NCBI GenBank assembly: GCA_035357435.1
Contig: DAOPNM010000002.1
Location: 1 to 32,000, forward strand
Source: an archaeon
Lineage (GTDB): Archaea > Iainarchaeota > Iainarchaeia > Iainarchaeales > CSSED10-239
Length of the DNA stretch: 32,000 nucleotides
Reading direction: 5' to 3'
Numbering within the stretch: the stretch's first letter is position 1; every line of letters begins with the position of its first letter. Positions 1 through 32,000 of the stretch are shown here, piece after piece. A program made the position numbers and the translations under genes. The notes under the pieces were generated by a model. The model was not told where the DNA came from and searched no databases. It saw nothing but the letters and a program-made list of their open reading frames with translations.

Positions 1-1417
1 CAGTGCAAGGATTTGTATTAATTTCTTTATTATATAAACGTTTTGCATTAATTGAACTAGATTCAATAAATGGAAGATCATAAACACCAGCTTTTTGACA
101 AAAATCAACAGAACCAACTACAAGAAACCTTTCATTTTCTAAAATAATTGGATATTTTTGAGGGTTTTCTTTAATAATCTTTAATGCATCTTGGACATCT
201 TTATTCCATTTATATAAAAAAAGAACTTTATTTGTGTCACAATAATATTCCAAATGTTGTATACCAAACGGTTCAGAGGGTTGCCCTAAATAATCCAACA
301 ACACCCATTGATTAGAAACAGTTTGACAAGAAAAAACATCTTTTTCTAATAATTGAGGAGACAAAGAAATATAACTTTCTTTAAAACCATCTGGTTGAGA
401 AGCACAAACAGGAATAATTAAATTAACTCCTAAAAAAATAATTGCTAAAACAGAAAAATGCTTTTGTATAAAACCATTAACTTTTTTGTGTTTAGACAAA
501 AAATAATCAAAACCAAGATATGTAAAATATGCTAAGGGCAAAGTTAAAATAAACAAATATCTTGCTTCTTTAAATGGAGTTGTAAAATAATTAAAAATAC
601 CAAAAATAAAAATAAATAACATAAGTATATTTACTTTCTTATTTGAAACATCTTTCTTAAAAATAGTTTTAAATAAAACAAATAAACCTACAAACAAAAA
701 TGGAAACAAAAAAGATTGTATTTCTAAAAAATGAAGAATGTTGGGTGCTTGTATCATCTCCATTCTAAACAAAACATTTTGGGCATATTGATCTGCAATA
801 CTTGTAAAAAAATTACCAAATTTATAAAAATTATAAACAAACCAAGGAATTAAAGTTAAAACAAATAATCCAATACTAGATATTATTTTTTTAAAAGACT
901 TATGGAACAATAACAAAACACCAAATACTAAAAAAGTGTATCTAGAAAGACCACTTAAGGCAATAAATATACCTGAAAAAACATTATTTTCTAAAATAAA
1001 TGAAATACCTAACATCAGCAAAGAAACACTTAATAACTCTGTACCATTTACTAAAGAATAAAACAAACAAAATGGTGTTAAAAAAATTAAAATAAACAAA
1101 ACAGGATTAAAATGTAAGTTTTTAGATAACCTTAAACAAGAATAAAAAAAAAGAGCAGAAACTAAAATTATAAATAAAACTTCCCCAACTGGAAAACTAA
1201 AAATAAATCCTAAAACACCAAGAAGAAAAGAAGCTAATGGAGGTCTAAATGGTTCAAAATAAAATCCATTTGCAAACCAATATTTTCCATTCATAACATA
1301 TGTTCCAAAATCCCAGGATAAAACATTGACCTTTTGATAAATAAAAAATAAAGTAGTAATTATAAACAAAACAATAAACAACCAATTTTTAGAAAAAAAA
1401 TCTTTTAAATTTTGCAT
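1..1417 (-). CDS. GT-C fold integral-membrane glycosyltransferase (PMT_2/ArnT-like); the C-terminal end runs off the window
   Basis: This ORF is absent from the supplied track. I scanned the minus-strand frame triplet by triplet and found no stop from the ATG at 1417-1415 down to position 2 (about 472 codons). The translation MQNLKDFFSKNWLFIVLFIITTLFF... is multi-pass hydrophobic. It has an early loop FEPFRPPL like the acidic/PPL loop of lipid-phosphate-sugar dependent GT-C enzymes, then a soluble C-terminal domain. It starts 10 nt downstream of the GT2 gene stop. Confidence 0.6.
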   Translation of the reverse strand, partial: MQNLKDFFSKNWLFIVLFIITTLFFIYQKVNVLSWDFGTYVMNGKYWFANGFYFEPFRPPLASFLLGVLGFIFSFPVGEVLFIILVSALFFYSCLRLSKNLHFNPVLFILIFLTPFCLFYSLVNGTELLSVSLLMLGISFILENNVFSGIFIALSGLSRYTFLVFGVLLLFHKSFKKIISSIGLFVLTLIPWFVYNFYKFGNFFTSIADQYAQNVLFRMEMIQAPNILHFLEIQSFLFPFLFVGLFVLFKTIFKKDVSNKKVNILMLFIFIFGIFNYFTTPFKEARYLFILTLPLAYFTYLGFDYFLSKHKKVNGFIQKHFSVLAIIFLGVNLIIPVCASQPDGFKESYISLSPQLLEKDVFSCQTVSNQWVLLDYLGQPSEPFGIQHLEYYCDTNKVLFLYKWNKDVQDALKIIKENPQKYPIILENERFLVVGSVDFCQKAGVYDLPFIESSSINAKRLYNKEINTNPCT

Positions 1418-1427
1418 ATTTTTATCT

Positions 1428-2144
1428 TTACCTTTTGTTTTTTCTAAGATACCAATACATTCTCCATAAACCAGACAAATCCTCTTTAATGGTTTTACCT
1501 ATATGAACAGAACTAGTAGTATCGTCTGCCCAATTTACAGGAACAGAACAAATTTTAAATTTATATTTTTTTTCTGCCAATAACAGTAATTCAGTATCAA
1601 AAAAGAAACCATCATTTTTAATTTCTGGAGAAAGTTGCTCAAAAACAGAACGTTTTATTGCTTTAAAACCACACTGTGCATCAGGGAAAGAAACATTAAA
1701 AAATAATTTAAGTAATAAATTATAAGATTTAGAAACAAATGTTCTTTTAAAACCTCTTTTTACTTTAGATTCTTTACTTAGCCTAGAACCTATTGCTACA
1801 TCATAATCTTCTTTAACTATTTTATTAATCAATATTGGGAAAGCAGAAAGATCTGTTGACAAATCAATATCCATAAATGAATAAATATCAAAATCTTTAT
1901 TTTGCCAAGCTTGCTTTATAGCAAGGCCTTTTCCTTTTTTTGGTAAATATAAATATTTTATATTTTTATAACTTTTTTCTAAATCCTTTCCAATCTTACC
2001 AGTACCATCTGTTGAATTATTATCTGCTATTACAATTTGAAAAGAATAAGGTAAACTTTTTTCTAAAAAAGAATATAACTTGTTAACATTTTTACTTAAT
2101 TGTTTTTCTTCATTATATACAGGTAAAGCTATAAGTATTTTCAT
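1428..2144 (-). CDS. GT2 family glycosyltransferase (dolichyl-phosphate sugar synthase-like)
   Basis: The sequence MKILIALPVYNEEKQL...VIADNNSTDGTG...MDIDLSTD...AIGSRL matches the GT-A fold DxD-type family 2 pattern. I trimmed the start to the ATG at 2144. The 23 hydrophobic codons upstream in the track ORF look like read-through of AT-rich spacer. Confidence 0.85.
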   Translation of the reverse strand: MKILIALPVYNEEKQLSKNVNKLYSFLEKSLPYSFQIVIADNNSTDGTGKIGKDLEKSYKNIKYLYLPKKGKGLAIKQAWQNKDFDIYSFMDIDLSTDLSAFPILINKIVKEDYDVAIGSRLSKESKVKRGFKRTFVSKSYNLLLKLFFNVSFPDAQCGFKAIKRSVFEQLSPEIKNDGFFFDTELLLLAEKKYKFKICSVPVNWADDTTSSVHIGKTIKEDLSGLWRMYWYLRKNKR

Positions 2145-2555
2145 AAAATCCCATTTTACAAAAAAAAATAATTCCACAATTAAAAATAACCAAACAATAA
2201 TTAAAAGACACAAACAATTTATAAAAGAAATGCTAATAACTTTTTAAAATAAAAAATACATTTTGGAAAACATGAACTTAATTTTAAAAATTATATAAAT
2301 ATAGATTTCTCTAATATATGAGTTCAATTATTAAAAAAAGAAGTTACCTAATAAAATATTTAATAAAAAAGAAAAAAAATAATATAAATGTGTCCAAGAT
2401 TTAATGCTTTGAATGAAAAAGATATTTTTTTCTAAAAATAAAACTTTAATTGTTAAAAGATAGGATCCGGACATTTACTCTGTTCCAAAAATAATATATC
2501 CCCACACGTCTATATATCTTTGCCTTTCAAAAATGTGTAATCGGAGTAATAGAAA

Positions 2556-4007
2556 ATGCAGAGATATTTATATTTAACAAATGCAAAATATGATGATGAA
2601 AAAAACAGAATACTTCTCTATCTATCAGACCAAGGGACATCAACCAAAACAAATTATATATATAAAGAAAAATTTAACCCCTTTTTCTTAGTTGATGCTC
2701 CTTCTGATATTATTACACAATTACTTTCTGAATTTAAAAAAGATATAAAAATAGAAACATTAACAACCACCAAAACCAAACTAATTGCAAACAATTTTCA
2801 AACATTACAGAAATGTCACAAAATACTAACAAATTCATTAAACAAAAACATTTTGTTGATTGAACCAGAAAGACAATATCTTATAGAAAAAAATTGGAGT
2901 TATTATGATGTTTTCTTAAATGTTAGTGATAAAATAAAACATATAAAAAACCAAACAAAAATACATGACATTATCAAAGAAACAACAAATGAATTAGAAG
3001 AAATTAAGAAAATTAAAATAATCCCTGAACTTACAAGAAAATTAATTATAAGCAATATTTTAAAAATAAAACCAGAACAGAACATACAAAATGATGAAAT
3101 ATTAAATATATTATTCGAAAACTATTTTTTTAAAAAAAACATAGTTCTAAAAAACAAATCAAAAATACAATTTGAACAAAAAAAAATTAATTTAAAAAAC
3201 ACAATGAATTTAGATTTTTCAAACATTTGGCCACATCTTTTAAAAAAAGAATTTTATAATATAGGATATGAAACTATTGATTGTGACTGTTGCAAACCAA
3301 AAAACATATTTGATACAAACACACTTGCATCTTCTTTTGTAGAAGTAGAATTTATATACAATGGATTTTATTTTATATCAAAAGATAAAGAATGGGCATG
3401 GGAATACCACAACACTAAAGAGAACAAAGATAAAAGACAAAACTATAAATTACAAAATAAATTAAAAGAATATCCAATTGGGCCGTTCTTTAAAGGACAA
3501 AAAGAAAAAATACCATTAATAGATGCTTTGGGTTTAGTGGAGAATAATAACATAATTCTTACAAATGGAGAACATGATCTTCATTGGTTTTGTAAAAAAC
3601 AAGAATCTTTTGTTTCTGAAATTATAAAAGAAATTGAAGAAAAATTAAAAATAATTGAAGAATCTATAAATCTTAGCACTTATATAAACTATTCAAAAGG
3701 TATGAATTTACAATTAGAAAACAATTTAAATTATTTACAATATCTTACAGAATATTCTATATTAAACAATTTATTAGAAGAAATACCTAAATTTATGACA
3801 CACACAAATACAAAATTTTATGATCCCTTAATATCAAAAAGTATAAAAGACATAAAACAACAAACATTTATAAAAATAGAGGGAGAAAACAACAGATTAA
3901 TAGAAAATAAGGAAAATGTATTAGTTAGAGAAAAAACAATATTAATAAAAATAAACAACTATTTCCCAAAAATGAATTTGCCAATACCTAAATTAATTAC
4001 ACAATAA
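2556..4007 (+). CDS. Hypothetical protein, probable degenerate and shortened family-B DNA polymerase homolog
   Basis: Intact 483-codon ORF with GGAG 9 nt upstream of the ATG. Collinear by-eye matches to archaeal PolB are given under findings. The Exo I-III, motif B and motif C regions are absent. Confidence 0.6.
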   Translation: MQRYLYLTNAKYDDEKNRILLYLSDQGTSTKTNYIYKEKFNPFFLVDAPSDIITQLLSEFKKDIKIETLTTTKTKLIANNFQTLQKCHKILTNSLNKNILLIEPERQYLIEKNWSYYDVFLNVSDKIKHIKNQTKIHDIIKETTNELEEIKKIKIIPELTRKLIISNILKIKPEQNIQNDEILNILFENYFFKKNIVLKNKSKIQFEQKKINLKNTMNLDFSNIWPHLLKKEFYNIGYETIDCDCCKPKNIFDTNTLASSFVEVEFIYNGFYFISKDKEWAWEYHNTKENKDKRQNYKLQNKLKEYPIGPFFKGQKEKIPLIDALGLVENNNIILTNGEHDLHWFCKKQESFVSEIIKEIEEKLKIIEESINLSTYINYSKGMNLQLENNLNYLQYLTEYSILNNLLEEIPKFMTHTNTKFYDPLISKSIKDIKQQTFIKIEGENNRLIENKENVLVREKTILIKINNYFPKMNLPIPKLITQ

Positions 4008-4058
4008 TGTCTTTTTAAAGAACTGTTTCTATATAGATACAATAATAATATTTACATA

Positions 4059-4598
4059 TTACAAAGTAAAATAAAGCAAAAGAAATGCAGAAACATTATA
4101 CAACATATGTGCTAAATAATTAGGCCACAAATTGTTTGTTTTTTGGAAGTACCTACCAAGCAAAACCCCTAAAACAAATGCACCAAATATTTCTACAATC
4201 GAACCATAGGCAATATGCATACATGCAAAAATAATACTTGATAAAATAACCCCTATCCTTTTTACCAAAAACCCTCTAAAAAACCATTCTTCGAAAAACA
4301 CCCTTACTATAAAAAGATAAATTAAATATGTTTTTGGCAAACTTAATAATGTTTTAGAAACTAAAGAAAGATCTTGAAATCCAAACAAAGAAAAAACAAA
4401 ACTAAGAAAAAAACTTGTACAAAAAATTAAAAAAAACAAAATACATGTGTGTTTAACTAAAGATTTAAAAGAGATTTTTTTTAAACCTAACTCTTTAAAA
4501 ACATCCTTTATATTTCTAATTTTAAAAACAAAAATAAGAATAAATAATGGTAAAATAAAAAAAAGTATGTCTAAAAAAAAATCAAAGATATTTAACAC
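4059..4598 (-). CDS. CPBP family intramembrane glutamic endopeptidase (CAAX protease/Abi-like)
   Basis: Multi-pass membrane protein carrying the family motifs FFEEWFFRGFL (EExxxR), FACMHIAY (FxxxH) and a distal HMLYN. Confidence 0.8.
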   Translation of the reverse strand: MLNIFDFFLDILFFILPLFILIFVFKIRNIKDVFKELGLKKISFKSLVKHTCILFFLIFCTSFFLSFVFSLFGFQDLSLVSKTLLSLPKTYLIYLFIVRVFFEEWFFRGFLVKRIGVILSSIIFACMHIAYGSIVEIFGAFVLGVLLGRYFQKTNNLWPNYLAHMLYNVSAFLLLYFTL

Positions 4599-4621
4599 CC
4601 ATTAATTTACTTACTATTTAA

Positions 4622-4837
4622 TTATTCCCAAATAGTTAAACCACAACGCCCGCAAGCATATCTTGTTTTTCCAGATTTTTCTTTATGTGCACCCATTTTT
4701 ACGCCTTGCCCACATTTAGAACAATCTTTTCCTAATCTTTCCACTTTATCATCTACAACTTTATAAAATTTATTTTTTTTAACTCTTACAGTTTTCTTTT
4801 TAACTTTTTTCCCTTTTCTTTCTTTTTTATTTGCCAT
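4622..4837 (-). CDS. rps27ae: 30S ribosomal protein S27ae (eS31)
   Basis: Lys-rich N-terminus followed by a zinc ribbon, CSKCGQG...CGRCGLT. The position after S24e is conserved. I chose the ATG at 4837, which is preceded by GTGAT. Confidence 0.9.
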   Translation of the reverse strand: MANKKERKGKKVKKKTVRVKKNKFYKVVDDKVERLGKDCSKCGQGVKMGAHKEKSGKTRYACGRCGLTIWE

Positions 4838-4850
4838 AATCAATCACAAT

Positions 4851-5171
4851 TTATTTTTCATCTTCTATTTTTGTTTGTTCTTTATTTTTTACACTCTTTT
4901 TTTCTGGGAATGTTCTAATTATTTTATAATCTAATTCTATTTGTTTAAGATAGTCTTCAGAATCATACACTTTAACATATGCTTGTGAAATATTTCTTCC
5001 AAAATCTTGAGAGATCTTATCTACTACTATTAAATTTTCATCAACACCCATTAATGCAGCAATCTTTTTAACTAACTCTTGTCTAGATGGGGTTTTTGTA
5101 GATTTTATTTTTGCAAGAACATTTGTTCTGTGTAAAAGTTCATTTTTTGATTTTGTTATTTCTATATCCAT
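4851..5171 (-). CDS. rps24e: 30S ribosomal protein S24e
   Basis: The sequence NELLHRTNV...TPSRQELVKKIAALMGVDENLIVVDKI...FGRN...AYVKVYDS is the typical S24e pattern. AGGTGGA lies upstream of the ATG. Confidence 0.9.
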   Translation of the reverse strand: MDIEITKSKNELLHRTNVLAKIKSTKTPSRQELVKKIAALMGVDENLIVVDKISQDFGRNISQAYVKVYDSEDYLKQIELDYKIIRTFPEKKSVKNKEQTKIEDEK

Positions 5172-5189
5172 ATATTTCCACCTTTTATT

Positions 5190-5414
5190 TTATCTACTTA
5201 ATCTTAATGCATATTTTCCAGGAGTAGACACACCCATTGCCTTTGCAACTTCTGATTTTTCAGGATCAATTATAACAGCCATACCTTTCCAAAATGTTGT
5301 AAACGTGGTATTCCCACATACAGGGCATTCTAAAATTTCTGATTTCTTCTTATTTTTTGGATTATCCTGTTCTTCAATTATATATCTACATTTTCTACAA
5401 ACTTTCTTTGTCAT
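5190..5414 (-). CDS. spt4: Transcription elongation factor Spt4 (RpoE'')
   Basis: Zinc ribbon CRKCRY...CPVCG followed by WKGMAVIIDPEKSEVAKAMGVSTPGKYALRL. The position after Rpo7 is conserved. Confidence 0.85.
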   Translation of the reverse strand: MTKKVCRKCRYIIEEQDNPKNKKKSEILECPVCGNTTFTTFWKGMAVIIDPEKSEVAKAMGVSTPGKYALRLSR

Positions 5415-5445
5415 TTCAAATCACATTTTTAACAAAACATTTTTT

Positions 5446-6060
5446 TTATTTTGCCACCTTTTTTTTCTTTACTTGTGGTTTCTCTTCTTTTTTAGAGGTT
5501 TTCTTTTTTTCCTTTTTTATATCTTCTTTAAGCCATTCTTGTTTTCCTAGACCTAATTGTCTCATTGTTAAACCTATTTTAGAATCAGCAAGTGTTGATC
5601 TAAAACTAACACTTACAACTCTTGTTAACACATGGTCTCCTACTTTCAAAACTCTTTTTGTTTCTTTTGAAATAAAGCCAGGCAATTCTGGATTATAAGA
5701 ATTAAATTCAGACATAATCTGAGAAATATGGCAAAGCCCTTCACATGGGCCTATTGAAATAAATGCACCAAAATCAGTTGCTTGTTTTACCTCACCATAA
5801 ACAACTTCATGTAATTTTGGGAGAAATGAAATTACAGAAAATTTTACTTTATAAAAAACATTTGGATCATTAGGAACAATTTCGCCTTCATCATAATCTA
5901 AAACATCTGTAACTGCAATAATTAAACCAATATTTTTATCAATTGTCCCTTCATAATCTGCACATAATTGCTGTTTAATAATATCTTTTAACTCACCAAT
6001 AAGATTAAGTGGAGATACTGCAATAATTCCATCAAGATCATATCTTTTATAACCCATCAT
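5446..6060 (-). CDS. rpoE: DNA-directed RNA polymerase subunit Rpo7 (E') with S1 domain and Lys-rich tail
   Basis: S1-fold segment VYGEVKQATDFGAFISIGPCEGLCHISQI and conserved neighbourhood. The start is trimmed to the ATG-ATG at 6060, because the track start at 6084 is a TTG. The C-terminal roughly 30 residues are K/E-rich. Confidence 0.9.
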   Translation of the reverse strand: MMGYKRYDLDGIIAVSPLNLIGELKDIIKQQLCADYEGTIDKNIGLIIAVTDVLDYDEGEIVPNDPNVFYKVKFSVISFLPKLHEVVYGEVKQATDFGAFISIGPCEGLCHISQIMSEFNSYNPELPGFISKETKRVLKVGDHVLTRVVSVSFRSTLADSKIGLTMRQLGLGKQEWLKEDIKKEKKKTSKKEEKPQVKKKKVAK

Positions 6061-6115
6061 TTCACCATTAATAATTATTCCCAAACAATTTATAATTAAT
6101 ACTATTTATTTCAAT

Positions 6116-6511
6116 TTAAACAAAAACAGCAGACTTTTCTTTTAAAACAAATACTCTCCCATTCTTGTTTTTTATTTTTTCTTTTAATTTTCTATCATTT
6201 GTATATATTATATATTCATCAGATAAATATAATAATATATCATCTACTTTATATTTTTTTAAAATACTCTTATCAACTTTTAAAATTTCAAACTTATTTG
6301 CTGAATGCAATTTTTCTAAAAAATTTAAAAACAATCTTTTTTTATTAACCTTATTTTTAAACACATTTTCTATTTCTGTATATATTTCATCTAAAACATA
6401 AAATTTTACATCAGGTATTATTTTTTCTACAAACTCAAATATGTCTCGTTTAGATTCATACATGTATATTAAAACATTAGTATCAATCAAAACTTTATTT
6501 AACTTCTCCAT
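6116..6511 (-). CDS. PIN-domain protein (Fcf1/COG1412-like)
   Basis: N-terminal LIDTNVLIYMYE acidic PIN signature. It occupies the conserved slot between aIF2gamma and Rpo7, and its start overlaps the aIF2gamma 3' end by 17 nt. Confidence 0.8.
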   Translation of the reverse strand: MEKLNKVLIDTNVLIYMYESKRDIFEFVEKIIPDVKFYVLDEIYTEIENVFKNKVNKKRLFLNFLEKLHSANKFEILKVDKSILKKYKVDDILLYLSDEYIIYTNDRKLKEKIKNKNGRVFVLKEKSAVFV

Positions 6512-7703
6512 ACCCTGATAATCTCCAACGATTATTTACATTCCTACTAATTGCAACCTTTTCATTTTTATAATAAACACAAGATTTATTTAAAGACAAT
6601 TCTAAAACATTTCCTTTAAGTTTCAAAATAACACCTAAATATGCTTGTGAACCTATTACAACAACTAATTTTTCACCAACACTAAATGGTGTTTTATTTG
6701 AGTCAACTAATGCATCTATCTTTGTATAAACTAAATCTATTTTTTGTGAAACAAATGGTTTTGATTCTTCAGTACACAAAATCTCACCAACCATTTTATC
6801 ACCTACACAAAAAAATGGATCTATATCTGTACCTACTGCAATTAAACCACCTGGATGAACAGATTCATAAGATACATCTTCTGCATTTAATGATTTTATT
6901 TTAATCTCTATTGGCTTAGAAATACCAGGATATAACCATACTTTATCACCAACAGACAATTTACCTTGAATAACTGTTCCACCCAAAACTCCACCTTTTA
7001 AATCTTCTATCTTTGTACCAGGTTTATTAATATCAAAAGATCTAATTATCCTCATTTTCAAAGGTGCATTTAAATCGTGCTCTGGCGTAGGAATTGTATC
7101 CAATAATGCATAAATTAATGCATCTATATTAGTATCAAAATGTGCAGATGTGGGGATAATTGGAGCATCATTATATCCTTCATTATCTAAAAATGCCCTA
7201 AGTTTTAAATATTGCTCTTTTGCCTTTTGTTTTGAAACTAAATCTATTTTATTTAATGCAACAACCAAATGTTTTATCCCATGTATTTTTAATGCATTAA
7301 GATGTTCAACAGTTCTTGGTTGTGGTATATCCTCATTTACTGCTACAACTAATAGACCGCCATCTAAAAGAGTAGCACCAGACAACATCACAGCCATTAA
7401 TGTTTCATGTCCAGGAGAATCTACAAATGAAATTTTTTTCAAAAACTCTGTATTACTGTTACAATATTTACATACTTGTGAATTTGTATAAGCTTGTAAA
7501 CCCTTACATTTTGGGCATTTATAAAAAGAGACATCTGCATAACCTAATTTTATAGAAATCCCTTGTTTTATTTCTTCAGAATGCTTTGATGCCCATTTAT
7601 TAGTAATCTTTGAAACTAAGGTAGTTTTCCCATGATCTACATGGCCAATTACACCAATATTTAATTCTGATTGAACATTTTCTACTTTTTGTTTTGTTGT
7701 CAT
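6495..7703 (-). CDS. eif2g: Translation initiation factor aIF2 gamma subunit
   Basis: G1 motif GVIGHVDHGKTTL, zinc knuckle CPKCKG...CKYCNS, DSPGHE and NKIDL. GGAGAT lies upstream of the ATG. Confidence 0.95.
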   Translation of the reverse strand: MTTKQKVENVQSELNIGVIGHVDHGKTTLVSKITNKWASKHSEEIKQGISIKLGYADVSFYKCPKCKGLQAYTNSQVCKYCNSNTEFLKKISFVDSPGHETLMAVMLSGATLLDGGLLVVAVNEDIPQPRTVEHLNALKIHGIKHLVVALNKIDLVSKQKAKEQYLKLRAFLDNEGYNDAPIIPTSAHFDTNIDALIYALLDTIPTPEHDLNAPLKMRIIRSFDINKPGTKIEDLKGGVLGGTVIQGKLSVGDKVWLYPGISKPIEIKIKSLNAEDVSYESVHPGGLIAVGTDIDPFFCVGDKMVGEILCTEESKPFVSQKIDLVYTKIDALVDSNKTPFSVGEKLVVVIGSQAYLGVILKLKGNVLELSLNKSCVYYKNEKVAISRNVNNRWRLSGYGEVK

Positions 7704-7729
7704 TGTTTATATCTCCACTAATATATCTA

Positions 7730-8116
7730 TTAATTCTTTTCTGGTTTACTTTTAGAATATTTCTCTTCTAAAATTTTTGTATCACCAGAAATTATTTTCA
7801 AATTTATTTCTTGAATATTTGGCGTTATTATTCTTCCTGCAACTCTTTTTCTTTTTCTTTCACCTTTATTCTTAGTTTTAAAAGCAATACCTTTTGGAAG
7901 AAAAACTTTTTTAGTTTCAGTAACATCTAATGATGGATACATTGGGAAACCTTGTTTATCTCTTCCACCAGTAATTTCTGCTTTTAAATCTGGAGAAATA
8001 AAAGTTAAAGAAACCTTATCACTTATTTTTTTATTTAAAAAATTTAAACTATTTTTTTCATCAACCTCTACACAATATGTTTTAGTTGTCTTTGGATCTG
8101 AAAGATTTAGTTTCAT
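7730..8116 (-). CDS. rps6e: 30S ribosomal protein S6e
   Basis: MKLNLSDPKTTKTY...ITGGRDKQGFPM matches S6e. The ATG at 8116 is preceded by AGGTGA, whereas the track start at 8125 is a GTG with no SD. Confidence 0.9.
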   Translation of the reverse strand: MKLNLSDPKTTKTYCVEVDEKNSLNFLNKKISDKVSLTFISPDLKAEITGGRDKQGFPMYPSLDVTETKKVFLPKGIAFKTKNKGERKRKRVAGRIITPNIQEINLKIISGDTKILEEKYSKSKPEKN

Positions 8117-8167
8117 ATAATTCACCTTTTTATTTTTTTTCTAAATAATATACTATACATACATTTT

Positions 8168-9913
8168 TTATTTTGCATTAGTATACTTTAATTTTGCTTT
8201 ATTTATTAATTCTAATTCTTTATCAGAAAAAGAATAATCTAACATCTCTAATTTTTTTATATTCTCATAGGTTAACAATGTTTCTAAAATTGAATCTTCT
8301 ACAAAATCTTTTTCATAAACTGCATCTTTAATAGCAATTGCTGCTTCTTGAAATAAATCTAAATGATCTATTTGTTTCCCATCAACTTCAATTGATTCAA
8401 CAACCCCTACCTCTTTCCCTGTTTTATCAACTACTCTTGCATGAGGGTATAATTTCCCAACTAAAACCTTTACACCAACAATTGCAGGCTTACTTTTTCT
8501 GAAAATATGCTCTTTAAGTATTTGAAATCTACATGGAAATATTATTTCTTTCAAAAGATTTTCTTGTTCCTCTCTATTTATTTTATTTAGCCAATCTAAA
8601 TAATCTTCAACAATTTTATAAATTATATTATTTTTAAAAACAGGAATCTTCAAATTAAGCAATTCATCTTCTAATTCTTTTGGGATATTTACATTAAATA
8701 AAAACAAAACGCCTTTTTTTGGATTCTTTTCATTAAGTACTTTTAACTCCATTATATCTTTCTTAGAAACATCACCAATATCTGACTTCCCTACACAAAT
8801 ATTTTCTTTTTCTAATAATTTTAATAAAGCCTCAAGAGAACCTAAAGTATCTGCCTTAACAAACACTCCTTCTTCATTAGAAACATTACAAAATGTTTGA
8901 ATATTTATATTTAAATGCTCTATTGCTTGTTTATCTTTAGAAGAAGCAATCCAGCTTCCAGGAATTACATTTTCTAAACCAGGTGCAACAATTTTTACAC
9001 CAGATGCAGCACTGACAAATTCAACACTTTCATAATCTTTTTTTTTAATAACACCAGAAATCACTGGTGGCTTTAAAAGTGCTTTTATTTTTGTAAATTT
9101 AACACCATCTCTTGTCAAATATGCAATTTCATCCTTAACTCTTAAAATACCTTGATATAAAATAACGTCAATTGTTGGACCAACACCTTTAATCTCACCA
9201 ACTTCTAAAATTGTGCCTTTGGGATGTTGTGATTCATCAATCACTAAATTCTGCCCCAAAAATCTTTGACTTAAAACACAAAGATACAAAAGAGATTCTG
9301 GTAAGCCCCATCCTTTCAATACAGATGTGGGAATAATTACTATTTGCTTTGTAAAATCTTTTACATAATCATATCTATCTGCTTGAAAACCTAGATCAAA
9401 CAACTGCCCAACAATTTTATAAATTAATTCATCTAATTTCTCTGAAACACTTCTAGATTGATTATTTAAAACATTTGTTACACATTCACCTTCTTGATAC
9501 CAACCAGAAATTAAATCAATTTTATTTGCTAAGATAATAAAGGGGACTTTGTACATTTTCAAGATTTTAATTGACTCTATATCTTGTGCTTGTAAACCTT
9601 TATTAATATCTGTTACAAGGACAACAAGATCTGCTAAACTTCCACCCCTTTCTCTTAAATTATCAAAGACATTATGGCCAGGGGTATCAATAAACAAAAG
9701 ACCTGGAATAGTTAACTCATAATTATATTTTTTAAGAAGATCTCCACAAAAAGAACGGATAACATCTAAGGTAATTTCTGTTGCACCAATATGCTGCGTA
9801 ATCTTTCCTGGTTCTTGTTTTGTTATAGAGGTACCTTTAATTTTGTCTATAAATGTTGTTTTTCCAGAGTCAATGTGACCCATAACTGTAATAATTGGTT
9901 GCCTATACAACAA
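8168..9913 (-). CDS. infB: Translation initiation factor aIF5B (IF-2 family GTPase)
   Basis: G-domain motifs MGHIDSGKTT, DTPGH and NKIDL, followed by beta-barrel and C-terminal domains. There is no in-frame ATG upstream of the G1 motif. TTG codons at 9913 and 9910 sit just after GGTGAT. Confidence 0.95.
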   Translation of the reverse strand: MLYRQPIITVMGHIDSGKTTFIDKIKGTSITKQEPGKITQHIGATEITLDVIRSFCGDLLKKYNYELTIPGLLFIDTPGHNVFDNLRERGGSLADLVVLVTDINKGLQAQDIESIKILKMYKVPFIILANKIDLISGWYQEGECVTNVLNNQSRSVSEKLDELIYKIVGQLFDLGFQADRYDYVKDFTKQIVIIPTSVLKGWGLPESLLYLCVLSQRFLGQNLVIDESQHPKGTILEVGEIKGVGPTIDVILYQGILRVKDEIAYLTRDGVKFTKIKALLKPPVISGVIKKKDYESVEFVSAASGVKIVAPGLENVIPGSWIASSKDKQAIEHLNINIQTFCNVSNEEGVFVKADTLGSLEALLKLLEKENICVGKSDIGDVSKKDIMELKVLNEKNPKKGVLFLFNVNIPKELEDELLNLKIPVFKNNIIYKIVEDYLDWLNKINREEQENLLKEIIFPCRFQILKEHIFRKSKPAIVGVKVLVGKLYPHARVVDKTGKEVGVVESIEVDGKQIDHLDLFQEAAIAIKDAVYEKDFVEDSILETLLTYENIKKLEMLDYSFSDKELELINKAKLKYTNAK

Positions 9914-9934
9914 AAATCACCTATTTTTTATTAA

Positions 9935-10150
9935 CTATTTCGTTGCAGATTTCTTAGATGATGGTTTGGTTCTTTGTTTTTCTAATTGATAAATCTTTGT
10001 CCATTTTGTTTTATGTGGTTTATATTTTTTCTTCAAAAAATTAGATTTCTCTTTTTGAGATAAAAAATAATGTGTTTTTCCATCTTTTTCTGCATAGATA
10101 ATTCCTCTACCAGGAGGAATTTCTTGTCCACTAAATGAGCTTTTTACCAT
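9935..10150 (-). CDS. rpl24e: 50S ribosomal protein L24e (cysteine-free form)
   Basis: SFSGQEIPPGRGIIYAEKDGKTHYF matches the L24e core. It sits in the conserved slot after S28e, with AGGTGAT upstream. Confidence 0.8.
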   Translation of the reverse strand: MVKSSFSGQEIPPGRGIIYAEKDGKTHYFLSQKEKSNFLKKKYKPHKTKWTKIYQLEKQRTKPSSKKSATK

Positions 10151-10156
10151 TTTTTA

Positions 10157-10366
10157 TCACCTACTTGATATATCTTTTGCCTCTGTTTCTGGATTCATTA
10201 AAATTAGGATATCCCCAATTTTTACATTTCCTCTAACATTCCTTTTTTTTACTCGCCCTTTCTCTTGTCCCTCTAATATTTTACAAAGAACTTGCAATGC
10301 CTCTCCTCTAGAACCAGTTCTACCAACAATACTAACAATTTCTGCAGGAACTCCTTCTTCAGACAT
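10157..10366 (-). CDS. rps28e: 30S ribosomal protein S28e
   Basis: PAEIVSIVGRTGSRGEALQVLCKILEG...RNVRGNVKIGDILIL is the typical S28e pattern. Confidence 0.9.
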   Translation of the reverse strand: MSEEGVPAEIVSIVGRTGSRGEALQVLCKILEGQEKGRVKKRNVRGNVKIGDILILMNPETEAKDISSR

Positions 10367-10380
10367 AATAATCTACCTCA

Positions 10381-10950
10381 CTATTTTTCCTCAGATTTTT
10401 TTGGTTTTTTCTCTTTTACAACTTCTTCTTTTTTAACTTCTTGTTTTGGATTCTCTTTTACAACTTCTTCTTTTTTAGATTCTTGTTTTGGATTCTCTTT
10501 TATAACTTCTTCTTTTTTAGCTTCTTGTTTTGGCTTCTCTTTTATAACTTCTTCTTTTTTAGCTTCTTGTTTTGGTTCTACTTTTCCAGTAATCATTTCA
10601 TTAATTTTACTAATTAATGATGATAATTCCTTCTTTGCAATTCCTTCATCTAAAACTGCAATAGAACTTGCTTTTGTAGAAATTCCTACAATATTACCTA
10701 ATTCTTCTCTTGTTTTAACATAAGTAAATGGGATATTCTTTTCTTTTGCAATAATTGGTAAATGCATAACAATCTCTTGAGGAGAAACATCTTCTGCAAT
10801 CACAACTAATTTTGCTTGACCTCTTTCGATCATTTTAGTAACCTCATTTATGCCAATTTTTATTTTCCCTGTTTTTGCAATTTTACGTAAAGTATCCTCT
10901 TGCAATGCTTTTAATTCATCAGATACTTTAAACTTAACAAACTCAGACAT
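10381..10950 (-). CDS. rpl7ae: 50S ribosomal protein L7Ae (K-turn binding) with a repetitive K/E-rich C-terminal extension
   Basis: The L7Ae core is GINEVTKMIERGQAKLVVIAEDVSPQEIVMHLPIIAKEKNIPFTYV. The start is set at the ATG at 10950, preceded by GGAGGT. The 58 upstream codons in the track ORF are AT-rich spacer. Confidence 0.9.
   Translation of the reverse strand: MSEFVKFKVSDELKALQEDTLRKIAKTGKIKIGINEVTKMIERGQAKLVVIAEDVSPQEIVMHLPIIAKEKNIPFTYVKTREELGNIVGISTKASSIAVLDEGIAKKELSSLISKINEMITGKVEPKQEAKKEEVIKEKPKQEAKKEEVIKENPKQESKKEEVVKENPKQEVKKEEVVKEKKPKKSEEK
10411..10578. repeat. Four tandem 42-nt repeats inside the L7Ae 3' region
   Basis: The units are 10411-10452, 10453-10494, 10495-10536 and 10537-10578. 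Units 3 and 4 differ only in their last few bases. They encode a 14-aa unit, roughly KEEV(I/V)KE(K/N)PKQE(A/S/V)K. Confidence 0.9.
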
Positions 10951-11083
10951 ATAAATTACCTCCTTATAGTCATTGGTTTTTAAAATATATTTTTTAAAAA
11001 AAGTATATATAATATATATTACATAACCTTTAAAAAAGAGAATGTTTTTAAATAAAAATAATTTATTTAAAAAACCATTAAAA

Positions 11084-11428
11084 TTAATTTGTTCTTTCTT
11101 TATATAATAAAATAGACATTGCAACTAACAAAGTGCCAAACAAAATAGATAACATAATTATTCTATATTGATATCCAGAAACCTCATTTTCTGCATGCAA
11201 CTGCCACCTTTCTAAATTTGTTTCGCTTGGGCAATCTACAGAATAGGTTTGGCCAGAAAGATATAAAAAAGAATAATCAATATATGAGGATTTACAACCA
11301 TAAATCCTATCTATCTCTAAATGGGCTTCTTCATGAAAAATAGTTTGGGTAATTGTTAAACCAACAACGATAATTGAAAAAAAAATAATTATTAAAAAAA
11401 CATTTTTTCCATCTTGTGTATTAAACAT
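11084..11428 (-). CDS. Small two-TM membrane protein with an HExxH motif (putative minimal zinc metallopeptidase)
   Basis: An N-terminal TM segment is followed immediately by HEEAH. Then come a roughly 60-aa Cys-containing loop, a second H-A-E-N-E stretch and a C-terminal TM segment. I recognise no family. Confidence 0.5.
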   Translation of the reverse strand: MFNTQDGKNVFLIIIFFSIIVVGLTITQTIFHEEAHLEIDRIYGCKSSYIDYSFLYLSGQTYSVDCPSETNLERWQLHAENEVSGYQYRIIMLSILFGTLLVAMSILLYKERTN

Positions 11429-11524
11429 ATAAACATAGTTACTAGAAAAATATTTAAAGAGTATAATTAAACTACAACTAATCTTTAATCATATTAAAAT
11501 ATCACTTTAACCAATATATAAAAT

Positions 11525-11857
11525 ATGACAAAAATCAAAGACAGAAAACAAGAAGAAAAAGAAATTAGAGAGTTTGAGAAAAACTATGTTTTTAAAACCG
11601 ATTATGACACATTAGGCAAAGTAATTGCATCACCAAATAAACAAAAAATACTTTATATACTAAACATTCCAAAAACACCAAAGCAAATTGCAAAAGCAAC
11701 AAATCTTAATTTCCCAACTACATCTAAAACAATAAAAGAATTAGAAACATTAAATCTCATAGAAATAAAAAATAAACAATTAAGAAAAGGGAAAATAATT
11801 GTACTATCAAATAAAGGCAAATGTGTTATGACAGATTTAAAACAAACCCCTGATTAA
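11525..11857 (+). CDS. Winged helix-turn-helix transcriptional regulator (ArsR-like)
   Basis: SPNKQKILYILNIPKTPKQIAKATNLNFPTTSKTIKELETLNLIE fits an ArsR/wHTH recognition-helix layout. It is divergent from the HExxH gene. Confidence 0.65.
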   Translation: MTKIKDRKQEEKEIREFEKNYVFKTDYDTLGKVIASPNKQKILYILNIPKTPKQIAKATNLNFPTTSKTIKELETLNLIEIKNKQLRKGKIIVLSNKGKCVMTDLKQTPD

Positions 11858-11902
11858 AAAAAATAATAAACAATAATTATTAAAAATAATTAAAAAAACT
11901 TT

Positions 11903-11920
11903 TTAAAAAAAAGAAAACAA
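11903..11920 (-). terminator. Oligo-T tract immediately 3' of tRNA-Asn
   Basis: On the minus strand the tRNA is followed by CTTGTTTTCTTTTTTTT. Archaeal RNA polymerase terminates at oligo-T tracts. Confidence 0.45.
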
Positions 11921-11921
11921 G

Positions 11922-11993
11922 CGCCCCAGGTGAGATTCGAACTCACGACCTGTCGGTTAACAGCCGACTGCTCCACCGCTGAGCTACCAGGGC
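11922..11993 (-). tRNA. tRNA-Asn (anticodon GTT), no intron, no encoded CCA
   Basis: Hand-folded cloverleaf: GCCCTGG/TA/GCTC-AGCGGTG-GAGC/A/GTCGG-CTGTTAA-CCGAC/AGGTC/GTGAG-TTCGAAT-CTCAC/CTGGGGC/G. The acceptor stem has 7 bp including two G-T wobbles. It forms a GC-rich island in AT-rich surroundings. Confidence 0.9.
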
Positions 11994-12073
11994 AGTATTT
12001 GCTTTTTATAATGATTTTTTCATACTTCTTATACAATATATATAACAAAACAAATATAAATAATATCACTTTA

Positions 12074-12874
12074 CTAAAAACTAACAAACAACCCTATCGT
12101 AAATAAATCTCTTAAACCAGTTGTAAAACCAAGGATTATAATAAATAATTTAAAATAATTATTTTGATAATTATTTTTAATAACATTATCAATAATATAA
12201 ATCAAAAACAAACAAACTAAAAGTTTAACAACTAAAAATAAAAAGGGAGAAGTAGAAATTAAAAAATTTGGAAGAACATGCTCTTCAACAAAATTGTTTG
12301 GGAAAAAATAAATTGCACAGATTGTTGCAAAACCATCTAATATTTGAGAAAAAAATGCAAATTGGTTTATTTTTGATTTAAACAAATTAATTTTTGTAAA
12401 CTTAAAAACTAAAACAAATAACCACAAACAAAATATAGAAATACCAATTACAAAAAAGAAATAAAAAGAATGGACCAGATTAACTAAACAAAAAAACAAA
12501 AGAGGAACAAGTATAATCAAAAAAATAGTTTGTAAAAATTTATTATAATCCCAAAAAAACTTATTTTTAAAATACAAAGAGATTTCAGAAAACAAAATAA
12601 AAAACAAACCTAATAATAAAAATAATTGAGGATATTGCAAATAAAAATTAAAAGAAAATAGACTAGAAGAAGACTCAACTAATAGAGGAATAGATAAACC
12701 AGGTTCAGAAAACAATCTTAAAAGAGAACCAATAAAAACTAAAAGAAAAACTGTTTTTATAAATGAAAAATCAATTTTTATTTTTCTAAATTTCAAATAT
12801 TTATATGCAAAAAAGAAATATATAAACAATCCTATTAAAGAAAATAAAATAGTATTTAATACAGTGTATGGCAT
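12074..12874 (-). CDS. Multi-pass membrane protein (possibly DUF63 family)
   Basis: About 7 hydrophobic segments. The segment ILDGFATICAIYFF...FVEEHVLPNFL recalls the D..aT / E.H motifs I associate with archaeal DUF63. The family assignment is from memory only. Confidence 0.55.
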   Translation of the reverse strand: MPYTVLNTILFSLIGLFIYFFFAYKYLKFRKIKIDFSFIKTVFLLVFIGSLLRLFSEPGLSIPLLVESSSSLFSFNFYLQYPQLFLLLGLFFILFSEISLYFKNKFFWDYNKFLQTIFLIILVPLLFFCLVNLVHSFYFFFVIGISIFCLWLFVLVFKFTKINLFKSKINQFAFFSQILDGFATICAIYFFPNNFVEEHVLPNFLISTSPFLFLVVKLLVCLFLIYIIDNVIKNNYQNNYFKLFIIILGFTTGLRDLFTIGLFVSF

Positions 12875-13030
12875 AAAATTAAATAAACACCAAACAAATT
12901 AAAAACAATAATAATCTAACTAACAATATATTATAAAAACGAGAATACAAAAAAGATTATTTTTTCAAAAATAATGGAATAGACAAATAACACCCAAAAC
13001 TATTAAAATTGTTATATAATAATTATTTAT

Positions 13031-13876
13031 ATGGAAAACCAAAATTTCAAAAAATTATTACTACAAAAAAAAGTTCCAAAACAAATCGTTTCTCAAATCC
13101 CACGAGCGTATGACATTGTGGGAGATATAATTATTACAAACATAAAAAAAGATATTGCAAAAAAATATAAAAAACAAATTGGAGAAAGCTATTTAGAAAT
13201 ACATAAAAACATAAAAGTTGTATTAAACAAAAAAGAAGAACACAAAGGAGTTTACAGAACACAAAAAATGGAGTTTCTTTATGGGGAAAAAAGAAAAGAA
13301 ACAATATTAAAAGAAAACAATTGCTTAATTAAAGTAGATGTAGAAAAAGTGTTTTTTTCTCCAAGATTAGCAAATGAAAGAAAAAGAATTTCTGAATTGG
13401 TTAAACCAAATGAAAAGGTAGGCGTATTTTTTGCAGGTGTTGGACCTTTTGCACTTACAATTGCTAAAAATAAAAATGTTAAAGAGATTGTGGCAATAGA
13501 ACTAAACCCATTGGCAATAAAATATTTAAAAGAAAATATAAAAATTAACAAATTAGAAAATAAAATAATTCCTGTTTATGGAGATGTTAAAAAAAAAGCA
13601 AAAAAATATCCTAATTATTTTAATAGAATTATAATGCCTTTGCCAAAATCATCAGAACTATTTTTAGATGATGCTATCTTTTCTGTAAAAAATAATGGAA
13701 TTATTCATTTATATGCATTTGTAGAAAAAAGAGACCCATATAATGAAATTACAAAAAAAATAAATGAAAAACAAAAACAAAAAAATATAAAAATAAAAAT
13801 TATAAATAAAAAAATTTTAAGAAGTTACTCTCCCGCAATAATACAAATTGTTTTAGATTTAAAAATAAAAAAATAA
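13031..13876 (+). CDS. trm5: tRNA (guanine37-N1)-methyltransferase Trm5 (Met-10+ like)
   Basis: Contains IPRAYDIVGDIIIT, FSPRLANERKRI, the SAM-binding VFFAGVGPFALTIAKN, and the later MPLPKSS, which may correspond to the NLP-type loop. Confidence 0.85.
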   Translation: MENQNFKKLLLQKKVPKQIVSQIPRAYDIVGDIIITNIKKDIAKKYKKQIGESYLEIHKNIKVVLNKKEEHKGVYRTQKMEFLYGEKRKETILKENNCLIKVDVEKVFFSPRLANERKRISELVKPNEKVGVFFAGVGPFALTIAKNKNVKEIVAIELNPLAIKYLKENIKINKLENKIIPVYGDVKKKAKKYPNYFNRIIMPLPKSSELFLDDAIFSVKNNGIIHLYAFVEKRDPYNEITKKINEKQKQKNIKIKIINKKILRSYSPAIIQIVLDLKIKK

Positions 13877-16117
13877 CTATTTCTTTAATTTTGTTACTTT
13901 CTTTGTAGAAATCTCTTGCTTCTTAATTTTAACTGGTTCTGCCTTTAATGTAATTTTTGGATTTTCTTGAGCTTTAATTTCACGTAGTTCATCAAGATAT
14001 GTTTGCTTCATTTCATTATATGTAAAAGAACTTATTTTCCCTTCCATATATGCTTCATCTAACTCTGCAATTTTTTTATGAATAAATTCTTTTTTATTTT
14101 TTGAATTCCCATGAATTTTAGACAATTGAATAATAAACCCAACTACTACTAAAACCAAAATTATTAAAACTATATAAAATAAAACAGATCTATCTTCTTT
14201 TGCATAAACAGACACATACTGTGTTTGCTGATTTGAATCATTATCTCCTTCTCCAGAAACATTTATATTATCACAATTAATTAAAGAATTATCAGTTATT
14301 CCTGCATCACTCACAATTGTATCTATATCTGCAGATTTATAATAACTTAAAACTTCTGTTTCCACATCATAAATATACTTAGCCATGTTTGTAAGTGTAT
14401 TTGAAACTTTTAACTCTGTTTGCCCATCTATATTATTACCAATATTTGCATAATACTCTGCAGAACTATAAAAATACATGGCATGATCGAAAAACATTTT
14501 AGACCAAACATGCTCATCATTGTTCATTTCAGAAATAGATCTTAATTTATTTTGTAAATCATTATAATTATTAAAAAAAGAATTTTCATCAAAATCAATT
14601 GCTGATTCTTCTTGTTTAGAAACAAGAATTGCATAGGCAGTAGCAGCTTCATATGTTGCAGTAACATACCAACCTTTAGACATATCTAATTTTGCTGCTA
14701 GATATCTCCTTTGAAAATCTTCTTCAGAAACATCTTCTTGAGTAAGTAACACCATCTTATTTTCTATATCTACAAGATATCTTTGAGAAACATCTTTAAA
14801 ATATGTTGATTCTACAAACTTATGTTTTGAATCTGTAATTGCAACATCTAAAAAATCATTTGCTATGTCTACCCAACCAACAGCATAAGAATAATTAATA
14901 ACTTTGTCTAATGGTTCTAATTGTGAAATAGAAAGAGGGTCTTTTAACCTATTTAAATTATTTATAGCCCAAGACAATCTTTCTTTAGCACCTATACACC
15001 ATTCCATTTGATCTAAAGAACATTGTTTTGTTCTCAATTCTGTATCATTAATCATCTTCTCTAAATCATTTAATTTTTTAGAAAATATAACAGATTGAGA
15101 ATCTAAAATAGAAGGATTATCTAAAATCTCTTGTATTGCAGTAATATTTACATTTACTAAAAAACAATAATTTGCAGCAGAATATAAATAATTATTATTT
15201 GAACTTTGTTTTGCAAGATCTAACTCATCTTCTGCATAATCTAAAATTGTTAAAACACCTGGTAAAATTCCACTATTCTTAAGATCTTCTGAAATTCTAT
15301 TTAAATCGTTTTGCATAGCTTTTACTTTTTGTTCTGCATCTGGAATATATTTGTCAACTAAATTACGCATAGGTGTAATAGCTACAGAATATTCTATTTT
15401 TGGTGGAATATATTCCACCTTATTCTCAGGTTTAGAAACATTTATATCAATAGAATTTAAATCTTTAGAAACATAATCAAACATTTCTTCAAGAGTTGAA
15501 ACTTCTACAATTTTCATACCCCATGTTTCATAAGCATAATTTATTAAATCTATTTTTTTTACAGTCCCTTCCTCTGAAATAACTTGCTCTCTATTTCCAA
15601 CAGGAATCATAAACAATTTAATACCCGTTTCTGCTGCTTTTTTAGCTTTATAATAAATACCACCAACATCTCCAACTTTGCCATCTAATGAAACAGTACC
15701 AGTAACACTTACATCTTGTGGAAAATTAATATCCTCAAACATTGTTGCAATCAATAAAGCCATTGCAGCACCAGCCGAAGGACCATCAATAGAATATGCA
15801 GAGGATTCAATATTTATAATAAAATCATATTTACTTTGATCTTCCTTTGCAAGAGACGATGCTACTGCAACAGAATGTTTTACTGATTCTTGAGTATTTG
15901 TTCCAACAAGAGAAGAAATAGAAGGAAGAATCATTCCTTTTCCAGGAATTCTTGCAGGTTCAATTATTATTTCTAGATTTGCTTGTAATGCTGTATTATC
16001 TGAATTAACTGCATAAATTTTCATGTGCCCTTCTGGAATAAGTGCAAAAGTATTTGGAAGGATTAATAATATTAAAAAAAATACAAATAATTTATTTTTA
16101 TTGCTCATAAAAACCAT
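13877..16117 (-). CDS. Secreted, membrane-anchored S16 (Lon-type) serine protease with a large helical ectodomain and a SHOCT-like C-terminal tail
   Basis: Signal peptide KLFVFFLILLILPNTFA. Lon proteolytic-domain motifs IDGPSAGAAMALLIATM and GTVSLDGKVGDVGGIYYKAKKAAETG. About 450 aa of unassigned sequence follow, then a TM segment (VLFYIVLIILVLVVVGFII), then IAELDEAYMEGKISSFTYNEMKQTYLDEL. Confidence 0.8.
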   Translation of the reverse strand: MVFMSNKNKLFVFFLILLILPNTFALIPEGHMKIYAVNSDNTALQANLEIIIEPARIPGKGMILPSISSLVGTNTQESVKHSVAVASSLAKEDQSKYDFIINIESSAYSIDGPSAGAAMALLIATMFEDINFPQDVSVTGTVSLDGKVGDVGGIYYKAKKAAETGIKLFMIPVGNREQVISEEGTVKKIDLINYAYETWGMKIVEVSTLEEMFDYVSKDLNSIDINVSKPENKVEYIPPKIEYSVAITPMRNLVDKYIPDAEQKVKAMQNDLNRISEDLKNSGILPGVLTILDYAEDELDLAKQSSNNNYLYSAANYCFLVNVNITAIQEILDNPSILDSQSVIFSKKLNDLEKMINDTELRTKQCSLDQMEWCIGAKERLSWAINNLNRLKDPLSISQLEPLDKVINYSYAVGWVDIANDFLDVAITDSKHKFVESTYFKDVSQRYLVDIENKMVLLTQEDVSEEDFQRRYLAAKLDMSKGWYVTATYEAATAYAILVSKQEESAIDFDENSFFNNYNDLQNKLRSISEMNNDEHVWSKMFFDHAMYFYSSAEYYANIGNNIDGQTELKVSNTLTNMAKYIYDVETEVLSYYKSADIDTIVSDAGITDNSLINCDNINVSGEGDNDSNQQTQYVSVYAKEDRSVLFYIVLIILVLVVVGFIIQLSKIHGNSKNKKEFIHKKIAELDEAYMEGKISSFTYNEMKQTYLDELREIKAQENPKITLKAEPVKIKKQEISTKKVTKLKK

Positions 16118-16190
16118 AAATATTCATAATTTAGATCTATCAAATTATTATATATTAAAATCATTTTTATAACTATCTTTTTTTAAAAAA

Positions 16191-16679
16191 CTATTTTTTC
16201 TTAAATTTATTTCCAAAAAGAACATCAAACTTCTTAGTAGTTACGAGAATGTGTTTTTTTCCAGATTTTTGAACACTAATTAAATCTAAATCTTTCAAAA
16301 TAGCTAAATGATCATATGGCCTTTTTTCAATAATTTTAGATTGTGGTACTGGTGCATTTAATGCAATATATGCTAATGTTTTTAATTGACCTTTTGAAAG
16401 AGTTGTGCCTGTTGCAAAAATATTAAATGATTGAAATTCTGGTTTTATTACCATTTCTAATTTATCATTCTCAAAAATAATTGAAATTGATGTTTGCTTT
16501 TTATTATATTCTTGAATCAACTCTTGAATACAAACATCAATAACATCTCTATCTAAACCAGGCAAAGCAGAATAAATCTTTTTTACATGCACACTCTTTG
16601 GAGCCATAAAAAGAATTGCTTCTATTCCTTTTTTTATATAATTAGAATCTTTTTCAACCATAATTTCTCTAAAAATCAA
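16191..16679 (-). CDS. scpB: Segregation and condensation protein B (ScpB)
   Basis: GIEAILFMAPKSV...LSKGQLKTLAYIALNAPVPQSKIIEKR...LDLISV...TTKKFDVLFG follows the double winged-helix ScpB pattern. The start overlaps the upstream gene by 4 nt. Confidence 0.85.
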   Translation of the reverse strand: MIFREIMVEKDSNYIKKGIEAILFMAPKSVHVKKIYSALPGLDRDVIDVCIQELIQEYNKKQTSISIIFENDKLEMVIKPEFQSFNIFATGTTLSKGQLKTLAYIALNAPVPQSKIIEKRPYDHLAILKDLDLISVQKSGKKHILVTTKKFDVLFGNKFKKK

Positions 16680-16897
16680 CCATTTACATAATCATTTAAA
16701 TCATCTAAAAAAGGATCTGTAACTTGATTTGTTTGCTGTTCTATATCTGTCCCTGCTTTTACTTCTTTACGGAGATAACTTATAAGAGCTAATGCCAAAA
16801 TAATAACTGCTAACAATAATAACCCTAAAATAACTATTGTTTCTATAGATGCCTGTGACCTATTCTCTTTTAATAAATCAAATAATCTTGTGCTCAT
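16676..16897 (-). CDS. Small class III signal peptide (archaeal type IV pilin-like) protein, paralog 2
   Basis: NRSQASIETIVILGLLLLAVIILALAL is a basic / small residue / Q-x-S-x-E plus hydrophobic-helix signature. It shares this and a VTDP(F/L) motif with the upstream paralog. Confidence 0.6.
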   Translation of the reverse strand: MSTRLFDLLKENRSQASIETIVILGLLLLAVIILALALISYLRKEVKAGTDIEQQTNQVTDPFLDDLNDYVNG

Positions 16898-16933
16898 ATA
16901 TAAATATACACCATAATATTTATTAATTAAAAA

Positions 16934-17149
16934 CTAATTAAAAAAATTATTATCTCCTTGCTGCTGAGTTATGGCCTCTTTTAAAGGGTCTGTTACAACT
17001 GATTGGGTGTTTTCTAAATCACTTGCTTGATGTACAGATTTATTCAAATTTCCTAAAAAAAATATTGCTAAAACAATAACTGCAAGAAGCAGTAAACCTA
17101 AAATAATTATTGTTTCCACAGACATCTGTGCTTTATTATCCAACATCAT
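16934..17149 (-). CDS. Small class III signal peptide (archaeal type IV pilin-like) protein, paralog 1
   Basis: DNKAQMSVETIIILGLLLLAVIVLAIFF carries the K-A-Q-x-S-x-E prepilin-type signature. It starts 1 nt after the scpA stop. Confidence 0.6.
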   Translation of the reverse strand: MMLDNKAQMSVETIIILGLLLLAVIVLAIFFLGNLNKSVHQASDLENTQSVVTDPLKEAITQQQGDNNFFN

Positions 17150-17150
17150 A

Positions 17151-17816
17151 TTATAAAACCTTTATATAAATATCTGAAAAAAAATCATCTTGCCAAATAT
17201 TTATTTTATTATGCTGATTTAAAAACAATAATGGCACAAATAAAAAATCAATCATTTTCTGTGGATCATCAACTGTTTTTCTTAACTCTGAAAAACAAGT
17301 ACATTTCTCTGAATCTATGTGTGAATAAATAATTGAAAACAAATTATCTATTCTTGTATTAATATCTTCAATAGGTCTAGGAATAAAAAACTCTGTATCT
17401 TTATTTTCTTTAATTTGTCTAGAAATATTTGTTTTTGTAGGGGTATTCATTAATTGCTCAACAATGCCAATTAATTCATCTAAACTTACTTGCCCTTCTT
17501 TTATTCTTAATGGACTTTCTAATTCCATAGAATTTTCAAATAAATTCTCTGAAGGAATGGTTAATTCCTTTGTATCATCTACACTTGTTAACTTTAAAGA
17601 ACTTGCTTTTAATTTAAGAAGGATTGTTGCTGCAACAAGTGCATTTGCGGGAACAATTAAATTTTGCAGTTTTAGAGATTTTATTTTATTTATGTAAAGA
17701 TCAACTAACTTAACAAGATCTACATTCCATACATCAAAATCATTTGATTTAACTAAATCATACAACATAATCTTCCAATCTGCATGATCAATAATATCAA
17801 CCAATCTTTCATCCAC
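17151..17816 (-). CDS. scpA: Segregation and condensation protein A (ScpA, kleisin)
   Basis: WNVDLVKLVDLYINKIKSLK...IVPANALVAATILLKLKASSL matches the ScpA N-terminal pattern, with a winged-helix-like C-terminus. scpB lies in the same operon. Confidence 0.8.
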   Translation of the reverse strand: MDERLVDIIDHADWKIMLYDLVKSNDFDVWNVDLVKLVDLYINKIKSLKLQNLIVPANALVAATILLKLKASSLKLTSVDDTKELTIPSENLFENSMELESPLRIKEGQVSLDELIGIVEQLMNTPTKTNISRQIKENKDTEFFIPRPIEDINTRIDNLFSIIYSHIDSEKCTCFSELRKTVDDPQKMIDFLFVPLLFLNQHNKINIWQDDFFSDIYIKVL

Positions 17817-17818
17817 AC

Positions 17819-18502
17819 TTAATCACCCAAAAGTTTTGCCTTAAAAGATTGTGCATCAATATCACAGGCTTTAATTTTTTTACTTTGCCCTTCAATTAAA
17901 AGTTGAGTATCTTTTTCGAAATGGATAATTATGGGCTCACAAATTAATCTAAAACCAATAGTGCCAGTTTTCAAAAGTTCATCATAAATTAAATCTATAT
18001 TTTCTGCAGGAACCTCAATATCTGTTCCTACTTTCTTACCTTGAATTTTAGTTGCAATTGCCTGAAGATCAATATTTCCAACAACACCAAACCTTAAAAT
18101 AAATGTTTGAATATTAAAAGTACCAATTATTTTTTTCAAAAAACCTTTTGAATTTTTTGTGTCAGGAAAAACATATTTTCTATAAGATCTAAATTGCTCA
18201 AAAAAATCATTCCCTGCATCTAAATTTTTATAAATAGAATCCATTTCTTGGGTAATAGAACCAACAAGTGCGGTCATATCTTTAAATAAAACAATAAGCT
18301 TTCTCTGTTTAATTTCTTGTTCTAATGTATCTTCTACAAAAGAGTATGTAGAACTAATATTTTGTATTTCTTTTAAAGATTTATCAATAGTTTCTAAAAT
18401 TTCATTTAATTGCTTATAATATTCAGTAACTTTATTTTTTTTATACAAATACTTATTTAAAACATCCAATTGTTTTTTTAAATTAGTAATCTCATCTGCC
18501 AT
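17819..18502 (-). CDS. Hypothetical protein with an N-terminal coiled-coil and a C-terminal beta-rich domain; first gene of the scpA operon
   Basis: The ATG at 18502 is preceded by AGGTGGA (the track start at 18511 is a GTG). Heptad-like N-terminal half: EITNLKKQLDVLNKYLYKK...LNEILETIDKSLKEIQ. I see no Walker motifs or any known family. Its stop is 2 nt before scpA. Confidence 0.6.
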   Translation of the reverse strand: MADEITNLKKQLDVLNKYLYKKNKVTEYYKQLNEILETIDKSLKEIQNISSTYSFVEDTLEQEIKQRKLIVLFKDMTALVGSITQEMDSIYKNLDAGNDFFEQFRSYRKYVFPDTKNSKGFLKKIIGTFNIQTFILRFGVVGNIDLQAIATKIQGKKVGTDIEVPAENIDLIYDELLKTGTIGFRLICEPIIIHFEKDTQLLIEGQSKKIKACDIDAQSFKAKLLGD

Positions 18503-18711
18503 AATATCCACCTATTTGTTATTAAAAAAACGTCTACTCTACAAACAAATATAAGAGAAATATATTAATAAAGGTATTGTTTTTGTAATAAATAATTACA
18601 AATATAGTATATTACAATAAAAGAATTGCAAAATAAATTATGAATTAATATTATTAAAAGGCAGAACAAAAAAAGTGTCCAAGAAATAATGCGTTTTTAC
18701 AAAAAAAATAA

Positions 18712-19521
18712 TTATTTTTTTGAAAGACTATCCCACACATCTTGAATAGCTTCCGGACTAAGTTGTTTTATCTTTTTTTTAAAGTATTCTTTAGGGATTT
18801 TATTTACATCTATTTTTTCAAAAAAATCTTTGTTTACATTTTGCCCATATTTTATTTCATTTATTAAATCTTTGTTTGAAAATCTAAAAATAGTTTTAAC
18901 AAAATAATTAAAATTTTGTTCTTGTCTATCCCTTTTAGGCAAAACAGAAACAATTACAGAATCTACATTTGGGATAGGATAAAAATTTTTTCTACTAACA
19001 TTCATTTCTATTTTTGCATTACCATACGTCTGTGTTAAAACACTGATTGCAACATAATTTTTAAATCCAGCATCTGCAACAAGTTTTTCTGCAAACTCTT
19101 TTTGTGTAACAAAAACGCAAGGTTTTGTTGCATTTATTTTATCAATAATGCCATTTGAAATAGAATATGGAATTAGGCCAGTTATTTTTGTAAAATGTAT
19201 TCTTTCTAAATCAACATCTAAAAAATCCCCATTAATAATCTCTAATTTTTCAGAATTTATTTCTTTTTTTAAAATATCACACATCAATTTGTCTTTATCA
19301 ATTGCAATTATTTTTTTTGCATTAGTATTTATTAATTGCTTTGTTAAATTTCCAATTCCAGGGCCTATTTCTAAAATAACATCCTCATTATTTATATTTA
19401 AAAGTGAAATTATTTTTTCAGTAATTTCTTGATTTATAATAAAATATTGATCTTTGCTTTTGTCAGGTTTAAATGAATATTTTAACATTAGTTTATATGT
19501 GTCTTCTATTAACATAATCAT
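18712..19521 (-). CDS. ksgA: 16S rRNA (adenine-N6,N6)-dimethyltransferase KsgA/Dim1
   Basis: KDQYFIINQEITEKII...VILEIGPGIGNLTKQL is the SAM motif. The position after DUF655 is conserved. Confidence 0.9.
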   Translation of the reverse strand: MIMLIEDTYKLMLKYSFKPDKSKDQYFIINQEITEKIISLLNINNEDVILEIGPGIGNLTKQLINTNAKKIIAIDKDKLMCDILKKEINSEKLEIINGDFLDVDLERIHFTKITGLIPYSISNGIIDKINATKPCVFVTQKEFAEKLVADAGFKNYVAISVLTQTYGNAKIEMNVSRKNFYPIPNVDSVIVSVLPKRDRQEQNFNYFVKTIFRFSNKDLINEIKYGQNVNKDFFEKIDVNKIPKEYFKKKIKQLSPEAIQDVWDSLSKK

Positions 19522-19552
19522 TCAATAATAAGTTGTTTTAGTTTTAAAAAAA

Positions 19553-20098
19553 TTATTTTTTATAAAAAATTGGTTTTTTATTATAAAATGGCAAAACAAA
19601 AAAATTATATTTTATATCAGGGTCTTGCTTTATCTCATCTAATATTCTTGTGCAAATAACTTTGACAGGGTCAGGCAACATCTCTATTTTTTCTAAATCT
19701 TCAAAGCTTTTTATTTTCCCATTTTTTTTAATATATTCTAAAATGGCATCCCTATGTTTTTTTCCAATCATTGGTAGAAGATCTAATTGATGCCTTCTTG
19801 CACCCAATGGTTTTGCAGTATTAAAAAAATTAATAAATCTGTCTGGTTTGTTTCTTACAATAAACTCAATTGCTTTTTCTAGTTCAGGTTTTGCTTTTTC
19901 AGAAAGCATATTATAAGAAATTCTTCGTGCAATTAATCCTTCTGTATCAATAATTTCTTGTGGTTGCTTAGGGATATCACTAACTACTTCTAATAATATA
20001 AAATTAGTAGTATTTACACACTGTATGATATTTGATGGTTTACCATTAATTTGTTTACTTTCATTATTCAAAACAATTGCTTCTTTTATCATATTCAT
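19553..20098 (-). CDS. DUF655 / COG1491 nucleic-acid-binding protein (OB fold plus HhH)
   Basis: PLGARRHQLDLLPMIGKKHRDAILEYIKKNGKIKSFEDLEKI matches the family. It fits the conserved L21e-RpoF-DUF655-KsgA order. An ATGA overlap joins it to the rpoF stop. Confidence 0.8.
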   Translation of the reverse strand: MNMIKEAIVLNNESKQINGKPSNIIQCVNTTNFILLEVVSDIPKQPQEIIDTEGLIARRISYNMLSEKAKPELEKAIEFIVRNKPDRFINFFNTAKPLGARRHQLDLLPMIGKKHRDAILEYIKKNGKIKSFEDLEKIEMLPDPVKVICTRILDEIKQDPDIKYNFFVLPFYNKKPIFYKK

Positions 20099-20424
20099 TT
20101 TTCTTTATTATATTTTTCTATAAGCTCAATAATCTTTTGCTTTTGTTCTTCATTAATTTCTTTTTCTTTTTCTAAGATTACATCTAATTCAACATTATTT
20201 GGTAAAATATCAACTAGTTTTGTTGAAAGCTCGTCACTTAATTCTACTTGTGTCATTAATTCTTGTTTCAGTTTTTGTGCATTTGCAAAACTTAATTTTG
20301 AAAAAGATTTTGCATGCTCATAAGCCTCATTTTGTTCAAAAGATAGCTCTTTTTCTTTTGCTTTCTCTGAAAGAATTTTTTTTATTTCTGCTAAAGTTAC
20401 ATCTTCTTTATAAACACTATTCAT
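20095..20424 (-). CDS. rpoF: DNA-directed RNA polymerase subunit Rpo4 (F)
   Basis: VTLAEIKKILSEK...FEQNEAYEHAKSFSKLS...AQKLKQEL...LSDELSTKLVDILP matches Rpo4. The ATG at 20424 is preceded by GGTGA and overlaps the L21e 3' end by 8 nt. Confidence 0.8.
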   Translation of the reverse strand: MNSVYKEDVTLAEIKKILSEKAKEKELSFEQNEAYEHAKSFSKLSFANAQKLKQELMTQVELSDELSTKLVDILPNNVELDVILEKEKEINEEQKQKIIELIEKYNKEK

Positions 20425-20734
20425 CTTTTTCACCACTTTTTATGTTTTTTATATATTTAAGATGAGCCGGACTTACAATGATTTTTTTAACTTTATCCCC
20501 ATCTTTTAATTCTACTATTGGAGTTTTCCCTTGAAATCCAACAACTTTTCCAGTAATTCCATGTAGCCTTTTATGAGGCATTCCTTCATGAATAGAACTG
20601 TTTATGTTTATTTGTACAATCTCTCCAACATCAATTGGTTTAATTAATTCATTTATTGTTGTTTTTTCTCTTATATGTCTTTTTAATTTAGACCTTGTTT
20701 TTGCTCTTTTTCCTTTTGCTTTTTTTCCTGCCAT
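20417..20734 (-). CDS. rpl21e: 50S ribosomal protein L21e
   Basis: GKRAKTRSKLKRH...GEIVQININSSIHEGMPHKRLHGITGKVVG...SPAHLK matches L21e. Confidence 0.9.
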   Translation of the reverse strand: MAGKKAKGKRAKTRSKLKRHIREKTTINELIKPIDVGEIVQININSSIHEGMPHKRLHGITGKVVGFQGKTPIVELKDGDKVKKIIVSPAHLKYIKNIKSGEKDE

Positions 20735-20931
20735 TTTTATTACCTTCTTTTTGTTTTTTTTAATTATTTGCCATAATATATAATATATCGTTAACTTTTA
20801 AAAAGAATTTCTTTTACACAAAATTGTTTTTTTAAAAAAAATAGGTGGATTTTTATTTTTTAATTTATCCCTTTATAAATGTTTTGTTTATATATTATAA
20901 TTATACTAGTTATAATTAAAGAGGTGCAAAC

Positions 20932-21471
20932 ATGTATAAAATAGTAAATTTGGTTGCTGCAAGTAATTTAGGTACTACACTAGATCTATACAATTTAGCT
21001 GCAGCAATACCTGAAATTGAATATGAGCCAGAACAATTTCCTGGGGCAATATTTAAAATAAAAGAACCAAAGGTTTCTTTATTAATATTTAGAAATGGTA
21101 AAATTATAATATCTGGTGCAGCATCAGAAAAAGAAATAGAATTAGGTATAAAAAAAGCAATAAAATATATTGGTGAAATACAAAAAGAAATAAAAAACAA
21201 AAAAACACCAAAATATGAAATTGTAAATTTAGTTGCAACAGCAAATTTAGATAAAAATGTAGATTTATTTCAAGCTGCGATGCAATTTGATGATATTGAG
21301 TATGAACCAGAACAATTTCCTGGGGCAATAATACGATTATATAAACCAAAAATGACAGTGTTATTATTCAAAAATGGAAAACTTATTTGTGCTGGTGCAA
21401 AAACAGAAAATGATATTAAAAAAAGCATAACAGAAGTAAAAAAACTAGTCACAACACTTAAATCTAAATAA
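20932..21471 (+). CDS. tbp: TATA-box binding protein
   Basis: Two direct repeats, each with IVNLVA..NL....DL......EYEPEQFPGAI......K...LLF.NGK......A. AGAGGTG lies upstream of the ATG. Confidence 0.95.
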   Translation: MYKIVNLVAASNLGTTLDLYNLAAAIPEIEYEPEQFPGAIFKIKEPKVSLLIFRNGKIIISGAASEKEIELGIKKAIKYIGEIQKEIKNKKTPKYEIVNLVATANLDKNVDLFQAAMQFDDIEYEPEQFPGAIIRLYKPKMTVLLFKNGKLICAGAKTENDIKKSITEVKKLVTTLKSK

Positions 21472-21483
21472 ACCATATCCCTT

Positions 21484-21491
21484 TTTAAATA
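21484..21491 (+). promoter_or_regulatory. Candidate TATA box for the 5S rRNA gene
   Basis: TTTAAATA is centred about 25 nt upstream of the first base of the 5S terminal helix. TATA-like strings are common in this AT-rich DNA, so support is modest. Confidence 0.4.
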
Positions 21492-21511
21492 TTTTCTTAC
21501 ATATATTACAT

Positions 21512-21627
21512 TGTTAGCGACCATAGAGACAAGGAAACACCTGGTCCCATTTCGAACCCAGAAGTTAAGCTTGCCTTCGGTTTTGTATGCTCTTAGAAAT
21601 CTAGGTGCAACAAAGTAGTTGCTAACA
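21512..21627 (+). rRNA. rrf: 5S ribosomal RNA (stand-alone, not linked to 16S/23S in this window)
   Basis: GCGACCATAGAGACAAGGAAACACCTGGTCCCATTTCGAACCCAGAAGTTAAGC matches the universal 5S core. A 10-bp terminal helix pairs 21512-21521 with 21618-21627, including one G-T pair. The ends are uncertain by a few nt. Confidence 0.85.
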
Positions 21628-21635
21628 TTTAATCT

Positions 21636-21658
21636 TATTTTTCTTTCTTAATTTTTTT
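21636..21658 (+). terminator. T-rich tract downstream of the 5S rRNA
   Basis: TTATTTTTCTTTCTTAATTTTTTT begins about 8 nt after the 5S 3' end. Confidence 0.35.
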
Positions 21659-21826
21659 AATCGTTTTATTTTTTTTAAATTAAAACATCTTTTCTTTAAC
21701 TCTTTTTAATAAATTAGATATTTATTTAAATGTTTTATATTATAATATATAATACATTTTTAAAAATATTAAAAATACAAAACAATTACAACCAAAAAAA
21801 TCAAACACTTATTAAAAAGGGAAAAC

Positions 21827-23773
21827 ATGAGTGACACAGAACAAAAAGAAAATGAGCAAGAAAAATCATTTTTTACAAAAAATAAAATTGCAATTATTTT
21901 AATTTTAATATTTATCCTTGCATTTGGTATAAGAGGGCACCTATTAAAATACCCATACATGTTTGAATTTGATCCATATTGGCACCTTAGAGCAACAGGA
22001 TATGTAATCCAAGGAGATCTTCCAGCAAATGACCCACTTGGTTTTTATGGACAAGGAGGGACATCATATGCAGGACAACCTAAATTTTTATGGTATTTTA
22101 CTGCATTTTTATATTCTGTATTTACATTAGGTGGTGCCTACAACAAATTAATATTAATAGAATTTGGAAGATGGTTGCCTGCAATATTTGGTGCACTAAT
22201 CTGTGTTGGCATCTATTTTTTAGGAAAAGAAATGTACAATAAAAAAACAGGAATTGTAATGGCAATAATTGCTGCAACAATACCTGCATTTGTATATAGA
22301 ACAATGGCTGGCTTTTTTGAAGAAGATTCATTAGGTTTCCTATGGATGGTTATTGGATTTATATTTTTTGTAAAAGCACTAAAAGAAATTAACTCTACAA
22401 AAAAGAATATTATTTACTCAATAATAGCTGCATTTTTCTTTATTCTCATGGCAATGACATGGCAAATGTTTTTATTAATTCCATTGGTATTAATCGCATA
22501 TTTTGTACTTAATCTTATATATATGGGGATAAAACACGATACCAAACAACATTTTAGGCATTTTATAAAAACATTTTTAATAATATTTTTATTATTTACT
22601 GTAATAACAACACTTATTCAAGGGACTGGTTGGATTAAAAATACAACATCATATGTAACAAACTATTTACCAATAAATAAAGAAAATATTGCAAGACTTG
22701 AAAAAACTGCAGTATCAGAAACAGACATACTTGGAGCAACAGTTGGTGAAGAAAATACAGGAAAACAATTCTTTTTACACAAATATAACTTCTTATTGTG
22801 GGTTCCATTTGTAGTACTACCATTAATATTTTTCTATCTCATATTTTCAAAGAAAAAAGATTATTTTGCATTAATTATCTTTTCTTGGTTAGCAATTACT
22901 ACATTTATGGCATGGTCTAAACTTAAATTTACTTACACTTTAGGTATTCCAATTGCATTAGGTGTTGGATATTTATTTTATATATGTTATGAATGGGCAA
23001 AAAAAAGCTCAATAACTATAAAAAGAACAACTACAATATTTTTTATATTCCTAATATTAACCTCAATTGCAGCAGGATCTCACTTTGTTACAACAAACAA
23101 ACCCCCAATAGATGAAGAAATAGATTGGCAAAACACATTATTTTGGATAGATGCAAATACTCCAACAGATGCAAAAATATTTAATTGGTGGGATTATGGA
23201 CACTGGATTACATTTTTTACAGACAGAAAAGCAAGTACGGATAATACCAATTCACATATGGAAGGCGATTCAGACTATGCAATGTTCATTATAACAAACG
23301 ATATGAACACAAACAAAGAAATTTTAAAAAAATATGACACAGACTATTTAATTGCAGATTCTGGTTATTTCACTAGATACAACTCTTTTGCAGCATATGC
23401 CTATGTTACAACAAACTTTTCTGATCCAAAAGTAAGTAAATATATGGGTGTGGTACTTTCATGTACGCCAACAGTAACAGAAAATACAAATCAATTAAAT
23501 TATAATTGTGGGGGAAACATTTTTACAAAAAATGAATTTTTAAAAATCCCTACAACATGGCAATCTCAACCATCTCAAATATTACAAGGAACACCTGTTT
23601 TTGTGTATAGATCTTCAAACAACAATGAATTATATATATTTAATGCAGCAGTAAACAACTCTACATTTGCTAAACTTTGGTTTAATGATCCAAGTGCACA
23701 AGATATTGGGGAATTGGCATATTCTAGTGGAAATGTAAGAGTATATAAAATAAATAAATCAAACTTAGATTAG
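21827..23773 (+). CDS. aglB: Oligosaccharyltransferase AglB (STT3 homolog)
   Basis: Multi-pass N-terminal domain with an acidic first loop (FEFDPYWHLR). The diagnostic WWDYGHW motif is present, followed by a soluble C-terminal domain. Confidence 0.9.
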   Translation: MSDTEQKENEQEKSFFTKNKIAIILILIFILAFGIRGHLLKYPYMFEFDPYWHLRATGYVIQGDLPANDPLGFYGQGGTSYAGQPKFLWYFTAFLYSVFTLGGAYNKLILIEFGRWLPAIFGALICVGIYFLGKEMYNKKTGIVMAIIAATIPAFVYRTMAGFFEEDSLGFLWMVIGFIFFVKALKEINSTKKNIIYSIIAAFFFILMAMTWQMFLLIPLVLIAYFVLNLIYMGIKHDTKQHFRHFIKTFLIIFLLFTVITTLIQGTGWIKNTTSYVTNYLPINKENIARLEKTAVSETDILGATVGEENTGKQFFLHKYNFLLWVPFVVLPLIFFYLIFSKKKDYFALIIFSWLAITTFMAWSKLKFTYTLGIPIALGVGYLFYICYEWAKKSSITIKRTTTIFFIFLILTSIAAGSHFVTTNKPPIDEEIDWQNTLFWIDANTPTDAKIFNWWDYGHWITFFTDRKASTDNTNSHMEGDSDYAMFIITNDMNTNKEILKKYDTDYLIADSGYFTRYNSFAAYAYVTTNFSDPKVSKYMGVVLSCTPTVTENTNQLNYNCGGNIFTKNEFLKIPTTWQSQPSQILQGTPVFVYRSSNNNELYIFNAAVNNSTFAKLWFNDPSAQDIGELAYSSGNVRVYKINKSNLD

Positions 23774-23783
23774 AAGAAAAACT

Positions 23784-24764
23784 ATGATAAACACAATATT
23801 ATTATATCTAATTTCTATAATTTTTGCAACATTTATATGCATATTAATTACACCTAACTTTATATCTTTAATGAAACAAAGAGGATTTGTTGGGAAAGAT
23901 ATGAATAAACTGCACAAACCACTTGTTGCAGAACTAGGGGGTATTCCTGTATTTGTTTCGTTTGTATTAAGTTCCTTTTTTTGTATACTTTTTTCATTAA
24001 ATATAATCGATTATAGTTTATTTCTTTTACTTATACTAATGATGACAATAATATTTATTATTGGAATTCTTGATGATGCATTAGGGTGGAAAAAAGGAAT
24101 TAATCAATGGCAACATTTTATTTTGCCTTTACTTTTCTCTATACCTGTTATTATTTATGCAATTAGTCAAAATTTCAATTCAATATACATTCCATTTTTA
24201 GGAACATTAAATGTTGGCTATATATATGCAATTATATTAGTGCCAATAGCAATCACAGCAACAACAAATGCATTTAATCTATTAGCAGGATTTAATGGTA
24301 TGGAAGCAGGAATGTCTATAATTATTTTTATAACTATATCTATATTTGCTTTATTTAAAGGAAACATAACATTATTGCTTATATTAGGAGCGTGGATTGG
24401 TGCACTTATTGGAATTTATAAATACAACAAATATCCTGCAAAAATATTTTTAGGAGATGGTGTAACATTAGTTAGTGGTGTATTAATTGGGATGTCTGCA
24501 ATTGTTTTAAAATTAGAATGGCTCATTGCATTTATTTATATACTTTACATAATTGAATTCATAATAAAAGCATCACACAACTTCAAACCAGAATGCTTTG
24601 GAGTTCCTCAAAAAGATGGAACATTGGCCCCAAAACCAACAGGAGGGTCATTAACACATATAGTTATGAAAAAAGGCAGATTTACAGAAAAACAAGTAGT
24701 ACATATATTTTATATATTACAAACAATAATTTGTGGGATTGCTCTTATATTCTTCTTTTTTTAA
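23784..24764 (+). CDS. aglH: Dolichyl-phosphate HexNAc-1-phosphate transferase (MraY/WecA/GPT family, AglH-like)
   Basis: Multi-pass membrane protein with ILDDALG and NAFNLLAGFNGMEAG motifs. It starts 10 nt after aglB. Confidence 0.85.
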   Translation: MINTILLYLISIIFATFICILITPNFISLMKQRGFVGKDMNKLHKPLVAELGGIPVFVSFVLSSFFCILFSLNIIDYSLFLLLILMMTIIFIIGILDDALGWKKGINQWQHFILPLLFSIPVIIYAISQNFNSIYIPFLGTLNVGYIYAIILVPIAITATTNAFNLLAGFNGMEAGMSIIIFITISIFALFKGNITLLLILGAWIGALIGIYKYNKYPAKIFLGDGVTLVSGVLIGMSAIVLKLEWLIAFIYILYIIEFIIKASHNFKPECFGVPQKDGTLAPKPTGGSLTHIVMKKGRFTEKQVVHIFYILQTIICGIALIFFFF

Positions 24765-24840
24765 ATTTAAATTGTATAATTGTTTACAATTACCTTTTTA
24801 AACATTATATTTCTAATAATTGTAACTATAAAACAAAAAA

Positions 24841-25296
24841 ATGAAAACAAAAATGAAAACAAAGGCACAAGTTTCATTAGAAGGAATCATTGTAATAATT
24901 TTTCTTATAATATTCATTATATTATTTGAAAATTTAGCACAAAACACTGTTCAAACGATAGAAATAAGTAAAATAAAACAACAACAACAAGAAATAAATC
25001 TTTCATTATTGGAATTTATAAAATATCAAGATCAACAAATAACAAGCAACAAATTTAACATACTTGACTGGAACTCTTCATATAATATTCCAAACATAAC
25101 AATACCAAGTAAAAAAATTGATTGTAATGTATCTATATCTCAAAACAAAATTGAAAGCTCTACATTGTATAACGGTGTGCCTATAATTACTACAACGAGC
25201 ACCTTCATATCAAATCAAATTGAATTACCAATTGTTGCATATTGCGGACAAACATTAAACTGTTTTCTAAATGGAAACAAATTAAAATGTGAATAA
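24841..25296 (+). CDS. Class III signal peptide (type IV pilin-like) protein 1
   Basis: KTKAQVSLEGIIVIIFLIIFIILF signature. It has 4 Cys and several N-x-S/T sequons. The first 24 nt are a 12-nt tandem duplication (ATGAAAACAAAA/ATGAAAACAAAG). Confidence 0.65.
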   Translation: MKTKMKTKAQVSLEGIIVIIFLIIFIILFENLAQNTVQTIEISKIKQQQQEINLSLLEFIKYQDQQITSNKFNILDWNSSYNIPNITIPSKKIDCNVSISQNKIESSTLYNGVPIITTTSTFISNQIELPIVAYCGQTLNCFLNGNKLKCE

Positions 25297-25300
25297 AAAA

Positions 25301-25807
25301 ATGGGAAAAGATAAAGGGCAAGTAATGGTTTTAGATATTTTATTTAGTATAACTTTGTTAATATTAATGATATTTCTTTTATCAAAAATAACAGAATTAC
25401 AAATAGACAAAGAAAATACAGAAAAAGAGATTTATAAATTAAACAAAATAGGGAATATAGTATATAACAAACTAACAAATAACCAAGAAATAAATTGTTA
25501 TACACATGACAATAATAATGATATACTTATACCAAACTGTTTCGGAAAAGATTCAATAATTACAAAGCAAGCATTAGGATTAACCTCTGATTACAATTGT
25601 AATTTCTCAATAACTAACTTTACTATTACAAACAACCAGTGTAACCAAACATACAATTTAAGTGATTTAAAGGCATATTATATAGTTGATATAAACGTTA
25701 TTGTAAACAATACAAGAGACCTAAATAAACAAACAGTTATGAACAATATATTAAATAAAACAAACGATTTAAATATAGAAACTGGAACAATAGTGATATG
25801 GAAATGA
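25301..25807 (+). CDS. Class III signal peptide (type IV pilin-like) protein 2
   Basis: MGKDKGQVMVLDILFSITLLILMIFLL signature. I prefer the ATG at 25301 over the track GTG at 25289. It has 4 Cys and at least 6 sequons (NFS, NFT, NQT, NLS, NNT, NKT). Confidence 0.65.
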   Translation: MGKDKGQVMVLDILFSITLLILMIFLLSKITELQIDKENTEKEIYKLNKIGNIVYNKLTNNQEINCYTHDNNNDILIPNCFGKDSIITKQALGLTSDYNCNFSITNFTITNNQCNQTYNLSDLKAYYIVDINVIVNNTRDLNKQTVMNNILNKTNDLNIETGTIVIWK

Positions 25808-26118
25808 AAAACACTATAGTAACAAAAAAAGGTTTTATTATATCAATTACAACAATATTATATGTTGCACTATTCCTTAGCTTCTTATTAATAATAATAA
25901 ATTTAACAGAAAAACCAATATTTATACCTGACCAACATGCATTAGAAACAAACACAATGTATAAATATATTGAAGGAGACACTAACCAAACAGGTTCTGG
26001 AGAATACTGGTGTGTTTTACATGTTGCAGCATATGATGCAAATGAAAGTTTGCAAACACAAAGTCAAATTAATCTAAAAACATATTGTGAGGAATATAAT
26101 GGAAAAAGGATTATTTAA
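25798..26118 (+). CDS. Class III signal peptide-like protein 3
   Basis: TKKGFIISITTILYVALFLSFLLIII signature. An alternative ATG at 25804 forms an ATGA overlap with the upstream stop. It has 2 Cys. Confidence 0.55.
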   Translation: MEMKNTIVTKKGFIISITTILYVALFLSFLLIIINLTEKPIFIPDQHALETNTMYKYIEGDTNQTGSGEYWCVLHVAAYDANESLQTQSQINLKTYCEEYNGKRII

Positions 26119-26587
26119 TTCAATATTTTTATTGATAATGCTTGCATTAATGGCACCAACAATCTCATTATTAAATGTAAATCAAAATATTATAGATACC
26201 TCTAAACAAATAAATGAAATTGCCCTTACTTTAGATTCAGTAATTGCAGATGGAATAAGCGATGCAGTAAAGATAGATAATTGTACTATTAATGATACAA
26301 ACATAACCGCCAAAATAAACACATATATTGCAAACATAGAAAATGAAAGAAAAAAATATTCATCAATAATATGTACATATGAACTAAATGGCTCAACATC
26401 TACAAACAATTATATTGGATACATCAATCTTGCTTGTAATTCACAAAACTCAATAACAAAAATAAATATTAAAAAAAAATTATATTTTAACAAAAAGATA
26501 ACAACAATTCCATCAGGAACATTATGTTATGTAAAAGTTGAAGATAATTTAGATTCAGGATACATACAAGTAGACCTAAACCAATAA
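26099..26587 (+). CDS. Class III signal peptide-like protein 4
   Basis: MEKGLFNSIFLLIMLALMAPTISLL signature. I prefer the ATG at 26099 (the track start at 26087 is a GTG). It overlaps the upstream gene by 20 nt, and has 4 Cys and several sequons. Confidence 0.55.
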   Translation: MEKGLFNSIFLLIMLALMAPTISLLNVNQNIIDTSKQINEIALTLDSVIADGISDAVKIDNCTINDTNITAKINTYIANIENERKKYSSIICTYELNGSTSTNNYIGYINLACNSQNSITKINIKKKLYFNKKITTIPSGTLCYVKVEDNLDSGYIQVDLNQ

Positions 26588-26601
26588 ATAATCATTAAAA
26601 A

Positions 26602-28389
26602 CTAAATTGTGAAATAATACTTCCCTTGTACCCTTTGTTCTTGATCTTTTTGAGAACCTATTTTGTTTGCTCTTGGGCGTTTTGTATATTGATCTTGCCT
26701 AAATGTCATATTTTGTTCTTTCAAAAAATCATTAAAACCATTTTCTATAGAATCAATTTTATTTGCAAAACCTTGTTTACCCGGTTCTCCTTTAAACAAA
26801 AGAATTCTATCAGAAACATAATTTACAAACAAAAGATCATGATCAACAATAAATGCAGGAACTCCTTTCACAGAAACAATTGTTTTAATAATATTTGCTA
26901 AAAGCAACCTTTGCTCAATATCTAAAAATGCAGATGGTTCATCTATTAAAAAAATATCTACATTTTTTGAAAGTATATGGGCAATTGCAACTTTTTGAAG
27001 TTCACCACCAGATATTTCAGATATTTTTTTATCAAATATTTCTTCTAAACTTAATTGCTTCTTTATATATGTATTAAACACATCTGTATCTATGTCATTT
27101 CCAGAAAATAATTCAGAAACAAAAATATCTTGTGAATAATTAATGTATTGTGGTTTATAACCTACCTTTAAAGAAATATCTAAACTTAAGTTATCAGGGA
27201 AAATTTCGCCAGCTAACATTTTAATAAATGTTGATTTCCCAATTGCATTTGCACCCAAAATCCCAATAATTTCGCCTTTATTAATGGTGCCACCTTGGAC
27301 TTTTAGATTAAAAGAACCAATTGTTTTTTCTAAAAATGGATATGAAACCAATGGTGTTTTTGAAAGAAATTTATCAGTCTGAGGGTTAACAAAAGAAATC
27401 TCATAATTTCTTATTCTTATATTTTCTTCTTTAAGAAAACCTTCTAAAAACTGGTTAACACCTAACTTTGTTGTTTTTCTATTTGATGAAACACCATATG
27501 CTTGCTTTTTACCAAATAAAATATAAACATAATCGCTTATGTAATCTAATAGTGCTAAATCATGCTCAATAAATAAAATAGAATTGTTCGGATTAACCTT
27601 TTCTCTTAACAAGTTTGCTATCTTAAACCTTTGCTTAATATCTAAAAATGTAGAAAACTCATCAAAAAAATAAAGGTTTGCATCTTTAAGAAGAGTTGCA
27701 CCGATTGCAACTCTTTGAAGTTCTCCACCACTTACTTCTGAGGGTGTTTTATACAAAATATCTTTCAAATCTAATTCAGAAACAATTTTTTCCAAATCCT
27801 GTTTTGAAGAATTAACTTTAGATAACAAATCAATAATTTTATCATGAAAAACTAAAGGAATATCTTCAATCTTTTGTACTTTATATGCTATATTTACAGA
27901 CTTATTTTTTAAATCAATAAAATGTTTTTGAAGTTCCTTTCCTCTAAAATATTCAATAACTTTATCAATATCTCCTTTTTCATTATAGTTTCCTAAATTA
28001 GGAACAAGTACACCAGAAAGAATGTTTAATGAAGTAGATTTACCTGCACCATTTTGACCAATAATCCCTGTAATTACACCTTTTTCCAGAAAAGGAATTG
28101 AATATAATCTAAATGAATTCTTTCCATATTGATGAAGAGGAGAACCCATTTTAATACCAGTATTTATTATATTAATTGCTTTAAATGGACATTTATTTGG
28201 GCAAATCCCACAACCAGTACATAATTCTTCATTTATAATTGGAGGAACATTCTCTTTAACAACAACAATTGCATCTTGCCCCATTCTTACAACAGGACAT
28301 GATCTTTGACATAAAAAATTACAGGATTTAGGTTGACATTTATCTTTATCAATAATTGCAATACGTGTATATTCAGGCATAAAAATCAT
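26602..28389 (-). CDS. abce1: ABCE1 / RNase L inhibitor-type ribosome recycling ATPase
   Basis: N-terminal 4Fe-4S motifs CQPKSCNFLCQRSCP and CTGCGICPNKCP. Two ABC cassettes follow (GQNGAGKST ... SGGELQRVAI; GANAIGKST ... SGGELQKVAI). Confidence 0.95.
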   Translation of the reverse strand: MIFMPEYTRIAIIDKDKCQPKSCNFLCQRSCPVVRMGQDAIVVVKENVPPIINEELCTGCGICPNKCPFKAINIINTGIKMGSPLHQYGKNSFRLYSIPFLEKGVITGIIGQNGAGKSTSLNILSGVLVPNLGNYNEKGDIDKVIEYFRGKELQKHFIDLKNKSVNIAYKVQKIEDIPLVFHDKIIDLLSKVNSSKQDLEKIVSELDLKDILYKTPSEVSGGELQRVAIGATLLKDANLYFFDEFSTFLDIKQRFKIANLLREKVNPNNSILFIEHDLALLDYISDYVYILFGKKQAYGVSSNRKTTKLGVNQFLEGFLKEENIRIRNYEISFVNPQTDKFLSKTPLVSYPFLEKTIGSFNLKVQGGTINKGEIIGILGANAIGKSTFIKMLAGEIFPDNLSLDISLKVGYKPQYINYSQDIFVSELFSGNDIDTDVFNTYIKKQLSLEEIFDKKISEISGGELQKVAIAHILSKNVDIFLIDEPSAFLDIEQRLLLANIIKTIVSVKGVPAFIVDHDLLFVNYVSDRILLFKGEPGKQGFANKIDSIENGFNDFLKEQNMTFRQDQYTKRPRANKIGSQKDQEQRVQGKYYFTI

Positions 28390-28400
28390 TCTTTTAAAAA

Positions 28401-29642
28401 CTATTTCATCAAAGCATTATATTCTTTCTCAGAAATATTTGCACCTAAAAACTTAATTTCTTCATAATTAAGTCTAAAATAATAAATTAAATCTGCTGTA
28501 TATTTATTTGATCTTGCAATAATCTCTAAAAAAGGAAGATGGTATTTCTGAATTATGTGCTTGGAACAATAATACCTCTCTCTTACTTTATCTACAACTT
28601 TTGCTTTCAAATCTCTTTCCTTTTTATTTCCACTCATTGTTTTTAAATATGTTGGGAAAACAAATGGTTTATATCCTATATTTTTTTCTGGAAATTCTTT
28701 TGAATAAGCAATACCTATTGTTAAATAGTCTAAAATATATTTTAAAAGAGTCCAATTTTGAGAATAAATTCTACCTAAATAAATATCTGCTTTACTTAAC
28801 TTTTGTAATGCATTATTAAGATTATGTGGTTCTTTATACTGCCTTGGTATATTCTCTTCAACCCAAGACATCAACATCTTCCAATCAACATCCATTGAAT
28901 CAACTACACTTTTTGTTTCATAAAAATCTTTTGCATAAAAAATTTTTTGCATAATCTTAAAGATGTCTTCATCTTTTTGTCTTTCACCTAAATTTTCTAC
29001 ATCTTCTAATGTTATTTTTTTAGATAGACTGAGAGTGCCTAAATCAATCAACAATGCCCTAACATCATTTTTTGCTTTCTCAACCAAAAGGTCAATTGCA
29101 GGCAAATCATAATCTATATCTTCTTTATCACAAACTTCTTTTGCAAACTTCTTTAATAACAACTTGTTTGGAAGACTAAACTTAACTTGTTCACACTTAA
29201 TAAACAAAGATTGTAACTTTTTATCTGCATAAGGATTATTTGCAATCAAAATAATAGGTTGTTTTGTTTTATCTAAAATCTTACTTAATTCTGATAAACA
29301 ACCATAATCTTCAGATCCTCTTTTATCCGAAATTGCATCAATCTCATCTATAATAATTACTCTTGTTTTCCCAAACAATGTCTTAGATGTACTTGCAATC
29401 AGAATAAGCTGAGCCATCATATCTTTACCTCTATCATCAGATGCATCTGTAAAATACATTTCCCAGCCCATTTCTTTAGAAAGAAGAGTTGCAGCCAATG
29501 TTTTACCTATACCTGGTTCACCAAAAATAAATAATGGTTTCTTATGATCTTTTGCCCACATTTTTATTTGTAAAATCTCTTTTTTATGGCCTATTATTTC
29601 ATCCAAACTTTTTGGAGTATACTTGTTTATAAAATTTTGCAT
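28401..29642 (-). CDS. rfcL: Replication factor C large subunit
   Basis: KYTPKSLDEIIGHKK..., Walker A GEPGIGKT, TDASDDRG (the large-subunit NASD-type motif) and Walker B IIIDEID. Confidence 0.9.
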   Translation of the reverse strand: MQNFINKYTPKSLDEIIGHKKEILQIKMWAKDHKKPLFIFGEPGIGKTLAATLLSKEMGWEMYFTDASDDRGKDMMAQLILIASTSKTLFGKTRVIIIDEIDAISDKRGSEDYGCLSELSKILDKTKQPIILIANNPYADKKLQSLFIKCEQVKFSLPNKLLLKKFAKEVCDKEDIDYDLPAIDLLVEKAKNDVRALLIDLGTLSLSKKITLEDVENLGERQKDEDIFKIMQKIFYAKDFYETKSVVDSMDVDWKMLMSWVEENIPRQYKEPHNLNNALQKLSKADIYLGRIYSQNWTLLKYILDYLTIGIAYSKEFPEKNIGYKPFVFPTYLKTMSGNKKERDLKAKVVDKVRERYYCSKHIIQKYHLPFLEIIARSNKYTADLIYYFRLNYEEIKFLGANISEKEYNALMK

Positions 29643-29706
29643 ATATGTTATTTATGTGTAACAATATTTAAAAATAAATCATTAGAATAATAATATGTGA
29701 TAACAC

Positions 29707-30426
29707 ATGATAACTGTAAAACAAACAAACAACTTCAAAAAAAGTTTAGAAATAATTTCTTCTCTTATTCAAGAAACAAACATTAGATTTAAAGAAGATG
29801 GAATATACATACAAGCAATAGATAAAACACAAGTATTACTGATTGACTTCAAAATGTCTAAATCTGTTTTTGAAACATATAATGTAGAACCAAACTATAT
29901 TGGTGTAAATTTACTAGAAATCTATAATATAATTGCAAGATCTTTTGAAAAAGACAAAATACAAATAGATCTAAAAGAAAATTTTTTAGAAATACAACTA
30001 AATGGGCAAATACAGAGAAAATTTAATATTTCATATATTGAAACAGGAAAAGATGTTGTATCTATTCCTGATATAAAATTTGATGTTATATTTAACATAA
30101 ATGCACATTTATTAAAAGAAATACTAAAAGATGCAAGTTTAATTGGAAATACAATAATATTCAAAATACAAAATCAAAAATTAATAATAGAAACACAAGG
30201 CGAAAAAGGGAAAATAGAAACAACAATACCTAAAATTAAAATAAAATCAAAGAAAGATAGTGTTATTTCTAAATATTCATTAACATATTTAAAAAATATA
30301 ACAAAATCAATGGATGGAGAAAACGATATTGTCATAAAACTCAGTGAAGATTCACCATTATTATTTGAATATAATTTGTCAACAGATATAAAAATAGAAC
30401 TATATTTAAGTTCAATGTTAATTTAG
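29707..30426 (+). CDS. pcn: DNA polymerase sliding clamp PCNA
   Basis: 239 aa. FKKSLEIISSLIQETNIRFKEDGIYIQAIDKTQVLLIDFKMSKSVFETY is the typical archaeal PCNA N-terminal domain. It is divergent from rfcL. Confidence 0.9.
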   Translation: MITVKQTNNFKKSLEIISSLIQETNIRFKEDGIYIQAIDKTQVLLIDFKMSKSVFETYNVEPNYIGVNLLEIYNIIARSFEKDKIQIDLKENFLEIQLNGQIQRKFNISYIETGKDVVSIPDIKFDVIFNINAHLLKEILKDASLIGNTIIFKIQNQKLIIETQGEKGKIETTIPKIKIKSKKDSVISKYSLTYLKNITKSMDGENDIVIKLSEDSPLLFEYNLSTDIKIELYLSSMLI

Positions 30427-30442
30427 GAAAAAATAAAAAAAA

Positions 30443-32000
30443 CTAAATAGAAGGCTTTAAAGAAATACCATTCAAATGTTTAACCCTCTTTAAAAGATCT
30501 TCTTTTTTCTTACAATCTTTTAAAGCTATATGTAAAACATCCCAAATTGTTTTAACTGGAATAATCTCTATCTTCCTTGCTACTTCTTCATGTAAAACAA
30601 CATCTTCTAAATTAGAAGCAGGAATAATAACTTGCTTAATCTTTGCATCAACTGCAGCATTTATCTTTCCAGTAACACCACCTATTGGAAGAACCTCTCC
30701 TCTTACAGATAAAGAACCAGTCATTGCAAGATCTTGATTAATTGGAATACCTTCCAAAACAGAAATAACTGCAGTAGCAACAGAAATAGATGCAGAATCA
30801 CCTTCTACATCATAGGTTTGTAAAAATTGGATATGAATATCATAATTTGCTATATCTTTACCTGTTAACTTCTTAAAAATTGCAGAAACATTTGAAACAG
30901 ATTCTTTTGCAATTGTTCCTAATTTTCCAGTAGCAACAACTCTTCCATGTGTTCTTGATTGTGCAGGAGTTATTTCACATTCAATTGGAAGAACTACACC
31001 TGCCATGCTCTCTCCAACAACAGCAAGACCATTAACTCTTCCTTTCTCATAACCTTTTGTTTTATAAATATCATAATCTTTTTTAAAATCCATTAACTTC
31101 TTAACCATTTGTTCTTCTAAAGTTGCAGAAATCTTTTTAGCTTCAATAACTTCTTTTTTTGTAACATAAGATAAACCTTTTTCAATAGCAACATCCCCAG
31201 CAGCTCTTATTAAACCACCTAACTCTCTTAACTTTAAAGATAAATGATTCTTTCTTGTTGCCATCATTCTTGCTTCAAAAATAATTTCATCAACAGCCTC
31301 TTTCTTAAATGGAGGTATCTTTTTGTCTTTTGCAATTTCTTGAGCAACAAACTGTACATATTTATTTCTGTTTTCAACAGTATTTGGAACATCTAAATTC
31401 ATATGACATTCATAACCAGAACCTCTGATTCTAGATCTTATTGCAGGATGTACTCTTTCTAAATCTTTATAATTACCTGCTGCTACTAAAATAAAATCAC
31501 AAGGCGCTGGTGTTGTTCTTACATTTGCACCACTTGATCTTTCACTTTGACCTGTTATGCTATATTTCTTCTCTTGAATAATAGTTAATAACTCCTGTTG
31601 AGATTCAGGAGACAATGTTGCAATCTCGTCAATAAATAAAACACCACCATTTGCTTTATGGATCATTCCTGGAATAACTCTTTCATGTGCAGGAGTGCCT
31701 AAACCACCTGTTTGTAAAGGATCATGCAAAACATCACCTAACAATGCACCTGCTCTTGCACCAGTGGCATCTATAAAAGGAACTTGCTTTTTGTTGGAAT
31801 TGTCAACTAAAACTTTAGGGATACCTAACTTTTCTTTTTTAATCATTTGAGTACTAAGAGAAAAACCCATAGTTAAAAAACCAGATAACAAAAGAAGAGC
31901 TGCAAAAATAACGTCTGAAACAATTTTTGCTTGCCATAAATATATAGAAAAAATAAGCCAAAATAGAGGAAAAATAAAACCTAAAATTTTTATTGTACTT
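30443..32000 (-). CDS. lonB: Archaeal membrane-bound Lon protease LonB; the N-terminus lies beyond the window
   Basis: I checked that the reading frame stays open upstream of the track start (a TTG at 31891) to position 31999. That stretch encodes the TM insertion (...[18 protein letters not shown]...). The rest carries the AAA+ sensor regions and the LonB protease motif [20 protein letters not shown]. Confidence 0.9.

Follow-up and report, generated by a model that had tools for sequence, protein, structure and literature searches.

A shortened, probably non-catalytic family-B DNA polymerase derivative with a GINS B-domain-like insertion in Iainarchaeota

Introduction

Inactivated family-B DNA polymerase (PolB) modules are central to ideas on the origin of the eukaryotic replisome, with the essential non-catalytic half of Pol epsilon and archaeal PolB2 as examples, and those known to us are all full-size and recognisable by sequence. 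The C-terminal half of Pol epsilon (Pol2 C-half, DUF1744) is a structural element of the replisome whose link to the Psf1 B-domain of GINS runs through Dpb2. This inactivated PolB module shares one polypeptide with an active polymerase and a Zn-finger CTD.

Among archaea, PolB2/Dpo2 (Rogozin 2008; Makarova 2014, PMC4104785) is a conserved PolB paralogue with disrupted catalytic centres. It keeps its exonuclease and thumb domains. Its gene shares an operon with those of arCOG07300 and of an inactivated RadA (PMC4104785). It has been proposed to act in repair or in the regulation of replication and, long called inactivated, has been reported to be weakly active (PMC4104785). Two further modules bear on the locus described here. 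The P-domain of Pol epsilon carries the CysX [4Fe-4S] cluster at its base, with three cysteines before the insertion and one after it (PMC6582351). The GINS B-domain is represented by PF25005 (Psf2 N-terminal) and PF22090 (archaeal Gins51 C-terminal, as in 5ghr_B); for the latter, the Gins51 C-terminal B-domain is reported to bind the RecJ/Cdc45-type nuclease GAN and the N-terminal domain of the PolD small subunit DP1 (DP1N; PMC9023282).

Here we describe a 483-aa protein of the Iainarchaeota that is a PolB derivative, that has neither exonuclease nor thumb and that carries between motif A and the fingers a domain resembling the GINS B-domain.

Results

An intact gene encodes a PolB derivative

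The window, a 32,000-nucleotide stretch of an Iainarchaeota contig (DAOPNM010000002.1, positions 1 to 32,000), contains a very AT-rich (22% G+C) gene that a sequence-only reading of the same DNA had taken for a shortened PolB homologue with an intact frame and a good Shine–Dalgarno sequence, both of which we find:

2543..2546, + strand: Shine–Dalgarno-like GGAG, 9 nt 5' of the ATG (read from the sequence)
2556..4007, + strand: complete ORF of 483 aa plus stop with an ATG start (ORF list), encoding an exonuclease-less, thumb-less and apparently inactivated PolB derivative

The single 483-aa protein had no match in Pfam (E up to 10), NCBIfam or the PDB sequences, a profile of its close homologues had none in the PDB, and the matches from PADLOC and PHROGs, to BrxF (E 0.01) and SIR2 (E 0.063), were judged noise. 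Its AF2 model is confident (pLDDT 88.6, pTM 0.87), and all of the top 50 PDB matches to this model in Foldseek are family-B polymerases, the best being 1s5j at E 1.4e-7, with TM-scores normalised to the query of 0.42–0.52 for the PolB matches. A Foldseek search of a viral structure library likewise gave PolBs.

Profile comparison led to the same family. A profile of 52 divergent members aligned with a 12-sequence PolB profile in hhalign at Prob 93% and E 2.9e-7 (score 66.2), and three independent blocks aligned collinearly, in the order N-terminal domain, palm and fingers. Reversed or column-shuffled PolB profiles reached scores of only 11.8–18.4 (E 0.33–0.94), ruling out the composition-driven similarity against which the sequence-only reading had cautioned. 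The PolBs of this profile were drawn from plasmid records; a database search with Pfu Pol, as a source for the PolB alignment, had only Thermococcales among the matches listed. When profile A2 was run against 177,635 PDB sequences, the two best matches were PolBs, aligned collinearly. Among the ORFs of the examined loci, family members ranked next after the PolBs from which our PolB HMM was built, and the HMM matched aa 14–88 of these members. The 483-aa protein is thus, by Foldseek comparison of its model and by profile alignment, derived from a family-B DNA polymerase. The sequence-only reading had suggested a predicted structure and a profile search as checks. The model matches PolBs, the family profile matches PolB in hhalign, and none of the 52 members matches DNA_pol_B (PF00136) or DNA_pol_B_exo1 (PF03104) at E up to 0.1 or reaches the gathering threshold.

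Exonuclease and thumb are lost and the fingers are kept

We combined the hhalign and hmmsearch alignments with the AF2 model into the following domain map (q, query residue):

2556..2909, + strand: PolB N-terminal domain, aa 1–118, with invariant P42 and near-invariant R106, W114, Y116 and D118 (hhalign, q15–118 on Pfu 11–130)
2910..3026, + strand: hairpin/helix linker, aa 119–157, in place of the 3'-5' exonuclease domain (Pfu 131–324), between collinear hhalign blocks (AF2 secondary structure)
3027..3281, + strand: remainder of the N-terminal domain and beginning of the palm, aa 158–242 (hhalign, q162–251 on Pfu 330–434 and q158–250 on Pfu 325–438)
3282..3293, + strand: invariant CxCC (C243, C245, C246) at the base of the insertion (52/52 divergent members)
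3303..3581, + strand: insertion, aa 250–342, a compact alpha/beta domain (no PolB match for q250–345)
3441-3566, + strand: GINS B-domain-like core of the insertion, aa ~296–337, PIGPFFKGQKEKIPLIDALGL... (Foldseek, Pfam, hhalign)
3591..3593, + strand: invariant C346, last of the four cysteines, closing the insertion (52/52 members; aligns to Pfu C443 in HKFCKD)
3594..3800, + strand: fingers subdomain, aa 347–415, two long antiparallel helices (AF2, 352–380 and 391–415)
3801..4004, + strand: C-terminal palm, aa 416–483, with NTKFY motif, palm helix, motif C hairpin, helix and last strand (hmmsearch, hhalign)
3891-3929, + strand: degenerate motif C hairpin, aa ~446–458 (strands 449–451 and 454–457 in the AF2 model)

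Aligned alone, the N-terminal block q15–118 reaches E 0.017, and q343–445, which falls on the fingers and the following palm helix (Pfu 440–529), reaches E 0.0014. The stretch aa 158–242 contains LSNILK..P, LFENYFF, the motif A remnant LDFSNIWP (aa 219–226) and YNIGYET, and its motif A region was also aligned with 5mdn and KOD by hmmsearch. About 39 residues (119–157) stand for the whole exonuclease domain. In the hmmsearch alignment of profile A2 with P. calidifontis PolB (5mdn), the fingers and palm stretch corresponds to chain residues 493–581, and the protein ends at about Pfu 578 or 5mdn residue 581, where the thumb would start and from where PolBs run some 190 aa further. What is truly absent at the C-terminus is the thumb.

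The domain map proposed by the sequence-only reading stands only in part. It rested on five by-eye matches to Pfu Pol, of which the first three hold, since the protein has both the N-terminal domain and a remnant of motif A: KFNPFFLV against TFRPYIYAL and EPERQYLIEKNW against IPFAKRYLIDKGL recur in the independent N-terminal alignment, and LDFSNIWP against LDFRALYPS recurs in both hhalign and hmmsearch. The loss of the exonuclease domain is likewise borne out. The fingers and the motif C hairpin are present and the thumb is missing, and matches 4 and 5 are therefore wrong: VEVEFIYNGFYF falls within the insertion, which has no PolB counterpart, and HWFCKKQESFVSEII aligns to Pfu 440–455 (HKFCKDIPGFIPSLL) at the entry to the fingers and not to the thumb sequence RRDWSEIAKE. 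Motifs B and C had been called deleted; their catalytic residues are indeed lost, but the second finger helix is present, as is the beta-hairpin of motif C in degenerate form. Both the insertion of ~90 aa and the invariant CxCC...C motif around it had been missed.

Catalytic residues are not conserved

Across the alignment of 52 members, the family appears to have no conserved catalytic residue in motifs A, B or C, in keeping with the earlier reading of the protein as non-catalytic. Motif A keeps its strand and F/P pattern, with Tyr replaced by Trp or Leu, and its aspartate (D220) is Asp in 39 of the 52 members (75%), being Asn in six, Glu in two and other residues otherwise. No K, N, Y or G of motif B (KxxxNSxYG) is conserved in the aligned columns 401–413, and there is no conserved acidic column at aa 445–458, where motif C (YxDTDS) would lie and where the sequences are variable and carry indels; in the hmmsearch alignment with 5mdn, YGDTDS stands opposite variable, non-acidic residues. 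No DxE of the ExoI–III motifs was found: D118 is kept in 43/52 members and the paired Glu is absent. R294, D323, G309 and P310 are invariant.

The inserted domain resembles the GINS B-domain

Four cysteines, C243, C245, C246 and C346, are invariant in 52/52 members and bracket the insertion of ~90 aa. The first three lie 23–26 residues past the motif A Asp, and in the hhalign alignment Pfu C429 is close to one of these three. The layout is that of CysX (PMC6582351): an insertion in the palm separates motif A from the fingers, with three cysteines ahead of it and one behind.

Modelled separately, aa 232–352 gave an AF2 pLDDT of 93.9. In Foldseek the top matches of the isolated insertion were GINS B-domains, for example 5ghr_B (prob 0.98, TM 0.72 normalised to the target, rmsd 2.3 Å), and about 25 of the top 50 matches were GINS chains, including 5ghr_B, 9moj and human, yeast, worm and frog subunits, all at E ≥ 0.16. 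Pfam scans pointed the same way: PSF2_N matched 5/37 members (best E 5.8e-4) and Gins51_C matched one, always within the insertion, with a best individual score of 19.1 bits (E 0.0013), below the cut-off of 27 bits. In hhalign the insertion aligned with aa 32–62 of human PSF2, a sequence confirmed against 2e9x_B, at E 7.7e-4 to 9.2e-4 over 31 columns (controls 0.11–0.64), and its GPF...(I/V)PL.DA..L motif matches the B-domain signature of human PSF2. From these model and profile comparisons the insertion resembles a GINS B-domain, although no single test reaches curated or conventional significance and domains as small as this alpha/beta fold may look alike by convergence.

Scanned with Pfam, the members gave no match to the GINS A-domain (Sld5/GINS), the insertion being flanked by PolB palm and fingers, and an HMM of the B-like domain turned up no further copy (a true GINS, for example) in the loci examined. 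Homology to the Pol epsilon P-domain was considered and is not supported: no Pol epsilon chain is among the Foldseek top 50 for the isolated insertion, and A3, the profile of the insertion region, finds none in the PDB.

A constrained, phylum-restricted family

A homologue search recovered ~50 full-length homologues at 27–56% identity, and the family as a whole comprises ~145 clusters at 50% identity, with nearly all members between 430 and 530 aa. More than 100 divergent homologues keep both an intact frame and a constant length, and dN/dS is 0.04 at dS 0.61 and 0.06–0.17 in other pairs. The family is under strong purifying selection, in keeping with the maintained protein, rather than a pseudogene, for which the sequence-only reading had argued, and with the dN/dS below 1 that it had proposed as a check. 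The restricted distribution had escaped it: all members with a named organism belong to the Iainarchaeota/Diapherotrites, including the complete genomes of archaeon GW2011_AR10 (protein AJF60663.1) and Ca. Forterrea multitransposorum (CP045477.1), and a scan of viral contigs gave no relatives.

The family is undetected by the Pfam and NCBIfam models examined, and our literature search found no description of it. The main text of a 2020 census of PolBs, which was built from sequence searches with polymerase domains, has no mention of Iainarchaeota or Diapherotrites. We conclude that this PolB-derived family was previously undescribed.

Gene neighbourhoods differ between branches of the family. 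Divergent members, 18–30% identical to the window protein, show the order X-rpoK-rps17e in all seven look-ups across eight loci, and most of these eight loci have herA and nurA upstream and a convergent rad50. This herA/nurA/rad50 neighbourhood is absent from the window and from 17 close relatives. The 17 close relatives instead have a conserved convergent alba downstream, which the window lacks, and a cysteine desulfurase nearby, with no replication genes in their context. No RadA/RecA-type Pfam family occurs in the eight annotated divergent-member loci, and the PolB HMM found no canonical PolB and no thumb-only ORF in ~450 kb of DPANN loci around the gene.

Discussion

Comparison with described systems

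The archaeal replicative PolBs (PolB1/PolB3; S. solfataricus PolB1 1s5j, P. calidifontis 5mdn, Pfu/KOD/Tgo) share with the family a common fold and a collinear N-terminal domain, palm and fingers, and the remnants kept are RYLI, LDFxxxxP, HNxxxxT, the C...C hairpin, and the post-motif-B (R/K)(W/F)Y with its palm helix. In contrast to these enzymes, the family has no exonuclease, no thumb and apparently no conserved catalytic residues in motifs A, B and C, and it has gained a 90-aa insertion and four invariant cysteines. PolB2/Dpo2 is a parallel in having disrupted catalytic centres and being conserved in archaea. However, PolB2 remains recognisable as a PolB by sequence and the family does not, and the family is only ~60% of PolB length, carries a GINS-B-like insertion and has no RadA/RecA-type neighbour in its divergent-member loci.

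The C-half of Pol epsilon, also a PolB module without catalysis, binds a GINS B-domain, whereas the family contains a domain that resembles one. DUF1744 matches 2/52 members on the fingers and palm, at E 0.018 and 0.074, below the cut-off of 27 bits (in the member P0060, aa 421–486 against profile positions 294–360 at 12.1 bits). This likeness is far below threshold and would at most weakly suggest a relation beyond general PolB descent. The GINS B-domain and the insertion are similar in size and predicted fold and have in common the motif GPF-x(6-7)-(I/V)PL-x-(D/L)A-x-x-L. The insertion differs in sitting in a polymerase palm rather than being joined to a GINS A-domain, and in having extra strands and helices (aa 255–300) and a Cys4 flank, with all scores below curated cut-offs. 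With the P-domain and CysX the family shares the palm insertion site and the 3 + 1 cysteines, its own metal binding being a prediction; the fold shows no similarity detectable by Foldseek, and the host protein is apparently catalytically dead.

Alternative explanations

That the gene is a decaying pseudogene, or its PolB likeness a chance effect of 22% G+C composition, has next to nothing to recommend it beyond the AT-richness and the negative single-sequence searches; set against it are the frame kept intact at constant length, the low dN/dS, the failure of the shuffled and reversed controls and the confident AF2 model. We also see hardly any room for the original map, a PolB stripped of exonuclease, fingers and motif C that would retain the post-motif-C strands and the start of the thumb. 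Three of its by-eye matches are correct, and matches 4 and 5 would speak for it, but aa 343–483 fall on the fingers, palm helix and motif C hairpin (Pfu 440–578; 5mdn 493–581), aa 250–345 have no PolB match and look GINS-B-like instead, and the AF2 helices of 29 and 25 residues fit fingers, not a thumb. Much the same slight chance attaches to a split polymerase of which this protein would be one half, with a thumb encoded separately and added in trans. Methanothermobacter, with its split PolB, is a precedent, and the protein does stop at about the palm/thumb boundary; the catalytic residues, however, are absent anyway, and the PolB HMM found no thumb-only ORF in the ~450 kb of gene neighbourhoods. 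A small but somewhat larger chance goes to an enzyme that retains polymerase, primase-like or nuclease activity through non-canonical residues. Such unorthodox activity stays a rival because D220 is kept in 75% of members and R294, D323, G309 and P310 are invariant; E188 and D118 are also invariant or strongly conserved. PolB2/Dpo2, with its reported weak activity (PMC4104785), and the primer-independent piPolB, which does without the first motif C Asp (PMC7544198), offer precedents for function with an incomplete motif C. Yet the motif C hairpin has no conserved acidic residue and a loop of variable length, motif B has lost its Lys and Asn, both a thumb to grip a primer-template and exonuclease motifs are missing, and invariant residues are concentrated in the N-terminal domain and the insertion, away from the polymerase active site.

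The alternative that deserves most attention, unlikely as we hold it to be, concerns the insertion. It could be a lineage-specific palm insertion that works as the P-domain of Pol epsilon does, an additional DNA-contacting domain set on a four-cysteine Fe-S base, with a convergent likeness to the GINS B-domain. In favour of this are the shared site, with motif A on one side and the fingers on the other, the shared cysteine arrangement (a group of three and a fourth ~90–100 residues on) and the sub-threshold GINS similarity in every test. Foldseek nevertheless returned ~25 GINS subunits and no Pol epsilon chain in its top 50, the GPF...(I/V)PL.DA..L motif fits the human PSF2 signature, and a processivity domain would be of no obvious use to a protein with neither thumb nor catalysis.

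A possible scaffold role

The explanation towards which we lean, if not strongly, is that the protein is a dead PolB with a GINS-B-like insert that serves as a non-catalytic scaffold in the replisome or in repair; proofreading and thumb domains are lost and a GINS-like domain is gained, so it is probably a scaffold and not an enzyme. On this scaffold model the protein would not polymerise DNA, and its N-terminal, palm and fingers body would form a rigid platform that may still contact template DNA. The four cysteines would hold the inserted domain in place through a structural metal (Zn or Fe-S), and the domain may dock GAN or the N-terminal domain of DP1, which would give the protein a place in the replisome or in the repair of forks and DNA ends. 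The herA, nurA and rad50 neighbourhood of divergent members points to a link of this kind; being limited to one phylum, it may therefore be inherited synteny rather than a functional link.

A bolder form of the scaffold model is unlikely in our view: the Iainarchaeota protein, with a built-in GINS-B domain on a Cys4 metal (possibly Fe-S) site, would plug into CMG-type machinery, through GAN/RecJ-Cdc45 or through PolD by way of DP1N, as a counterpart of the logic of the non-catalytic module of Pol epsilon. Equally tentative is the corollary that the Cys4 site would sit where Pol epsilon has its P-domain and CysX cluster. If true, archaea would have their first example of a free-standing inactive PolB equipped with a domain dedicated to docking on the replisome. 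It would then also be either an independent case of the step that yielded the eukaryotic Pol epsilon architecture or a relative of it.

The family indicates that a PolB can be reduced to its N-terminal domain, palm and fingers, apparently with loss of catalysis and with gain of a GINS-like domain and four cysteines, and still be strongly selected throughout a phylum of archaea with reduced genomes. It offers a natural experiment on what a polymerase needs to keep for non-catalytic roles and, present as it is in the complete AR10 and Ca. Forterrea genomes, a candidate replisome or repair adaptor in DPANN archaea.

A PolB-derived protein family in Iainarchaeota

The 483-aa open reading frame at 2556..4007 (+) stands exactly as the sequence-only reading described it, with an ATG start and, read from the sequence, a Shine–Dalgarno-like GGAG 9 nt upstream. 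Single-sequence searches with the protein returned no match in Pfam, NCBIfam or PDB, and so neither confirmed nor dismissed the proposed relationship to family-B DNA polymerases (PolB). An AlphaFold2 model based on 34 homologues (pLDDT 88.6, pTM 0.87) bore the proposal out: Foldseek gave 100 PDB matches at E up to 0.001, the best 50 of which were all family-B polymerases, led by S. solfataricus PolB1 (1s5j, E 1.4e-7) and followed by P. calidifontis, Thermococcales and E. coli Pol II enzymes, with TM-scores of 0.42–0.52 normalised to the query. A viral structure library likewise returned DNA polymerases. Using hhalign, we compared a 52-sequence family alignment with a 12-sequence PolB profile (five Thermococcales PolBs and seven from archaeal and bacterial plasmid records), obtaining a probability of 93.2%, E 2.9e-7 and a score of 66.2. 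Reversed or column-shuffled PolB profiles scored 11.8–18.4 (E 0.33–0.94), so composition, the alternative that had been raised, does not explain the similarity. The same family profile found PolBs as its two best matches among 177,635 PDB sequences (hmmsearch; 5mdn, E 0.03; KOD, E 0.12), in two collinear blocks, and a PolB HMM run against every ORF of the loci examined ranked family members directly after its own training sequences. The protein is thus PolB-derived.

A word-indexed search recovered 52 homologues, 27–56% identical and almost all 480–490 aa long. Exhaustive searching of 1.84 billion cluster representatives yielded 145 clusters (50% identity), and E was below 1e-10 for 126; lengths were mostly 430–530 aa, and none of the matches listed was of PolB length. 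The distribution is phylum-restricted: all organism-named members are ‘Candidatus Diapherotrites’, ‘Iainarchaeum’ or ‘ainarchaeum’, two complete genomes, archaeon GW2011_AR10 and that of Ca. Forterrea multitransposorum, are among them, and no relatives were found in the viral contigs scanned. Nei–Gojobori dN/dS was 0.04 in a pair whose dS (0.61) was not saturated and 0.06–0.17 for more distant pairs; the gene is therefore maintained rather than a pseudogene, as had been proposed.

Two unusual members were seen. In one 535-aa homologue (P0005) a segment around NILFENNFY...KNKQKI is duplicated in tandem within the protein (columns ~226–278 of family alignment A1), immediately before the motif A remnant. 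An in-frame variant of about 335 aa at 9962–11014 of locus L017 (CAYXWT010000002.1) retains the N-terminal domain and, at the C-terminus, NTKFY...LPIPK, and lacks aa ~205–355, comprising the motif A remnant, CxCC, the GINS-B-like insertion, C346 and the first finger helix; a natural deletion, decay of this copy or an error of assembly could each explain it.

Domain losses and loss of catalytic residues

We mapped the protein onto Pyrococcus furiosus Pol (Pfu; reference sequence identical to PDB 3a2f_A) using three independently run sub-alignments, the full alignment and the secondary structure of the model.

Domain map of the 483-aa protein in Pfu numbering
aa 15–118: N-terminal domain; Pfu 11–130
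aa 119–157: hairpin and helix in place of the entire exonuclease domain; (Pfu 131–324)
aa 158–250: second part of N-terminal domain and palm start; Pfu 325–438
aa 250–342: insertion; no Pfu counterpart
aa 343–445: fingers and palm helix region; Pfu 440–529
aa 446–483: motif C hairpin, helix and last strand; about Pfu 535–578

In the third block LDFSNIWP pairs with Pfu LDFRALYPS and YNIGYET with HNVSPDT; in the fifth, HWFC346KK lies on Pfu HKFC443KD and NTKFY on KARWY. The fingers comprise two long helices (aa 352–380 and 391–415), followed by the palm helix (aa 424–442). Of five segment pairings with Pfu that the sequence-only reading made by eye, the first two recur in the N-terminal domain alignment and the third in the LDFSNIWP pairing at motif A. 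The fourth and fifth are wrong. Loss of the exonuclease domain was correctly called; fingers and motif C element, which that reading took to be missing, are both present at aa 343–483. The protein ends about 190 residues short of the PolB terminus, and the thumb is therefore absent.

Across the 52-sequence alignment, only 39 members keep an aspartate at the motif A position D220, conservation is lacking in the columns aligned with K, N, Y and G of motif B, and the loop of the motif C hairpin is variable both in length and in sequence, with no conserved acidic residue, in agreement with the earlier view of a non-catalytic protein. Invariance is found elsewhere, at P42, C243, C245, C246, R294, G309, P310 and C346; R106, W114, E188, N235, H285, D323 and W344 are near-invariant. 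Because the exonuclease domain and thumb are absent and catalytic residues unconserved, polymerase or proofreading activity is highly improbable.

A GINS B-domain-like insertion

Four invariant cysteines bracket the insertion, CxCC just before it and C346 just after; C346 aligns with Pfu C443, one of two Pfu cysteines flanking a short hairpin at the insertion site. Modelled alone, aa 232–352 reached pLDDT 93.9, and the best Foldseek match of the isolated insertion was the Gins51 B-domain (5ghr_B; probability 0.98, rmsd 2.3 Å, TM 0.72 normalised to target). About 25 of its top 50 matches were GINS subunits from archaea, yeast, worm, frog and human, each non-significant alone (E of 0.16 or more) yet strikingly consistent. 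Pfam PSF2_N (Psf2 B-domain) matched 3/52 full-length members and 5/37 isolated insertions (best E 5.8e-4) and Gins51_C one further member, always at aa ~296–337 in the numbering of the 483-aa protein. With human PSF2 (checked against 2e9x_B), hhalign paired PIGPFFKGQKEKIPLIDALGLVENNNIILTN of the insertion profile with a 31-aa PSF2 segment at E 7.7e-4 to 9.2e-4 (controls 0.11–0.64). The similarity is sub-threshold in every single test; the insertion is GINS-B-domain-like, and homology to the GINS B-domain is probable.

Comparison with known PolB families

Membership in the active PolB families was rejected, as exonuclease motifs, motifs A–C, thumb and Pfam thresholds all fail. Archaeal PolB2/Dpo2 differs in being full-length, recognisable as PolB by sequence, and linked to inactivated RadA and arCOG07300 (PMC4104785). 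The insertion shares its site and 3+1 cysteine pattern with the Pol epsilon P-domain/CysX, whose [4Fe-4S] cluster is held by C665/C668/C677/C763 (PMC6582351), but the top 50 Foldseek matches of the insertion gave no sign of a fold shared with Pol epsilon. Two members weakly match DUF1744, the inactive C-terminal module of Pol epsilon, over the fingers/palm region, which is only a hint; the resemblance to this non-catalytic half is one of concept only. Our literature searches turned up no account of a protein like this, and the main text of a 2020 PolB census mentions neither Iainarchaeota nor Diapherotrites (PMC7544198). On this comparison the family is an inactivated derivative of PolB whose architecture is without known precedent.

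Gene neighbourhood

The window (about 25% G+C) encodes archaeal housekeeping genes: S27ae, S24e, Spt4, Rpo7, aIF2-gamma, S6e, aIF5B, PCNA, RFC, ABCE1, LonB, TBP, AglB, ScpA/B, 5S rRNA and tRNA-Asn. Features observed alongside are:
11921–11993 (-), tRNA-Asn(GTT)
13877–16117 (-), 746-aa ORF in which Pfam matches only aa 51–180, as a Lon_C/ChlI-like domain, and nothing in the other roughly 560 aa
21513–21627 (+), 5S rRNA, alone between the TBP and AglB oligosaccharyltransferase genes
28401–30426, divergent RFC-like AAA+ clamp-loader subunit (-) and PCNA (+) genes, about 25 kb from the PolB-like gene

Here the neighbours of the family gene are a GT2 glycosyltransferase, transcribed divergently, and an Rce1-like protease, transcribed convergently. 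In 17 related species genomes (loci L001–L017) a convergent alba is always next and cysteine desulfurase usually so, a functionally uninformative neighbourhood; alba is absent downstream in the window and present in 17/17 related loci, so the region has been rearranged locally between this genome and its relatives. Among divergent members (18–30% identical to the window's protein), the gene is directly followed by rpoK and rps17e on the same strand in 7/7 look-ups, covering eight loci (L025–L032), two of them identical in this protein and in gene order. In most of these loci nurA and herA lie upstream, in some cases with a Na/Ca exchanger in between, and rad50 lies downstream in convergent orientation. 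Mre11 (metallophosphatase) was not called beside rad50 in L025–L032, an unusual situation for rad50 in archaea. In several Iainarchaeota loci (L004–L009, L017 and L026) the herA (DUF87) gene contains an intein with a LAGLIDADG domain. The gene order of the divergent loci has persisted while the protein itself diverged to about 20% identity, which hints at a connection with fork repair or the processing of DNA ends; the divergent loci all come from one phylum, so inherited synteny could account for it instead.

A possible docking role

We hold the structural description with high confidence: a PolB fold with domain losses and a gain, catalytic loss, a four-cysteine site, purifying selection and restriction to one phylum. 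A docking mechanism, drawn from architecture and neighbourhood, is considerably more tentative and rather less likely than otherwise. The protein would be a non-catalytic scaffold whose four cysteines may bind a structural metal. The B-like domain might dock a partner of the type bound by real B-domains: the C-terminal B-domain of Gins51 is reported to bind GAN and DP1N (PMC9023282). Eukaryotic Psf1 uses its B-domain to bind Cdc45 and Dpb2. Such a protein, a dead PolB, would then work at the replisome or where forks have stalled or broken, matching its herA/nurA/rad50 neighbours.

Follow-up and report, generated by a model that had tools for sequence, protein, structure and literature searches.

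The window that we analysed, 32,000 nucleotides from a contig of an uncultured DPANN archaeon of the phylum Iainarchaeota, carries on its minus strand a string of genes that lie nose to tail in the order up230 (17819..18502, 227 aa, unassigned), scpA (17151..17816, 221 aa, GTG start), p71 (16934..17149, 71 aa), p73 (16676..16897, 73 aa), scpB (16191..16661, 156 aa) and a gene for an extracellular Lon-like S16 protease (13877..16117, 746 aa), which is the last gene of the string. The scpA start lies 2 nt past the stop codon of up230, with a Shine-Dalgarno-like motif, GGTGAT, within the last up230 codons; p71 begins 1 nt past the scpA stop, and a 36-nt spacer precedes p73. T5 runs follow the stop codons of p71 and p73. 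An initial annotation, which was made from the sequence alone, had claimed the five ORFs from up230 to scpB, these three spacings, and one tight gene string that holds p71 and p73 together with scpA and scpB; all of this we could confirm. The transcription unit would start in the AT-rich intergenic region of 209 nt upstream of up230 (18503..18711, minus strand), since this is the sole spacer in the string that is long enough for a promoter. Rfam and tRNA scans found no RNA genes in the region.

ScpA, the kleisin subunit of SMC-ScpAB, matches the Pfam family PF02616 (E = 1.5e-11, 45.1 bits against a curated cut-off of 24.6 bits), and those of its 78 homologs that carry a source name are labelled segregation/condensation protein A. 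ScpB, taken as the 162-aa ORF 16191-16679, matches PF04079 (E = 2.4e-21, 76.4 bits against a curated cut-off of 27.4 bits). No SMC-sized ORF was found within the 32-kb window. The 4-nt overlap between p73 and scpB that had been described in the initial annotation requires scpB to start at the TTG at 16679, that is, it requires the 162-aa version of the protein. Independent gene calls in six assemblies start scpB at the ATG at 16661, which gives 156 aa and a 14-nt gap after p73, and in the closest strain, L096, ScpB begins at the same MVEKDS with a 65-nt spacer before it. ATG 16661 is most likely the start of scpB, and given these gene calls and the L096 start the overlap is probably not real. 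Another assumption, that of scpA and scpB as normal neighbours, does not hold for this phylum: at nine distant Iainarchaeota loci the two genes are 1.6-3.7 kb apart, with unrelated genes between them, some of which are on the opposite strand, and for the remaining distant loci a range of 5 kb from scpA yielded no scpB.

For the comparisons we distinguish clade 1, the Forterrea-like Iainarchaeota loci with the 227-aa gene up230, and its sister clade, clade 2. The start of up230 is the ATG at 18502, as in the initial annotation; the ORF listing extends it to a GTG at 18511. In the protein, a coiled coil at the N-terminus is followed by an alpha/beta domain at the C-terminus. It has no match in Pfam or NCBIfam and nothing beyond coiled-coil noise among PDB sequences. 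Its AlphaFold2 model has a pLDDT of 69 overall and about 85-90 in the C-terminal domain, and a Foldseek search of the PDB found no similar fold at E <= 0.001, with no TM-score above 0.25. A full HMMER scan returned 44 representative clusters; clade 1 is the only one with up230 upstream of scpA, and distant members of its family are not scp-linked. The protease, which follows scpB in both clades, matches Pfam Lon_C (E = 1.8e-14) as well as the Lon (3.8e-21) and SepM (2.4e-10) families of NCBIfam; a Sec-type signal peptide and a membrane helix at the C-terminus are present, and an AAA domain is missing.

The two mini-genes are real genes under selection. The same 71-aa and 73-aa gene calls appear in six assemblies from different samples, and because these assemblies agree, we reject an assembly artefact. 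Furthermore, both genes are kept in the diverged strain L096. Compared with this strain, dN/dS is 0.07 for p71 and 0.23 for p73, next to 0.10 for scpA and 0.07 for scpB; many of the replacements in p73 fall in the leader. Purifying selection thus acts on both mini-genes, the C-terminal tail included. That p71 and p73 are tandem paralogs, as had been proposed, is borne out by their identity of 41-42% and by the fact that they cluster together in the tree of the N-terminal module described below.

Both proteins have the features of class III signal peptide (type IV pilin-like) proteins, a proposal of the initial annotation that is upheld by the motifs and by the family alignment; the N-termini and the VTDP(L/F) motif that it quoted are present in the sequence. 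The predicted cleavage motif (the slash marks the cleavage site) is MMLDNK-A/Q in p71 and ENR-S/Q in p73, and K-A/Q or K-G/Q in other members of the family. A serine at position -1, as in p73, is less usual than glycine or alanine. The leaders, MMLDNKA in p71 (predicted cleavage before Q8) and MSTRLFDLLKENRS in p73 (before Q15), are 7-14 aa long, charged and poorly conserved, and end in a small residue (A or S); they are followed by Gln at +1, Glu at +5 and then about 20 hydrophobic residues. The predicted mature p71 has 64 aa, with QMSVE, a hydrophobic helix, a break at VTDP and a short second helix, and the predicted mature p73 has 59 aa. In the AlphaFold2 model of p71, helices at 2-51 and 55-70 flank a break at 52-54, and the pLDDT is above 90 across the hydrophobic part. 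The VTDP(L/F) motif sits at this helix break. It is not a mere acidic tail, as had been suggested, and is the local form of a family-wide motif, [VT][DN]xF[ILV]xxL. Against the Pfam model PF04021 (Class_IIIsignal), which has only 27 positions, p71 scores 16.1 bits (E = 0.011), below the cut-off of 23.7, and p73 gives no match. A Foldseek search with the p71 model had no match either, as expected for a bare helix. Within the 32-kb window there is no gene for a prepilin peptidase, a pilus ATPase or a platform protein; the publication on the Forterrea genome speaks of a "secretion-related ATPase" (PMC5905446).

A sequence search with p71 gave two near-identical proteins only, and therefore we traced the relatives by synteny. 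The N-terminal module of about 55 aa aligns nearly without gaps between p71 and p73, which are the shortest members of the family, and paralogs of 79 to 1118 aa. Q+1, S+3 and E+5 are invariant in all 20 aligned members, with the hydrophobic stretch next to them, and 17 of the 20 match Class_IIIsignal at E <= 0.05 (best E = 2.3e-5). Among PDB sequences the module profile finds, weakly, the archaeal pilin 6w8u and archaellins as its best matches. The long paralogs carry Flg_new_2/InlB B-repeat (E = 2e-62), DUF285, PKD, Big_7, CHB_HEX_C_1 and GLUG domains. Since these extracellular, adhesin-type domains come after the membrane helix, they indicate indirectly that the corresponding segment of p71 and p73 is extracellular as well, with an N-in, C-out topology. 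The longer members are plausibly modular pilins for attachment to a host or to surfaces.

Does the arrangement recur in related genomes? In clade 1, one to three family genes follow scpA at every locus that has enough downstream sequence, and in the sister group of the window the first of them is a mini form of 79-83 aa. In clade 2, family genes are found directly upstream of scpA at 6 of the 11 loci, one of which (L093) also has a mini form; at the other five the pilin genes are absent and scpA-scpB-lon is retained. In most relatives the position of the mini-genes is taken by much longer genes, and the window has no long form at all. Within 284 kb of clade 1 and clade 2 sequence, 37 of 38 ORFs with the strict motif are at the scp locus, and 505 kb of distant loci contain none; the family is, in the loci compared, specific to Forterrea-like Iainarchaeota. 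The scpA-scpB junction holds unrelated cargo, too, for example two unassigned genes (L019), an antitoxin-like cassette (L012) or, in distant lineages, metabolic genes; a UPF0175 antitoxin-like protein is the sole Pfam match among the accessory ORFs of the relatives.

The tree of the pilin module broadly mirrors the ScpA tree, and paralogs from one genome mostly group together. The agreement of the two trees fits one old association of scpA with pilin genes that has been inherited vertically, and for the same reason we reject repeated targeted insertion beside scpA. Of the three options in the initial annotation, a simple operon insertion fits best, but not as a recent event in this genome: the insertion is old, and a family-level clade has inherited it. 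The link of the pilin genes with scpA has outlived a local rearrangement and about 50% divergence of ScpA, and by gene-neighbourhood logic such survival is a hint of a functional tie.

Taken together, we consider it likely that p71 and p73 belong, as minimal representatives, to the Epd/EppA-substrate kind of type IV pilin-like proteins, and that what links them to scpAB is a common transcription and a gene order that was inherited, without a physical interaction or a functional tie. The proteins would be synthesised with a short basic leader, inserted into the membrane by the hydrophobic helix of about 20 residues and cut by a prepilin (class III signal) peptidase at K-A/Q or R-S/Q, and the mature helix-break-helix subunit of 59-64 aa would be polymerised into a type IV pilus-like surface filament or would prime it. 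As for the locus, the family would have been beside scpA since before the split of the two clades, would have grown and shrunk by tandem duplication, and would have come to lie between scpA and scpB in the clade of the window. Here p71 and p73, which have no upstream spacer of their own, may be read from one promoter together with scpA and scpB.

The closest known counterparts are the Epd pilins of Methanococcus maripaludis, which have leaders of 5-13 aa, Gln+1 and Glu+5, include proteins of 67-76 aa (54-63 aa when mature), and whose major pilin MMP1685, of 74 aa, has its gene apart from those for assembly (PMC3875500). p71 and p73 resemble them in the short leader that ends in a small residue, Gln+1, Glu+5 and the hydrophobic helix, in size, in the distance of their genes from the assembly machinery and in an N-glycosylation sequon after the helix (NKS in p71) (PMC3875500). 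It is typical for pilin genes to stand alone or in tandem outside pilus operons, and the products of such genes are predicted to be major pilins (PMC4858521); an Epd-type system 1 has been reported in DPANN (bioRxiv 10.64898/2026.04.22.720090). On the other hand, past the signal and helix region p71 and p73, which are predicted pilins, have no detectable sequence similarity to the Epd pilins; they have the family-specific [VT][DN]xF/VTDP motif, which is not described for these; p73 has Ser and not Gly at -1; and the genes lie inside an scpA-scpB string. The long paralogs of the relatives, with the pilin module fused to adhesin-type domains, are similar to modular type IV pilins such as PilB of Streptococcus sanguinis (PMC8179133), with which they have in common the principle of a filament subunit that bears a binding module. 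PilB is bacterial and has other modules, whereas the window holds the bare module only and the paralogs are known here from sequence. As in canonical SMC-ScpAB operons, ordinary Pfam-family ScpA and ScpB are encoded close together and in the same orientation. Unlike there, pilin genes are interposed, the window has no smc gene, and often the two scp genes are not neighbours in this phylum anyway.

The kind of protein is thus known, and its gene context within the scpAB string is unreported; our literature search found no paper that links ScpA or ScpB with pilins. The surface biology of DPANN archaea is poorly known, and attachment to a host is central to it. What the locus contributes here is a family of pilins, both minimal and modular, that is specific to the lineage. 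It is also a clear case of genes for extracellular proteins that have long been embedded in a chromosome-maintenance gene string, and calls for caution when function is predicted from gene neighbourhoods in streamlined genomes. A regulatory linkage would suggest that surface appendages are connected with the cell cycle; at present the locus is a well-documented curiosity rather than a new mechanism.

Such a regulatory coupling, in which the production of filaments or adhesins is tied to the cell-cycle-dependent expression of segregation genes, for instance in order to prepare daughter cells for attachment in an archaeon that depends on a host, seems to us rather unlikely. It would agree with the retention of the linkage in both clades despite the changed position relative to scpA, and with an independent metagenome scan in which all 7 family members with usable context were scp-linked, although the scan is biased because its pattern was derived from scp-linked proteins. 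In several relatives scpB begins only 9-25 nt past the last pilin gene, so that ScpB is probably expressed there from transcripts that run through the pilin genes, and a TTTATATA-like box is conserved upstream of the first pilin gene, which suggests that pilins, scpB and protease are one unit in those relatives. The protease, whose gene ends the string, is a surface protein, too. However, five of the clade 2 loci manage without the pilin genes and keep scpA-scpB-lon, unrelated cargo is found at the same junction, and a single ancestral event with vertical inheritance accounts for the pattern without selection. We hold it to be more doubtful still that in Forterrea-like Iainarchaeota the pilin/adhesin family, ScpA/ScpB and the Lon-like protease form a conserved co-regulated module that couples the production of attachment filaments to chromosome segregation or to the division cycle; in most relatives the pilin promoter would then drive scpB.

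The initial annotation had also proposed a chromosome-to-membrane tether or a division or segregation accessory. In such a reading the mini-proteins would be anchored in the membrane, bind ScpA or ScpB and attach the SMC complex or the chromosome to the membrane during segregation. The tight spacing of p71 and scpA would fit this, as would the conserved partner gene up230 just upstream of scpA in the same clade. The homologous module of the long paralogs, however, precedes extracellular adhesin domains, which places the C-terminal tail outside, and the sole cytoplasmic part is the variable leader, which is predicted to be cut off. The mature proteins would have no part that faces the cytoplasm, and this makes a tether very unlikely, the least probable of all the readings. 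Moreover, family genes that range from 71 to 1118 aa and number from zero to three per locus do not look like a fixed subunit of a conserved complex. Only slightly better are the prospects for the idea that p71 and p73 are what is left of longer adhesin pilins after these lost their C-terminal domains, and are heading for loss, which we judge highly improbable. The much longer genes at the same position in most relatives, of which the window has none, speak for it. Against it stand the purifying selection on both genes up to their C-terminal tails, the mini forms that are conserved in first position in the sister group and that also occur in clade 2, and the 36-nt and 14-nt spacers, which leave no room for leftover coding sequence; besides, mature pilins of 62 aa are functional in M. 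maripaludis (PMC3875500).

On the minus strand of the window, scpA (17151-17816) and scpB (16191-16679 from a TTG start, probably 16191-16661), both above their Pfam thresholds, are separated by two tandem small genes, p71 (16934-17149) and p73 (16676-16897), which code for pilin-like proteins of 71 and 73 amino acids. A gene for a 227-aa protein (17819-18502) precedes scpA, and a gene for a 746-aa Lon-like protein (13877-16117) follows scpB. The gaps of 2, 1 and 36 nt between the first four genes, as listed in the initial annotation, were confirmed. The 4-nt overlap of p73 and scpB listed there requires the TTG start; a gap of 14 nt is more likely, since gene callers in six independent assemblies start scpB at ATG 16661 (156 aa) and, in the closest strain (locus L096), ScpB has the same first residues and its gene lies behind a spacer of 65 nt. 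A GGTGAT read 5 nt upstream of the scpA GTG is compatible with translational coupling.

The G+C content of the window is about 25%, and its housekeeping genes are archaeal (TBP, L21e, an Rpb4-like protein, DUF655, KsgA, AglB, ABCE1, PCNA, aIF2-gamma and aIF5B). The closest named relatives of its ScpA are from Iainarchaeota (Diapherotrites, DPANN), with 54% identity to ScpA of Candidatus Forterrea multitransposorum. Two RNA genes, a solitary 5S rRNA adjoining the TBP gene (21513-21627, plus strand) and a tRNA-Asn(GTT) (11921-11993, minus strand), were the only RNA families above threshold in the window.

Both small proteins begin with a basic leader, a small residue, the motif Q-x-S-x-E and about 20 hydrophobic residues. 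Related loci yielded 18 more proteins that share the motif, and their first ~55 mature residues align nearly gap-free with those of p71 and p73. The VTDP(L/F) motif proposed previously does occur in p71 and p73, but is the local form of a second, family-wide motif, [VT][DN]xF[ILV]xxL. The Pfam family Class_IIIsignal matches 17 of the 20 scanned family members (best E=2.3e-5); p71 alone reaches 16.1 bits against a threshold of 23.7. A profile of the module finds among PDB sequences, as its best albeit weak matches, the archaeal pilin 6w8u and archaellins. In the AlphaFold2 model p71 has two helices, 2-51 and 55-70, with a break at T-D-P between them.

The comparison of loci took in 80 from Iainarchaeota, retrieved with a profile of ScpA homologs; exact-protein look-ups and a metagenome scan (motif KKAQVS[IL]E) added others. 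In a neighbour-joining tree of ScpA the close relatives fall into two clades. In clade 1, which includes the window and the Forterrea group, the 227-aa gene lies upstream of scpA, and one to three family genes (71-932 aa) follow scpA in all loci with enough downstream sequence, with scpB farther downstream in each case where the contig extends so far; the arrangement thus recurs in related genomes. The window clusters with the loci L012, L013, L097 and L099, whose first gene downstream of scpA codes for a mini form (79-83 aa). The order in clade 2 is a KaiC-like gene on the opposite strand, zero to two family genes (79-1118 aa), scpA, scpB and the Lon-like gene, and 5 of the 11 loci have no pilin gene. 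Within 284 kb from both clades, 37 of 38 ORFs with the strict motif are found at the scp locus; there were none in 505 kb from more distant Iainarchaeota. At nine distant loci, 1.6-3.7 kb between scpA and scpB are filled by unrelated genes (e.g. NifS/IscU-like genes or transporters), some on the other strand, and at the remaining ones scpB was not detected within 5 kb of scpA.

Since the tree of the pilin module broadly matches that of ScpA and paralogs from the same genome mostly group together (p71 and p73 form a pair), the data fit a single ancestral association of the family with the scp locus. Vertical transmission with local duplication or gene conversion, a change of side with respect to scpA and, in part of clade 2, loss of the genes would explain the remainder. 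Given the broad agreement of the trees, repeated targeted insertion is not needed.

Most clade-1 relatives have, before the first pilin gene, a spacer of 53-134 nt that contains a T-run as well as a TTTATATA-like box. In the spacer after scpA of L007 (5664-5778), L010, L014, L017 and L088, a conserved (A)CATTTATATA/TTTATAAA box resembling an archaeal TATA box is found 25-70 nt ahead of the first pilin gene. In the Forterrea group and L014 only 9-25 nt separate the last pilin gene from scpB, and pilin genes, scpB and protease gene probably form one unit. The box-bearing spacer is missing from the window; because only 1 nt follows scpA there, the pilin genes are most likely read from a promoter that precedes the 227-aa gene. 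Each of p71, p73 and scpB has a T5-T6 run after its stop codon; as such runs are frequent in DNA this rich in A+T, they prove nothing.

The 227-aa protein, whose gene is tightly coupled to that of ScpA, combines a coiled coil with an alpha/beta part and has no match in Pfam. Its AlphaFold2 model is of moderate quality with a well predicted C-terminal domain, and matched no PDB fold. Its family comprises 44 representative clusters and is linked to scpA in clade 1 only; distant members lack scp linkage. A Lon_C/S16 protease domain (SepM-like match), a Sec-type signal peptide and a C-terminal membrane helix characterise the 746-aa protein, an extracellular Lon-like protease that lacks an AAA ATPase domain; its gene follows scpB in both clades of relatives. 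Between the pilin region and scpB, L012 carries a 175-aa ORF and a UPF0175/DUF6290 antitoxin-like ORF (L012:3461-4350), so the junction tolerates foreign cargo; in another locus, L019, the cargo is two unknown genes. A family of helical proteins of ~190 aa (L012:2829-3428, L097:7126-7704, L099:7962-8546; 29-68% identity) follows the pilin gene(s) in the sister group of the window; the window itself lacks it. It precedes scpB in L012 and L099; in L097 scpB was not called in the 6 kb downstream. Directly after scpA, within the spacer preceding the mini-pilin gene, we also see a very basic, conserved 47-aa ORF without a Pfam match (L012:2416-2559, L013:3658-3801, also L097).

What, then, are p71 and p73? 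That they are decay products is very unlikely, since selection acts on both and mini forms are conserved in relatives. In L096, which comes from another sample, gene order is the same and the orthologs are ~90% identical, with Nei-Gojobori dN/dS values of 0.07 (p71) and 0.23 (p73, where the leader holds many of the replacements), compared to 0.10 for the 3' end of scpA and 0.07 for scpB. Judging from these substitutions, both are genuine genes. A physical tether between chromosome and membrane, as suggested in the initial annotation, is contradicted by topology and highly improbable. In long members the module is followed by InlB B-repeat/Flg_new_2 (E=2e-62), DUF285, PKD, Big_7, CHB_HEX_C_1, Fn3_assoc and GLUG domains. 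Domains of this sort are typical modules of extracellular adhesins, and therefore the tail after the helix faces outward.

We consider it probable that p71 and p73 belong, as minimal pilins, to a lineage-specific pilin/adhesin family, and that their position between scpA and scpB reflects inherited gene order and shared transcription. It is unlikely that surface filaments and segregation genes are tied by regulation; the specific version of this idea, in which the pilin/adhesin family, ScpA/ScpB and the Lon-like protease are one co-regulated module, is somewhat less likely again. A literature search found no report connecting ScpA/ScpB genes to pilin genes: the kind of protein is already known, its scpA-scpB context is unreported. 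A close precedent is Methanococcus maripaludis (M. maripaludis), whose pilins have leaders of 5-13 aa, Gln+1 and Glu+5, whose pilin-like proteins are in some cases 67-76 aa long, and whose 74-aa major pilin, MMP1685, is encoded apart from the assembly genes (PMC3875500). Pilin genes that stand alone or in tandem are typical of archaea and are predicted to code for major pilins (PMC4858521), and the Epd-type system 1 has been reported from DPANN (bioRxiv 10.64898/2026.04.22.720090).

No peptidase, ATPase or platform genes were found within the 32-kb window. Directly downstream of aglB (21827-23773) and a GT4 glycosyltransferase gene (23784-24764) there are four consecutive pilin-like ORFs of 151, 172, 106 and 166 aa (24841-26587, plus strand), without Pfam matches and with the N-termini KA|QVSLE, KG|QVMVLD, KG|FIIS and KG|LFNS; possibly they are a minor-pilin set of the same filament. 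A reference for pilus loci of the DPANN type could be the unrelated metagenome contig L095 (1-8600), where a complete type IV filament-like locus comprises genes for an ATPase and for a 368-aa polytopic protein, perhaps the peptidase, along with two platform-like genes and seven small class III pilin genes.
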